In this document: positions 1 through 64,000 of the stretch, piece after piece
How the letters are laid out: each line of letters starts with the position of its first letter
How positions within the stretch are numbered: the first letter of the stretch is position 1
Origin: Octopus sinensis
Lineage: Eukaryota
Direction of reading: 5' to 3'
Assembly: GCF_006345805.1 (NCBI RefSeq)
Contig: NC_043011.1
Coordinates: 21,712,464 to 21,776,463 of the forward strand
Length of the DNA stretch: 64,000 nt
Made by a program: the position numbers and the translations under genes
Notes under the pieces: model-generated
What the model was told of the DNA's origin: nothing
Seen by the model: the letters and a program-made list of their open reading frames with translations, nothing else
Database searches by the model: none

Positions 1-791
1 AGTGGTGATGCTGGGCTTCGTATTTTTTTCATACCTTCGATGGTTACTGAGATAACCTACTACAATCATAATCTTGTGTTTATGAATGAGATAGGAAGGG
101 TTGATACATGAATAAGGAAGGAAGGAAGGGGGTGGTGTCATACTTGATAGTGTGATGATGAAAATTGTACGCTGAAAAAAATAAATGAAACAGCTTTTAA
201 AATCTGTGTGAATATATGTGTGTGTATGTGAATATGTGTGTGTGTGTGTGTGCAATTGAAGTGGGATGGTTGGGGTATGTGAATGTGTGTGAGTGTGTGT
301 CTGCATGCACAGTGGAAGTGTGATGGTTAACATTCAATGCTGAAAAGAATAATCGAACAGCATTTTAACTCTGTGTATTTGATATGTTTCACTTGAGTAA
401 AATCTGTTCTTTATAAAGGTACGTGTCTGTTTTTTTGTTGCTATAAAGTAATTTCTTTGGTATTTCTCGACCAAATTTTATTTAGCGTCATTACTATTAA
501 ACTTATGCATTTCTAATCAATTTGAAGATACTTGCTATCGAGTTGCAGATTTTTTACAATGCATTGGGTGACTATTTGCTTTATTTCTCAGGCAAAATTT
601 ACAACTTAAAATAAAAAATAAAATTATTATTTCATCCAAAAATTGATGAGCTTTGTTTTTAGTGATGACTTGAAATGGCAAATATTTTTTCTAACTGTAT
701 TTGCTTGAAAAAAAATAGACTTTTCTTTATATTTAGCAATTCTTTATACTTACTTTTACGATGTGCCTAAATATAAACCATCATTATAGAA

Positions 792-986
792 CAGTGTTTA
801 TCAACCTTTTTCGCAATTCAGCTCCCCTGTGTTGATGAAAAATTTAATTCAGCTTCTCATGTATCTGAGATAAACCAGCCGGCCCACAAAAAATCTGACA
901 AAGTGGGGTGAAGTCAGGAAATTTTCATACAGCTGGCGGCTCCAGTCGAAACAGGGGACCCAAAATGATAAGGTTGAGAAACACTG
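792..986. mobile_element. hAT-type MITE
   Basis: TIRs CAGTGTTTATCAACCTT / AAGGTTGAGAAACACTG; imperfect 8-bp TSD TTATAGAA / TTACAGAT. Confidence 0.7.
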
Positions 987-1063
987 TTACAGATTATGCC
1001 TAACCGAAAACAATCACAGCCACATCATCCAAACAGACCAGATGAAACCGGGCTTAGCTGCTA

Positions 1064-1064
<1 letters not shown>

Positions 1065-1125
<61 letters not shown>

Positions 1126-1249
1126 GTATATATATACATACATATATACACACATATATATACATATATACACACACACATATATATATATATACATATA
1201 TAAATACATTTATATACATATATGGATACATACATATATATATATATAC

Positions 1250-1325
<76 letters not shown>

Positions 1326-1326
1326 C

Positions 1327-1363
<37 letters not shown>

Positions 1364-1521
1364 CATATATATACATATAATATACATATATATACATATA
1401 TATACATATAATATACATACATTCATATATACACACATATATATACATATATACACACACACACATATATATATATACATATATAAATACATTTATATAC
1501 ATATATGGATACATACATATA

Positions 1522-1559
<38 letters not shown>

Positions 1560-1712
1560 CATATATATACATATAATATACATATATATATACATATAAT
1601 ATACATATATATATATATAGAGATAGATAGATAGATACATATATATATACAAATATATATACATATATATAGAGACACACAGACAGACAGATATCTACAC
1701 ACATACATATAT
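1065..1712. repeat. Compound (TA)n/(CATA)n/(TAGA)n microsatellite block
   Basis: Directly visible; source of the Y/I/M/V pseudo-ORFs. Confidence 0.95.
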
Positions 1713-2324
1713 CATTGCTATTATACAAAACTGTCCTAAGTCCAAAACGTTGCTTTTTGAGAAAAACAAAAGTTTCACCATTCCATTTCATTTTACATTG
1801 CTCACTTTATTGTTAATATATCCAAAAAGTACAATGTAATGCAAAGCAGTCATTTCAGAAACATTGGAAAACATTTTGGTAGTACTTTTTCTTCCACGGC
1901 ATCATTAATTTTTAGTTCAATTTTGTTTCTTGGCCTTACTAATTTTGCAAAAAAAAACAAAACCTTAAAACTTGCAACATACTAATCTACTGAAAAAAGG
2001 ATTTTGCTTAATAGCACGCTCAAAGCATTATTGATGAATTATGAGCAATTGCAAATGAATTAGCTGATAAGCATACAATGTATAACAAAGTTTAATTTGA
2101 AGTGAACACGTATCATTAGTCAGGAAAGCACCAAATAAGCAAACTTCAAGTAAGGCCAATATCTCCATACACTGCAAGAATTCACAATTTTCATCTCAAA
2201 ATGCAAAGAATCTAACAACAACACCATAATAACAGTCAAGGTTCAAACCCTTTGAGATATTTATGATGTCATGCAAAGCTTAATGCTAAAAATTTTCCAA
2301 AATAACCTTACTTATTCTGTTCTT

Positions 2325-4193
2325 CATTCATACAGGTGACTTGTTTTAAACTTTGGAATAGCAAATTTTTGACATGTGTTTAATAAATCTTTCATTTTGC
2401 TTATTTGGATGGGCTGGGAAGCCTCTTTGTTTATAAGTTTATATTGGATGCTTTTAATTCTTTTAAATGTCACATTTAGTGGCACAGGCTAATTCAAAGC
2501 AGATCAACTGTACAAAACTTCCCCTTTCTGTAACTCATAATTTGCTTTTTGGAAACTTTTGCTGTTCCCTTTCTGGACACTGTCTAACTTATAACATCTG
2601 CAAAATCATAAATTTGTGATTGGTCCAATTCTGTGACATAGTAGCTCTTTTTCTTTGAAGCTGATTTAATGAGCATGTACCACTGTTCAGGAATAAACAC
2701 GTCTAGGTGCTTTGTTACACATTCACTCACAGAGTGGACAGAATCGTTTTTATTTCAGACTCAAAGAAATAGTGATTAATTACTTTGATGTTCTTTGCTT
2801 CTATGTTTATGAAAGCATGAAACAAAGCCAGAATGTTTCAGTTACAGTTTTGTCCTGGGCATGCATCACTAAAGAAGTTAACTCCTCTCGCTCCATTTGC
2901 ATCCCATTATTTCAGCATTTGGAACAAGCAACTGCCAATTTCATTACTACCTTGACCAGATACTGTTTCATTCCAGACAAAACAAAGTAACTTCATCATT
3001 AGTTAAATCATTATGTCGAGAGTTTTTGAGAATCATGAAATAATGAGACTTCAGATTTTGGAGAAGGAAGAGCTTTTTGCAAGTCAAATACAGCTGTGAC
3101 TTTGGTATTGTCAATTTTCTTGCTTCAAAGTGGTTTTAATTTCACAATTTTCTTCTGCCTTTTCACAATGCACTTCAAATTTTTCTGCTTCTTTTTCTTG
3201 TTCTTCAATATTTAGATTTCGAAACTTTTCACAGGTTTCGCACCGGTCCTTTTGGGGACAATGAAAACTCAAGTTCATTGACTGAAAAGTTTGCCAGTAT
3301 ATTGTGTAGCTCAAGGGCTGTGTTTCCTTTTCCTTACATACTTCCTTATACATGTCATACATTTTTGACAAGGTTAATTCTGAAGAGAGACTCAGTAAGT
3401 TGCTTGAAGACCTACAATAATGACTTGGAACTTGTAGAAGTGATAAAATATGCTGACGAAGCTCTTTTTTGCGATGTTTCATCTGCTTATCATTTCTCTT
3501 TGTTTTTCCACGATTATCATCTTCTACCACTCCATTTGCACCTTTTTTTAAAGCAGTTGTTACTGTGGTTTCTGAAATTGAAAGTGTGTTAAGAAAAAAT
3601 ATTTTGCAGACTTCCACTTCAACATCATCGATGCAAAAACAATATTTCAAGCTTGAATTTCTTCTGGAATTATCACTTTTAGTTCTTTTTCTTTCTTTGT
3701 TGTGTTTTGAAACACAGTTGATAATAAACTGTCGTTGCTTATTTATATCTCCTAACTCCCAGTAAACAGTGAACAAGGTCTTTCTTCTTTGTTCAGAAAT
3801 TTTTGTGTCACATTTTAGTCGTTTACAATCACAGCTTTTTTTCAACATTTTAGCTGGGAATTTTTGCGTAGTGCCTATACAACTTAATCCACTATTCCTT
3901 CTCTTTTTGTTTTCTGATCTTGTAAATTCTTTTTGTCTTTTACGACCTCTTTTAGCTCTGACTGAAATCTGTGAGTTATCAACAGGTATACATTCCTTAT
4001 TCAATGGGGCATGAAGCAATTGAGGTACATCGTTTTCACCTGTGCTTATATCATCAGAGCAATTTCGTGATTTCATGATGTCAGGTTCATAAGGATGATT
4101 AATCACATGTTCCGAACTATTAACATCCGAGTCACTTGAGTCATCTTCCTTCACGTTTTCGGCAGCAACATTTACACTAATTTCTGTAGCCAT
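2325..4193 (-). pseudogene. Decayed cut-and-paste DDD transposase, Sola-like
   Basis: ORF 3111..4193 has CDCKRLKC, YWELGD..QRQFI, VCKIFFLNTLSIS, D.RG, SHYCR, SF..P.KDRCETC. Frameshifted continuation below 3111 gives VFDLQKALPSP, WNETVSGQGSNEIGSCL, FSDACPGQN, FIPEQW, KMKDL. Superfamily name is from motif recall. Confidence 0.7.
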
Positions 4194-4437
4194 TGCAAAA
4201 CTCTACCACTCGCAATAAAAATCTAAAGAGAAAGAAACATAACACAGTCAGTCCTTGTTAAATGAATAGTAGATGACTGGTTCAATTAAATTAGGCTTTA
4301 GTGTTTCAAAACAATAACATCCAAACTTACATTTGTTAAAAAAGCAATAAGGCCACCTATAGCTAAATGTTTAGGCCTGTGTGTGTGAGATGTTTCAGTT
4401 GCAAACCTATATATATATACACACACATACATGGCGA

Positions 4438-4760
4438 GGACCCCTTTGGTCATGACTGACCATGGGATTGCACCTAGAAAGTTACCCTCCCAGGCACAAG
4501 TCCAGGCAAGGTTGTTTTTATGGAAGACCAGCAGTTGCCCATGTATACTGGCCTCCCCTCTCCATGCAACCAGTGTTATCCATGGGAAAGGCAAGGGCCG
4601 ATGCAGCTTGGCACCTGTGACATCGCAAGTCATTTCTACAACTGAGTGAACTGGAGCAACGTGAAATAAAGTGTCTTGCTCAAGAACACAAACACGTAGC
4701 CCAGTCTAGGATTCAAACTCACAACCTCGCGATCATAAGCTCAGCGCTCTAACCACTAAA
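4438..4760 (-). mobile_element. SINE-like dispersed repeat (family D; further copies ~36330-36655, ~39560-39795, ~56880-57200)
   Basis: Shared GACCCCTTTGGTCATGA.TGACCATGGGATTGCACCTAGAAAG...AAAGTGTCTTGCTCAAGAACACA...GGATTCAAACTC sequence in four places. Confidence 0.75.
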
Positions 4761-4785
4761 CATATTTATATGTATATAAATATAC

Positions 4786-4823
<38 letters not shown>

Positions 4824-5000
4824 TACATATAAATACATATATCAAAGTAAGGTGATTATGAAATTGTATGGATAACACCGTACTAAATTCTGGTGCCTCA
4901 ACTTAAGTACCATATTCATCTGAATATAAATATACATATATACATACATATAAACATACATATATATATATATAAATACATACATATATATAAATACATA

Positions 5001-5345
5001 CATCATCATCGTTTAACGTCCATTCTCCATGCTAGCATGGGTTGGACGGTTCGACTGGGGATCTGAAAAGCCAGAAGGCTGCACCAGGCCCAGTCTGATC
5101 TGGCAATGCTTCTACAGCTGGATGCCCTTCCTAACGCCAACCACTCCGTGAGTGTAGTGGGTGCTTTTTATGTGCCACCTGCACAGGTGCCAGGCGAGGC
5201 TGGCATCGGCCACGGTCGGATTGGTGCATTTTACGTGCCACCGGCACGGAAGCAAGTCGAGGCGACACTGGCTTAGGCCACGATTCGGATGGTGCTTTTT
5301 ACGTGCCACCGACACAGAAGCCAGTCGAGGCAGCGCTGGCACGCT
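5001..5345 (-). mobile_element. SINE-like repeat (family B) with (GAT)n tail; further copies ~18260-18580, 40775-41250, 53722-53965, 57220-57510, 60090-60430
   Basis: CATCATCATCGTTTAACGTCC...CCATGCTAGCATGGGTTGGACGG...GGATGCCCTTCCTAACGCCAACCACTCCG plus internal GGCACGTAAAAAGCACC subrepeats. Confidence 0.85.
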
Positions 5346-5499
5346 AGAGTTGAACTAGGGTCAGCTGATGAAGGGGATTTTTCCTTGTGTAGTTTGTCTT
5401 GTACTCTGTTTTTCTGTTGTAAAAAAGTGGTTTGTTCCATGCTTGTTTTTCCGTTTTCGTTTCTCGTTGAGTTCTATGTCTAGTTGTGGTGTCCTGTAC

Positions 5500-6389
5500 T
5501 CACGTATATATATTTATATATGCATGTATATATACATGTAGATGTAGGTACGTACATATATGTATGTATGTATGCATATATTTTATTTATTACACTTATT
5601 GTATGACAGCGCCCTCGCGTCGATTCGATTCGTTCTTATTCTCCAAGTACTGTTTTATATATATATATATATATACACACACATACATATATACATACAT
5701 ACATATAAACATACATATATATATATATATACATACATATAAACATACATATATATATACATACATATAAACATACATATATATATACTACATACATATA
5801 AACACACATATATATATACATACATATATATATATATATACATATATACATACATATATAATATATACATATATACACATATATATATATACACATATAT
5901 ATACACATATATATACACATATATATACACATATATATACACATATATACATATATATATACACATATATACATACACATATATACATATACACATATAT
6001 ATATATACACATATATACATATATATACACATATATACATATATATACACATATATATATACATATATATATACACATATATATATACATATATTATACA
6101 CATATATATACACACATATATACACATATACATACATATAAACATACTTATACATATAAACATACATATAAACATACTTATACATATAAACATACATATA
6201 CATATATATGTAATATATATATATATATCATCATCATCATCATTTAGCGTCTGTTTTCCATGCTAGCATGGGTTGGACGGTTCAACTGGGGTCTATGTAT
6301 ACATATACATATGTATATATATATAGATATATATATATTTGTATATATATAGATATATATATATGTGTATATATATATACATATATATT

Positions 6390-6427
<38 letters not shown>

Positions 6428-6726
6428 TACATATATACATATAGACACATATATACATATAGAAATATATATACATATGTATATATATATATATACATAC
6501 ATGCATATATATATATATATACATATACATCCATCCATCCATACATATATATATATACATAAATATACATACATATGTATATATACATACATATACCTAT
6601 ATATACATATATATACACACACATGTATATATACATATATATATACATATGTATGTGTATATACACACACGCATATATATATATAATATAACACACAATA
6701 TAATGTATATATATCCACATATATAC

Positions 6727-6770
<44 letters not shown>
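5500..6770. repeat. Long compound TA/CA microsatellite region
   Basis: Directly visible; interrupted by a short SINE tail fragment at ~6230-6295. Confidence 0.95.
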
Positions 6771-6772
<2 letters not shown>

Positions 6773-6868
6773 ATCAATATAGGGGGCAAGGAAAATTTTG
6801 TAGAATTTATGCCCACCACGGCCCAGCGGGAAAAAAATTAAATAGTCATAGACCATTTTAAGTTCACA

Positions 6869-7119
6869 TAACATTAAGGAACGGCCATAATAGGCCATTC
6901 ACCCACTAGAAATAACAGCCAAAGCTTCTACCGCAAATAAAGATTAATTCCGTAAACAGGAGAAATTAAAAACGGTATACCGGTATACCGTACAAGAAAT
7001 ATAGGGTAAATTTTTTTTAATTTTCTCCTGTTTACGGAATTAATCTTTATTTGCGTAGAAGCTTTGGCTGTTATTTCTAGTGGGTTTGAATGGCCTATTA
7101 TGGCCGTCCTTAATTGTTA
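6869..7119. repeat. ~100-bp inverted repeat with central 20-bp perfect palindrome
   Basis: Arms ~6869-6972 and ~7014-7119 are near-exact reverse complements; ACGGTATACCGGTATACCGT at 6972-6991. Confidence 0.9.
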
Positions 7120-7599
7120 ATATAATATATAGATATATATATATATACTATATATATAATATATATATATATACATTAGCATATACATACTGACCAAGTA
7201 AAATTGTAAGGTACTGCACAAGTGGAATATATATGAGAAGATTTGAAAAGCAATTAAAAATGTTTATTCACTTTGTTATCAGAAAAGTATCAAAATACAG
7301 ATATACATTCTTTGATAATAATAAAAAAAATGTTAAAAACAGTTTACAAGAAAGTATTTAAGAAAGTAATCAGAACGGGACTCCAAAATGTATTTTGAGT
7401 TCAATAAAAATCATGTTTTTTTGGTAGTAATCTTTACATTTATAAGGTAATATTCTTTACATTTATTCTTGGTTTTAGGTATATCCGTATCTAATATTAT
7501 TATATTGTTCTATTAAAACTACATTTAATTATCTTCTCATAATTGTTTAAGATTACAAACTGCAAGGGGTGGTATCTGTTCAAATATTTTTCATTTTAT

Positions 7600-8500
7600 T
7601 ATACGTAAAGCTATTTTTATGTCAGCATTTTATTCCCCTCTCTTCTGTGCTGTTCAGTAATACTTCTTTCGACTGGAGTATTTTCATAAACTCAGTAGTG
7701 CATAACAAGCACATTTTATTACCTATTCTATATGACTTTACTCTACTAATGATATTCCAATTCAGGGTATATTCTATTTTTTCAGATTTCAATTCCCATA
7801 CATAGACCTGTTGAATTACTTAATTTGGGATTTTTAAAGGAGTGATAATGCTGGGAATTTCTTCTTTTAATTTCATTCACTGTGGATCCTATATATTCTT
7901 TTTTCTTCTTATTATTATCATTAGATGCTACAGTACATTTATAAATTACATTATCAAGGTTGCAATTATTATTAAGCCTACATTTTGATTTATCTTTATA
8001 TGTGCATTTATTTAGTATAAGGTTGTTTTTTGTTTGTTATATTTCTTCCATAGCTATTATTAATATTAGTTAAATTGTTATTATAGAATTTATTTAATTT
8101 GACGTTTATAGAGGATATAATATTACTAACATTTCTTGTTGTCGAATATCCCACCCTCATAGTTTTTTTTTTTTTTTTGAGAATATTTTCAAATACTCTT
8201 TATTCTTTTTAAAGGATATTTTAATTATTTTCAGAATTTCTTTAATTAATAATTTGGTTTGGACCCCATAAGGGATAATTAACCATATTATTTCCTTATG
8301 TTTTTTATTATTAATATTACTATTATTATTGTTCTTTGTCTTTGTATTCTTCATGGGTATATAATAATAATGTTTATTTCCATTCAAATTCTTTTTGGTA
8401 TTATCCTTACTATGATCATTTTTATTAATATTATTTTTATTTATACTTATATTTATCTTTATTTCTTTCCTTATATTCTTTATTATTATCTTTGTTATTA
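7600..8500 (-). mobile_element. Penelope-like retroelement remnant (linker + GIY-YIG endonuclease)
   Basis: Minus-strand translation gives IIWLIIPY...ILKIIKISF...KIF, CTYKDKSKCRLNNNCNLDNVIYKCTV...EYIGS, WELK..KIEYTLNWNII, CLLCTTE, LLN; stops and frameshifts present. Confidence 0.75.
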
Positions 8501-8639
8501 CCTCTATAGTTATTATCTTTGTTAATACCTCTATAGTTAGTATGAGGACATGCGTAAGCTTGCAAGAAATGAAGCTAGTATGCTCTACTGGATGTGTAAT
8601 GTCAGTGTGCATACATAACAGAGTGTAAACGCCCTCAGA

Positions 8640-9290
8640 GAAAAGTTGGACATAAGAAGCATCAGATGTGGTGTACAAAAGATAATTGCGCTAGTATAGT
8701 CATGTGTTGCGTATGGATGAGGACAGCTGTGTGAAAAGGTGTCACACCCTTAACAGTGGAGGGAACATGTGGAAGAGGTAGACCCAGGAAGACCTGGGAT
8801 GAGGTGATGAAGCACAACCTTTAAATGTTAGGCCTCACAGAGGTAATGACAAGTAACCAAGACCTTTGGAGATATACTGTTCTTAAGAAGGCCAGGCAAG
8901 CCAAGTGAGACTGTAACCATGGCCTATGCCAGTGCAGCATAACCAGTCTATCTAAGAGTACCCTTCAATCATTGGACAATAATCTGTGCTTGACAAGACC
9001 TGTTGAGTCAAGCGAAATAATTGTCATGGCTGATGCCAGTACCACCTGACTAGCACCTGTGCCAGTGGCACATAAAAAGCTCCATTCAAGTGTGGTTGAT
9101 GCCAGTGCTGCCTGACCGGTCCCATGCCGGTGGTATGTAAAAAGCATCATTCGAGTATGGCTGTTGCTAGTAAAACGCACCCAGTACACTCTCGGAGTGG
9201 TTGGCATTAGGAAGGGCATCCAGCTGCAGAAACCTTACCAGTTCAGATTGGAGCCTAATGCAGCCTTCTGGCTTGCCAGTCCCTAGTCAA
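8640..9290 (+). mobile_element. RTE-type LINE 3' remnant running into a family-B-like repeat
   Basis: HVLRMDEDSCVKRC...GRGRPRKTWDEV motif typical of RTE ORF C-termini. Confidence 0.65.
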
Positions 9291-9299
9291 AGGTGACTA

Positions 9300-10420
9300 T
9301 GAGAAAAACAAGCCAGTAGATTTCAAAAACTGACCTTAGGCTTTATTAATAGACATTGCAAAGCAGAGACGCACTGGGAATTGTGTTCATTTGAACTCAA
9401 ATGTCATGTCCGTTGGTTCGATTGGAATTCTTGGGATGAAAGCCTCTTCCCCAGAGGCACATACATTGATGATGGTAGCTTATGTCACATTAGGTGGAAA
9501 TGTCTTCACTATCAACCTTGTCCCATTGCATAATTTAGGAAGATCTAAATTTCTTTGAAGCATTATTGGAACTGCTACCTTCAGAAAAAAGTTTATGTGG
9601 AGGAGCTCCAAGTGGCTCAAGAGAATTAAGGAACTCTGTTGGGTAACAGACAGCTTGATTTTCATCAAGGACAGAATCAACTGATTTGTACTTCTTAATG
9701 ACTGATGGAATCTTATTCATTAATTCATGGTTAATCCTTGCTACTGTCTCATTTTTTGGAGCAAGAATTGCCTTTTCATACAACCATTTATGTGAATTAT
9801 AATTATTACTTAAGTCTGGAAATATCCTGTTCTTCAATTCAGCTGGGAAATTCACCATGATAGCAATATGAACCAAACTGATATCATAATTCCCATCGAA
9901 TGGTACTTTCCCATTTCCTAATTGGAGGAGCCAGGTTGAAAAATATTTTGCACATTGGTCCCCATGTAATAAAACTTGCACATCAGTATTGAAGGAAAAT
10001 TTCACTACTTTATTCCATAGGTGTGAAAACTTAATGCATGCTTTTATTTCATCAGATCTTGTTCATCTCGGAATGACTGGTAATGTCTGTCTTAAGTCTC
10101 CTGATAAAACTAATGTAACTCCTCCCATAGATTTATTATTGCCTCTGATATCCTGTAAGGTCTTACCATTGCACCTCTATGATGAACCCGAATCTTTGCT
10201 TATGTTACAAATTGGACTGTCATTGGTGACCAGGTTTAGTGGTAATTTAAAAGCAGAATGAGCTGTTTGTCCTTCTGGGAGAATGGTGGAAGCAAAGCCA
10301 GACAATGGTACGACAACTGCAATTCTTTTTTTGTTACCTTACCTTGGAAAGAAGTTATGTTACAAATGTTTTACCTGTGCCACCAGGAGCATCAAGAAAG
10401 AAAATTCCTCTGCTTTTTCT
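9300..10420 (-). mobile_element. Helitron PIF1-type helicase remnant
   Basis: FFLDAPGGTGKTF (Walker A), TAHSAFKLPL, LSGDLRQTLPVI, WLLQLGNGK, AILAPKN, YPTEFLNSL, IMLQRNLD.PKLCNGTRL, FIPRI; multiple frameshifts. Confidence 0.9.
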
Positions 10421-10943
10421 GTGGAACGCTGCATGCACGCATACACACACACACTTACAGATACATATACATACAGTATCAAACATAAAATGAAATGGGT
10501 GTGTATTAGAGAAAGAGAGAGAGAGAGAGAGAGCAAGTGACGGGGCATGTTGTCATGTATACATACATACATAAATAGGCATACATCTTTCTTGTATGTG
10601 TGTGTGTGTGTGTGAGAGAGAAAGAGAGAGAGTGCCACTTAAATATCACTCTCTCTCTCTCTCTCATACACAAACATGCACACATACATAGAAAAAAGAT
10701 GTATGCATATGTATTTATGTAAGTATAATTGACAACATACCCTTTCGCTCTCACACACACAGACACACACATACATAAATGTATACAAACAAACATACAT
10801 ACAAAAACACGCGTGTGCATGTGTGACTGACTACAAATACATAGAGCTGAACATGGAGTGCAAAGAGAACAATAAATAAAGATTTTTTACAGAAATTAAC
10901 GAAGTGTGCAAGCTCAGAACGAAATCAAACCTGGAGTGTGTGT

Positions 10944-11020
<77 letters not shown>

Positions 11021-11158
11021 TGAGAGAGAACATTGCAAACAATGAATGAAATAAACATGGATTGAAAAAATTGTATAAATAAAAGCACGTTAAAAAGTAT
11101 CTTGTAGCAAATATTTAAATTTGTGAACTTCTTATGAAAACAAAACATTCGTACTACA

Positions 11159-11550
11159 GGCACGAGAGTGGCTGTGTGGTAAGTAGCTTGCTTACCAACC
11201 ACATGGTTCCGGGTTCAGTCCCACTGCGTGGCACCTTGGGCAAGTGTCTTCTACTATAGCCTCGGCCCAACCAAAGCCTTGTGAGTGAATTTGGTAGGCA
11301 GAAACTGAAAGAAGCCCGTCGTATATATATGTGTGTGTGTGTGTGTGTGAATTTGTGTCTGTGTTTGTCCCCCCAACAAAGCTTGACAACCGATGGTGGT
11401 GTGTTTACGTCCCCGTAACTTAGCAGTTCAGCAAAAGAGGCTGATAGAATAAGTACTAGGCTTACGAAAAAATAAATCCTGGTATCAATTTGCTCGACTA
11501 AAAGCAGTCAAAATGGCCGCAGTCAAAATGACTGAAACAAGTAAAAGAGA
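11159..11550 (+). mobile_element. tRNA-derived SINE (family A)
   Basis: GTGGCTGTGTGGTAAG..GGTTCAGTCCC A/B-box-like head, CCTTGGGCAAGTGTCTTCTACTATAGC core, GACTGAAACAAGTAAAAGAG tail; many copies in the window. Confidence 0.85.
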
Positions 11551-11679
11551 ATATATAAACACACACATCAACCTCATTTAACATCCACTTCCATGTTGGG
11601 ATGGATTGGACGGTGCAGAAGGTAACACCAAGCTCCACTATCTGTTTTGGCTCCCAGAATACAAACACACATGCATATA

Positions 11680-11731
11680 TGCACATATATATATATATGT
11701 ATATATATATATATGTATGTATGTATGTGTA

Positions 11732-11770
<39 letters not shown>

Positions 11771-12110
11771 ATATATATATTCCAAAATTCAACTACAAGT
11801 GGACTGTTGGTGATTTTTTCCTCCTCCTTTTCTTATGCTTTTCATATGACACCATCACCAGATCAAAAAGCATTGGAGATGATATAAAAATCTAAAAAAA
11901 TTTTCCAGTCTCCTGTTTTTGTGTGTATGTATATGTGTATGTATGTGTGTATGTATGTGTGTGTATGTATGTGTGTATGTATGTATGTGTCTATGTATGT
12001 ATGTGTGTATGTATGTATGTGTGTATGTATGTATGTGTGTATGTATGTATGTATGTATGTGCATATGTATGTATGTATGTGTATATGTATGTATGTGTGT
12101 ATGTGTATAT
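11680..12110. repeat. (TA)n/(TG)n/(TATG)n microsatellites
   Basis: Directly visible. Confidence 0.9.
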
Positions 12111-12376
12111 TTTTGTTTGTTTTTGTCCCCCACCTACCATTTGACAACTGATGTTGGTTTGTTTATATTCCTGTAACTTAGTGGTTCAGCAGAAGAATCC
12201 AATAGAATAAGTACAAAGCTTTAAAAGTAAGTAATGTTGTCAATTTATTCAACTAAAACCCTTCCAGTCGGTGCTCCAGCATTGCCACAGTCTAATGACT
12301 GAAACAAATAAAGAGTTGAAAGATAAAATATCATTTTCGCTGTCATTCACTCTAATTACCTCGGAGAATTATTTTC

Positions 12377-12678
12377 TTTTACTCTTATTCTATCGGTCTC
12401 TTTTGCCGAACCGCTAAGTGACGGGGACGTAAACACACCAGCATCGGTTGTCAAGCAATGCTAGTGGGACAAACACAGACACACAAACACACATACATAT
12501 ATATACATATATATGACAGGCTTCTTTCAGTTTCCGTCTACCAAATCCACTCACAAGGCATTGGTCGGCCCGGGGCTATAGCAGAAGACACTTGCCCAAG
12601 GTGCCACGCAGTGGGACTGAACTCGGAACCATGTGGTTGGTTAGCAAGCTACTTACCACACAGCCACTCCTGCGCCTA
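12377..12678 (-). mobile_element. tRNA-derived SINE (family A)
   Basis: Reverse-complement copy of the 11159 element. Confidence 0.85.
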
Positions 12679-12720
12679 TTATACTGTTCTTCGTTTAAAA
12701 TAATTTTTCAAAAATCTTAC

Positions 12721-12821
12721 CAGTTCTATCACTAATGCTGTTTGTTACGCAGGCTTCAGGAACATCACGCTGAATCTTTGTGCGAAGCTCATCCACCCGG
12801 TCCTCATAGCCTCAGGAATTG
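12721..12821 (-). CDS. Rdx selenoprotein coding exon 2 with in-frame TGA (putative Sec)
   Basis: Acceptor TTTTGTAG|C, donor G|GTAAGA; 101 nt; C AAT TCC TGA GGC TAT = (C)NSUGY. Confidence 0.85.
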
Positions 12822-15800
12822 CTACAAAACATATATAAAAAAAAAAATCATGTACTGTTTCAGAATCAACATTAGAAATCTGTCACAAAATTAAAAGTTA
12901 GAGAAGATATTTAGGAGGCGGGGGGGACAAGATGTCATGTTTGCCAAAGTGGGAAGGGAGATGTCGATTCATAGTCTCTCTCTCTCTTTTACTTGTTTCA
13001 GTCATTTGACTGCGGCCATGCTGGAGCACGACCTTTAATCGAGCAACTCGACCCCGGGACTTATTCTTTTGTAAGCCCAGTACTTATTCTATCGGTCTCT
13101 TTTGCCGAACAGCTAAGTAACGGGGACATAAACACACCAGCATCGGTTGTCAAGCAATGCTAGGGGGACAAACACAGACACACAAACACACACATGCATA
13201 TATATATATATATATACATATATACGACGGGCTTCTTTCAGTTTCCGTCTACCAAATCCACTCACAAGGCTTTGGTTGGCCCGAGGCTATAGTAGAAGAC
13301 ACTTGCCCAAGATGCCACGTAGTGGGACTGAACCCAGTACAATGTGGTTGGTAAACAAGCTACTTACCACACAGCCACTCCTGCGCCTGTCAACATTTCA
13401 CTGCTCTTAGTAGGGACACATAGTTGTTTGTCAACAACAGCTATTGGCGGTGTATTCTTCGTTTATTACTATTATTTTATGACATCGTTCGTGCGTTTGT
13501 ACTAGTTTTAGATTTAAGGTGTTAGGGTTAGGGTTTTGGTTTTAGTGTTAGGGTTGTCATAAATAACAGTGACAAACGAAAAATACACCGCCGGAAGTTT
13601 TTGTTGACAAACAATGGCAGTAATTTTATTCAGCTGAATACATGTCATTGATTGGTTGAAATTACCGAAATAGGACTACTTTAACGTGAAATTACTTCGT
13701 AAATATAAGTTTTGGATCTTTTCGGTTTGACTGGCAGTTTTTTCTAGCGGTGTCATATGAAATTGTCACCCATAATTATGACCCTAGTATCGATCTATTG
13801 CATTTCAATCTGTTTTAGGTTTAGGGTTAGGGTTGGTGGGGAAGGGTAGCTTTTTTTTCTTCAGAAATGTAAATGAACCCAATCTGTTTCTTAAACGAGG
13901 GACATTTTCATACAGCACAGAATGTTTTCACCTCAATAGACGTCATTGATTGGTTGAAATTGCAGAAATTGAAGAAAAAAAACAATAAATATCTTACAAA
14001 GTATAGAATTTTCTCAATAAAGCCAAGAGAAAAAGATGTTTTATAAACACATTCTACCAGTATACGAAGTTTAAAAGTGTTTAGTTACGTGGAAATTATT
14101 TTTAAAAACTGCCGTTCAAACCGAAAAGATCCTAAGTTTTTCTCAAACATGCTAAGAGTAAAAGATGTTTTACATGAGACATTCTACCAGTGTCCAAAGT
14201 TTGAAAGTGTTTAGTTACAAAAAATTATTTTTTTAATCTGTAGGTCAAAAGGTAAAGATCCATCTTGCCTTCCCCGAAGCCGAAATAAGGGTTTGTGTCG
14301 AAAAACAAAAATTTTTTTATGGGTGGTTTTAAGGGGGTGGGTACGGGTGGAAGTCTTGCTCGGTATACTTGTAAGCATTAACCGAATGAAAAGCGAGTCG
14401 ACCTCGGCGGAATTTGAACTCAGTACGTAAAGTTAAACAACTATATTTTGACCAAATATTTTAGGTCAAACTAATTTAGGAAATATTGACAGTGGAAATG
14501 CCAACAAAGTGTGCCTAAGTGAAACAGTTTTGGAACGCATGCAACGAAAATTACAAATATTTTAACTCATTTCATAAATTATCGTTTTAGACACTTAACG
14601 TTCCCACCAACATACGAAATGTTGAAAATTTTCTGGGTCCCTCCCCGGTAAGGAGAGGGTTATATAATCGGCCTAACTACAGGGCGTAACAAATATCAGA
14701 AAATCAAAAAAAAAATGTGTGTAATAGGTGTAAAACAACTTCCTATGAACGAATATGAAAAAAAAAATTCGCGCACGCGAAAGGGGGGTGGGGGAGAGGC
14801 CTCGGAAAATTCACATCGGGAAGTTCCGAAAGCGTCTGAGGGGCTGACCCGGGCACCAAAACAAAAAAAAAATAGTGTAATATGTGTAAAACAACTTGCT
14901 CTAAACGAATATGAAAAAAAAAATGCGCTCTCGAGAAAGAGGGGTGGGGGAGAGGCCTCGGAATATTTATATCGAGAATTTCCGAAAGCGTCTGAACCGG
15001 GCACAAAAACAAAACAAAAACAGCGTAATAGGTGTAAAACAACTTGCTCTAAACGACTATCATGAAAAAAATGCGCGCTCGCGAAAGGGGGGTGGGGGAG
15101 AGGCTTCGGAAATTTCACATCTTCAGTCCACGGCCTTTAAACTAAGAAAAAATAGTGTAATTGGTGTAAAACTACTGGTTAATATAAGGCGTAACAAATA
15201 TCAGAAAATCAAAAAAAAAATGTGTGTAATAGGTGTAAAACAACTTCCTATGAACGAATATGAAAAAAAAAATTCGCGCACGCGAAAGGGGGGTTGTTAC
15301 GCCTTATATTAACCGATTCCTGTCCCCCTCCCCGATTTTGGATGATCATAACTTTCAGAAAAATGGATATTTTTTAATGAAATTCTTTACAATTATACTT
15401 CAGACTATGTAGATTCCGAAGACATAGGAATTGGGGGTGGAGGAAACAATTGGGGGCTATTTTTGAGAAGCGTTCCCCACTCGTGGGTGTTTCGAAATAA
15501 GTCGTCCATATTTGTTTTATTTTCACCGTTTTGTGCATCCGTAGATTTCTACAGAAGCAACAAACAGGCAATGAAGGTAAAGGAAGCCCTCACCAGAAAA
15601 CTCGCTATGCTAAAAATAACAGCTAACGGTCTGGTACACAGGAATATGTTAGGACGACTTATCTGTTGCATACGAATTTTTTTTCGCACTTTAAGTAAAT
15701 TTCCCAGGTAAACGTGGTAAACGTTTCTAATAGAAAGGCAGAAGACACCAGAAGCAAAAATAAGGAATATACACAGTTAAATATATAAATGTATTGTTAC

Positions 15801-16666
15801 ATAATCTCTATAATAAACATGATATTAAATGGAATAATTCCCCGTTTGAACCTTTTTTAATTACATATATATGAGTGTGTTTGTGTGGTAGAATGCATGC
15901 ACAAAGGCACAGATTTCTGTAGTTATGCCAAAACCCAATGTATCCTTTATTTATGACGATATAGTAATATTTTGGATGGTATTAATTCTTGGAATCCTCC
16001 AGAGAATTAAAACAGAGACAACGTGTTATTGTTGCAAAATAAGCTCCCTAACAGATGACATCTTTATATATAAAAGTCAAGTTGTGTGTCTGTCTCCTAC
16101 GATTTAGATTCCTAACTACTCCCACATTTTTCGGAGCAGTGTAACCAAAAGCGGGTATCTTATAGTCGTGATTCATATCGAGCCCTTCTAGGTATTAGCG
16201 CACGTCTACAATGAGTCTATGATTTTAAAAATAATTTACCATAATTTTTTTCCATTTTAATGCATTTTTTTCGCTATTATATAAGGGAAGTAATTCTCTA
16301 AAAATGTCTACGATGAGTCAACGATTTAAAAAGAAATTTACCATCATTTTTTTTCCATTTTTAATGCATTTTTTTGCTATAACTCTCTAAAAATGCTTAT
16401 ATAGTTATTTCCCTTACAAACCCGAGCAACGCCGGGCGATACTGCTAGTCTTTTTATAAAACAAAAGTGACAGGCAGTAGTAGTGCTGCGTATATGCATT
16501 CCTTCTGAAATTATTAACAAAACGGGGAAATCAACAATAAATAACGAAGTGGGATTCTTAATAAGAATCGGTCACCACGTTTAAAGAAATATATAATTCT
16601 TATTTACCAGAATTCAATGTGCACATTTAAACCCGAGGAAAATCCACATCCTTCGTGTTCTGTCAT
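12721..16666 (-). CDS. Rdx-family selenoprotein (SelW2/MIEN1-like), 5' part: complement(join(12721..12821,16608..16666)); 3' exons not located
   Basis: Two GT-AG exons with matching phases translate to MTEHEGCGFSSGLNVHIEFC-NS-U(TGA 12812-12814)-GYEDRVDELRTKIQRDVPEACVTNSISDRT(G). The V-x-I-E-F-C-x-x-U-G-Y motif, following helix and ..TG exon end match the thioredoxin-like Rdx family (SelW VVYCGAUGY, MIEN1 IVVEYCEPCGF). Confidence 0.85.
12985..13388 (-). mobile_element. tRNA-derived SINE (family A), full length; similar copies 20428-20820(+), 38920-39300(-), 43893-44287(-), 57760-58120(-), 59565-59925(-), 62405-62768(+)
   Basis: Near-identical shared sequence among copies. Confidence 0.85.
13714..14132. 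mobile_element. MITE with GG..CC termini and 8-bp TSD (Merlin-like), nested in a related element (~13400-14261)
   Basis: TIRs GGATCTTTTCGGTTTGA / TCAAACCGAAAAGATCC; exact TSD TAAGTTTT at 13706-13713 and 14133-14140; internal TTAGGG tract. Confidence 0.85.
14682..15314. repeat. ~150-bp tandem subrepeat array ending in a small inverted-repeat element (15177-15314)
   Basis: GTGTAAAACAACTT..AACGAATATGAAAAAAAA..GCGAAAGGGGGGTGGGGGAGAGGC unit in 3-4 copies; GGTTAATATAAGGCGTAAC / GTTACGCCTTATATTAACC inverted termini. Confidence 0.75.
16061..16448 (+). mobile_element. Non-autonomous Helitron in the first intron of the Rdx gene
   Basis: A|TC 5' start (TCTTTATATATAAAAG..GTGTGTCTGTC), subterminal hairpin CCCGAGCAACGCCGGG, CTAG|T 3' end, no TSD. 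Confidence 0.8.
16608..16666 (-). CDS. Rdx selenoprotein coding exon 1 (MTEHEGCGFSSGLNVHIEF+TG)
   Basis: ATG at 16666-16664; donor TG|GTAAAT; 59 nt, ends phase 2 inside the Cys codon. Confidence 0.8.
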
Positions 16667-16833
16667 ATTTGCTGGAAAACAAGCAGCACTTTGCTGGTTG
16701 AAACGAAAATATATAACGATAAAAATATGACTCTACAGTAGAATTCGAGAGAAATGTTTTTGAAATAGAACGGAAGTAAGGGAAGACAATTCTAATTATA
16801 AAAAATAATAATTTCGGCTAATATTCTGTAAAT

Positions 16834-17052
16834 CAGTGCTTTCCAAACTTTTTGCTGGAGTGGAACCCCAAGGAAACATTCCACTGGCTCGAGGAACCCC
16901 TGTGCAATAATTTAATAGTCTTATGCACACATATCTGCACAGGAGAATTAAAAATTACTGCCGATTTTAGCAGTTTTGTAACTTCTTGCGGAACCCCTGG
17001 ACAGTACTGGCGGAACCCTAAGGTTCCGCAGAACCCTGGTTGAAAACCACTG
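16834..17052 (+). mobile_element. hAT MITE (219 bp)
   Basis: CAGTG..CACTG termini; exact 8-bp TSD CTGTAAAT; near-identical inverted copy at 60923-61141. Confidence 0.9.
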
Positions 17053-17237
17053 CTGTAAATACTTGTACAAAAACAATTGCAGCGTGGAAGGTGTTCATAA
17101 GCCATTTAAAAATACACAAAAACCGTTAGATCCACTTCAACATTTAAATTCAATTTGCCAAAATATTTTCGTCGCTTTGAGACCACGACAAAATTCCGTC
17201 TGCATCTTGGACTAAGTAATATACATTTCGCTATTGG

Positions 17238-17816
17238 CTACAGGGGGCTAAACATAGAAGGGACAAACAAGGAGACAAGGGGATTAAGTCGATTACATCG
17301 ACCCCAGTGATTAACTAGTACTTATTTAATCGACCCCGAAAGGATGAAAGGCAAAGTCAACCTCGGCGGAGTTCGAACTCAGAACGTAACGGCAGACGAA
17401 ATACCTATTTCTTTACTACCCACAAGGGGCTAAACACAGAGTGGGCAAACAAGGACAAACAAACGGATTAAGTCGATTATATCGACCTCAGTGCGTAACT
17501 GGTACTTATTTAATCGACTCCGAAAGGATGAAAGGCAAAGTTGGCCTCGGCGGAATTTGAACTCAGAACGTAGCAGTAGATGAAATACCTATTTCTTATG
17601 CACACATATCTGCACAGGAGATTTACTATCCACAAGGGGCTAAACACAGAGGAGACAAACGGATTAAGTCGATTATATCGACCTCAGTGCGTAACTGGTA
17701 CTTAATTTATCGACCCCGAAAGCATGAAAGGCAAAGTCGACCTCGGCGGAATTTGAACTCAGAACGTAACGGCAGACGAAATACCGCTAAGCATTTCGCC
17801 CGGCGTGCTAACGTTT
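17238..17816 (-). mobile_element. Tandem array of three units of a tRNA-derived SINE (family C); other copies ~31814-32048(+), ~53435-53618(-)
   Basis: Repeated ATCGACCCCGAAAGGATGAAAGGCAAAGTCGACCTCGGCGGAATTTGAACTCAGAACG (reverse-strand B box GAGTTCAAATTCC). Confidence 0.85.
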
Positions 17817-18599
17817 GGGGGAGGAAAGACTTCCTCCCGTCCCCACTCCCCATTTTCTCGCAAATTATTATTATAAACAACTTTTTTTTGCCCAAAACCC
17901 ACGTATTCGGTTACGGAGATTCCGGAAAATTGCCAAAAATCAGAATTTTGAAATTTTTGTCCCCCATCCCACCTTACTCCCTTTCCCCCAATTTCTTCAT
18001 TTTTTACTTCTTCCGTAACCCTAAAACTCTAACCCTAACCCTTAAACCCTCACCCTAACCCTAACCCTAAGTAGAAAAATTTTGGAATTTTTTCAGAATC
18101 ATAATCTCTGCATTTTTCCACATATTTTGACCAAAAAAATTTGTGAAACTAATGAGTAGTCAACAACCATTCAACAATGTGTGCATACACGTGCATGCGT
18201 GTGTGTGTGAAATCATAATCTATTTTATATTTTTATTTTTACATTCCTTATATATATATATCATCGTTCATCGTTTAGCGTCCGCTTTCCATGCTGGCAT
18301 GGGTTGGACGGTGCAACTGGGGTCTGGGAAGCCAGAAGGCTGCATCAGGCCCAGTCTGATCTGGCAATGTTTCTACGGCTGGATGCCCTTCCTAACGCCA
18401 GCACTCCATGAGTGTAGTGGGTGCTTTTTACGTGCCACCGGCACAGGTGCCAGACGAGGCTGGCAAACGGCCACGGTCGAATGGTGCTTTTTATGTGCCA
18501 CCGGCACGGAGGCCAGGCAAGGCTGGCGAACGGCATAGGCTGGCAAACGGCCATAGGCTGGCAAACGGCCTGAGGTTGGCAAATATATATATAAATAAT

Positions 18600-19325
18600 T
18601 GGTGGATGAGGACATAGCGACCCCTTCGGTGAGATGGTAGAAGAACATTCAGAAATAGCTCTGGTCCATTAGCTCTGACAAGGCAATTCTTCTTGGAGAT
18701 GGAAACTCCAACCTAAAACCTTGCCTGGCGGGCATGCAACCTGGTAGATCCTCACAAACCTGGATTCCGGCAACCCACTACAACTTCTGGATAGCTTTCG
18801 ATCATCTTAGATTTTTTTCCTTGCCACCAATCCCCTGTTGAACAAGAGTGAAGTGCATGCGAATGGGACTGTGTGCTCCAATTACCATCCTTAACAACTC
18901 CGCTGCACAAGCTTTGTTCTCACACCAGTCCTTTTCTTCCTGGCGAAGAAACCGCACCTGGAAAGCCATCCCACACTGCGGTCAAGGATTTAAAAGAAAA
19001 TCCTCAAGACCTTTCACTTTTGCTACCTGGAACATATGAACCTTGATAAACCATGATGACCATGATCGACCCCACCGTAAGACTGCACTCATCACCTCTG
19101 AGCTCAAACGATACAATGTGGGTATCGCCACACTCAGCGAAACAAGATTCTCTGATGAAGGCTGTCTCACTGAGGTTGATGACAGATATACATACTTCTG
19201 GAAAGCCCTTCCTCAAGGCAAAAATAAAGTTTATGGCGTAGGATTTGCCGTCCATTCGTCATTACTGAAGAACATCTCTATGATTCCAACTGGTATCAGT
19301 GAACGGCTGATGAGTTTCTGAATTC
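18600..19325 (+). mobile_element. RTE-clade LINE 5' fragment (APE endonuclease N-terminus)
   Basis: FATWNI*TL, RKTALITSELKRYNVGIATLSETR, YTYFWK, GVGFAV, GISERLM. Confidence 0.85.
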
Positions 19326-19329
19326 CCTT

Positions 19330-20315
19330 CTGTAACAAAGGAGGCTGAGAAATGCCAGCTGGTAGCTGCCTTCCACCCCAGGTTTCGCCTTATCTGGTTG
19401 GATAAGTATGACAACACCAAGGTCGCCAAAGTGAAGAAAAGCATGGAGAGTAAGGTTGAAGAGGCCATGAGGCAGCAGTCTGACGAAGTGAGCAGCAACA
19501 ACGAAGAGGAGGATGACTTCTTCAGTGGTGTCACTCAGCCAAAAGAGAGCAGCAGGAGCCACAGGTCACTCAGGGACAGGGCCCAGAATTTGGCAAAGAC
19601 CTGGTTGGGGATCAACTCCAAGGACCTGCTGATAGATGTTGCCTTTTAGGGTGAACAAGTGTTGGTGGACTTGTTCATCAAGATCAGTACAGCCATCCCT
19701 TCCAGTATTGCAGTGGAGTGTTTGTTCTCTATAGGCAAGGACATCTAAGGGCCAAGAGATCATCCCTATCTGATGAAAACTTTGACATGCTCATTTTCAT
19801 GAAGAGCAACATGCATCTCATGAACAAAATGGAGAATGAGAAAAGGAAAAAGTAAATTATATATATATCGTGGTTTTCATTTTTTTGATATTTTTATTTT
19901 TTTACGACCACTTTATCAATAAACTTTTTTAGTTTAATACTAAACTAAGGGGCTATTTTTTTCACCCTTTTCTGGCTCTAAAAGCCTTTAAAACACTAAA
20001 AAGAAAAGGATTAAAACTATGAAATCAGCCTTTTTTAGGTCTATAAAACTATAGTTTTGGGGTTCTAAAGCCCTTAAAATGACTGAAAAAAAGGCTGATT
20101 TTATAATTTTGGCACTTGTTGAAGGTGTTTTTAGGTGGTTTTAGAGCAAAAACTGATTTTATTTTTATATAATAAAAATTAACGTTAATGGTTTATCAAT
20201 AACTTCAGCTACATTTTTAAAGAATTTACTAATTAACAGTTATCGAAGTTAACTTTTTGGTTAACGGATTAACAGTTAATGAAGTTAACTTTTCGATTAA
20301 TAGTGCCCACCTTTG
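19330..20315 (+). mobile_element. hAT DNA transposon 3' fragment (dimerisation domain + terminus)
   Basis: AAFHPRF, LFIKISTAIPSSIAVECLFSIG, LSDENFDMLIFMK; subterminal AACAGTTA..GAAGTTAAC repeats, ends GTGCCCACCTTTG. Confidence 0.8.
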
Positions 20316-21221
20316 GAATGTATGTATGTATATATGTATACATGCATACTTATGTGGTACTTTACTCTAAATGGGTAATTTAATACATGAACATATGATG
20401 ACAACTATGCAAGATATTGATGATATTTGAGTGGCTGTGTTGTAAGTAGCTTGCTAACCAACCACATGGTTCCGGGTTCAGTCCCACTGCGTGGCATCTT
20501 GGGCAGGTGTCTTCTACTATAGCCCCGGGCCGACCAATGCCTTGTGAGTGGATTTGGTAGACGGAAACTGAAAGAAGCCTGTCGTATATATGTATATATA
20601 TATATATGTATGTGTTTGTGTGTCTGTCTCCCTAGCATTGCTTGACAACCGATGCTGGTGTGTTTACGTCCCCGTCACTTAGCGGTTCGGCAAAAAGAGA
20701 CCGATAGAATAAGTACTGGGCTTACAAAGAATAAGTCCCGGGGTCGAGTTGCTCGATTAAAGGCGGTGCTTCAGCATGGCCGCAGTCAAATGACTGAAAC
20801 AAGTAAAAGAGTAAAGAGTAAACCATTTACTGTAATGAGAGTTGCCTCCCTTTACTAATGCCTGTAAGTTTGAAAACAGTTTGCTTCGGATGTTCTGCAA
20901 TAAAGCCAAAAGTATTAACATACTTGGAAAATAACACCATGAAATATTCATTATGTTGATTTTTATACAAACAAAGAAACTTGAACGACATTAGGAATTT
21001 ATATAATTAAATATTTACATATTCCGAAAGCAAACAATTGTGGTACCGGAAGTTGTGTTAGCTTTCCAAATGTTTTCTGCATTATGTATGTAAACGCTTG
21101 ATTAATAAGAGTTTTGTTGATCTAACTAATCGCTCGGGTATAACACAATAATATATATATATATGAGATGAAATATTGATAGAATTTTCTAATAGAGAGA
21201 AAGTAACTTTTCTGTTTAATT

Positions 21222-21329
21222 ATGTCAAACGCGGAATATCTTCAGAAACAACTTAACATGTTAAAATGGGAAGAAAAATATATAAAATCAATTATAGAAC
21301 TTCACGAAGATCAATTAAGTCGTTTAAAA
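21222..21329 (+). CDS. SNAPC5: SNAPC5 coding exon 1
   Basis: ATG at 21222; donor AAA|GTAAGT; 108 nt, phase 0. Confidence 0.88.
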
Positions 21330-24300
21330 GTAAGTATAAAATGTATAAAATCTACATCCTGAATTTTCTGTGAACTATTTCCTTATGCTAGGAGATATAA
21401 AGTATTTATCTTCGTTCATTATATTCTCTTTGTTATGAATTTTGATTCAGTAGACTTATAATGAGATGCATTCCAGTCATGACCATTCCGTCTTTTTTCT
21501 CTATCAGGGGCTACATTGTCTATCGTATCTTTTTTGTTTTAGACTGCGAGTACCTTGAGGGAAATTTGGCTTCTATCACTAAGAAGTTGAGTGACTGTGT
21601 AGGGTTTCCCTTTGCCGTTAAAAATAAAAGATGCGCCTAAAAAAATAAACTATGAGAAGAAAACTAGTTATATGCTAAATTATTTCATGGCAGTTAACGT
21701 AACCAGTGGCAGTGTTTCTGATGTTATTTCGAACCACTTCACGGAAATAATCTTGATACCACTTCTCTGTTATCAGTTTAATGGGCGAAGGTAAAGAATA
21801 CGCACACCCGGTGTTTAGGGTTAGGGTTAGTTTTAGGGCTAGGGTTAGGGTTTTTGTTACGCCGAAAACCGGTGGTGTACGTATTCTTTTCCTCCGCCGT
21901 TTAATATTACGGAGATGTACTTGCATAGCAAGTGACCTAATCTGAGATCGTGTGCTGGAACGAAAACAATTGCTGCGTGGAAGGTGTTTATAAGCCATTT
22001 AAGAAACACACAAAAACTGTTAGATTCACTTCAACATTAAATTTAATTTGTCAAAATGTTTTCGTCGCTTTTAGACCACGACCTGTTCACTGACAAAATT
22101 CCCTGCTGCATCTCATACAATACAAGAGTTTCTAAAAAAAATTGACGCAAATACTAGGCCTCAATTCTGATGGACCTTGCATACATAACAAATCTGCATC
22201 CCAAAGCCTAGGTTACCCTCCTTAGAGACAAATATACTTTAGCCCCAATTACTTTCAGATCCTCTACAAAGATCAGCCTTACCCATTAAATCAGTACTAC
22301 TTCAGCATGCACACATTCTTCCTTCGTGATCCAACAAGGGAGTTTCTGTGCAGTCACTCAACCTGCTAGAAATAGCAGGTCTCAAATCACAACCTGTCGC
22401 CTTAAATAAGGAAAGAATGAATTAATAGCCATCGGAGTGCTGGAAGATGTGGTAGATCTGCAGGCATTCATTGGAAACACAGCTAGGGATCTCAGCTGTG
22501 TCCCTCCAAAAAGTGCTTCCCGCCTTGGCCAACCGGGATCCAAACCCAGGCTGATCAGGCTGTTGTTTACAGGCTTTACTGAGGTGCGGACATTCCATCT
22601 AGCTGCTGATAGAGCTTGACATGACAACATAATCAACTTTAGAACACTTCCTGGCCTACCACCTGATGTACGCCCAAAGCTAAGATTTGTAGCTTCTCTA
22701 AATCGCAACTCTGTGCCACAGGAGAGTTTTAACCTCCGCGATGATGGACAAATCTGGAAATGGATGCCAGTTGGACTGAGCAGACTACACCCACAACAAC
22801 AACTGGCAATACAAAAATCTTGGGAAACTAACCAAGAACAACCAGCCATCCCCTGTATATCATCATCTGAAATCCAGATATAAACTGCTGTCCTTGAATG
22901 CCCGTAGTTTATGCAACAAGGTGCATCTTTTTGACTCCTACGTCAAAAGTATCAACCCAGATTTCATCACAGTCACGGAAACATGGGCACACTCTGCACT
23001 CTGTGATGGAGTTTTCAGCATAGCCAGCTACAATCTGTTCTGCAAAGACCGCATTAATCACCGTGGAGGGGGTGTGATGATTTAGGTTTGATCAAATCTA
23101 TCGGCAATCCCGTGATGATTTGAACCAATCTCAGCAGGAAGTATTTTTCTGCAATATACACATGACCATGTCAACACTGCTGCTCGGAGTCGTTTACCGC
23201 CCCCCAAATTATCATCAAAACGCACAGCTTTTTGATATCCTCAGAGCTGCTGCCATGAAAACAACCGCGTATGTTTATATTGCGGGCGACTTCAATTTCC
23301 TTGAGATTGACTGGGAGGCCTTCCGTTGGCCGCAAAATGCAGACGATTTCCTTGAACTGGTGCTGAATTCAAATTGGTCCCAAGTCATTACCTCCCCCAC
23401 AAGGGGTAACAACACTTTGGATCTGCTACTTACCGCTTCTCCTGAAACAATCATTAGTGTCACTACTGAAGAACCTTTAGGTGACTCTGATCATTCCATG
23501 ATCATGGCCAACTTGTCTCTGGTTGTAACAAAAAACACAACCATCTTCAGACTGCCCGCTTTGACTAGAATAAAGCAGACTGGAGCTCTTATTGTACTGA
23601 GCTGCAATGCCCAAACTGGCTCTAAATTTATATGCCTCTGGAGATGTGGACACTATACTCCAGAACATTCTGAATTCAATATGGGTGGCATGTGCAGCAT
23701 CAGTACCACGCAAGCACAAAAAACCACCCAATAGTGCAATTTGGGAGACTGCAGCAGTCCGACTTGCCAGGAAAGAATGCCGTAATGCTGAACAGGAATA
23801 CAAATTGCACAAATCAGAGAGCAACAGGAAAAAGCGCAATAGATCAGCCAACCACCTTAGGCAGGTGACAAAAAAGGCAGTGCTTGAATTTGAACAACGC
23901 ATTGCAGCTAACCCTGACAGCAAAGTGTTCTGGAAGTATGTGCACTCAAAGCAGAGACCCCACTCTCCAGTTGGTCCCCTTCGCAATCCTCACACAGGAC
24001 AGATTACTGGCAATCCCGAAGAATGTGCAGAAATCATTGCTGGATGCTATGCCGGCATCTTTACTGTCGAAGACCAAAATATTCCATCTTCATCACCACT
24101 GACATCGGACTCTATATCTACTATGCAATTTACACCAGCAATGCTACAACGCCACCTTAAGAATAAACGCAACTATACCTCTCCTGGTCTCGATGGTGTT
24201 ACATACCTACTTCTCAAACACGGTGGGTACTTTCTTCTAAGCCAACTTTCTCTATTCTTCCAATTCTGTCTTGACAATAGTGTTACTCCAGAACAGTGGA

Positions 24301-27300
24301 AAACTGCCAGTGTTATCCCTCTGTTCAAAAAAGGCGACCGCACATCGCCTGTCAACTATCGCCCCATCAGTCTTACTAGCTGCATCACCAAACTGATGGA
24401 ATCCTGTATCAGAGAAACCCTCTGGAAGTCTCACAGCCTCATCCAGTTGTCACAATTTGGATTTATTCCTAACTCCAGCTGCTGTAATCAACTCATCGAG
24501 TTTCTTGAGGACATTACCCAAATCACTGATCTCGGATCCTGGGTGGATGTTGTTTACCTGGACTTTGCTAAGGCTTTTAACTCTGTGCCACACAAAAGAC
24601 TTATGGTGAAGCTCTCTGCGTTGGGCGTAAGAGACGGACTCTATAACTGGTTGAAGTCCTTTATTTTCGGACGAAAAGAGGTTGTCACAGTTCTAGGACA
24701 GCACTCTTCGCCCTATGAGATGACATCTGGTGTACCACAGGGATCTGTTCTTGGCCCCCTTTTATTTGTTGCATATGTTAATGACATAGATGCCAACTTA
24801 AAGAATGCCACAGTGCTGAAATATGCAGATGACATCAAGCTGTACCTCGAAATAAAGAGGTCAGATCCTGTACACTATAGATCTCTATTGCAAGCAGACC
24901 ATGACACAATGCAGCAGTGGATCATGGACTGGCAACTCAAGCTGGCTGTGGACAAATGTACCACCATGAATTTTGGGAGGAGAAACCCAGTGTCCACCAA
25001 CTCCCTCCACAACACTAGTCTCAAAAAGTCTTCATGTGAACGTGACCTGGGTGTTATTGTCGACAGTGATTTGCGTTGGACAAAACACATCGCTAAAATT
25101 GTCAAGAAGGCTGAGGGTGTCTTGGCATCACTCACCAAATCCTTTGTGAGCTGCTCTCCGACTATCAAATCTGCGGCTTTATATAGCTATGGTAAGACCT
25201 CACCTGGAATTTGCATCACCGGTCTGGAACCCCTATCTTGCCCAGGATATCAACCGTCTGGAAGCCGTTCAGCGACGTGCAACCAAAAGAATACCCTCCG
25301 TCAGGCATTTGCCATATCCTGAACGCCTTATGTCCCTGGCATGGACACATTGAAACTCCGACGTCTGGCAGCTGACTTGGCAGACACCCATAAAATTATC
25401 AACCATCGTACAAACAATAACTCTGAGCACCTTTTCAAACTCCACCCATCTAACACCCGTGGACATATTTACAAAGTCAGAAAACAGCACAGCTCCCATG
25501 ACTTCAGGAAACATTTTTTCACGCTGAGAGTTGCTGAAGCATGGAACAAACTGCCGGCATCAGTTGTTAGTTGTTGGAGCACTGCATCCTTCAAAACTTC
25601 CATGCTTTCTGAGATTCGCCAACACTACACCTGATTTTCTCCCCTCCATACACACACAAGCATGTATCTGACTCATGCATTGTTCGCTTTCCAGACATTT
25701 GTACATTACTGCATATACTCTGACAAGTTGTGGTGCACCTGAGCACTGTATACAATAATTTCATTATTATTATTATTGATAATTTAATCCAAGATATATC
25801 CATGAAAGAAAAAAAAAACCCAAAGCTTATGGCAGGAATGCCTTTAATCATAGGTCTGCTTGTTCAGTTGTATACAAAATAATTCTTTGGGATATATTCT
25901 GTTTGGCTGTCACTTTTCAATTTCTGTTCCAATTGATTTCATATTAGGCGTAATGATGTAGTTGTGTATGTTAATCATTGACATGAAATTCATTTTTGCC
26001 AATCAATAAATAAAGAATTGAAGAAGGAGACCCAAGAAGATATGGGATGAGGTGGTGAAGCATGACCATCAATCGTTGGGCCTCACAGAGGCAATGACAA
26101 AAGACCAAGACCTCTGAAGATATGCTGTGATTGAGAAGACCCAGCAGGAAAGAGAGATCACAGCCGTAGTCTACACCAGTGTTGCATAACCAGCCCATTT
26201 AAAAAATACCTTTGAATTGGCGGCCAACATTCTGTGCTTGAGGTGACCGATACCAATGCCACCTGACAGGCTCCCATGCCAGTGGCACTTAAGAAGCACC
26301 CACTACACTCTCGGAGTGGTTGGTGTTAGAAAGGGCATCCAGCTGTAGAAACATCACCAGATCAGATTGGAGCCTGGTGCAGCTTTCTGGCTTACCAGTC
26401 TCCAGTCAAACCGTCCAACCCATGCCAGCATGAAAAATGGATGTTAAACACTGAAGATGATGATGATTATTAGCTTTTAAATTTGCAAATTTTGAGTAAT
26501 TTTAACCAATTGTAAGCCGCAGACAGGACACATTTTTCACTTGTAAGATGTGCTAAAGATAATAGCTAAATAGGCCTTAAATCACACACCAACTTTTTTT
26601 TTTTTTTTGCATAAATTATAAATTCCCATGTGTAGAATACAAATTCACAAAATTTTTCTGAAAATTCCAAAAAATAAAAAAGGCATGCATAAAATAAATA
26701 AGGCATGCATAAAGCAGAATTCTACAAATATTTCATTTGTTTACAGTTGACAACACATGCTGTCATGCACAAAATGACCATGGAAATTTTTTTAAAACAT
26801 TTTTCTGGAAAAAGTTAAATATCCCCTGAGATTCAGTGTGGAAAAGTACATCAATACACCAAATTTTAAAATTTTCACTAAACTTTGAAATTTACACAGG
26901 TGCAGCCAAAGAGAAAATATCCACTCTTTGTAATGTTAATTATAGAGAAGCACAAATGAGTTGTCTTCAGCATTTGAGTGGTCAGTTTAATTCTACAAAC
27001 TTGCCTCTGCTAATTTTAGTGACAAGGTTAGCTTAAAATTCATCTGCAAGTGTTTCCTATTATAGTCTTAACAAGAACAGTTTATATTTCTGCTGCTCAT
27101 GTCAAAACTTGTAGATAAATACTTGTTTTTATCATGTTGTTCTTTGTGCTTATGGTGAAATATGCCGTTTTTTCACTTCAAAATTTGTAAATTCATGCAA
27201 CTCATATTAGGAAACGAAAATATGTTTCAAAACTAGTTTCTTGTTTATCTTTTTAGGTTGAAGAGCTTGCGCTAAAGCATAAAATAGCTGTAGAAGAAGG

Positions 27301-30300
27301 TTGTCATGATGAAGATACAAGCCGGCTAAAGAAAAATGAAAAACAGGTAAGTTTTCAATGATAATATAAGCTAAGTCTTTGATGAGAACTGTTATTCTTC
27401 AAGTAAAATAGCTGCAGTTGAATTGTTTTAAGTGAATGAATCTTCCACTCTGAACAAAACTTATAGCAGTTATCTGTCTGTGTGTCTGAGTGTCTGTGCA
27501 TATTATCATCAATATATATATATATGTATCATCAATATTTAATGTCCGTTTTCCATGTTAGCATGGATTGAATGGTTTGACAGGAGTTGATGAGCCAGAG
27601 GCCTATGCCAAGCTCCAATGTCTACTTTGACATCATTTCTGTAGCTGGATGCCATTCCTAACACCAACTACTTCACAGAGTGTACTAGGCGCTTTTTACT
27701 TGGAGTAGCACTCGTGAGGTCACTAAATAGCTCATAAGACAAGATCCCTCAACTGAGAAAGATGGCTTTATGCCAGGTGATGAAAGGTTAAACTATGATA
27801 AGGAGACAGAAACAGGTGTCTTGCAGGTTATTCCAGCTGGGAAAAGAGAAAAGATAGTGAAGAAGTTACAGGAAGATCTACATAAAAATGTTTAAGAAAT
27901 TTGCTTACCAATCACACAGTTTTGGATTCAGTCCCACTGCATGGTACCTTGGGCAGGTGTCTTCTATTATAGCCCTGGATCAACCAAAGCCTTACGAATG
28001 GATTTGGATGACAAAAACTGAAAGAAGACCATCATATCTATGTGTGTGTTTGTGTCTCCTTGGCTAGACATACTATGATTGTTATAAATGAATGTCATCT
28101 TTTGGACATGGAAAAATCTACCTCCACAAATTCTATCTGACCTATGTATGCATCAAAGGGTAGATATTAGAATGTGAGTTGTGAGTGAATATGGTAGATA
28201 GAAACTGTATGGAAGTTTGCTGTGTATGTGTGTGTGACAGTTCGGCAAAAGAAACTGATAGAAGAAAAGTACCAAACTTTAAAAAAGTATGTACTGGGGT
28301 CTGTTTGATTGACTGAAACAATAAAATATAAACGGGTTTTATTTTTTCATTATTATTTAATGAGAATAGTCAAGAGAAGGTTAAACATTGTTAAACCTTC
28401 TTTTTATTTGATTTATTTTCAGGCAATGGAAACAGATGAAAATATAAATAGTGTCCCTCTGATGTTAGAAACAAACCGATTCTGTAGGTTCATGTTTATT
28501 ATACACTTATTGTTCATATTGTAATTATTCATTTTTAAATGCATCACTGTTGCCAAAAAGAGCATATGGCTACCATCTTCAAATATATCTTTGCTTATTC
28601 TTCTATTCTTGTCAGTCATTGGAATATGGCCACTCTGTAGTGAAGGCATTTGAGTGGTTTTAATCTGATATATTGTGCTCTCCCACCTACTTCACCCACA
28701 TATTCTTATAGTACTTATTTCATCAACTGCAAAAAAGTGAAAGCTGCCTCTTGTTTGGGGGATGGCAAAGAGTGATTTGGAAGGTGTTTGACTGCTGTTT
28801 CTAGCAGGAAAAATGGCCACATAGAGGCTTTCCTGTTGACTCACCATAACCTTGTTTATATGCTAGGAGCCTAATTCTGACATGTACATAACAGAATAAG
28901 CCTTTAACCACCACAGAAGATGCAGGTATACGAAGTTTTCAAGTTCACTTCACAGCTACATGACACCTTAACACTGCATGACATCTTAGTCAGTTCCCAA
29001 AGATTAGGTGCCCCTTTGCATCGTTTGACTTGGTTACTACAACAAGATGCTCTTCCTGATGTCAACCACATTCCTACAGAATCTACTGGGTGCACTTTCT
29101 CATGCCAACAACACCAGTGAGGTTGAATAGCCCTTGACTAGATGGGACTAGAGGGACATCAAAATCCTATTCTTCCTCTGTTCATTTAGCCGTCCGCTTT
29201 ATAGTGTGAATAGTAGATAGTGAGGCTTGTACACAATAAATGTATATTCGAAAAAGTGAACGAAGGTGACAGAAAGGCCAGAGTTTGGTATTGTGAAGGT
29301 GTATGTGTAAAAAGAAAACAAAACAAATTACCTGTAGTAGATATGAATTTATCAACTTCTAGTTGGCGGTTCAATGGTTTATTTCAAATATTCCTCTCTA
29401 AAATCAAGTTTAAAATTACAGGTTTCTCTCCTCAACACTTGGCCACATGTAGAAGATGTGGGGATAAATAATGGCACCAGTCTATTGTTTCTAACTATAT
29501 GGAAGATAAGATGATGATAATCTTAGCCAGGGTTGATCTAACCCTTTAGCATTCAGATACTCTGTCAAATGTAATGATTATTTATTCACATTGTTTTGAA
29601 TTGATCATGCATTATCTCATAGCTTCAATATTTGAACTGGATATGGCTGGTTTAAATGTTAAATCATCTTGGGTAGCCCTTGCTCTTATTAAGGGTCTTC
29701 TCTCACCCAAATCTAAAGAAAGACAAGGCCAGCACATCTGTGAGAGACAAATGGGTACAGATATTGTCAAGAGAGTAACTCAAAAGTGTGTGTGCATGCA
29801 TGCACAGATATATATGAATGATAAGAGTTAGCAATACTCAACTCAAAAGCCTTAATGGATGCCCTCTCCATTTTTAGGCTTGATGAATAGCTGTTGACTC
29901 TTTGTTGAGTTCATCTGTTCTTGTTGACAGCTATTGGTTTTTATCAGTATGTTGACCAACACATCACATAGAAGAATGAGAGTCTAGAGTTAGAGTTGCT
30001 GGTTTAATCACCAATGGCTCAACCATGAAACAGGTTGTATTGGTTGCATAATTATGATTAGCTGAGCTTTTTTTGATGTGATCCGACACAAGAAGTGGAA
30101 GTTGTCATCACCATCATTTAACACTTATGTTCTCTGCTGACATGAGTTGGATGGTCTGACAATATCCAATGGATCAGAGGACTGCATCATTCCCCAATTT
30201 GTACTTTGGCATAGTTTTTATGTCCGGATGCCTTTCCCTAATACCAGCTACTTTACAGCATGTACCAGGAGCCTTTTTTTCATGCCACTAGCACTATTGC

Positions 30301-31350
30301 CGTTGGCATGCAACTTGCAGGACTATGAACCCCAAGGGAGGTGTGAGATCAGCTTCATGCTGGGGGATGAGGAGTTAAAGCATGAGATAATGTGGGTGGG
30401 GTCAGAGCAAATTCTTGTAGAGGATATGCACAGCTACTCAAATTTTGTAGCCGAAGGGGAGAAAGAGAAACAAGAAATGATCAATGATCAAAGAGATCGA
30501 TAATGGTGACAAGGTTCTCAAGGTATAGTCGAGTAAATCAATTCTGGAATATAAGTGGTACTTATTTTTATTGACCATGGTGGAAAGAAAGACAAACTCA
30601 ACTATAGTTGGATTTAAGCTCAGATCATTGGAGGACAGAACTACATACTGAAAGGATTGGGGTTTTTGTCTAATTTCTACTATTCTCTCAAACTCCAAAA
30701 TGCTCTCAGTTTAAATATATGAAAATTCAGTTCTTAATTAAATCCTAAATTAATTAATCAATTGCAGCGTGGAAGGTGTTTGTAAGCCATTTAAGAAACA
30801 CACAAAAGCCGTTCGATTCACTTCAACATTTAAGTTTAATTTGTCAAAATATTTTCGTCGCTAAAATCCACGACCTGTTCACTGACAAAAATCCGTGCTG
30901 CATCTCGGATTTTTGTCAGTGAAATCCATGCAGCACGGATTTTTGTCATTGAACAGGTCGCGGATTTTAGCGACGAAAATATTTTGACAAATTAAACTTA
31001 AATGTTGAAGTGAATCGAACGGCTTTTGTGTGTTTCTTAAATGGCTTACAAACATCTTCCACGCTGCAATTGTTTTCGTTCCAGCACACAATCTCAGATC
31101 AAATCACTTGCTATGCGAGTACATCTCTGTAATAATTAATCAATTTAATTATTTAAATATTAAAATAACTTGTGCTGGTTTTTAGTTAAATCTGTTTTCC
31201 TTTTCATATCTATTTCAAGACAACAGTAATGAAGAGGATGAAGATGATGATGATGATGACGATGATGCAGATGAAGGCAGTAACAAGCATTATGATAGTT
31301 TAAAATGCTTCCTAGACCAACTCTGTCAGAGAGAACAAAACAAAACTTAA
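21222..31350 (+). CDS. SNAPC5: snRNA-activating protein complex subunit 5 (SNAP19); join(21222..21329,27257..27346,28423..28483,31220..31350), 129 aa
   Basis: Spliced product MSNAEYLQKQLNMLKWEEKYIKSIIELHEDQLSRLK|VEELALKHKIAVEEGCHDEDTSRLKKNEKQ|AMETDENINSVPLMLETNRF|YNSNEEDEDDDDDDDDADEG...KT*. DQLSRLKVEELAL matches the SNAPC5 signature (human HDQLNRLKVEELAL), followed by IN..L.L.T and an acidic tail. All introns GT-AG with consistent phases; in-frame TAA upstream of the ATG. Confidence 0.9.
21784..21898. mobile_element. 115-bp MITE with a TTAGGG core
   Basis: Imperfect TIRs GGCGAAGGTAAAGAATACG / CGTATTCTTTTCCTCCGCC; TSD GTTTAATG / GTTTAATA; internal TTAGGG-like repeats. Confidence 0.75.
21907..22112 (-). 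mobile_element. ~205-bp dispersed repeat carrying a hammerhead-like motif (copies 17070-17207, 30759-30906, 30927-31133)
   Basis: Shared CAATTGC.GCGTGGAAGGTGTT...TTTGTCAAAAT.TTTTCGTCGC...CGACCTGTTCACTGACAAA sequence. Confidence 0.8.
22380..25778 (+). mobile_element. CR1-group LINE (ORF1 remnant + frameshifted ORF2: APE endonuclease and reverse transcriptase) in SNAPC5 intron 1
   Basis: LNARSL, VTETW, DR...GGGV, GVVYRPP, GDFN, LDLLL, SDH; RT motifs NYRPISLTS, QFGF, YLDFAKAF.SVPH, SGVPQGSVLGPLLF, YADD, ERDLGV, TRGH..K, FF..RV..WN.LP; (ATT)n tail at 25763-25778. Confidence 0.93.
27257..27346 (+). CDS. SNAPC5: SNAPC5 coding exon 2
   Basis: TTTTTAG|GTT...CAG|GTAAGT; 90 nt; VEELAL... Confidence 0.92.
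28423..28483 (+). CDS. SNAPC5: SNAPC5 coding exon 3
   Basis: TTTTCAG|GCA...TTC T|GTAGGT; 61 nt; AMETDENINSVPLMLETNRF. Confidence 0.8.
30759..31133. repeat. ~145-bp-arm palindrome formed by two inverted copies of the hammerhead-carrying repeat, in SNAPC5 intron 3
   Basis: 30759-30903 is the near-perfect reverse complement of 30927-31071; flanked by direct repeat TAATTAATCAATT (30751-30763, 31133-31145). Confidence 0.9.
30840..30889 (-). ncRNA. Minimal type I hammerhead-ribozyme-like motif, G3-C8 core variant
   Basis: UUUGUCA-GUGAACA-G-GUCGU(loop)GCGAC-GAAA-AUAU-UU-UGACAAA. Confidence 0.6.
31220..31350 (+). CDS. SNAPC5: SNAPC5 terminal coding exon (acidic tail)
   Basis: Pyrimidine tract then TCAAG|AC; phase matches exon 3; poly-Asp/Glu then TAA at 31348-31350. 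Confidence 0.75.
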
Positions 31351-33207
31351 AAGTAAAAGGATGCATTTATTTCCCCAGTATGTTAACAAGTATGATTATT
31401 AATTGTTTAGCCCCAGGTCAGCTCCAATCCATCTGACCTATGATCAAAGGTGTCCAAACTGCAACAGTCCTCTCTTTTATTCAGACACGATTTGTCTAGG
31501 GCTACATTATTCAATGCATCCTTTTTTAAAAATAATACAAGTTCAGCTTCAGGATATAACTGAAAATTTTGTTTAGAAATATGACAAGACTTGATTTTTT
31601 TTTTTATTTCTATTACTACCACACTTATTTTCTTTTCATTTTTTTAATTCTTTTTAATCACAATACATACACACAGCTGTGTGGTTAAGAAGTTTGCTTT
31701 GCAACTTCATGATTTACAGTTCAACTCCAATGCACAGCACATTGGGTGTCTTCTGCTATAAGCCCTGAGCCAACCAATGCTATGAGGGAATTTGATAGAC
31801 AGAAACTGCAGGAAGGCGGTGAGCTGGCAGAAACGTTAGCACGCCAAGCGAAATGCTTAGTGGTATTTCGTCTGTCTTTACGTTCTGAGTTCAAATTCCG
31901 CCAAGCTCGACTTTGCCTTTCATCCTTTTAGGGTCGGTAAATTAAGTACCAGTTACACACTGAGGTCGATGCAATTGACTTAATACCTTTGTCTGTCCTT
32001 GTTTGTTCCCTCTATGTTTAGCCCCTTGTGGACAATAAAGAAATAAGAAACTGCAGGAAGTCCACTGTGTGTGTATGGATGTTTATATTCTGCACCTGTT
32101 ACTGTTTAAGTGAAGTAGGACTGGTTTTAGCTTTCCTTGTTGACACGATGAGCCTAAAATGTGTGGTGCTCTGTGCTTTTGAAAACATATGGAATAAAGA
32201 AATCTCTTACTTGAAAAATAAAGTCTGATGACAGGAAAGGCATCCAGCCATAAGATCCTGTGTCAACAAACTCTCCATTGAAATAAATGTTAGCACAGGA
32301 AGACGGATATTAAATTAATATATGGGATTTTTTTTTAATTGAAAATTAAAATATTCTCAGAAACTGTAAAAAGTACTGGTGAGATTGCAAAAAACTGTTC
32401 AAATTGAAATGAATATTGATAATAAAACTTCACTTAACTATTTATTTATTGAATTTCATGCTCATCTCCTCAACCTGATATGAATTTATTTTTATATCTC
32501 AGATTTATCAATATTTAATTTCAAAATATGAAAAATCTTCAATTAAACTTTTCATTTCTTTTTTACAATAAAACTATATATATAACTTCGTAACATTTTT
32601 GTTCTTTTCTATTTTTCATTGTTTTATATTCATTTGAAATAGAAGGTCCTCATCACCATTTCATGACCACTTATCATGTTGGTATGACTTGGACAGATCA
32701 TCACAGTCCAACTCCTTATTTGGCATTTCTGCCTTCCTAGAAGGTCGAGACCATGTCTTGCTTGTACTTTATTTAAGCATAACTGCTACAGCTAGATGCC
32801 TTCCTAATACTAACCATTTCACAAAGTGTACTGGTTACATTTTATAAAGGCACCAGTGCGAGAGAGGTTGTCATATCTTCACAATACTAAACTAAAGGGT
32901 CCTCTTGAACTTGTCATCTCTACTTGCTTGCTCACCACTTTGCAGATAGTGTGCTAGGAACGGCTTATTGGGGCACCAGCTCTAGTAAGATTGCCTTTCA
33001 TTCCACAAGACAAAAGGATATCTAAGTTCTGTGTTTCTGTTCAGGGTAAACTAACCAAGTGAGCAGAAGAGGTGAGTGCAGATGAAGTAGAATGATAGGG
33101 AAAGAAGCAAGAGTTTGAAGGGAAGGAACACAACACTTGGCTATTATATCTTTTTCTTTAAGAAAATTTACGAAGAAACATTTTACTTGAGTTTTCTAAT
33201 TTAATTA

Positions 33208-33683
33208 CCATAAATCTTCGAGTATAATCCGTATTTTTTCCCCAAAATCCCTAGTGCGTACTATATATGAGGTTAAAAATGAAAATTATTTTCTAAGCAA
33301 TGTCCGAGTCTATTTGCTGTCTGGTTTATTCAGACGCATTTTGTGATGTTGGGTGCGAAAATACCTTCCTTAAGCTAAGCCTGAAAGCAATAAAGTCATA
33401 AAAGGATCATCTATAACTTGCAGTAAGCAACATTTATTAAACGTTATTACTGTTATTTCTTTATTTTCTGCAAACATGTGCAAAAAAGCTACACGTTTGC
33501 ATTATGTTATATATACAATAATAATAAAGGATGTTAACCATATACATTTTTACAAATCAAGGACGTTATATAGACCTCCTTGACTCAAGTTAGAGAAGGG
33601 GTGCGTATTATACACAAGGTTTAAGTTTTTCAGAGGTACAGCCCCCTAAAAATCGCCTGTGCATTATACTCAAGGATTTACGG
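33208..33683. mobile_element. Tc1/mariner-superfamily MITE
   Basis: TA-flanked TIRs CCATAAATCTTCGAGTATAAT / ATTATACTCAAGGATTTACGG. Confidence 0.75.
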
Positions 33684-33899
33684 TATACCATCTTCTAATC
33701 TGTTGGTATTTTACTTGTTCTAGCCAGTGGATTGCATGTCCAGTAAGTTCACCATCAGTTCATCAGTTTTTTTTGGGTTTTTTTTTCAATAAAATAGTTT
33801 TTAACTATTGATGGTAAGATACTATGGATATATTTTCTCAATGAACTTTCCTCATGATGAATTGATCGCAGTGAACTTAGCTCTAATCAGTGGATTGTG

Positions 33900-34330
33900 G
33901 TCAAGTGCCTAATTAAGAGTGCAGGACCCTTTATCAGTGCCAGTTCAAACAACTGGAGGCGTTCCATATCAGATTCCACAAAGTACCATTGGCCTTGTGG
34001 TAGAAGAAGGTGCCACATGCCGAAATCCTCTTGAGGGATGGGATTTACAGTGCTGAGGCTTTCAGCCTTCATCACCTCCACTGGGTTGGCCATGTGATTC
34101 AGATACTGGATAACCAGCCTCCAAAGATGGTCCTCTTCAGCTAGGTTGAGACTGGAGGAAGGCCTCTGGATGTCCAAAACATCGTTTTCAAGATCATTTC
34201 AAGCAGTCTCGTTTTATATGGTATCCCTTCCAATTGGATGGAGTCCATGGCAGTTAACAAGAAAGCATAGAAGTCCATATATGATGCTGGAGCAAAGTCC
34301 TTTGAAACTCAATACAAGAGACTACATGAA
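33900..34330 (+). mobile_element. Decayed RTE LINE 3' fragment
   Basis: WVGHVIQILDNQPPKMVLF...GGRPL..PKHRFQD. Confidence 0.6.
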
Positions 34331-34740
34331 GAGAGGAGGAGACATTGTCATCAACCCCCCGTGGCTGTTGTTTAGGGTCATTTTCAGTGCCTCTGTGCCA
34401 CAGGATCTGTCTATCTTGTATTGGTCTCGTCAGCTCCATGCACTCCTGTGAGAAAAAGTGTACTGGAGGTTGAGAATGAATGTCCTGGATCGATGCTGTC
34501 ATCATCTTTGATGGACCGTCATAAGCAGTGAGCATCTAATCAGGACTGCTACAATAACTTTACATACAAATATTTTGAGCTGTAAGGAAATTTCCCTGTT
34601 TGGAAAACCTCTGCTAACCAAGATCCTAGAAATACTTCTTTGTAACTACACTATGAGTTCTCTGTCCCAAGAAGCTACTGTTACAGAAGATTAACCATAA
34701 TTGCAATCATTTTCAACACACCCTACTAAACACTGCTTGT

Positions 34741-35340
34741 CATCATCATCATCATTGTTCGACCGTGATCGAGACAATGGAATTTACCATGCTACGCCAG
34801 ACTTCACGGTCCATCATGGCATTACGGAGGTCCTGTTGCTGGATGCCTGTATCCCTGGAGATTACATCAGGGTAGGAGAGTGTGCGCCCTCTGGCATTGC
34901 AAGTAGATGGCTTCCAGAGGAGGAGAGTAGAAATTACCTCGTTTTCAGCTCTACAATAATGTCCAGCAAACTGGACTCTCCTACCTTTCACAAGAGATGA
35001 CACAGGTGGTAGTTTCCCATATATTTGCATTTTGGTTGGATGGCGCTTCCACGAGAGATTTTGAGCTCTCATAATGAGGCAAGTGTAGGTTCCATCCAAC
35101 CGCCTCTCAAGCTTCTTTGATAATGTCCAGGTTTCTGAGCCATATAGTAGAATTGGTTCGACTGTGGCTTTGAAGATTTCAAGTTTGAAGTCTCTACTTA
35201 GATTTGATGACCAGATCTTATGCATGTCATTACAGGCTGACCTGGCCATACCCTTTCTAGTTAGAAAGTCTTTTCCAAATGATATGTATGACCCAAGATA
35301 TTTGTAATCAGAAACCATATTTAAGGGCGCATTGTTGAGA
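34741..35340 (-). mobile_element. RTE LINE 3' end
   Basis: YKYLGSYI, IFKATVEPILLYGSETWTL, RRVQFAGH, DREVWR; (TGA)n tail at 34741-34754. Confidence 0.88.
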
Positions 35341-35399
35341 GTATGGATGATGCAATCACTGTTGGACAGGCACTTGTTTATACACTGCTTGTCATATTG

Positions 35400-35742
35400 C
35401 ATCTTGGTAACTAACTACTTGACAGAGATGGGCATCAGCACTGTCTCTCACCCTCCCTAGAGTCCAGACTTTGCTCCCAGTGACTTTTGGTTGTTCTCCA
35501 AGCTGAAAGAGAACCTCAGAGGCAGTCGTCTTGAACACACAGAGAAGATGGAAGCTGTGACATGGATTCTGTACACTTTCACTTTGAAGGACTTCCATGG
35601 GGCTTTTATGAAGTTGCTGGAGTGCTAAAACAAATTCATTGAAGTCAGGGTCCTACTTTGAAGGAGATTAGAGTTTTGTACATTTCTGAAATTAATAAAT
35701 GTCTCTCCTGAAAAAGTCTCAATACTTCTGGAATGCACCTTG
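35400..35742 (+). mobile_element. mariner transposase 3' remnant
   Basis: HPP*SPDFAPSDFWLFSKLKENLRG (YSPDLAP motif) followed by a TIR-like end. Confidence 0.75.
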
Positions 35743-37119
35743 TGTATGTATGTGTGAGTGTTTGAAAGTGTGTGTGTGTATGTTTGCATGTGTGAGTGCT
35801 TTCAAAGCTATGGAGTAGAAACTTTCTTTTCTTGAAAAACCAGCAAAGGTTGGTGATAGTAAAAATATCCTACATCAAATATGTCCCTATCTAACCTAGG
35901 CTAGCATAGAAAAAAAATGTGCATTAAGTCTTTTAATATAAAATTGCCCCCCAGTTCTATGAGACAAACTTCCTGTTTTAAAATAGTCTAAATTAAAAAC
36001 ACCCACCAAAAATTTTATGTTAACTTATGATCCAAACATTAGTTTAACACTTTGGTGTTCAGATTACTCTGTCAAATGTAATACATACTTATTCAAATTG
36101 TTTTGAATTAATTATGCTTTATTTCACAGCATTAACACTTCAATGATTCGATTGTTTATCTTCACAATGACATTGTAAGGTAGATGTGAAAGGCCAGATC
36201 TGACCAGTTTGAATATAAAACAGGTAGAATATTTAGGCTGGATATGGTTGGATTAAATGCTAAAGGATTAATAATGACAAAGTTATTTTAATTAACTTTT
36301 CATTATTTTTTGAATTAGTTGAAACAGGTAAAGACCCCTTTTGGTCATGAATGACCATGGGATTTCACCTAGAAAGTTACCATCCGAGGCATAAGTTCAG
36401 GCAAGGTTGTTTATGGAGGACCAGCAGTCACCCATGCATACCAGCCTCACCTCTCTATGACACCAATATTATCCAAGGGAAAGGCAAAAGCCAATACAGC
36501 TGGGCACCAGTGACATCGCAACTCAATTCTACAGCTGAGTGAACTGGTGCAACATGAAATAAAGTGTCTTGCTCAAGATCACAATACATAGCCTGGTCCA
36601 GGAATCAAACCCACTACCTTATAATTGTGAGCCCGACGCTTTAACTACTGAGCTTTGAAACAAAAGTCATGTATTTCAACAGAAATAGGGTAATGAAAGG
36701 GTTAAACAAATGATATCTTGTCATACACACAATTATACACTGAATTTCTATGCAGTTTCTATCTAGAAATTCCACTCAGAAAATATTGGTCAATGCAAGG
36801 CTATAGAAGGCACATTCTCAAAGTACTGTGCTATATGATAGAACATGTCATCATGACATTACAAAGTGACTATTTTAAGCACACAGTTCTGACTCAAAAC
36901 ATTACATAGTAAACAAAAAAAAAAAGAAGATTCATTTGAAACTAACGGTGGCTTTCATTGTCAAATATGATTGATGGAAACTTGCATGGTGTAGGGAAAA
37001 CAGAATTCTAACATTTTGGTCTAAGCTCTTTGTCAGAGAGGAAAGTATTTCTCAGATGAAAGGATTGGTTTGAAACCTCAGGATTGTCTTTTACCCAATA
37101 AATATATACTTATGCACAT

Positions 37120-37152
<33 letters not shown>

Positions 37153-38644
37153 ACTATATATATAATATATATGTATATACAGTTGCATATACATACAGTC
37201 AGTTAACATATGATATAGCAATTCATTTCAATCTATGATCATTTATAAATACATACACTACAATATATTCAGCATCAATTTTTTGTACACACAAAACTAT
37301 CTACATAATAGCATATATTCAAAACACACATATGCAATATGAGAATTAAGTTTAAAACAGTATATAGCACTCAATTTTTATAGAGGTAAAAAAAAGATAT
37401 TACATATATATATATATATATATATATATACATGCATACATACATTTTCAAGAGTATAAATGGAGAAAAAGTACTTAATACATATAGTAGAGTTTATTCA
37501 TTCAAAGTTGGTGATTCTCATCTTCACTTTGTTGCTACTCTGAGTTTCTTGCTCAGTGAGCATTGATCAGGTAGAAAAATGAAGATCAAGAATATATATT
37601 TTGAAATATGCATGTAATAATTGGCTGCACAATTTATAATGTCGATTAGCCATCTAGGAGGTAATAACTTTGAATAGGAATTGATAAAAGGGTAGCATGG
37701 TCTTTTTAGTCATCTGGTACAGGATAACTTGTCTTGAGCCAATAATATGATCAAATGCACCAAGAACATTCTATAGAGTGGTTGGTGATGGGATGACCAT
37801 CAAGCAATAGGAATCACAACAACAAAATAGAATGCACAAGGCATGGGTGCTGCAAGCTGCATTACAAGCTATCTAGGAGGGCAGTAACTCCATATAAGAA
37901 ACTGATGTAGAGTAAAGGGTGCTGCTTCATTCCCCACTCTGCATGGGACAACATCTCTAGTGCTGGTAGTGGCGTGATAAAATGCACCTAGTCCACACTA
38001 CAAGACATCAAAACAACAACAATTTTGGCTGGTTTCTGTTGCTCTGTGTGCAAGGTAGTGCAGAACACAACCAGTAATGAGACCCAGTCAACTCATGCCA
38101 ACATGGAAAAACAGATGTAAAAGGATGCTGTTGATGATGACATACAATAAAAAAACAATGTCACTGTTCCATTGCAATTATTACTCTGTTGTTATACTTA
38201 TATAAACGTGATGGGTTTTGGCTTGTTTGCTTGTTTTTTGTAATGTTATGCTTTATCTAATTTCAAGATCACCATCAAAGAAAAAAAAAATTCACTAATG
38301 GGAATGAGAAATTCAATCTAAGAATTCACGGAGTCATCTTCTTCAGCTAAGATGTAGACAAATTACTAAAATATATTGGAGGTAGAATAATAATATTTCT
38401 CATTAAACTATAGTATAATCTTAAAAAAAAATTTAAATACTTCTCATTTACCTCAAGCTCAAATCTGGTAAACAGTCATTCAGAGAAAATTTTTTAATTA
38501 CTCATTTTTGAGCAGCATTTTTACATATTTTTTCTTTTCAACAGAGTTCTAGAAGTTACATTTTTAAAAATTTCATTCATTAAAATGTTTATATTATTAT
38601 TATAATTATTATTGTTATTATCATTATTACTATTTATACACTTA

Positions 38645-38852
38645 TTACTCAGGTTTCTTCAATGACAGATGAAGAGTTTTATTTATAGTCAATCTGTCAG
38701 GATTGATTTTGCGCAGCAGCTGTGCAATACAGTTGGTCAACTGTTCATTGGTCATATTTAACTTTTTCGATTTGAACTTTTGTAACAAGTCTTTTGTACT
38801 CATGGGCTTACGCATTAAATAACGCCGGATACTCTCCTCAGAAATTCCTTCA
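38645..38852 (-). CDS. GTF2F1: GTF2F1 terminal coding exon (winged-helix domain)
   Basis: TTACAG|T GAA GGA ... stop TAA at 38647-38645, 208 nt. Confidence 0.96.
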
Positions 38853-41800
38853 CTGTAATGAGAAAAAAAGAGAGAGAAAAAATCAGAATTTAACAACCAT
38901 TATATAAATTGCATATATACTCTTTACTCTTTTACTTGTTTCAGTCATTTGACTGCGGCCATGCTGGAGCACTGCCTTTAATCGAGCAACTCGACCCCAG
39001 AATTTATTCTTTTGTAAGCCCAGTACTTATTCTGTCGGTCTCTTTTGCCGAACTGCTAAGTAACGGGGACATAAACACACCAGCATCGGTTGTCAAGCAA
39101 TGCTGGGGGACAAACACAGACACGCATATATATACATATATACGACGGGCTTCTTTCAGTTTGCCTGCTGAATCCACTCACAAAGCTTTGGTTGGCCTGC
39201 AGCTATAGTAGAAGACACTCAAAGTGTTGAGCAGTGGGACTGAACCCAAGACCACAAGACTGGGAATAAAGCAAGATACCCACACAACCATGCCAGTGCC
39301 TTCAGCCACACCTGGATAAAAGTTTTTGTATGTATCTGGCAAAAAAAAACCTTCCATCTCAATCACATTGCTACATGCAATAATGAGCTAAGCTGGTAGC
39401 TGTGGCAAAATTATTGTTGAATTCATGGCCTAGACATGTTTACTTATCACAAATTGCTTTTATTTACAAGGTTTATTCCATAAATCAGGGAATCTAACAG
39501 GTAAACAAGAATTTTACTCCATACAAGAGTAGTTGGGACTTAGAAGTTAATATGTAAAAACACTTTATTTCACATTGCTCCAATTCACTCAGCTGTAGAA
39601 ATGAGTTGTGACATCCCTGGTGCCAGGCTGTATCGGCTTTTGCTTTTCTCTTGGATAACATCGGTGGCATGGAGAGGGAAGACTGGCATGCATGGGTGAC
39701 TGCTGGTCTTCTACAAACAACTTTGCTCAGACTTGTGCCTCGGAAGGAAAATTCTAGGTGCAATCTGATGGTCATTCATGACTGAAGGGGGTCATCTATG
39801 TAAATGTGTCCAATGGTTCTAAAGATCTATTATGGGTTACTGTTTAGCTCCAGTTTCATAGAAGCAACCAAATCAGAAACAACTCCTAGCCTCGCCACGA
39901 CCACCATCATATTTCCATGTGAATTGGTACTAAGTTGAAACTATAACATAAACTAAAGCATAAAGAACTAAATAGACAATAAAATGCTTTGCAGTGGATT
40001 TTAACTCTAGACAACCTGCACAGACCAATGTAAATGGTTAATAACTTGAAAAAGATAAGATAAGACAAAAAGCAACATTATTATTAATTTTTGAGAGCAA
40101 CAACACAAACCTGCTAGTGCATGGAACATTCCCAACAGGACTCTCAGTTCGCACTTTTTTACTTGCAAATGATGTTTCTGGTTCAGCTTTTCGTTTCTGT
40201 GGGAGGACTGGAATAACAGGAAAATCAAATATTAGTTCATAAATCATATGTGGGTGAACAGCAAAAATCAAAAAGATGACATACATATTCCTTTTGAATA
40301 TGTTCCAGTAGATTTTAACATGAATACAATGTCCAAGACATTTGGTGCACTGTTGTACCCAAGAATACCTGTCCGCCAAAGCAGAATTGATATCAAAGCT
40401 GGTTGCCATATAAAAGCACCCTGTACACTTTGTGGAGTGGTCAGCATTAGGAAGGGCATCCAGCCATAGAAACCGTGCCAGAACAGACAATGGAACCTAA
40501 TGCAGCCCCTGGCCTTACCAGCTACAGTCAAATCATCCAACCCATGCCAGCATGGATAACAGATGTTAAATGATGATGATGTTGATGATGACAACAGTGG
40601 TAACCATGTACACAGACCCTAAATTAGCTGGAACATATTAAGAAAATATGCACACGGTGAACAGCACAAATCATAATGATGACATACATATTCATTCTTA
40701 ATATGTTCCACAGATTCTAACATGAATACAACACTGATAACCATATACTCACATAATTGTAGTTGTGATATCTGCACCGGTGGCACGTAAAAAGCACCGA
40801 TCGATCGTGGCCATTGCCAGCCTGCCAGTGGCACCTAAAAAGCACCATTCATTAGGCAGCCGATGCCAGCGCCGCCTTGACTGGCTTCCATGCCGGTGGC
40901 ACGTAAAAAGTACCAACCAATCATGGCCGTTGCCAGCCTACCCTGGCACCTGTGCTGGTGGCTCCTAAAAAGCACCATCCGTATGTGGCCGATGCCAGCG
41001 CCGCCTTGGCTGGCTTCTGTGTCAGTGGCACATAAAAACCACCAACTGATTGTGGCCGTTGCCAGCCTCCTCTGGCACGTAAAAAGCACCCACTACACTC
41101 ACGGAGTGGTTGGCGTTAGGAAGGGCATCCAGCTGTAGAAACACTGCCAGATCAGACTGGAACCTGGTGCAGCCTCTTGGCTTCCCAGACCCCAGTTAAA
41201 CCGTCCAACCCATGCTAGCATGGAAAACGGACGTTAAAAGATGATGATGGAACATATTAATAAGAAACATTAGTTAATTAAACGAATAAATTCAATTTAC
41301 AGTCTCAAAACAAAATATGTTGCCTTCAATTGGATAGTATTTTTCAGTTTTCTTATAATTTATGTAATGAAGAGTATCATTAGTTACATGTTCCTGATGG
41401 ACTAAATGCTGGTTTATTACTTTGTCCGAATTTGAGAGTGACACCCCAAGGAATTTTTGTTCAATGCTCAGGCATTTTCTTGCTATAGTTATCTTTAGGT
41501 AACAAGTGAGATGTGGTTCCCCAACCTATCTATATACACAACAGGCTTCTTTCAGTATCTGTGTGCAAAATCCACTTACAAGGATTTGGTGGGCCTAGGC
41601 ATATAGTAGAAGACACTTGCTCAAGGTGTCATACAGTTGGACTGAACTGAAGATAATGTGGTTGGGAAGCAAACTTCTTACCACAAAGCCAAACCTACAA
41701 CTGACAAAATAAATTATGAACCAAATACTGGGGCAGATATAACTGACTAATACTGTCTCTACTAAACTGCTGGCTTTGTATATAAATTAGAAGTAATTAT

Positions 41801-44800
41801 TATTAATGGTGGTGAATTGGCAGAATTGTTAGCATGCCAGGCAAAATATTTAGCAGCATTTTGTCTATCTTTATTGTCGGAGTTCAAACTCCACTGAGTC
41901 AACTGCCTTTCATCATTTTAGGGTTGACAAAATACCAGTACTGGGGTCAATGTAATCAACTAAGCCCCTCCCACAAAATTTCAGGCTTTATACCTATAAT
42001 AGAGAGGATTATTATTATTATTGAGAGAGCAATGCATGCCATCAAAGTGAAACTGGGGTACAAATATACGAAACCCAATATACCTATCATGACTACCAGT
42101 CTGATAAGGGTACACCAGGCACATGCATCACAACCATGTGGCATGGTGATCTCACATCAAGATAAACAGTGTATGACTAAGAGGATTGGGAGCTTTATGC
42201 TAGATGGAGGTGGTGTGTGTTTAACACCTATGTTTCCAGAGATGAATTATTCAAACCCCAAATAATCCCTCTTAACACATGGCTATGATGCTCCCATACG
42301 ACTTCTGCTCATGACCAGAGCTGCACATATCATCAGCCATTAAGGGACATGTTCAACTAGTTATGGTCAAGCAAATCTCAGAATATTTGCTGTAGCCTAT
42401 CTGTCATACTAAGACAAAACATATACATGATAACATTTTCAATCAGTTCAGATCAGAAGCAATGAGAGCCACTGCCTGGTACTGCATCTTATTATTATTA
42501 AGAAATCAGTTCCACAACAACAACTACTACTACTATCATCATCATCTCAGGTTTTGTTGTAACTCCTGGAGTCTTGCATGCATAACAGGCTTGCTGCCTG
42601 CAGCCTACGGTACCATGCTATCTGTTCTTTTCAACTATCTAATAATTTCCTGATTATTCTGGCCATGCCAAGGAGGCAAACCTTTTGTAGCAGTTCTACT
42701 GGGCACTCTATTCCAATTTCCTTTATATTATTCTTGATGCATTCTGGTATTGTTCCCAAAGAACCAACAATTATTGGCACTATCTTCACCTTATTCATTT
42801 TCTATAACCAGGCTATTTCATACTTAAGAGGATTGTATATGTCTATTTTTTCGCCTTCCTTCTTGACTATTCATAGATTAAAGAGACACTATTATTATGA
42901 GCACCTTTTCGAACTCCACCTGTCTAACACCCGTGGACATGTTTACAATGTCAGAAAACAGCACAGCTTGCATGACTTTCGGAAACATTTTTTCACGCTA
43001 GGAATTGCTGAAGCATGGAACAAGATGCCGGCATCAGTTGTTAGTTGTCGGAGCACTTCATCCTTCAAAACTTCCATGCTTCCTGAGATTTGCCAACACT
43101 ACACCTGATTTTCTCCCCTCCATACACACACAAGCATGTATCTGACTCATACACTGTTCACTTTCCAGACATTTGTACATTACTGCATATGCTTTATACG
43201 CACTTTTGACAAGTTGTGGTGCACCTGAGCACTGTATACAATAATTTCATCATTATTATTTATATATTTGTGCTTAATTACCTTTCTTTTCCTCGGGTTG
43301 TGCTGCAGATGAAGCAGTTGAAGCAGGAGCTGCTTTCTTATCCAGAACTTTTTTGGATCTCTCTTTAATCTGCAACATAAATCATTTCACTCAGTAAAAC
43401 AAAAGATAATAAAATGTAGCTTGAAATATCATCATCATTATTTATTGCCCATGTTCCTTGCCGAGTTAGATGGTTTCATGGGAACCAATGGGTCCAAGGA
43501 CTGCATTGTGCACTAGTGTTTTGTTTTGGCATTGTTTCTACGGCTGAATGCCCTTCCTAACACTAAACAGTGAGTACTGGGTGCTTTTTATGTGTTACCA
43601 GCGCAAGTGAGGTTGCAGTGCAGCTTACAAGAATAAGGAACCTTGAGAGGGTTGGGAGCTTTGTACTAAGAGATGGGCGAGGGAGGGGGATGTGAGTGCT
43701 TAACCCTTTGGCATTCACATTATTTTGTCAAAAGTAATCCTTATTTATACACATTGTTTTGAATTAATCATGCATTACCTTGTAGCTACAAGATTTTGAT
43801 GAGGTGATTGTTGATTTTTAAAATGATATTGTAGGGTTGGTGTGAGAGGCCAGATCTGGCCAGTTTGAACGTAAAACATACTCTCCCTCTCTCTTTTACT
43901 CTTTTACTTGCTTCAGTTATTTGACTGCGGCCATGCTGGAGCACCGCCTTTTAATCGAGCAACTCAACCCCGGGACTTATTCTTTTGTAAGCCCATTACT
44001 TATTCTATTGGTCTCTTTTGCCGAACCGCTAAGTAACGGGGACATAAACACACCAGCCTCGGTTGTCAAGCAATGCTAAGGGGACATCACAGACACACAA
44101 ACACATACATATATATAAATACGACAGGCTTCTTTCAGTTTCCATCTACCAAATCCACTCACAAGGCTTTGGTCGGCCCAAAGCTATAGTAGAAGACACT
44201 TGCCCAAGGTGCCATGCAGTGGGACTGAACTCGGAACCATGTGGTTGGTAAACAAACTACTTACCACACAGCCACTCCTGCGCCTACATGGGGAATATTT
44301 TGACTGGATATGGCTAGTTTAAATGCTAAAGGGTTAAAGTATGAGAGAAGAGGAAAGAGTAGGTTTCTTGCTGTAGAGAAACTACATGGTTATTCATAAT
44401 TAGAAGTGAGAGTGCGAATCATTAGGTGGAGCTGGAAAGAGATAAACAGTGGTGATGAGGTGTCCATGTGGTCCCACTCAGTAAGAGGTGAGTAGAAGTG
44501 AGTGGGGACAGAGGAACTAGGTGTGTGGGTGGGTAAATGGTTGCAAGAAACTATGGGGGAGCGAGAGGCAGGGGAATGCCAAGAAGCTAATTCAGTTGCA
44601 GCCCATATGTTGAGTAAACAACAGCATTTACTTTGAAGTACCACTGCTTTTATATTCCTCTCCAACATGGATGGTGGCAGATTAGACAGCCCTAGTGGCA
44701 TTCACAATATATTTGCTGAAATAGTATTCCAGTTTTTATATCCAGCTGGGAGATTTTGCTGATCCTGACGGTCCAAGCGTCCTTATCATAATTCTGTTAT

Positions 44801-47800
44801 GCTTCTTTAACAGTGTTCTTATTCAACACTGCACAACCTTTCTGGTGTCTGTTTGTATTCATTCTACTGCATGTAAACAACCAAAGTTAAAATATATAGT
44901 AAGCTATGCAAAATTAAATCATGTCTCACTACACATCAATCCTTCAACAAATGTTTCATGTCAATTAACATTCACTCAACAGGAAATTTATCTTTATACA
45001 CACTTTGTTCGGCTTTTGTTAAAGATATAATATAAATTTATTGCAAAGGAGCCTTCTCTTTCATCGCTACCTGGTGGTTACCGCCCGTTGACGAGGGACA
45101 ACAATCCCGAAACTAGTTCAAGCGTATCACTCAGGCTTGCGAGGAAGGGATGGCCTCCCTTTGCAAATACTCCAAGGACACAGATATTGTGTCTAAAGCC
45201 AGCTAGAGACGAAGATCTCTTGGGGCTATAAAGCTACAGTAACACTCCCTCCCCAATGTGGTTAGCCATGATAAGATGGCTTCTATACTTTACATTATCG
45301 AGCGATTACTGTTTCAATCTCATTCTGAGATTTAATTATGCATAATATAAATTATTTTGTGTGAAAAACAAATCTTGCCTTCTGACATTCTTTTGAACAT
45401 ATTTTAAACTTGGAACTCCTTTCAATGGTAGCATTCCCTTACTAAACGTTTATGATATCACCATGTTGGTGAGTGAATCACTGCCATCCCAACCACTCAA
45501 ATGATTGTCTTTTGCATGCCTAAGTGTACACAATCTCATATGTATGAGCAATACTGTAATGAATATCTTGTTTCAGTTTTCAAGAGGGATGCAAGGTATT
45601 TACTTACCTTTAGGAGTTGAGAAGTACGTTTCTCATCCATATCAGAGTCGCTTCCAGATGAAGATGAACTGCTGTCACTATCTGATGAAGAGAAATCAAA
45701 GAGTACTTAGGAAGTTTCAAAGAACTAGTATTGTTGTTTATAGCAATATAGCCAAAGCTGAGAGTAAACAAAGTGGTGATAAAGAAAACTTAATGACTGT
45801 GAAGTTAAACCATTGAATAGCAGGAATAAATGGAGGAGCTTCTGTGGAGTGGAGAGGGGAAAACCATCATAAAAGAGTAGTTAGTATTAGAAAAGATATC
45901 CAACCAAAACCAGAAAAAAAACTGCTCCAAGAGCATGAACATATATTCACAAACACTATTTCCCCCAGTTAACACAAGTAAAATAGAAGTAAATAAAAAA
46001 TTTGTTGTATAACAATATAGAGCAAAGCATTGTAAGGCCATGGTCCCTAACTTTTCAAAATGAAAGGGCCAACCTTGGGTTTTAATGAGATACTCAAGGT
46101 TAAATTTTCTCAACAAGCTTAATACTAGTAATGGTTATTTCTATGTTAGTTATAGAAAGCTTTAAAATTTAATGTAAATACTTCTCCCTCACCATTCAAT
46201 GTTGGGCAGAATTCTTATAATGATTGTATCATTCTAAATAAATGGTCTATCTCATTTTTTAAAAGATTTTCCCTTGATTTAAAAGAATACATCTTACAAA
46301 AAATCGAAGATAGTTAAGTTATATGTATTTTTTCAATGTCCAAGTTAACTTGTTTAAATCCAAATGAGTAAAAGTACATTTTAATTTCTATAATAAAAAA
46401 TAAAGGAAACAAAAAAAACATTTTTTTTTGTAATTAACACAGTGTATATAATTCAAAAAGGAAATAAAAAAATATGCTCTGAAATGAAATGCCATATCAA
46501 AATAATTGATCCATTAAGGGATTAAAGGACTGTGGAGTGTTCATTACTGTAAAGCATTTATAATATGGTGTGCTGAAAAGCTTCTGGCTTGAGTAAAAGA
46601 AAATACAGGAGGATCAGTTAATTATGATTTTATTCAACATATTCCCCTCTCAGATTCACACACTTATTGCAGGGGTACTTCAGTCTTTCTGAGCCCTATA
46701 AAAGAACTCAGAAAGTTGGGCCACCAACCAGGCCTTTTGTGATACCCTCAAAGCTAGGAACTTTTCAGCATCCCCTTGTACATCCTCTCTATACCATTTC
46801 TTTCTCTTAATATGTTACTGTGTTAAAGACAGGGTCTTTATATTTTTATGAGCTGTATTTCTTGCAATAAGTGTCTATTAGTTTCTTCCAAACCTTCTTT
46901 TAATATATGGTGCAAATATACAAAAACAGACAGAGACAGGTGAGAGAACAACAAACAAGGTGTATTAATTTGATGCTCAGTAAGAATGGAAAAGTCTTTG
47001 ATGTTTCAAGACTATGCTCTTCAACAGAAAGGAATGAGGAAAGAAAACAGAGAGAGAATAAAAACATGTCTGGATTAACTGTTTCACATGTTGAATTCTT
47101 CTTTTACTTATATTAAGGTAATTTTTAAAACAATTTTTAACCAGAATAGAAAAATGCCTTTGGGAGTGAATAGTACCAAACATGTCGACTAAATGTTACC
47201 AATTCTAATAACATGTACATCCAACAAGGGAGCCTTCATAGGGTCAATTGGCTTGCTATACATAGCAGTTAAAAATCTCCTTCAAATCACATCCTACCAT
47301 TTAAAAAAAACCCAGATATATTGGATAATATACTTCTCAGATATACTCCTAAGAAAGACGGCAGATTGTGAATGGTATACCTTTAATTCACAGGCCCCTG
47401 GGGTTAAACAACAACTCAAAATATGTATGTTTTTATTTGTTTCTTTGATTTTACCTTTTTTGGTCTTTTCATCTTTTATATCTTCATTTTCCTCATCCTC
47501 ATTCTTCTGTTCCTCTTCATCACTGCTGGCCTCAGAATCAATCAGTTTTCTTAAACCAGTCTCTTCATCAACACCTTTTTCCTCATACTTCTCTTCTTTG
47601 TCACGGTCCTCAATTTCAGACATACTACTGCAAGGGCAAAATTCCACTAACTCATATACAATTTCATTTACACAATAAACAACAACAATAATAACAGTAC
47701 GTGGATAGCAGATATACAATTCAGTCGTATTTTCCATATCATAAGTCATCCACTTTATTTTCTCTTATAGTTCAAAAATTTCTATATTATTAGACACAGG

Positions 47801-50800
47801 TGTTTGCTTCCCAATCATGGTTCAGGGTTCACTCCCACTACATGGCATCTTGGGTAAGTGTTTTCTAGCTTCAGGACTATCAAAGCCTTGAGTGGATTTG
47901 GTAAATGGAAACTGAAAGAAGCTTGCTGTATATGTGTGTGTGTGCAGCCATATGCAACTCAACTTGTTACATCTGTGCTATGTGATTGTATAGTTAAGAA
48001 GCTTGTTCGCAGCTACATACTTCCAGGTTCAATCCCAGCGCACCACCACCATTACCATCATCAAACAACCACTTTTCCATACTTACATGGGTCAAAAGGC
48101 AGATTTTCTACAGCTGGATGCCCTTTCTGTTGTCAACCTTCACTTGTTTCCAAGCAAGATAACATTTTCTCCATAGCTAGACATATTTTTCATGAAAGAC
48201 TGGAAACAAACATCACTCAGTGATGCTCATTTTCAACTATCACATGATGTTAAAAACACATGCACACACACACACACAATTTCCATCAACCAAATCCATG
48301 CACAAGGCTTTAGTCAACCCAGGGTTATAGTAGAAAACACTTGCCCAGAGTGCCATGCAGTGGGACAGAACTTGAGACTACAAGGTTTAGAGGCAAGCTT
48401 CTTAACCACATAGGCATACCAGTGCTAGGGCAAGTATCTCTTAAAATAATTTCAGCTTGTCCATGTTCTTAATAATAAAGGTTACAATAATTAAACAAAT
48501 CTGTCAAGACATAAGTGTGCTTGCTAGGGGCACAATGTAAAGACATTGACAGGAGATAAACTTTAGACCAGTACTTCTTAGACTAAGGTGTTGGCCAATT
48601 AAGCCTATTATGACAGGAGCATTGGACTAACTAAATGTAGGTGAAACACTACTTTACTTCTTTTGATAGCCAATAGATTAAACATTTTACCAAGTTAGCC
48701 ACTTAGGACTCCAGCAAATAAGAGTGAAATGAAAAAAAAAAAAAATATGTGCCTATGATTACATTCATATAAATGCAGACAATTCAAGTCACACAAGAGA
48801 CATCATTACTGAGCAACACCAAAAACTAATCGTGGACAAACATGAAATACCTACCTGGCTGAGTCAGTCATATAATCCACCTCACGATCATCATAATCAC
48901 CTTCATCACTTTCTTCAATTGCTTCATTATCAGAATTGCTCTTGGAGTTCTTTTTAATTTTAACATTTTTTGCATCTTTCTTTTGGGGTTTATCTGGTTT
49001 ATTATCTAATATATATGTATAAGAAAATTTCAAAAAAGCATATAAATTAGAAAAAATTATATAACAGTAAATTCTAGCAAATCATCACAATCACCATCGG
49101 TTTCTTCTTTAAGCTGCACATGTTCTCAATCATTTTTTATCAATGGACCTCCTTGATTTTTATTTTACTTAGGTGGCCCCTCATAGCTATTCAATACTTT
49201 AAAAAAGTCCCATTATATTTTTATAATTAAATATAATCAGAAATTGCATTAAAAAACTAGTTAAAATATTTTGTGTATTGTAGAAGTATAACCTATTTAC
49301 TGAAATGGATTTTAACAATAAAATCTTATATGGACCCCCAAAAGCCTTATGGACCCAGGTTGAAAACCACTGCGGTAGAGCATGAACAACTTATTGAGGC
49401 AGTATTCTACAGACATATGCCCTTCTTGTCACCAACATTTATTTGATTTTCTCAAGTAAGATGTTTCTGACTGGACTGCATACAAAACCATTGAAACTGC
49501 CAAGCTACAGGACATATTATTAGCAAAAGCAAAGACTCCCATATATATATGTGTGTGTGTTTGTGTGTAAAAAGCATGCACACTGATACCACATGAAAGA
49601 GCTCCCATGCCAGTGCCATGTAAAAAACTTCCATGTTGGTGCCATGTAAGTGGTTGGCGTTAGGAAAGGCATCCAGTTGTAGAAACCATGCCAAAACAGA
49701 CAAATAGAGCCTGGTGTAGCTCTCTGAGTTGCTACCTGCTGTCAAACCATCCAACCCATGCCAGCATGGAAAATGGATTTTAAATGAGGAGGTGGTGGTG
49801 ATGATGATGATATATGATGAGCTGCTACCATGCAGTTTCTGTCTCCCAAATTTTATTCACAAGGCACTGGTTTGTTCAAGACTATAGCAGAAAACACTTG
49901 CACAAGTGCTAGAGTGGGATAGAACCTGAAACCATGTGATTACCAGGGGAAAATTCTATCAAATACATAATACAAGAATATTAACATATTTTTCAAAAGC
50001 ACATCAGCTGTTGTTTTTTAAGCAACAGTCAGAGGAGGTTAATCTGTAACCATGAACTCTGTAGTTCATACGAGACAAGTGAGATTGATGTAGTTGATAT
50101 CCAGCTTGGATACAGGTACATCAGTATCTACAGATAGAATTATGGATAGCAGAAGAGAAAAGAGGCAATTAAATTTCAAAGAGTTACAGTTCTAGGAAGG
50201 AAGTATTGGTTAATGAACCTGGTAGGTGAGAAGGAGTAATAAAACTAATGGCTTGAAGAAAATGAAGATGCAAGTTTCACTTTACAAGAGAATAGTTGGC
50301 ATTCATAGAGATATGATATCATAACAAATTATGCAATTTATAGAGATGTCAGAACCCGACTGAGCCTCTTCAAAATGTCAGACTGTACAGGCATTATATA
50401 TAATTCTGACTGTTGCAAGAAGCTTGACAATGTCCAATACTTCGAATATATTAACAACAGATAAGAGCCTTCATTTAAATAATAATTTATGGGAACTAAA
50501 TTTTTTTTAAATCTATTAGAAAGATACTTGGGTGTGTGTGTGGTGTACACACAGAAACAGATACACACACATACATATATATATAGATATATATACATAC
50601 ACACACACACAAATATACCCTGATGGGATATGAGCTCAGAAAATAAAGAGCCAGAAGAAATGCTAATGATTCTACCAATTTGCTACTTTTGTAGAAAATA
50701 CTGAATTTTTATCTTTCACTTGTTTCTGCTATTAGACAAATAAGAAATAAAGAGTAAAGAAAGAAACAATGGAAATAAGATGAGATAGAAACACTTTAAA

Positions 50801-53800
50801 ATACATTAACCCTTTAGCTGCCAAAGCCAAGTTAGTTACGTTCTCATAATTGTTTCGCTAATCCAGTAACAACAATACAAAAGTATGTAGCCCTTAAAAC
50901 GGTTTTCGTGTATCTATTGAGAATACCGAACTGCCTTACAAAGGATCTTGTTTTTAGGAATTCCCAATAAGTTATGGCTACCCAAATTGTGAAGTCAGTT
51001 ATGTAATAACATGAAATTAATTACCCTGTAGTAAGAATTCAAATAAAGTAGCCCCAAAAAGGGCTTTAATACATTCCCAGAGTATAGAGATTTTAGGAGG
51101 AAATACTAATAAAGTATGAATACTAAAATCGTGAAACATGTTATGTAATAACAGGCTAATCAGATATGAGATAATAACAATTCAAAGTAATTAACTGTGA
51201 AAGAAAGCTTTTGTGCATTCCCAGAGAATATTACCCTCAGCAGTGCTAGTGTTGGTATAAGTCACTAACCGAAATAAGTGGATCTATTGTTTAGGAGAAA
51301 ACTATTTACTTGTCTAAGCGTTGTATTGGATAAATTGAAAAAATAACTAAAATAGTTCAAATACTAAGAAATAAGCATACTGAAAATGAATGGGTTATTT
51401 CCCTTGGAGGCTTAACAATAATTACTCCCACTGTTCATTCACGCCCAAATGTTATTCCTCCTTCCGTTTACCCGAACATATTTTCGAAATCAATTTATAC
51501 TTAAAACCTTCCCAGACACATAAGCAATGTGCGTGTGAAGTTTAAGAAAAATTGGTCCAGCAGTTTTGGTGCAAAACGAAGACATACCGATACACACACA
51601 CACACACACACACACATTTTCAGTTTTAATATGTAAGATTAGCAACAAAGTATATTTCTTTTTAAATTTGAGGGAACTTTCCAGGCAACCCTCAAAAAAA
51701 GATCATCAAAAAGACAACTTACCATTGTCGCTGTCTTCACGAGCATCATCTTCATCCCTGTCATCTTCATCAGACATAACAGCCCAGTCATCTAAGTCTG
51801 TTAAAAGCTGTAACAGAAATGAAATACAGAAACATTATTCTGTAGTCACGAAAGTAAAGGCAATACTAAAGTATTACAGATTAATAGTCATTGTGCTGAA
51901 CTAGACATTATTTATTTAAGCACAGTTAAAATACTGGACAATATGAAACTCAGCTATGTTTGAGGTTTATTAAATGATCGATAATTTGACACAGTGTTTG
52001 GGCCCTGCTGAGGTAATCAGCAAGTTATTTAATTTTGTGTGGATATGGATGTTGTTTGGAAAGAGGGAAGAAGTAGGCAGGATATTAGATGTGTTCTATT
52101 CTATTCATTATCATCATTTAATTCCCAGTTTTCCATGCTTGCACAGATCAGATAGAATTAAGCCAGATGCCCTTTCAGTTGCCAACACTCACTTGTTTCC
52201 AAGCAAAGCAACATTTTACCCACAGCTAAGCAGGTATTTCATGGAGGACTGGAAATGAACAATCTCACTTGTATGACAGTGGTGTACATTTACAACAATC
52301 ATGTGGTGTCTCAACAAATATGAACATGACACACACACATATATACATATATGAGGGGCTTCTTTCAGTTTCCATCTACCAAATTCACTCATAAGGCTTT
52401 GGTCAGCCAAGGGCCATAGAAGAAGACACTTATTCAAGGTGCCACACAGTGGAACTAAACCCAAGAGTATATGGTTAAGAGCATACTTCTTAACCACAGG
52501 CCAAGAAGTAGTATGGGGGAATGGTTAAGAATTTTGCTTCAGTTACATGGTTTTGAGTTCAATCCCACTGCATGGTAACTTGGGTAAATGTTTTTTACTA
52601 TAGCCTCAAGTTCACTCACATCTTCTCAATGTAATTGGGTAGACTTAGGTCAGAGATATATTATACTTGCAATTCAAAGATCTAACATTGGTACATGCTG
52701 TCACACTGTTTCTGCCTGAGGATTGTGTTGAAGGTACACATGTCTGAGGAATACTCAGGCACCTACAAGCTAATTCAGTTGATCAAACAACTGAAAACTG
52801 ATGACTGGAAATTCTGAGTGTGATCCAGTTATGTAAAAATAGTGGGTGTAGAAAAACAAAGCAGTATACAACTTCAAAATATTTGAGGATTAGTGACAGG
52901 AAAGGCATCCGAATATAGTAAGAACTGCTCCAATGAATTCCGTTTAACCCATGCAAGCATGGAAAATGGATGTTAAAACACTACTGATGATGGTAGTGGT
53001 GATGATGATGACAAAAGAAAGTTTTAAAAAGTTTGAAGTATTCTGATAAAATACAAACACATTTGCAGATGAAATATGAATAAATTGTCACTTAAAAGAG
53101 AATTCAATTTAAAATAACTTACAAAATCTTTCTGTTTCTTTGTCTTTGTTTTCTTCTCTTCTCCTTCTTCAGCATCAAGATCAGTATCTTCAGGACGAAT
53201 TTTCTTACGCATCATCACAGAGAACAAATTCAAGGTTTTGTCACGTCTAACAATACACAGAAAAAGAAAACATTGTTTCAAAGATCAAAATCATTTTTTC
53301 TCACTCCCTCTATCACACACACACAAGACCATTCCTTGAATATACATAAGATACAGTTTTACTATACATTTATCATACAACTGTCTTACAGTGCAGGGAG
53401 GAGAGAGTATGTGTCAAGAAAACATTTTATTCTTCTTATTTCTTTATTGCCCACAAGGGGCTAAACATAGAGGGGACAAACAGATTAAGTCAATTACAAC
53501 CCCAAAAGGATAAAAGGCAAAGTCAACCTCAGCGGAATTTGAACTCAGAACGTAGCGGCAGACAAAATACAACTAAGCATTTCGCCCAGCATGCTAACGT
53601 TTCTGCCAGCTCGCCGCATTTTATTATTCTTGTAACATTTAAATTTAAGGCTTCATTGAATATAGTGAACAAATTAGATCTAAATTATCTCACATCTGCT
53701 TGCTAGAAGCTAAATATATCTTTTGGCACGTAAAAAGCACCATCCGATTGTGGCCGTTGCCAGCCTCGTCTGGCACCTGTGCAGGTGGCACGTAAAAAGC

Positions 53801-56800
53801 ACCCACTACACTCACGGAGTGGTTGGCATTAGGAAGGGCATCCAGCTGTAGAAATACTGCCAGATCAGACTGGGCCTGGTGCAGCCTTCTGGCTTCCCAG
53901 ACCCCAGTTGAACTGTCCAACCCATGCTAGCATAGAAAACGGACGTTAAACGATGATGATGATGATTCTTCTAAACTTGGAAGGAAAGGGTTCAGTTTAG
54001 CTTTAGATATGGTATCATATCTTTCATTTGGACTCCAGCCATGCATGGGCACTGCATTGAAGGATTTTAGTCAAATGAATCAAGCTCAGTACATTTTTTC
54101 TTAAGCCTATTAGTGTCTTAAGCTGAACTGTTAAGTTATGGGGACAGAAACAAACCGGCACCAGTTGTCAAGTGATAGAATAAGTGCCAAGTTTAAAAAG
54201 AAGTATTGGAGTCAAACTGTTCAACTTTTTTTAATACAAATGTTGCTTTTCATGTGTGGGTTTCCCAAAAACGTAACTTGGGATCGTTAGTCCTGATATT
54301 TGTAGTACATGGCAATAAATCAAAAGACACAAAATTAATACATGTAGAAATTGTGTAAAAGTATAAAATCATAAAAACTTCCCAGGACAAAGTAAACATA
54401 GAAAGATAATTAAAAATACTTCGTAAAAAAAAAGAGAAACACCAGAGACTTTTACCTTTTACTGGTTTCAGTCTTTAGACTGTGGCCATGCTGGGGCACC
54501 ACTTTGAAGAATTTTTAGTCAAATGAATCAATGCCAGCACTTTTTTTTAGAAGCCTGGTACTTGTTCTGTTGATGTCTCGTGCCAAACCACTAAGTTAAG
54601 GGGATGTAAGCATAACATCACCGGTTCTCAAACAAGTGGTATGGGGACAAACACAGACACAAAGACACACACATATATATATTGAGTCATCCCATAAATA
54701 ATGTGGGTTTTTTTCAATTGGATGAACTAAAAGTCAAAGGGGGATGGAATAAACTACCTGCATCAACTTGCTATAAAAGCAGGTAGTAATGTTACCTTGT
54801 CCTTATTCTTAGTGCAAGTTTTGAAGAGTGCAGCTTGATATTAACAGTTATTTTTTCAAAGCTATAATGGAAGTGACAAAGGAGCATATTTATGAGTTCA
54901 ATAAAGTTGAACAACACAAAGAAAGCGTGAAGAATATTAATGCAATACATGGGGATTGTACAATAAGCATAAGCTAGTGTCAACGGTGGTTCCAGAAATT
55001 AAGAGCCGGAAACTATAACCTAGAAGATGAGCATCATCCTGCAAACCCTGGTGGAACAAAATCCCATCATAACTGATGAGGAAGTAGCAGAGAAGCTTAA
55101 ATTTGATCCTTCATTGATACTTACATGCCATTGGAAAAGTCAGCAAATTGGGTCAATGAGTTCCTCACAAACTTCCTGAGTCTAATTGCATGCAGAGAGT
55201 GAAAGTGTGCTCTTCTTTGCTGTCATGTCTCACGAATGAACCCTTTTGCAACCAGATAGAGACTGGTGATAAGAAATGGGTTCCCTATAAAAATGTCAAG
55301 TGCTGAAAACAGTGGATGGGGAAAGGAGAAACACTGGCACTCCAGGCTAAAGAAGGTCTTCAGCCACGTAAGATGTTGTTATCTGTTTGGTGGGATAAGA
55401 AAGGGTTAGTTCACTTTGAACTTTTAAATCCAAACCAAATGATAACAAAGGAGATCTACTGTGAGCAGCTGGAGAGGCTTAAGTCAGCACTAGAAGAAAA
55501 ACGACTTTGGTTTCAAGAGGAAAGGTGTTCTTCCATCAGGATAATGCTCAGCCACATACAGCAAAGATGACATTCCAAAGGCTGGAGCAGTCTGAATGAG
55601 AAATGATGCCCTACCTACCATATTCGCTGGACATTGATCCATTTGACTATCATTTACTCTGCAGTCTTCAAAATCATTTGGAGGGAAAAAATATGAATTA
55701 TGTAGACAAGATCAGAACAATACTGGAGGAGTATTTTCCGTCATGGACAAGTGAAATTTAGAAGAAGGGCCTTGCAAGTCTACCAGATAGATGGAAGAGC
55801 ATTGTAGAAAATGAAGGAGAGTATATTTTAGGTTAAAAAAGAACTTTGTTTATCTTAATCTTGAAAAATAAAAGAAGTATAAAAAAACTGCATTATTTAT
55901 GGGATGACCCAATATATATATATTTATACATACACACACACATCGTATATATATATATATATATATATATATACTTACGATGGTCTTCTTTCAGTTTCTG
56001 TCTACCAATCCACTCACAAGGCTTTAGTTGGCCTAAGGTTATAGTAGAAGACACTTGCCCAAGGTGCCAAACAGTGGAAGTGAAGTCGGAACCATGTGGT
56101 TGGGAAGCAAGCTTCTTAGTACACAGCCATGCCTGCACCAATTGTGTATTAGACTATTTATTATATAATATTTAGAAAGAAAACTGTGATCAAAAGTCTC
56201 AGAACAGGATTTTTTAATAAGAAAATCACTAACTTTTTAAATTCTTCTTCTGCCTCTTCAGCATTTAGATATTTGTATTTGATGATAGGATTGAAGTTAT
56301 ACCAATGTTCAACAGGAAAAGCTTCAAATGCACCATCAGCACATTGGGTGAATATGAAATAAGAAGTATTGTCAGAGATTGTTCCTTCCCTCACACCTTT
56401 GAATCTGAAATTACAGCAATAACATTATAAAAAAATAATAATCATTTCAGCAATTTTAATTTATGATTTCTATATTCCTTTATTTATTTACTAATGCGAA
56501 TGTTGTTTCTTTTAAAAGCTAAATTTAAGTATTTAGAAGGAAAACAAACTCAAATAATACAGGTATAAAATTTAATATAATATATTAAAAAGATTATAAA
56601 ATCACAAGATTGCTGGTGCCACATCTGCAGCATTGGTGTTGGTTCCACAAAGAAAAGCACCCAGTACATGCTGTAAAGCGGTTGGCATTAGGAAGGGCAT
56701 CCAGCCGTAGAAACCATGCCAAAACAGAGCCTGGTGCAACTCTGGCTTGTCAGCTCCTGTAAAACCATCCAACCCGTGTCAGTATGGAAATTGGATGATG

Positions 56801-59800
56801 ATGATGATGATGATTGTTAATTTGGAAACAGCAGATAGTTTGTAGGGTAATTATTGCATAAAGGAGTAAAAGAGTAAAGACACCCTTCAGTCACAAATGA
56901 TCAACGAATTGCACCTATAAAGTTCTCCTCCTAAGCACAAGCCTGGGCAAGGTTGTTTGTGGAGGACCAGCAGTCACTCATGCATACCAGCCTCCTCTCT
57001 CCATGCCACCAAGGGAAAGACAAACGCCAATACAGCATGACACCAGTGACATAGCAACTCATTTCTACAGATGAGTTAACTGGCGCAACGTGAAACAAAG
57101 TGCCTTGCTTAAGAACACAACACACAGCCCAATCCAGGAATCAAACTCACAACCTCACGAGCGTAAACTCGATGCTCTAACCACTGAGCCAGGCACCTTC
57201 ACTAATTATTATAAAGACTTTCCGATCGTAGCTGTTGCCAGCCTCGCCTGGCCCCCGTGCTGGTGGCACGTAAAAAGTACCATCCGATCATGGCCGTTTG
57301 CCAGCCTCGTCTGGCACCTGTGCCGGTGGCACGTAAAAAGCACCCACTACACTCACAGAGTGGTTGGCATTAGGAAGGGCATCCAGCCGTAGAAACATTG
57401 CCAGATCAGACTGGGCCTGGTGCAGCCTTCTGGCTTCCCAGACCCCAGTTGAACTGTCCAACCCAAGCTAGCATGGAAAGCGGACGCTAAACGATGATGA
57501 TGATGATGACTTCTAGTAAATTATAGAAACATAGCTCAAGCCATACTGAAGGACCAATTTCTCATTTTGTCTCAAATTGGTGTTTATAATGTCAAGCATT
57601 ATAATGAAAACAATGTTAAATGAAGTGTTTTGTTCACGAACACAATGCAACACCCAGTTCAAGGGGTGAAACCTTCCAGTCACCAAACTGCACCTGCTTC
57701 CAAACAAGGTAATATTTCCCAAGGCTTGCTTCATGTGATGTCAAGACCAGATATCACTTTTCTCTTTTACTTGTTTCAGTCATTTGACTGCGGCCATGCT
57801 GGAGCACCGCCTTTAGTCGAGCAAATCGACCCCGGGACTTATTCTTTGTAAGCCCAGTACTTATTCTATCGGTCTCTTTTGCCGAACCGCTAAGTGACGG
57901 AGACGTAAACACACCAGCATCGGTTGGCAAGCAATGCTAGGGGGACAAACACAGACACACATATACATATATATATATACATATATATGACAGGCTTCTT
58001 TCAGTTTCCGTCTACCAAATCCACTCACAAGGCTTTGGTCGGCCCAAGGCTATAGCAGAAGATACTTGCCCAAGATGCCACGCAGTGGGTCTAAACCCGG
58101 AACCATGTGGTTGGTTAGCAAAGGCTTCTCTCAAATTCTGTCTACCAAATCTACTCACAGGGCTTTGGTTAGCCAAGGGCTATAGTAGAAGACACTTTCC
58201 CAGGATGTCATGCAGCAGAACTGAACCCAAGACCACAAGGTTGGGAAGCAAGTTTCTTAACCACACAGCCACCCCTGTATCTATATACATATATAAATAT
58301 ACTATCATCAGCATTTTACATATCTTTTTCATGTTGGCTTGGATTAAATGGATCTTACAGCATCTCTGGTTTGGTTTTTATGACTGGATACTCTTTCTTT
58401 AGCATTCAGAGTAACCTGAATGCTTGAGGGTTAAAGAATTAGAAGAATGATGGTTCAATACCAATCTGGTATCAATTCTTGTTCTTTACAGAATAGAAAT
58501 TTAAACTTCAGATTACTCTGTCAAATTTTAATGCTTATTTATTCACACTGGTTTGAATTAATCATGCATTATCTAGTAGCTCTGAGATTTCAATGATGTA
58601 ACAGTTACTATGGATAAGAGCATAAGCTAGTAACCCTCAGATTCTGAGCCCAATCCCATGCAGGGACTTGGGAAATAATATCAACAGAAAAATAACATCA
58701 GTAAAAAAGAATACCTTAGGAATGCGAACAGAATACCCCATTAGTCAAATAAAGGGTTGGGTTCAAAATTCCACCAGAACACCTGATGAAGGCTGGAGAA
58801 TACATCAGCTGAAACATTGTGGAAACAACAAACAAGGTGAGGACACCTATCAGTCCATTGTAAATAATGTGACAGTTGTTTTCAGAATTTTTATAATAAT
58901 ATTATAGAGTAGATGTGAGAGGCCAAGTTTGACCTGTTTGAACATAAAGCAGGTAGAATATTTGGGCCGATATGAATACTTTAATTGCTAAAAGGTTAAG
59001 ACATTATATAATACTACAGAATTCAGTTATATAGTGAACAAATATCAAGATATTTAAGCTTAAGATATGTAAATAATGAGATAATGTGAGCTACAATGTG
59101 ATTGTTTCACCTGCTAGAAACAGTAGCCAAATGCCCTGATATATATATATATGTAAAAAAACAGGAAGGTCATACAACAACAAAATGTAAATCAAGTATT
59201 GATAACCACAACTGATTACCAATGATAAGAGGCTGAAATATACAACAGACAAAAAAGGGAAACTGTTACATGTATCAGCTGTGTTTTAACATTTACTTTT
59301 CCATGCTTGTTTGATTCAGATGCAGTTTAGTGAGGCAGATTTTCACTGAATGAAGCCCATCATGTGTATATATATATATACATGATGGGCTTCATTCAGT
59401 GTTTCTGTCTGCCAAATCCACTCACAAGGCTTTGGTCAAACTGAAGCTATAGTAGAAGGCACTTGCCTAAATTGCCACACAATGGGACTGAACCTGGAAC
59501 TGTGTGGTTGGGAAGCAAACTTCTTAACCACACAGCCACACTTGCACCAAAAGGCATGTATCTTTTATGTTTTACTTGTTTCAGTCATTAGACTGACCTT
59601 GCTGGGGCACTACCTTGAAAACTTTTTTAGTTGAATGAATTGACTGTAGGATTTACTCTTTTGGCCGAACTGCTTACAGGGACATAAACAAACCAACACT
59701 GGTTGGCAAGTAGTGGAGGACTAAAATAGATATAAAGATACACCCACACATATATATATATGACAGGCTCTTTTCGGTTTCCATCTACCAAATCCACTCA

Positions 59801-62800
59801 CAAGGCTTTAGTTGGCCCTTGGCTATAGTAGAAGACACTTGCCCAAGATGCCATGCAGTGAGACTGAACTCAGAACCATGTGGTTAAGAAGCAAACCTCT
59901 TACCACACAGCCATGCCTGCACCTATGACTAAAAATTAACATCATCATCATTTAATATCTGCTTTCTATGCTGGCATAGGTTGGATGAAGCTGGAGTTCA
60001 GGTGATTATTATGTGGCACCAGCACCTGAAAGGACAAGCCTGTATGTGTGGAAGACAGCGATTTTACTTTGCTTGATGCATCAAAATTCATCATCATCGT
60101 TTAACGTCCGTTTTCCATGCTAGCATGGGTTGGACGGTTCAACTGGGGTCTGGGAAGCCGGAAGGCTGCGCCAGGCCCAGTCTGATCTGGCAGTGTTTCT
60201 ACGGCTGGATGCCCTTCCTTACGCCAACCACTCCGTGAGTGTAGTGGGTGCTTTTTACGTGCCAGACGAGGCTGGCAAACGGCCACGATTGGATGGTGCA
60301 TTTTATGTGCCACCGGCACGGAGGCCAGTTGGAGCGGCGCTGGCAATGGCCACATTCAGATGGTTCTCTTACGTGCCATCGGCACTGGTATCACAGTTAC
60401 AATTTCCATTGATGTTGATCGATTTCGATTTTCAACATCAAAATTATGAAGACAGATGTGATCGTCTGATTTTCCATTGCAAGTTTAAAAGAAGCCAGCA
60501 TGGAAAACAGATATCAAATGGTGATGATGATGACAATGAATTTGTAATAGATCAAGCAAGCTCACTCAATCTATGCACTAAAAATAGAAATTTAACCCTT
60601 TAGCATTCAGTTATTTATTCACACTGTTTTGAATTAATCATAGCTTGGAGGGAACCTGTGGAAGAGATAGACCCAGGAAGACATTGGATGAGGTGTGAAG
60701 CATGATCTTCAGATACTGAGTTTTATGGTGGCAATGACAAGTGACTGAGACCTTTAGTAATTTGCTGTGCTTGAGAAGACATGTCAAGCCAAGTGAAATC
60801 GTAGTTGTGGCTATTGTTGGTGACACATTAAAGGTAGCCACTACACTCTTAGAGTGGTTGGCATTAGGAAGGGCATCCAGTTGCAGAAACCAGCTTACCA
60901 GCCCCAGTCTAATTGTCTAACCCAGTGGTTTTCAACCAGGGTTCCGCGGGCCCTTAGGGTTCAGCCAGTACAGTCCAGGGGTTCCGCAAGAAGTTACAAA
61001 ACTGCTAAAATCAGCAGTAATTTTTAAGTCTCCTGTGCAGATATGTGTGCATAAGACTATTAAATTATTGCACAGGGGTTCCTCGAGCCAGTGGAATATT
61101 TCCTTGGGGTTCCGCTCCAGCAAAAAGTTTGAAAAGCACTGGTCTAACCCATCATGGGAAATGAACGCTAAATAATGATGATAATTGTTTATTTTGAAAA
61201 TGACATTGTAGTGTAGGTGTGAGAAGCCAGATCTGGCTGGTATTTAGGCCAGATATGGCCGGTTTAATTACTAAAGGGTTAAAGTAACCCATGCTAGCAT
61301 GGAGAATGGACGTTAAACGATGATGATGATGATGATGAGTACCTTTTGCAGTTCTGCTTTGAGCCAATTTTCATGTGCCATGGTTGATCCTCAGGTTTGT
61401 ATTTCTTTAGCATAACACCATACTTCTTACGCCGAGCTTCTTCTTTTTGCTCACGACCAAATTCACTGCCAGCACCAAATTTGGGCATCAAATCAATGTC
61501 ATTAGCAGTTTTGTATTCTCGTAAGTTGTTTTCTCGCTCTAAACGGACATTTGTCTGCAAGTAATAACCATAAAAAAAAAACAGTAAAACTTTAGCAAAT
61601 CGAAAGGAAAAGTTTTATTTACATATTTTAACATAACAAAATATCTTTAATATTCATTTCTTCATAATGTTCAAATTTTTAGATGTTTCAACTGAAACCT
61701 TACTGAGACCCTAGTAGTAGGCCTGTCATAAGCCCTAGGACCCACAAAGCTAGAGCTTAATTCAGCTTCCATGCTGTGTGAATGACTGAGATAACAACAT
61801 TGTTCCCTGGATGGCATGCCAATCCACTGTAGGTTTAACTTCCCAGCAACTGCGGGAACTCATTTACAGCTGAATGGACACAAGCAATGTGAAATGAAGT
61901 GTTTTGTTCAAGAACACAATGCAACACCCAGTTCAGGAGGTGAAACCTTCCAGTCACCAAACTGCACCTGTTTCCAAACAAGGTAATATTTCCCAAGGCC
62001 TGCTTCATGTGATGTCAAGACCAGATATCAAGACACATATATAAATACAAAAGGCTTCTCTCAGATTCTGTCTACCAAATCTACTCACAGGGCTTTGGTT
62101 AGCCAAGGGCTATAAGTAGAAAACACTTTTTCAAGATGTCATGCAGCAGAACTGAACCCAAGACCACATAGTTGGAAAGCAAGTTTCTTAACAACACAGC
62201 CACCCCTGTATCTATATACATGTATAAATATACTATCATCAGCATTTTACATATCTTACATGTTGGTTTGGTTTTTATGACTGGATATTCTTTCTTTCAC
62301 ATTTTGTCATGACAGAAGCAATAGTAAGTTCATCTGTGACAGGACAAAACAGTCCTCCCTACACTGCGTGACTTGCATTTATTCAGTTACTAAAAAAAAA
62401 AAAGGTTGTAGTAAGAAGCTTGTTTTCCAACCACATGGTTCCAGGTTCAGTCCCACTGCATGACACTTTGGGTAAGTGTCTTCTACTATAGCCTTGAGCT
62501 GGCCAAAGCCTTGTAAGTGGATTTGGTAGAAGGAAACTGAAAGAAGCCTGTCGTGTGTGTATGTCTTTATGTTGGTGTTTGTCCCCACCACCACTTGACA
62601 GCTGGTGTTGGTGTGTTTACATCCCCATAACTTAGCAGTTCAGTAAGAGACCAATAGAATAAATACCAGGCTTTAAAAAATAAGTACTGGCAGTCAATTA
62701 ATTTGACTAAAACTTCAAGTTGGTGTCTCAGCATGGATGTAGTCTAGTGACTGGAAGGAGTAAAAAAGAAGTTTTTTTTTTAAAGTTTTAACTTACATAT

Positions 62801-63926
62801 TTGGAAAAATCCAGATCAGAGCCAACAGCAAACTTGAACATACTAAGGCGTTTTTTACGATCCCTGAAAAAATAAACAAACACAAGTTCTGTAAAATATT
62901 TGTTTTCTAAAGATTAGCATTTAGAAAAAAACCTTGTTTCACTGTGCCATTAACATTGTTAATAGGAGAGCAGCATCTGGTTGAATTATTATTATCACGC
63001 TGTTAGTATGGCGACAAAGTGTTTAGCATACCTTATCCCATTACTAATGTTGCGTCCATGCTGAAAAACTTAACACTCAACAATAGAGTCCACAAGAATA
63101 AAGCAGGACCAACAGAGCTGAGTTCAAATCCTCCTATAGAAAGAAATGCTGCAATGGGATAACATTTCCTATACAAGGAAGGAAAAAAACTCTCCAGCAT
63201 GTTCATGACGTGAAACTGTAAAACGACACATCTCTTAGAGGTAGACAACACAAATGTGATGAAAAGCTCTAGTTAACAGAGGAATCAACTAAGAATCTGC
63301 TATGCACAACTCCAGATACATTATCAACAATAGCTGTTGATTGTATGTATTGATTAAACTATAAAAATGGCAAGAAATTAATGAATTCTTAGATTACGAT
63401 GTCAAGAAATGAAACAGATTAGATTAAACATCAGTAGTTCTGTTGATTATAATTACTAAATAGAACAATGAAGTGAAAAGTGGTTTGTTTCATGAAAAAG
63501 ATGCAGCCCTTTTTAATATCAGCCAGTCAATCATCAAAGATTATAGGTTGTAGGAGTAACCTTCAAATCACAGTTTATAGTTTTAGAAAAAGAAAGAACA
63601 TATTAATTAATATAGTTCTAGATAGACTATGTCTGAAAAAAAATTCAGATGCAATAGTTATCTTTAATCATAGAAGTGCCTGATAAATGGCAGGTCTAGG
63701 TTTAAACTAGTACTACATTAGTCTAATGCTTTAACAACTCAAACCTTTGATGTATTAAGCTACTACAAATAGCTTCTTACACGGGAACAATTGAACCCTG
63801 AGTTAATTGCTTTTTCAAGAAAAAAAAAACGAGAAAGTAAAAAAGATGCTGTTAGAAAAGAAAGTAAAATACTTACTTTGGAAGTCTGACTGTATACTCT
63901 TGTGTAGTAGAGCTACCAGCAGTCAC
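38645..63926 (-). CDS. GTF2F1: General transcription factor IIF subunit 1 (TFIIF-alpha/RAP74); 12 coding exons visible, start exon beyond the window
   Basis: complement(join(38645..38852,40111..40207,43282..43369,45608..45681,47455..47627,48855..49005,51723..51807,53123..53246,56234..56404,61343..61554,62797..62863,63877..63926)) = 1500 nt, open frame, all GT-AG. Signature motifs: QEYTVRLPK, GAGSEFGREQKEEARRKKYG, PEDQPW, NTSYFIFTQCADGAFEAFPVEHWYNF, LNAEEAEEEF, EVDYMTD, and C-terminal winged helix IRRYLMRKPMSTKDLLQKFK...LHLSLK. Confidence 0.97.
40111..40207 (-). CDS. GTF2F1: GTF2F1 exon (LPQKRKAEPETSFASKKVRTES...)
   Basis: TTCCAG|TC ... AG|GTTTGT, 97 nt. Confidence 0.87.
42520..42875 (-). mobile_element. 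Non-LTR retrotransposon 3' remnant with REL-type endonuclease end (R4/NeSL-like)
   Basis: EKIDIYNPLKYEI..L...VKIVPIIVGSLGTIP...LLQKVCLLG.ARIIRK. Confidence 0.65.
42898..43260 (+). mobile_element. 5'-truncated copy of the CR1-group LINE
   Basis: Near-identical to 25424-25778 including the 3' UTR and (ATT)n tail. Confidence 0.9.
43282..43369 (-). CDS. GTF2F1: GTF2F1 exon (IKERSKKVLDKKAAPASTASSAAQPEEKK)
   Basis: TTGCAG|ATT ... G|GTAATT, 88 nt. Confidence 0.85.
45039..45341 (+). mobile_element. Retrozyme-like structured insertion with a hammerhead-like motif
   Basis: 12-bp direct repeat ATAATATAAATT at 45027-45038 and 45342-45353; long hairpin 45041-45166 capped by UUGACGA-GGGA(loop)UCCC-GAAA-CUAG-UU. 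Confidence 0.55.
45608..45681 (-). CDS. GTF2F1: GTF2F1 exon (SDSSSSSSGSDSDMDEKRTSQLLK)
   Basis: TCATCAG|AT ... AAG|GTAAGT, 74 nt. Confidence 0.85.
47455..47627 (-). CDS. GTF2F1: GTF2F1 exon (SMSEIEDRD...KGVDEETGLRKL...KTKK)
   Basis: TTGCAG|T ... G|GTAAAA, 173 nt. Confidence 0.9.
48855..49005 (-). CDS. GTF2F1: GTF2F1 exon (...NEAIEESDEGDYDDREVDYMTDSA)
   Basis: ATTAG|AT ... AG|GTAGGT, 151 nt. Confidence 0.92.
51723..51807 (-). CDS. GTF2F1: GTF2F1 exon (LLTDLDDWAVMSDEDD...DSDN)
   Basis: TTACAG|CTT ... G|GTAAGT, 85 nt. Confidence 0.9.
53123..53246 (-). CDS. GTF2F1: GTF2F1 exon (RDKTLNLFSVMMRKK...KQKDF)
   Basis: TGTTAG|A ... TTT|GTAAGT, 124 nt. Confidence 0.93.
54682..55912 (+). mobile_element. 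Full-length (~1.23 kb) decayed mariner element in a GTF2F1 intron
   Basis: TA-flanked TIRs TTGAGTCATCCCATAAATAATG / CATTATTTATGGGATGACCCAA; transposase remnants VPHKL, TGDKKW, MLLSVWWD, HQDNAQPH, PYSLDIDPFDYHL; many stops. Confidence 0.92.
56234..56404 (-). CDS. GTF2F1: GTF2F1 exon (FKGVREG...AFEAFPVEHWYNF...EEAEEEFK)
   Basis: TTTCAG|A ... AA|GTTAGT, 171 nt. Confidence 0.95.
58778..58822 (+). ncRNA. Degenerate minimal type I hammerhead motif within a repeat remnant
   Basis: CAC-CUGAUGA-A-GGCUG(loop)CAGCU-GAAA-CA-UU-GUG. Confidence 0.5.
60923..61141 (-). mobile_element. hAT MITE (inverted copy of 16834-17052) inserted into a SINE
   Basis: Exact 8-bp TSD GTCTAACC at 60915-60922 and 61142-61149. 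Confidence 0.9.
61343..61554 (-). CDS. GTF2F1: GTF2F1 exon (TNVRLERE...GAGSEFG...PEDQPW...NCK)
   Basis: TTGCAG|ACA ... AG|GTACTC, 212 nt. Confidence 0.95.
62797..62863 (-). CDS. GTF2F1: GTF2F1 exon (DRKKRLSMFKFAVGSDLDFSKY)
   Basis: TTTTCAG|G ... TAT|GTAAGT, 67 nt. Confidence 0.9.
63877..63926 (-). CDS. GTF2F1: GTF2F1 exon (VTAGSSTTQEYTVRLPK)
   Basis: TTTTAG|GTG ... AA|GTAAGT, 50 nt. Confidence 0.9.
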
Positions 63927-64000
63927 CTAAAAGACAAAAAAACATAAAAATGTAATCATGAAAAAATTAGATTAATAAGAATATATATATATATTTTGTG

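Follow-up and report, generated by a model that had tools for sequence, protein, structure and literature searches.

A probable hidden selenoprotein gene of the SELENOW2/MIEN1 group, with a predicted prenyl anchor, in a four-gene octopus cluster

The window, 64,000 nucleotides of the Octopus sinensis genome (G000:C15:21712464-21776463), carries the first two coding exons of a gene, hereafter gene A, that extends past window base 1 (Table 1). Exon 1 contributes 59 nt of coding sequence counted from the ATG and ends at the donor GTAAAT, and exon 2 is bounded by the acceptor TTTTGTAG, preceded by a T-rich tract, and by the donor GTAAGA. When joined, the two exons are compatible in phase and hold a single stop in frame, a TGA, which completes a C-N-S-U motif directly after a hydrophobic strand. 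The original prediction, made from the letters of the window, proposed two phase-compatible GT-AG exons giving LNVHIEFC-N-S-TGA, and the canonical sites and fitting phases bear it out. Singly, exons 1 and 2 have no match in Pfam. A pattern for the end of exon 1 and another for exon 2 each occur four times in 394 kb (both strands), always in gene A or one of the three paralogs described below; these patterns were derived from the four genes themselves, so the control shows only that stray matches are absent.

Table 1. Coordinates of gene A features, given as window positions or, beyond the window, as contig positions.
Feature	Position	Strand	Description
Exon 1, coding part	16608..16666	-	ATG to first two bases of the CxxU Cys codon; encodes strand 1
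Intron 1	12822..16607	-	GT-AG, phase 2, 3,786 nt
Exon 2	12721..12821	-	101 nt; carries the in-frame UGA and helix 1
In-frame TGA	12812..12814	-	Codon 23; predicted selenocysteine of C-N-S-U
Intron 2, window part	1..12720	-	Phase 1; whole intron 17,083 nt; microsatellites, transposon remnants
Exon 3	G000:C15:21708024-21708100	-	77 nt
Exon 4, coding part	G000:C15:21704345-21704428	-	CaaX box CTIV and TAA
SECIS-like element	G000:C15:21703332-21703392 (L013:869-929)	-	

The rest of the gene lies outside the window. Of 16 candidates in a Pfam Rdx search of the genome, 11 were matches, and four of these lie just past the window's low end. The resulting model has four exons, separated by introns of 3,786, 17,083 and 3,595 nt, and encodes 106 residues with one internal TGA and a terminal C-T-I-V-stop. 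Within the window itself, scanning for an exon 3 motif gave one poor candidate, which we dismissed. The next intron had been expected to exceed 12 kb and does so. It had also been described as packed with Helitron, Penelope-like and Sola remnants; a putative PIF1-helicase remnant is seen (E 0.0011, below the Pfam cut-off), and the Sola-like and Penelope-like ORFs have no matching Pfam family.

Splicing is visible in contigs of sequencing runs. We aligned contigs of 4 of 24 runs, all four classed as RNA by guess, to the interval L013:500-5900; 14 likely RNA runs contained 0.24-0.38 of the query words, none of them labelled RNA on record. Three of the four aligned runs, from three studies (X1, X13 and X2), contain the joint 1965/5561, which is exactly the GT-AG intron between exons 3 and 4. 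This joint is absent from the contigs of X5, one of which continues from exon 3 as a 221-nt loose end; the 30 letters shown agree with the last bases of exon 2, and a length of 221 nt would accommodate both first exons plus some 60 nt of 5′ UTR. Two of the three splice joints of gene A are seen in contigs, that between exons 2 and 3 in one run. A 1,174-nt contig of X1 is unbroken over positions 925-1965, which comprise exon 4 and the entire UTR as far as the 5′ arm of the hairpin described below; none of the contig pieces listed for the four runs crosses the whole hairpin. The joint between exons 1 and 2 is supported indirectly, by full-length relatives, by a retrocopy and by a gene model. The relatives P0128 (86% identical to gene A), P0130 (60%) and P0131 (62%), which also contain the segment matching exon 1, come from contigs of about 1 kb and are uninterrupted across the joint; paralog C has an intronless copy, on C4, in which exons 1-3 are joined across the TGA; and the O. 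vulgaris model P0183 appears to share the joint, in another frame.

A pattern scan located, 961 nt downstream of the gene A stop, a hairpin whose upper helix has 10 pairs and which carries AUGA, unpaired AAA and GA; an AUUAAA stands 94 nt past the AUGA. The hairpin matches the full Rfam model SECIS_1 at 32 bits, short of the gathering score of 35, with an E-value of 4e-4, and folds at -36.9 kcal/mol (z -8.5), a stability equalled by none of 200 shuffles. Scanned over 394 kb on both strands, the SECIS pattern gave 22 loose candidates, of which five fold at -20 kcal/mol or better; four of these five sit behind the four paralogs, each on the correct strand. The hairpins of paralogs C and D score 27.6 and 21.4, both under the gathering score, and that of B is not among the Rfam matches listed in the narrow scans that recovered A, C and D. 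A scan of 60 kb showed no SECIS among the 150 of 247 Rfam matches listed, which are microsatellite-driven noise. Across the four hairpins 93.5% of helix cells are paired, as against 32-51% in slid controls, and covariation among them is not above shuffles (190 of 500). A repeat origin of the hairpin DNA was ruled out, its three genome matches all lying within the cluster. By structure the gene A element has the AUGA/AA/GA core of a SECIS together with both helices, and it lies in the gene's own 3′ UTR, with a score below gathering and a contig that reaches its 5′ arm only. The genome also carries a tRNA-Sec(UCA) on C24 and a multi-exon SepSecS on C2, both large contigs. The absence of spliced reads, downstream exons or a SECIS had been named in the original prediction as counting against the gene; exons 3 and 4 were found beyond the window, the exon 3/4 and exon 2/3 joints are seen in contigs, and a SECIS-like element stands near the end of the last exon.

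Family placement is consistent across methods. Against Pfam PF10262 (cut-off 22.6), exon 3 by itself reaches 22.7 bits and P0128 reaches 54.5; P0128 also scores 63.3 against TIGR02174 (cut-off 34.2). These values exceed the cut-offs of the Rdx family. A structure predicted for P0128, standing in for gene A, has pLDDT 79 and the element order E14-20, H26-39, E44-50, E56-60, E63-67, H77-88, which is the Rdx topology. Its top Foldseek matches are MIEN1 and SelW-related proteins, with MIEN1 at rank 1 and SelW at rank 22, and by profile the best PDB match is human MIEN1 (2LJK, 1.3e-14; mouse SelW, 1.3e-9). Named sequence matches are labelled ‘migration and invasion enhancer 1’. Profile, Pfam/TIGR02174 and fold matches agree with the SelW2/MIEN1-like call made originally, and we assign gene A to the SELENOW2/MIEN1 group as a Sec-form member, nearer to MIEN1/SELENOW2 than to SELENOW1. 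The UGA stands on the redox residue of the family, at which 36 of 39 named insect relatives and human MIEN1 have Cys, and the SECIS-like hairpin is present. These observations uphold the earlier proposal of a Sec-encoding gene, and we conclude that gene A is very probably a hidden selenoprotein gene in which the UGA codes for selenocysteine.

Gene A shares a stretch of about 110 kb with three further paralogs, B (minus strand), C (plus strand) and D (minus strand). In each, the internal exons measure 101 and 77 nt with phases as in A, a TGA occupies the CxxU motif, the frame is otherwise intact and a homologous hairpin follows; a search of 394 kb turned up no fifth copy. Protein identity between the paralogs is 36-51%, depending on the alignment, yet the UGA is retained in all four, and the retrocopy has a TGA at the equivalent position. 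Gene A is the copy nearest to the full-length relatives (60-86% identity, against 33-52% for B, C and D). B ends in CTIL, and C and D lack a CaaX box: each has an earlier stop, at different codons, behind which remnants of the CaaX codons are still in frame. Assembly errors are an unlikely source of these stops, since the O. vulgaris models P0004 and P0045 terminate at the same residues as C and D. In a tree of 29 proteins (no vertebrate sequences) the backbone is unresolved and the four paralogs do not form a clade, with p-AU 0.32 for a test of a single clade, so that this tree neither establishes nor rules out a duplication specific to octopus. The CaaX box and the four-copy tandem cluster of Sec-coding genes had both been overlooked in the original prediction.

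The public gene models tell a different story, in which the UGA would be a true stop, either in a transcribed pseudogene or ahead of a shortened protein with a downstream start. P0010 (B) and P0004 (C) start at a Met past the UGA, P0045 (D) has a different N-terminus, P0183 (A) is fused to the first exons of B and terminates at the UGA of B, and the retrocopy model P0005 terminates at its own UGA. RefSeq XP_029645637, an O. sinensis protein, agrees at every position with the C-terminal 78 residues of the paralog adjoining gene A; a named full-length gene A record was not found in protein database searches, which U-bearing records may escape, and phmmer with the retrocopy protein against 1.84 billion representatives gave six matches, three of them apparently unrelated repeat proteins. 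The SECIS scores under the Rfam cut-off would likewise suit a stop. We nevertheless regard a true stop as very improbable, because the UGA falls exactly on the redox residue in four diverged paralogs whose frames are otherwise intact and which have a hairpin each, because the sequence ahead of the UGA is conserved in relatives, and because gene A has no in-frame Met downstream of the UGA from which a shortened protein could start. The retrieved public models are wrong, as is typical for selenoproteins. Readthrough of the UGA as Cys, Trp or Arg, with no SECIS involved, is if anything a shade less probable than a true stop. It draws on the database translations of the full-length relatives (60-86% identical, ending in CIIL, CVIL and CTIL), which show W at the UGA position; this W is likely UGA read as Trp by a gene caller. 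The cluster mates of these relatives, P0011, P0032 and P0129, have gene models that begin at a Met past the position, which fits UGA handled under different code settings, and a SECIS-like hairpin and a tRNA-Sec are both present in the octopus.

A more serious competitor, though still an unlikely one, accepts the selenocysteine and doubts the anchor: gene A would encode a Sec-containing SELENOW2-type protein whose CaaX box is unused and which, like SELENOW, would carry out its redox role as a soluble protein of the cytosol. The final residue is Val rather than Leu, the tail is acidic and not polybasic, with no basic patch before the Cys, and paralogs C and D manage without the box. As a geranylgeranyl signal CTIV is less typical than CVIL, and a terminal Val is compatible with more than one type of prenyl group. 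The Cys at position -4 is nonetheless retained in A, in B, in close relatives and in 38 of 39 named insect relatives, which end in C-x-x-x, and human MIEN1 is reported to be geranylgeranylated at CVIL and membrane-anchored (PMC6738349). By analogy with the human protein, we think it probable that the CaaX box of gene A is in use.

Taken together, gene A is a spliced, four-exon gene of the SELENOW2/MIEN1 group in which a SECIS-like hairpin very likely directs selenocysteine to the UGA, giving a thioredoxin-like protein predicted to be prenylated. Following established selenoprotein biology, SBP2 would bind the gene A hairpin and eEFSec would bring Sec-tRNA to the UGA. Cys20 and Sec23 would then alternate between selenolate and selenenylsulfide, reducing or isomerising disulfides of partner proteins; the redox-active motif of MIEN1 is reported to operate at -225 mV (PMC3527542). 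If Cys103 is processed as in human MIEN1, it would be prenylated, trimmed and methylated, which would bring the protein to the cytosolic side of membranes. The gene A product would act as a membrane-tethered thiol/selenol redox regulator or switch. Paralogs C and D, which retain the UGA and the hairpin, would be soluble. For the cluster as a whole, we give roughly even weight to the reading in which all four genes are expressed and Sec-decoded, A and B as prenylated selenoproteins at the membrane and C and D as cytosolic forms that have lost the anchor. In that reading C and D lost their anchors through two separate early stops, the remnants of the CaaX codons being UTR fossils.

The locus represents neither a new recoding mechanism nor a new family: the family, its Sec form and its tandem duplication are all already known. 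What the analysis adds is a set of corrected structures for four genes of a cephalopod model genus, for which the public models retrieved start past the UGA, end there or fuse neighbours, together with the coexistence of a Sec motif and a CaaX tail in a protostome. This coexistence implies that the prenyl tail of the cancer-migration protein MIEN1 likely predates the change from Sec to Cys. The cluster is also a natural experiment, in which Sec is kept and the anchor is present or lost, on the substrates that this poorly understood family reduces and on its site of action. A CaaX ending is probably shared by fish Sec-MIEN1 proteins, and the combination of Sec and CaaX is probably widespread but little remarked. 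A literature search at the level of titles and abstracts found no description of a protein with both Sec and a prenyl anchor or of this octopus cluster; likewise, searches for octopus together with MIEN1 and for a prenylated selenoprotein found no papers, in a literature made up mostly of open-access articles.

According to one phylogenetic study, SELENOW2 and MIEN1 are sister groups, MIEN1 arose in jawed vertebrates, with a CxxC motif in amniotes and Sec-containing forms in fish, and the invertebrate genes of the SELENOW2/MIEN1 group included there all fall on the SELENOW2 branch (PMC13134290). Multiple copies are on record: tandem SelW2a/b genes are reported in zebrafish (PMC3316567), three SelW2 genes in a planarian (PMC3828610), and several SelW genes in the limpet Lottia and six in planarian, along with other invertebrate selenoprotein clusters (PMC3473315, PMC3828610). 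SELENOW2/SelW2 of fish, frog and invertebrates shares with the octopus genes the Rdx fold, the CxxU motif after strand 1 and the SECIS; the octopus differs in its set of four tandem genes, which share 36-51% identity and of which two carry a CaaX box and two lack it. We know of no CaaX tail in SELENOW (SelW1; PDB 2NPB), which is likewise a CxxU Rdx selenoprotein of similar size but scores below MIEN1 by profile and by fold. Insect ‘MIEN1’, such as CG15456 of Drosophila busckii (P0192), shares the domain, has a comparable motif behind its last strand and carries a terminal CaaX-like box, but is a Cys form, with 30-38% identity to gene A in the three compared. Human MIEN1 (C35, C17orf37, Rdx12; PDB 2LJK) is the best match in both sequence and fold, with a redox motif in the same place and a C-terminal CaaX box; where gene A has CxxU and CTIV, MIEN1 has CxxC and CVIL.

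Two copies of paralog C, one of the tandem neighbours of the selenocysteine-type Rdx gene (gene A), lie on other contigs of the octopus genome. In the intronless copy, exons 1 to 3 are fused across the TGA and a TA repeat truncates the sequence, which is likely a processed pseudogene; in the O. vulgaris protein model P0005, this copy has been merged with another gene, and the model terminates at the copy's UGA. The second processed copy carries TAC in place of the TAG stop of paralog C, followed by V-C-TGA, and because of this an older paralog C may have ended nearer the old CaaX box, with a UGA within that CaaX. Were an earlier start or exon in use in paralog B, a further tandem neighbour, a 24-nt tandem repeat there would add a Ser-rich repeat N-terminus to the protein.

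Features in and around the Rdx genes, with copies and related genes elsewhere in the assembly
Feature	Location	Strand	Details
Intronless copy of paralog C	L004:1495-1722 = G000:C4:69459644-69459814	minus	92% identity, 282 nt
Second processed copy of paralog C	L052 = G000:C10:50378768-50378917	minus	exon 3, exon 4, UTR; 92%, 599 nt
24-nt tandem repeat	L015 ~6864-7000 = G000:C15 ~21689330-21689450	minus	in frame with, and 5' of, the ATG chosen for paralog B
Stop-to-stop ORF, gene A intron 2	window 3111-4202	minus	363 aa; cysteine-rich, transposase-like by eye
PIF1 helicase match, gene A intron 2	window 9535-10062	minus	weak; E 0.0011, under cut-off
Tandem repeat, gene A intron 1	window 14009-14261		129 nt unit, 2 copies
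Tandem repeat, gene A intron 1	window 14700-15121		148 nt unit, 2.8 copies
Compact Rdx-family genes	L002, L003, L006 (contigs C9495, C7757, C8694)		
Second compact SepSecS	C8594		

Within intron 2 of gene A, the helicase match is consistent with a Helitron remnant, and a Pfam search with the long ORF gave no fitting family.

A single tRNA-Sec gene is usual in most animals; here there are at least three high-scoring matches (L046, L047 and L048), two on C24 and one on C6303, and a fourth match on C3. The assembly also holds a second SepSecS, compact and with very short gaps, and compact Rdx-family genes; one of these carries TGA in its CxxU motif and is interrupted by an apparent intron some 26 nt long. 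The high-numbered contigs that carry these compact genes may come from a co-assembled parasite, for example a dicyemid; the structure of the compact genes differs from that of the octopus genes.

What the first reader, a model, noticed from the sequence alone, without database searches (positions are those of the whole stretch)
30840..30991. Dispersed repeat carries a hammerhead fold with a compensatory G3-C8 core
Seen (minus 30889-30840; also minus 22097-22047): stem I UUUGUCA/UGACAAA, core GUGAACA, one extra G, stem II GUCG(U/C)/GCGAC, GAAA, a short stem III (palindromic AAUAUU in the 30.8-31.0 kb copies, AACAUU at 22 kb) and a UU cleavage context. Known: the canonical core is C3-U-G-A-N-G8-A with a C3-G8 tertiary Watson-Crick pair, and minimal type I hammerheads with palindromic stem III occur in Penelope-like elements and retrozymes and work as dimers. 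Inference: both positions swapped together suggest selection for catalysis, and CUGANGA-based searches would miss this family. The plus copy 30942-30991 has U3, and the copy near 17155-17195 has the core deleted.
Basis: partly seen in the sequence, partly recalled or inferred. Interest (0 to 1): 0.8.

Follow-up and report, generated by a model that had tools for sequence, protein, structure and literature searches.

The report
Swapped-core hammerhead in Penelope retroelements
Thousands of copies of one jumping gene in this animal genome carry a small hammerhead-shaped RNA motif in which two paired core letters are swapped relative to its sister elements, so it is likely a natural variant of a self-cutting RNA that standard searches miss, although cutting is untested.

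Summary
The repeat is the pseudo-LTR of a Penelope-like retroelement (RT plus C-terminal GIY-YIG; partial tandems, inverted pairs, optional 3' tail), and the motif sits 56 nt before the ORF start. With positions 3 and 8 left free, 4,605 copies match genome-wide and 4,223 have G3 and C8 (controls 0). An older related family (pLTR about 65% identical) also has G3-C8 but another N7, loop II and a shorter stem III palindrome. The sister element (54% protein identity) has C3-G8 at the same place. So the pair flipped once and was kept, which favours a working, slow, dimer- or protein-assisted hammerhead; the lab-made C3G/G8C double mutant of another Penelope hammerhead partly cleaves (PMC11167929). 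Cutting is not shown. Only 2 of 100 copies begin at the cut site, but a canonical-core control family gives 0 of 30, so that test does not discriminate. I found no natural G3-C8 hammerhead in the papers I could read; three key papers were not held. This scan noted G3-C8 motifs behind Penelope RTs before, on other DNA (two notes). New variant of a known kind.

The parts
30759..30905 (-). pseudo-LTR copy of the Penelope-like element, without the 3' tail (left arm of a head-to-head pair)
   Evidence: 95% identical to the pLTR of the ORF-bearing copy L063
30840..30889 (-). minimal type I hammerhead fold, G3 (30882) and C8 (30877), extra G (30875), predicted cut between 30847 and 30846
30906..30927 (.). 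junction of the inverted pair, holding a short extra piece of the element's 5' end
   Evidence: sequence; similar fold-back junctions in other copies
30928..31133 (+). pseudo-LTR copy with the about 58-nt tail (right arm)
   Evidence: 95% identical to L063 pLTR; tail seen in 52 of 100 sampled copies
30942..30991 (+). hammerhead fold with a private G3-to-U change (U3-C8, predicted inactive)
   Evidence: T at position 3 in 1 of the first 100 listed matches
30752..30763 (+). 12-nt AT-rich direct repeat, likely target-site duplication (left; overlaps the element's end)
   Evidence: inference
31134..31145 (+). 12-nt direct repeat (right)
   Evidence: inference
21906..22113 (-). older pseudo-LTR copy with tail; hammerhead fold at 22097-22047 with G3-C8
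   Evidence: 88% identical
17067..17211 (-). decayed pseudo-LTR copy with a 12-nt deletion through the core

Best explanation
The motif is the hammerhead fold in the pseudo-LTR of a recently amplified Penelope-like retroelement, with the core pair 3-8 flipped from C-G to G-C in this lineage, and it likely still folds into the active hammerhead shape and cuts slowly after U17, probably only as a dimer or with the element's protein. Shown: host element, position 56 nt upstream of the ORF start, family-wide G3-C8, C3-G8 in the sister element, G3-C8 in an older relative. Inferred: transcripts start about 15 nt upstream of stem I; reverse transcription starts inside the RNA near the ORF start and mostly copies uncut RNA, which gives the thousands of 150-210 nt solo and inverted copies; tandem read-through RNA holds two hammerheads that would pair through the stem III palindrome. 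The 3-8 pair exists only in the active fold (established knowledge), so keeping it complementary points to selection on that fold in the master elements. The copies in this window are passive insertions.
For: Host: copies extend 5' into a GIY-YIG domain (Pfam PF01541 E 1.5e-4, 22.4 bits, just under the 22.6 cut-off); open frames up to 1,042 codons with RT motifs, a CX3CxxC linker and C-terminal endonuclease; Atlas neighbours at 0.96-0.97 carry RT, GIY-YIG and HTH_animal; pLTR-ORF-pLTR partial tandem in L063, inverted flanks in others; 17 head-to-head pairs and 54 TA-rich 3' flanks among 100 copies. Core: 4,223 of 4,605; in 100 copies picked by a downstream anchor G3 77 of 77 and C8 77 of 78 covering copies, while loop II differs between subfamilies. 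Sister element (54% identity over 814 aa): C3-G8 in 16 of 16 motif hits in 10 loci picked by protein, with changed but paired stems I and II. Older family E, searched with 3 and 8 free: G3 in 21 and C8 in 23 of 27 listed matches, both in 17, with C7, 6-bp stem II and a 4-nt palindrome; it groups with this family (SH-aLRT 97, core columns dropped). Pair 3-8 over 44 copies of five families: G-C 16, C-G 12, U-G 9, unpaired 7. The C3G/G8C double mutant partly restores cleavage in the Anolis Penelope hammerhead, which needs the element's protein (PMC11167929).
Against: No cleavage data. The swap is one evolutionary event, and one search counts related copies, partly chosen by patterns that fix other columns (G8 was imposed for family D). 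Only 2 of 100 copies start at the cut site, both at fold-back junctions that stem I complementarity explains; the canonical-core control gives 0 of 30, so this neither supports nor refutes activity. The young sister subfamily spread with A9 replaced by C, so this clade tolerates a core change expected to hurt catalysis. G3 can pair with U17 and extend stem I; the all-A/U palindrome gives a duplex of only -0.2 kcal/mol by itself. The extra nucleotide is G, whereas the published consensus has A, C or U (PMC4209133 Fig. S3; one listed example has G). Penelope hammerheads cut poorly in vitro and cutting was not needed for insertion (PMC4209133, PMC11167929).
Confidence: 0.62

Rival explanations
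1. The motif descends from a hammerhead but no longer cuts; its fold or sequence is kept for another job (protein binding, promoter or splice signals, translation of the ORF), and the complementary 3-8 change is a frozen accident of one founder element.
For: One swap event only; a sister subfamily spread with A9 to C; most copied RNA was uncut; cutting is dispensable in vitro for another element; the motif lies between a probable start site and the ORF.
Against: Two transversions had to end up complementary, and both were kept across the split from family E while N7, loop II, stem II length and stem III length changed; 3 and 8 pair only in the active fold (established knowledge); the palindrome stayed a palindrome at two lengths.
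Confidence: 0.3
2. [quoted passage not shown]
For: All other core positions are canonical and stems I and II are stable.
Against: 76 of 100 copies begin at or upstream of stem I and keep the whole motif, 2 begin at the site; closing stem III in a monomer costs about 5 kcal/mol; minimal Penelope hammerheads did not cut as monomers (PMC4209133).
Confidence: 0.06
3. Chance hairpin in a SINE, MITE or retrozyme unrelated to Penelope elements.
For: Most copies are short and non-coding; Rfam has no hit.
Against: Continuous homology to RT and GIY-YIG ORFs, pLTR architecture, and a canonical hammerhead at the homologous place in the sister element.
Confidence: 0.02

Closest known systems
Minimal type I hammerheads of metazoan Penelope-like elements (Cervera and De la Pena 2014, PMC4209133; main text parts 1-2 of 4 and supplement file 2 parts 1-2 of 3 read)
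   Same: In the pLTR; stem II of 5-6 bp; extra nucleotide between 9 and 10.1; G10.1-C11.1; short palindromic stem III; NUH site; mostly solo copies and inverted pairs.
   Different: Core pair is G3-C8. The 56 representatives in Fig. S3 have C3-G8, U3-A8 (two Schistosoma families) or U3-G8 (one); none has G3-C8. The extra nucleotide is G (consensus H; one listed example has G).
Engineered C3G/G8C hammerheads (PMC11167929 section read; PMC8495972 and PMC3884650 passages)
   Same: Same two substitutions; the double change partly restores cleavage, also in the Anolis Poseidon hammerhead.
   Different: Those are lab mutants; here the state is natural, in over 4,000 copies, and kept across two families.
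Natural U3-A8 hammerheads (Perreault 2011, PMC3088659 passages; PMC4209133)
   Same: Natural covariation of the same tertiary pair.
   Different: Two transitions there, a purine-pyrimidine flip (two transversions) here.
EN+ Penelope-like elements of the Neptune or Nematis type (Craig 2021, PMC8557442 passages)
   Same: RT then zinc-finger-like linker then GIY-YIG; partial tandems, 5' inverted copies, tail, TA-repeat bias.
   Different: Tail about 58 nt rather than 30-40; clade not fixed by a tree with reference elements.

Membership tests
EN+ Penelope-like retroelement | Single ORF with RT and C-terminal GIY-YIG endonuclease | tested here: met
   1,042-codon frame with RT motifs read from the sequence; GIY-YIG Pfam hit E 1.5e-4 just under cut-off; the full frame alone had no Pfam hit and the sister had RVT_1 at E 0.002; Atlas neighbours RT/GIY-YIG
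EN+ Penelope-like retroelement | Pseudo-LTRs from partial tandems, inverted 5' copies, optional tail | tested here: met
Neptune clade | CX2-5CxxC linker and RT phylogeny with reference elements | tested here: inconclusive
   Linker present but shared with Nematis; no reference tree built
Minimal type I hammerhead of PLEs | Three-way junction with stems I and II and open end at stem I | tested here: met
Minimal type I hammerhead of PLEs | U4 G5 A6, A9, G12 A13 A14, A15.1-U16.1, H17 | tested here: met
   92-100% in the anchor-picked sample
Minimal type I hammerhead of PLEs | Literal C3 and G8 of the consensus | tested here: not met
   G3 and C8 in 4,223 of 4,605
Minimal type I hammerhead of PLEs | Watson-Crick complementarity of 3 and 8 | tested here: met
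Minimal type I hammerhead of PLEs | Extra nucleotide 9a and palindromic stem III | tested here: met
   9a is G rather than the usual H
Hammerhead ribozyme | Site-specific self-cleavage | not testable with these tools
   Only contigs, no raw reads; genomic 5' ends do not discriminate
Non-LTR retrozyme | Head-to-tail tandem non-coding units, each with a hammerhead | tested here: not met
   Copies are solo, head-to-head or attached to the ORF

The most novel reading that the evidence does not exclude
This is a natural, catalytically active hammerhead with the flipped G3-C8 pair, kept by selection in a whole lineage of Penelope elements together with U at the cut site (C there would trap G3), and such flipped cores hide in other Penelope clades now described as lacking hammerheads because every descriptor asks for CUGANGA.
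Probability: 0.3. Interest if true: 0.75.

Novelty: new variant of a known kind. Interest (0 to 1): 0.55.

Why it matters
The 3-8 tertiary pair was proved with a lab-made double mutant; nature was reported to use C-G and U-A. A high-copy natural G-C form, with its C-G sister in the same genome, gives a ready wild-type/sister pair for testing whether Penelope hammerheads are under selection to cut, which is an open question (PMC8557442 calls their function unclear). It also shows that pattern searches miss whole families, which bears on claims that some Penelope clades lack hammerheads.

Tried and rejected
Rfam scan of the window: no hammerhead hit. Search for a second large G3-C8 family with another first stem II pair: 1,121 matches against 2,023 in the control, no structured family among the 100 listed. 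Search for a C3-G8 ancestor within this family: 199 matches with G8; of the 100 listed none was a family-A copy with C3, 84 had G3. Genomic 5' ends as a read-out of cleavage: uninformative after the control (in one search my zero is set one base 3' of the true site). Sequencing runs: no RNA holder listed on record; eight runs laid were all contigs, which cannot show ends or strand. PDB sequence search of the ORF: no match. My strict descriptor found no hammerhead in the sister loci because the young sister subfamily has C9. The upstream branch-point-like and AG signals suggest a 3' splice site at the 5' hot spot; I favour a start site because many short copies begin with an extra G, but could not decide. 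Papers not held: Lunse 2017 (PMC5785218), Przybilski and Hammann 2007 (PMC1986816), and two further PMC ids that I recalled for a 2012 review and the 2006 structure paper. Literature searches for a natural G3-C8; only lab mutants came up. One tally script did not run, so the 27 matches were counted by eye from its table; 20 of them were read from loci (where one strand was mis-set and corrected).

Full report
Observation. The four copies are as described. Stems I and II form the minimum-energy fold of the three intact copies. The 30.8-31.1 kb locus is a head-to-head pair of two copies flanked by a 12-nt direct repeat; a transcript across it would be one long hairpin, so it is not a hammerhead dimer. 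Rfam gives no hammerhead match.

What the repeat is. A search of the 2.7-Gb own genome returned near-identical copies. Several run on 5' into shared sequence that ends in a GIY-YIG domain. That domain finds 151 matches among 150 scored of 5,629 candidates, with open frames up to 1,042 codons. The long frame shows RT motifs, a CX3CxxC linker and the endonuclease. Pfam support is weak, Atlas neighbours carry RT, GIY-YIG and HTH_animal. L063 is a pLTR-ORF-3'UTR-pLTR partial tandem whose ORF starts inside the pLTR, 56 nt after the predicted cut; others have an inverted 5' copy. Of 100 copies chosen by a downstream anchor (first 100 of 3,022 exact matches), 52 have the tail, 54 have a TA-rich 3' flank and 34 form 17 head-to-head pairs. 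This is the anatomy of endonuclease-bearing Penelope-like elements (PMC8557442, passages). The host is probably an octopus: a protein labelled Octopus vulgaris matches a sister family in this genome at 99%.

Is G3-C8 the family state? Yes. With 3, 7, 8 and 9a free, 4,605 places match (control 0); 4,223 have G3 and C8. Among the first 100 listed, 98 have G3, 96 have C8, none has C3 with G8. In the anchor-picked sample G3 is 77 of 77 and C8 77 of 78. Subfamilies differ in loop II length and sequence, not in the core. Variation among inserted copies is neutral decay and says little about selection; the comparison between families does.

Relatives. The sister element (54% identity over 814 aa) has a homologous pLTR with a hammerhead at the same place: C3-G8 in 16 of 16 hits in 10 loci chosen by protein, the same extra G, and stems I and II changed on both strands. 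A pattern excluding G3 gave 6,289 matches (control 1,028); by my count 66 of the 100 listed are C3-G8. An older family E, searched with 3 and 8 free, has G3 in 21 and C8 in 23 of 27 matches, both in 17; two of the 27 are decayed family-A copies. It has C7, a 6-bp stem II and mostly a four-base palindrome in place of the six-base one. Its pLTR is about 65% identical to family A downstream of the motif, and A and E group together (SH-aLRT 97, core columns dropped, midpoint root, 53 short decayed rows). A further old family D has U3 in 9 of 11 copies, but G8 was imposed by the pattern that found it, so U3-G8 is not independently shown. Over 44 rows the 3-8 pair is G-C 16, C-G 12, U-G 9, unpaired 7; I left out six family-A rows (five found with G8 imposed or truncated, one decayed), two family-E rows with G8 and one unassigned row, and the rows are related, so this is one swap, not many. 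The genome also holds abundant canonical hammerhead families of the same build.

Does it cut? Not shown. Of the 100 copies, 76 begin at or upstream of stem I, 36 of them 55-61 nt before the cut site, often with an extra G as a cap would leave; 2 begin at the site, both at fold-back junctions. A canonical-core family gives 20 of 30 upstream of the core and 0 of 30 at the site. So uncut RNA is the usual template in both, as reported for the Anolis element, whose hammerhead needs the protein, is partly rescued by C3G/G8C, and leaves no read ends at the site (PMC11167929, parts 1-2 of 4 read). Against strong activity: G3 can pair with U17, the palindrome is weak, and the young sister subfamily has C9. 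A small point in favour: U17 is 89 of 89 in family A while most older sister copies have C17; a G3-C8 mutant was said to do worse with C17 than with G17 (PMC3884650, passage, data not shown). Sequencing runs were contigs only.

Comparison with what is known. Penelope hammerheads with an extra nucleotide, palindromic stem III and low dimer activity are described, with a U3-A8 variant (PMC4209133); none of the 56 representatives in its Fig. S3 has G3-C8 (supplement file 1 and part 3 of file 2 not seen; figure panels are only partly legible as text). Perreault 2011 reports natural U3-A8 (passages). Eight searches found G3-C8 only as a lab mutant. Lunse 2017, a large survey of these motifs, and Przybilski 2007 were not held and could already list it; the bioRxiv paper was read in part 1 of 5 only. 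Two earlier notes of this scan report G3-C8 motifs behind Penelope RTs in other genomes; they are unchecked here and are not used as support.

Verdict. A real, family-wide core variant of the Penelope hammerhead; probably functional at a low, assisted rate (0.62), possibly a non-cutting relic (0.3). New variant of a known kind; interest 0.55.

Noticed in passing
L147:6371 and other sister-family copies: The youngest subfamily of the sister Penelope element has C in place of the conserved A9 and still spread to many copies; older subfamilies keep A9.
   Followed up: partly
L172, L179-L188: Old Penelope-type pLTR family with U at position 3 in 9 of 11 copies; position 8 was fixed as G by the search, so U3-G8 versus U3-A8 is open.
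   Followed up: partly
G000: About 160 family copies (84 of the first 100 of 199 matches) carry G3 with G8, spread over all loop II subfamilies; this looks frequent for a C-to-G change and is unexplained.
   Followed up: no
L063:2525-2545: A branch-point-like motif, pyrimidine run and AG sit exactly at the 5' hot spot of short copies; start site or 3' splice site (the Drosophila Penelope intron ends at helix I per PMC4209133).
   Followed up: partly
L157-L166, L219-L248: At least three very abundant canonical C3-G8 minimal hammerhead families in this genome (47,589 pattern matches with multiple counting, control 4,258); no paper on octopus hammerheads came up.
   Followed up: partly
L082, L099 and other inverted pairs: Fold-back junctions often use the complementarity of stem I or of the first 20 nt, which suggests template switching guided by the RNA's own structure.
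   Followed up: no
window 1000-1700, 5500-6800 and dispersed repeats such as 12469-12677, 41071-41142: Long TA/CA microsatellites and several high-copy SINE-like repeats fill the window; the Rfam microRNA hits are microsatellite artefacts.
   Followed up: no

Follow-up and report, generated by a model that had tools for sequence, protein, structure and literature searches.

A truncated copy of a hammerhead-bearing, retrozyme-type repeat in an intron of the TFIIF-alpha gene of Octopus sinensis

What is a short, GC-richer and highly self-paired stretch of DNA doing inside an intron of the TFIIF-alpha gene of an octopus? The stretch lies in a 64-kb segment of the Octopus sinensis genome that was analyzed as a whole (64,000 nt; hereafter the window), and the original prediction, made from the letters, read it as the monomer of a retrozyme. 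Retrozymes of metazoans have only lately come to be recognised as producing small circular RNAs in abundance, and their mode of movement is still argued. We find that the stretch is very probably a young copy, truncated at its 5' end, of a non-LTR retrozyme repeat whose 357-nt unit is non-coding and bears a hammerhead fold; the copy sits within a 12-bp target-site duplication in the TFIIF-alpha intron and was likely put there through target-primed reverse transcription by Penelope-like enzymes. The locus and its surroundings are made up of the following parts.

45027..45038, no strand: target-site duplication, left copy, ATAATATAAATT (exact repeat and empty-site contig)
45039..45040, plus strand: extra TA dinucleotide at the 5' junction, outside both the family and the duplication
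45041..45341, plus strand: 5'-truncated copy of the 357-nt non-coding family A unit, unit positions 57-357 (own-genome search and tandem copies)
45041..45166, plus strand: long imperfect rod with the ribozyme helix II hairpin at its tip (RNA fold)
45299..45341, plus strand: 43-nt 'tail' between two alternative 3' ends (outer ends of 29 insertions)
45342..45353, no strand: target-site duplication, right copy (exact repeat and empty-site contig)
43370..45607, minus strand: host intron of the TFIIF-alpha (GTF2F1-type) gene, with the element antisense inside it (spliced RNA contigs)
45608..45681, minus strand: adjacent 74-nt host exon (joints in four of four RNA runs)

Did this DNA arrive by insertion? 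The 12-nt exact direct repeat ATAATATAAATT encloses a 303-nt insert and is found exactly twice in the 64-kb window, against an expectation of 0.07, with none of 100 shuffles reaching two matches. In a close relative (run X6), one 610-nt contig runs along 44884-45026 and continues at 45342-45640; it thus joins 45026 to 45342, leaving out 315 nt, with 12 letters that fit either side, and, with three gap letters besides, its flanks depart from the window at 1 letter in 143 and 4 in 299. Because the relative's empty site lacks exactly these 315 nt, i.e. the insert and one copy of the repeat, the 12-nt repeat is a genuine target-site duplication, as the original prediction had proposed while cautioning that so AT-rich a repeat could be a chance match, a caution that the shuffles and the empty site now remove. 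The same site is filled in run X2, where contigs with zero differences cross both junctions (44741-45070 and 45315-45640), and the insertion can therefore be dated: it is absent from one close relative and present in another. The comparison covers runs X6 and X2, the flanks being without coverage in runs X12 and X16, and all of the run evidence used here, DNA and RNA alike, consists of assembled contigs.

The boundaries of the element required a small correction. Every item that the original prediction listed is present in the sequence, but the element proper starts at 45041 rather than directly at the duplication: matches to the rest of the family begin at the third base of the query, and flank comparison across 29 copies supports the TA at 45039-45040 as extra bases. 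The predicted GC-richer island is real, with 45.5% GC in the insert against 33.7% and 36.0% in the 300-nt flanks and 36.9% in the whole window, and so is the absence of a reading frame, as the insert holds no ATG-started frame of at least 30 aa (the longest has 29 aa). The placement antisense within a GTF2F1 intron is likewise borne out. Spliced contigs, which are also what identifies four of the runs as RNA, join 43369 to 45608 and 45681 to 47455 in four of four RNA runs; the intron 43370-45607 has CT..AC at its ends, which is GT..AG on the minus strand; and TFIIF_alpha exons flank the element on either side on that strand, the nearer exon at a distance of 254 nt.

Is the insert one of a kind? 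A search of its own genome returned 2067 first-look candidates, of which 40 were scored to give 93 matches at 94-100% identity, so that the sequence, which would have lost its proposed identity as a single-copy locus, is plainly multi-copy; we refer to these copies as family A. In two DNA runs the depth summed over the family exceeds single-copy depth by a factor of hundreds to thousands, and it is greater for the 3' part than for the 5' part. Tandem copies reveal the natural unit, in which a 56-nt leader precedes the 301-nt part seen in the window, for a total of 357 nt at 44% GC and with no ATG frame of at least 30 aa. Units follow one another head to tail across a defined common junction, both in many insertions of one to three units and in a four-unit array at C8:14885852-14887220, and the tandem arrays that had been suggested as a check therefore exist in other copies. 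The window copy itself is a single truncated unit and is not tandem; it lacks the first 56 nt and is 97.7% identical to the natural unit at L014:1445-1802. The family is thus large, its copies are very similar and its unit measures 357 nt. As for the proposal of a retrozyme monomer, the short, non-coding, multi-copy character and the hammerhead fold stand, and the idea of a whole monomer does not, since 301 nt of a 357-nt unit are present.

The RNA fold of 45041-45341 has a minimum free energy of -98.5 kcal/mol (z = -4.44), and none of 100 shuffles is equally stable. In it, UUGCAAAGG (45041-45049) pairs with CCUUUGCAA (45158-45166) to close the long rod that had been foreseen for the first part of the insert, with the GGGA/UCCC hairpin at its tip; the full 357-nt unit also forms the rod, and each of the four further hairpins named in the original prediction recurs in the fold. 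The apex of the rod contains the putative ribozyme, whose parts are given below.

45070..45140, plus strand: type-I hammerhead fold (Rfam HH9 match, and pair counts in 27 copies of two families)
45073-45077 with 45127-45131, plus strand: distal helix I
between distal and proximal helix I, plus strand: helix I internal loop, UUAC/UA
45082-45087 with 45119-45124, plus strand: proximal helix I
45088-45094, plus strand: core UUGACGA, with U at position 3
45095-45098 with 45105-45108, plus strand: helix II, GGGA/UCCC
45109-45112, plus strand: GAAA
45112-45117, plus strand: one-pair helix III and palindromic loop, ACUAGU
45118..45119, plus strand: predicted cleavage site, after U17 of the GUU that ends at 45118 (position in the Rfam alignment)
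45120..45120, plus strand: private G-to-A change at a CpG, a second C.A mismatch in helix I (family comparison)

All of the hammerhead-like letters had been placed correctly (UUGACGA, GGGA/UCCC, GAAA, ACUAGU and GUU). The hammerhead core reads C3-U4-G5-A6-N7-G8-A9 ... G12-A13-A14, with an A15.1-U16.1 pair and H17 (PMC7151607), and every core position of the window copy fits this consensus save position 3, which is U. An Rfam scan, recommended to exclude a known non-coding RNA, yielded Hammerhead_HH9 (RF02275) as the sole ribozyme match of the insert, at 45070-45140 on the plus strand (27 bits, E = 6.6e-4). HH9 is the best model, its whole length (1-77) aligns, including the GUUACC...GUA letters of the helix I loop, and the helix I internal loop and helix II loop of family A resemble an HH9-type tertiary contact; the window copy at 27 bits and three other copies at 32.8-33.6 bits all nevertheless fall below the gathering score of 52, such that family A is not a member of HH9 by the Rfam threshold. 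Family B copies (see below) and one majority family A copy gave no Rfam report at E <= 0.05. As a separate observation, the HH9 model was also searched against the genome, where the 58 scored out of 124,200 candidates included four matches (31.8-35 bits) at unrelated loci without reverse-transcriptase frames.

Which of the departures from consensus are decay of this one copy? The U at position 3 had been taken as such, and it is instead the majority state of the family (T in 41 of 43 family A copies). For the two C.A mismatches of helix I, also taken as decay, the answer is divided: the one at 45120 is private to this copy, with G in 42 of 43 copies, in 45 of 45 in a second comparison and in 100% of family depth in the runs, whereas the other is family-wide. 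At the predicted cleavage site, two DNA runs show C (GUC) instead of the T at 45118 in 16-21% of the family's depth. Taking the truncation, the U3.G8 core and the two C.A mismatches together, we regard the window copy as a single truncated unit that was probably dead on arrival and would make no circle; it is probably an inert intronic repeat, with no sign of a host function.

Support for the fold beyond the single copy comes from a sister family, B, which has more than 2200 candidates in the genome, is 69% identical to family A over 331 nt, and carries a CUGAUGA core and a GUC site together with a helix I that is paired throughout. Among 27 distinct copies of the two families, 95.1% of pair cells are standard, compared with 21-51% when the partners are slid, and six pairs in helices I and II, including the core 3-8 pair (CG in 14 copies, UG in 11, UA in 2), are changed on both sides, although this covariation is essentially one split between two families and so represents few independent events. 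Helix III does not vary: it is a single A-U pair, and its loop is self-complementary. Judged by these aligned copies, the predicted ribozyme fold has been kept through compensatory changes between two sister families; of the features that define the type-I hammerhead (Rfam clan CL00010), family A thus displays the compensatory pairing of helices I and II and departs from the C3 core consensus and the gathering score.

How do these repeats compare with known ones? We assign family A to the metazoan non-LTR retrozymes, a known class to which it adds a member. As portrayed by Cervera and de la Pena (2020; PMC7229834), such retrozymes have non-coding units of 170-400 nt with low GC (357 nt and 44% in family A), and both they and family A have a type-I hammerhead, occur in tandem from dimers upward, are flanked by duplications of more than 4 bp, have a highly self-paired RNA and coexist with Penelope-like elements. 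Unlike those retrozymes, family A has U rather than C at core position 3 in the majority of copies, and most of its copies lie scattered as composites of one to about four units rather than in long arrays. The mollusc in that study is a mussel, and our full-text literature search turned up no description of elements of this kind from octopus or any other cephalopod. Amphibian satellite-2 and the axolotl HHR_Amex1, also described there, have a one-pair helix III with a palindromic tetraloop, as does family A (A-CUAG-U), and cleavage of the axolotl form is said there to be inefficient in the monomer and efficient in the dimer; its sequence is unrelated to family A outside the core, and family A has U3.G8 in place of C3-G8 and the family-wide C.A in helix I. 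Li, Clavereau and Pollet (2026; bioRxiv 10.64898/2026.07.22.740005) propose that vertebrate retrozymes are non-autonomous, Penelope-dependent derivatives. The same dependence is proposed here, and the two kinds of element co-occur in one genome in both cases; in Xenopus, however, the link is similarity to the pseudo-LTRs of Penelope-like elements, whereas in family A it is insertion anatomy, and exclusion from introns is reported there whereas the window copy is intronic.

What is this anatomy? We analyzed 29 insertions of the family, and in 18 of them the arms point both ways. The whole composite is enclosed in nine insertions by a duplication of 10-13 bp that is not a microsatellite and in two more by a TA-rich one, nine lie in pure (TA)n and for nine no duplication was found; (TA)5 or longer adjoins 16 of the 29, and the 30 nt downstream are on average 85% AT. 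Many insertions extend over more than one unit, and one duplication can enclose partial tandems as well as inverted arms. The 58 outer ends fall at unit 356-358 (29 ends), at unit 312-316 (13), at other 3'-type positions (5) or at variable 5' positions (11), and in the run contigs, too, divergence occurs at 45295/45298 and at 45341. The family is therefore characterized by 3' ends that are fixed at two places 43 nt apart, by 5' ends that vary, by inverted arms within one duplication, and by AT-rich or (TA)n targets. A TTACTGTT motif was considered as a feature common to both 3' ends and was dropped, as it occurs at unit 1 and 323 and the ends lie at about 358 and 315. Among the 5' ends and internal junctions listed for the 29 insertions, none falls close to unit 134/135, where the ribozyme is predicted to cut; linear monomers released by cleavage were therefore not the usual template.

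Such anatomy is familiar from Penelope-like elements. In the account of Craig et al. (2021; PMC8557442), these elements occur as partial tandems with an inverted, 5'-truncated copy, bear a tail of 30-40 bp at one of their ends and favor microsatellites, and Frangieh et al. (2024; PMC11167929) account for the tail by two adjacent reverse-transcription start sites, with both DNA strands extended and AT-rich targets used. Family A is alike in its partial tandems, inverted 5'-truncated arm, one-end tail, (TA)n or AT-rich targets and hammerhead motif, with a tail of 43 nt against 30-40 bp; thus its two 3' ends and its inverted arms in one duplication match results obtained with a Penelope-like enzyme in vitro. 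It differs in having no reading frame, a unit of only 357 nt and no similarity to the sampled Penelope-like loci.

The genome does encode candidate enzymes. Frames of 775, 781 and 883 aa have a reverse transcriptase followed by a C-terminal GIY-YIG domain, with GIY-YIG over the Pfam cut-off in three of three frames and RVT_1 in one of three (30.1, 29.1 and 27.9 bits against 29.6). We sampled 37 Penelope-like loci around GIY-YIG/RT frames (12 of 3.2 kb, 5 of 8 kb and 20 of 7.3 kb; a small sample beside the genome's 5029 first-look GIY-YIG candidates), and BLASTN detected no similarity of the A or B units to these loci, or to their terminal (pseudo-LTR) region, beyond a family B copy adjacent to the L051 element, which is an independent family member. 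A simple motif (regex) scan of the sampled loci detected no hammerhead, and an Rfam scan of the five 8-kb loci found none at E <= 0.05; the latter also missed the family B copy in L051 and is therefore insensitive. Since no partner element appeared among the sampled loci, it is the insertion anatomy that points to mobilisation by a Penelope-like element, and the retrozyme is in this way tied to Penelope-like machinery without reliance on sequence similarity.

Could a more ordinary kind of repeat explain these data? The most serious alternative, which we still consider unlikely, is a SINE derived from tRNA, 5S or 7SL RNA and moved by a LINE, in which the hammerhead-like fold is incidental. The element is after all a short one with no coding capacity and a truncated 5' end, LINE-driven insertion could likewise leave duplications of 10-13 bp in AT-rich targets, and the sampled loci supplied no partner Penelope-like element. 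Yet ARAGORN detected no tRNA-like part in three loci with full units, which led us to reject the tRNA-derived version, and the element has no poly(A) or simple-repeat tail of its own, terminating in ...TTAATTATGC. The inverted arms in 18 of 29 insertions, the two fixed 3' ends, the many insertions that span more than one unit and a fold that covaries between families A and B also speak against a SINE. Less probable still is a piece of satellite DNA that was spread by recombination and is like a hammerhead by chance: the four-unit array at C8, the Rfam scores below cut-off and the U3 core would be in its favor, but copies are dispersed on many contigs with composites flanked by duplications, the empty site lacks precisely the insert and one duplication copy, and chance hardly accounts for six pairs changed on both sides or for 95% of cells paired against 21-51%.

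Two further readings seem scarcely credible. A MITE or other cut-and-paste DNA transposon would also be a small, multi-copy element with direct-repeat flanks in AT-rich DNA; however, the element's ends are not mutually inverted, there being no inverted-repeat arm pair 45041/45341 in the region, and variable 5' ends, 3' ends fixed at two places, a duplication length that varies from 10 to 13 bp and head-to-tail units with a defined junction all depart from that expectation. None of the 29 loci offered full-length copies bounded by terminal inverted repeats and duplications of constant length. Equally doubtful is an intronic ribozyme or regulatory RNA serving the TFIIF-alpha gene, akin to the conserved intronic hammerheads of amniotes, an idea that the intronic position 254 nt from an exon and the HH9 likeness might encourage. 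The ribozyme strand is opposite to that of the gene and thus is not in the pre-mRNA, the insert is missing from the site in a close relative, the change at 45120 is private and breaks a helix, and the copy is one among thousands.

How, then, might a retrozyme of this type move? Tandem copies could give rise to multimeric transcripts, to be cut by hammerheads dimerised via the palindromic helix III loop; the resulting 357-nt monomers would be closed into circles by a host ligase; and a Penelope-like reverse transcriptase/endonuclease may then start at either of two internal sites and read over more than one unit. Family A contigs occur in four of four RNA runs, where other repeats of the same stretch are far deeper, so that intronic and read-through copies may together account for the family's RNA signal. 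In each of two runs of unknown kind, the family is one 387-nt contig (357 + 30), a closed cycle of 31-letter words, which fits tandem DNA as well as circles.

We offer more tentatively, and as a possibility that we rate well below even, that family A is currently active, with a hammerhead that works on U3.G8 or U3-A8 to yield 357-nt circular RNAs, the templates on which a Penelope-like enzyme starts at two internal sites. The pair C3-G8 is near-universal in hammerhead cores. Our literature search on the effect of U at position 3 returned only PMC7151607, where a natural U3 variant of halophile origin receives a passing mention, with no rate given. The intact C3 versions that the original prediction had asked after do exist, in family B and as three exact C3-G8 24-mers in the genome, alongside 169 for U3.G8 and 52 for U3-A8; one family with three versions of its catalytic core in these numbers amounts to a natural experiment on that core, and were the family active as suggested, its catalytic core pair would have passed naturally through a wobble state while the element continued to spread. 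In a small rooted tree, the oldest sampled copies have U3-A8 and GUC, and the youngest burst has U3.G8 and GUU.

The insertion at 45027-45353 is real and recent. The window contains the 12-bp direct repeat ATAATATAAATT at exactly two places (45027-45038 and 45342-45353; shuffle expectation 0.07, with none of 100 shuffles giving two), and the 303 nt between its copies have a GC content of 45.5%, against 34-36% in the flanks. Contigs assembled from public sequencing runs and aligned to 44741-45640 capture the site in both states. One 610-nt contig of run X6 (organism D) covers 44884-45026 and resumes at 45342-45640; it omits 315 nt, i.e. the insert and one repeat copy, with 12 letters that fit either side of the joint, and its flanks carry 1 mismatch to the window in 143 letters and 4 in 299, along with 3 gap letters. 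This contig is the empty site in a close relative, and the original prediction, which had read the repeat as a target-site duplication and called for a search for an empty site, is thereby confirmed. The site is filled in run X2 (organism B), where zero-difference contigs span both junctions, and a contig from an RNA run of organism C, beginning with the final two bases of the insert and continuing across the repeat to the flanking DNA, suggests that this organism also has the filled site. Two private changes (45120 G>A and 45246 C>T) distinguish the window copy from 45 other young copies.

The host gene is represented by the following features.

Exons of the host gene and matches to TFIIF_alpha (PF05793)
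61351-61551 and 56233-56409, minus strand: TFIIF_alpha exons
48854-49081: weaker TFIIF_alpha exon match
38648-38899: strong C-terminal TFIIF_alpha exon
43369, 45608-45681, 47455-47627 and 48855, minus strand: exon edges read from spliced contigs (window 43282-49006)

Spliced contigs in all four RNA runs make three joints, 43369/45608, 45681/47455 and 47627/48855, and the minus strand reads GT..AG at every one. Together with the exon positions, these joints show that the element lies within intron 43370-45607, on the strand opposite to the gene and at a distance of 254 nt from the 74-nt exon 45608-45681, so the predicted antisense position within a GTF2F1 intron holds. The 74-nt exon itself carries an imperfect direct repeat, GTCGCTTCCAGATGAAGA / GTCACTATCTGATGAAGA.

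The window sequence also agrees with the earlier description of repeat, GC island, rod and hairpins. As RNA, the element proper (45041-45341, plus strand) folds at -98.5 kcal/mol (z = -4.44; 0 of 100 shuffles equally stable); its first 126 nt form a single long rod in which UUGCAAAGG closes on CCUUUGCAA, and the four additional hairpins that had been named all appear. The minus-strand fold is less exceptional (z = -3.40). Within 44000-46500 the sole Rfam ribozyme match is Hammerhead_HH9 (RF02275) at 45070-45140 (+), with the full model aligned at 27 bits (E = 6.6e-4), below the curated cut-off of 52 bits. The insert holds no ATG frame of at least 30 aa, and ARAGORN found no tRNA-like part in three loci with full units.

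Family A, to which this copy belongs, is large and young. In the 2.72-Gb genome of the same species, 2067 first-look candidates were found, and 40 that were scored gave 93 matches at 94-100% identity, mostly over query bases 3-303; in two DNA runs the depth summed over the family exceeds single-copy depth by factors of hundreds to thousands and increases toward the 3' end. Because head-to-tail copies, such as the four-unit array at C8:14885852-14887220, are always spaced by 56 nt, the unit comprises a 56-nt leader plus the 301 nt of the window copy (357 nt). Multi-copy status and tandem arrays had both been proposed as checks, and both are present. The window copy, the one family A member in the window, is cut short at its 5' end: it starts at unit position 57, without the leader, and has two extra bases (TA) at its 5' junction. 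In other words, "retrozyme monomer" is apt for the type of unit and not for this copy as a whole monomer.

The hammerhead fold is conserved and has an atypical core. Family B, a sister family with 69% identity, first met beside an unrelated element (L051:6948-7264) and then at further loci (L052-L071), numbers over 2200 candidates with a period of ~350 nt and the same insertion anatomy as family A. Its core is the canonical CUGAUGA, helix I is fully paired, the site is GUC, and the helix III loop is self-complementary (CUCGAG or CUCGGG); base 10.1 varies (G, A or U), and the inverted arms stop 46 nt short of the direct arms. Across 27 distinct copies (14 of A, 13 of B), hammerhead pairing is found in 95.1% of alignment cells, a share that drops to 21-51% with the partners displaced by 1-3 columns. 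Six pair changes are both-sided (three in helix II and one each in distal helix I, proximal helix I and the tertiary 3-8 pair), mostly marking one A/B split and hence few independent events.

Family A has T at position 3 in 41 of 43 copies. Genome-wide, exact 24-mers number 169 for U3.G8, 52 for U3-A8 and 3 for C3-G8; in two DNA runs G8>A accounts for 16-19% of the family's depth, part of which may be simple decay since G8 lies within a CpG, and GUC replaces GUU in 16-21%. In a tree of 48 family A copies rooted on four of family B, U3-A8/GUC is basal, followed by U3-A8/GUU and then a young U3.G8/GUU clade, in which the window copy and the C3 copies lie; with only six old copies sampled and a long outgroup branch, this order is a lead rather than a result. 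The five C3 tips represent three copies, as loci L013 and L072 overlap at one genomic place, matching the 24-mer count. C3 and G8 pair in the active hammerhead ribozyme. PMC11167929 describes partial rescue by C3G/G8C, in agreement with this pairing, and a literature search on the U3 variant found no rate. Helix III of family A, one A-U pair with a palindromic CUAG loop, has the same design as an axolotl hammerhead that is described as cleaving poorly alone and well as a dimer (PMC7229834). Both C.A mismatches noted in proximal stem I are present; 45086.45120 is private to this copy, and 45085.45121 is family-wide.

How did such copies insert? Among 29 insertions (58 outer ends), 18 have arms in both orientations. 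Nine have a non-microsatellite duplication of 10-13 bp around the whole composite, so tandem-plus-inverted structures form in a single event; of the remainder, the duplication is TA-rich in two, unreadable within pure (TA)n in nine and not found in nine. The outer ends fall at unit 356-358 (29), 312-316 (13), other 3'-type positions (5) and scattered 5' positions (11), so the family has alternative 3' ends at two places, 43 nt apart, and a 5' end that is not fixed; contigs of runs X11 and X2 likewise depart from the element at 45295/45298 and at 45341. (TA)5 or longer adjoins 16 of 29 insertions, and the downstream 30 nt average 85% AT. This anatomy is the one published as typical of Penelope-like elements. 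Craig et al. 2021 (PMC8557442) describe partial tandems, a 5'-truncated copy in inverted orientation, a tail of 30-40 bp that is confined to one end, and microsatellite bias; in Frangieh et al. 2024 (PMC11167929), reverse transcription begins at two adjacent internal sites, which explains the tail, both DNA strands are extended, targets are AT-rich and hammerhead cleavage is dispensable for insertion in vitro. The 5' ends and internal junction points listed for the 29 insertions all fall away from the predicted cut (unit 134/135), and many insertions are longer than one unit, arguing for uncut multimers or re-closed circles as templates, not cleaved linear monomers.

GIY-YIG matches are abundant in this genome (5029 candidates; 147 matches among 150 scored), and several form the last part of open frames of 775-883 aa in which RVT_1 is matched as well.

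Open frames with reverse transcriptase followed by a C-terminal GIY-YIG domain
L047:2221-4563: 781 aa
L049:3540-6188, minus strand: 883 aa
L051:3745-6069, minus strand: 775 aa

This is the layout of Penelope-like elements; among these three frames, GIY-YIG exceeds its cut-off in all and RVT_1 in one, being just under in two. Identity above 98% among several Penelope-like copies suggests activity in the recent past. Among 37 loci sampled around such frames, we found no sequence in common with units A or B and, with the motif scans used, no hammerhead motif; this missing partner is the main gap in linking the family to Penelope-like elements. A distinct GC-rich repeat of ~260 nt flanks one Penelope-like copy within (TA)n (L050:1267-1522 and 5263-5529) and is present in L048 and L049 also.

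The element can be assigned to an already known class, metazoan non-LTR retrozymes, as a further family: it resembles those of Cervera and de la Pena (2020) and has most of their defining features. It also fits a 2026 proposal in which non-LTR retrozymes derive from Penelope-like elements as non-autonomous forms (bioRxiv 10.64898/2026.07.22.740005). It scores under the HH9 threshold and is without the canonical C3. A full-text literature search found no account of such elements in octopus or cephalopods. The window copy, truncated, mutated, antisense and intronic, is most likely inert.

Is the family expressed? In four RNA runs, element bins have a summed word depth of 52-1000 versus 0-6 in the intron around it; since values of 1,500 to 250,000 are seen for other repeats of this stretch, the element's depth can reflect many read-through copies added together. 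The repeat at 43828-44448 in the same intron stands at ~100,000-250,000 in each run, versus 100-200 for the host mRNA contig. One variant contig, strong in three RNA runs (about 58, 859 and 272) and absent from the fourth, exits the element into unique flank and is thus probably one expressed locus. In runs X12 and X16 the family appears as a single 387-nt contig each (357 + 30, a closed cycle of 31-letter words) with the head-to-tail junction intact and few other pieces. Such contigs fit multimeric or circular molecules, but tandem DNA too. The X12 contig and the window copy disagree at only 2 of 301 letters. Neither run covers any of the site's flanks, and both come from organisms labelled differently from the window's; the contigs may be RNA or may stem from a distant species with a near-identical element. 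Additionally, the head-to-head junction of inverted arms at L072:1584-1669 is a long perfect hairpin (mir-2012 model, 54.8 bits; cut-off 90), and composites of this kind could feed small-RNA pathways.
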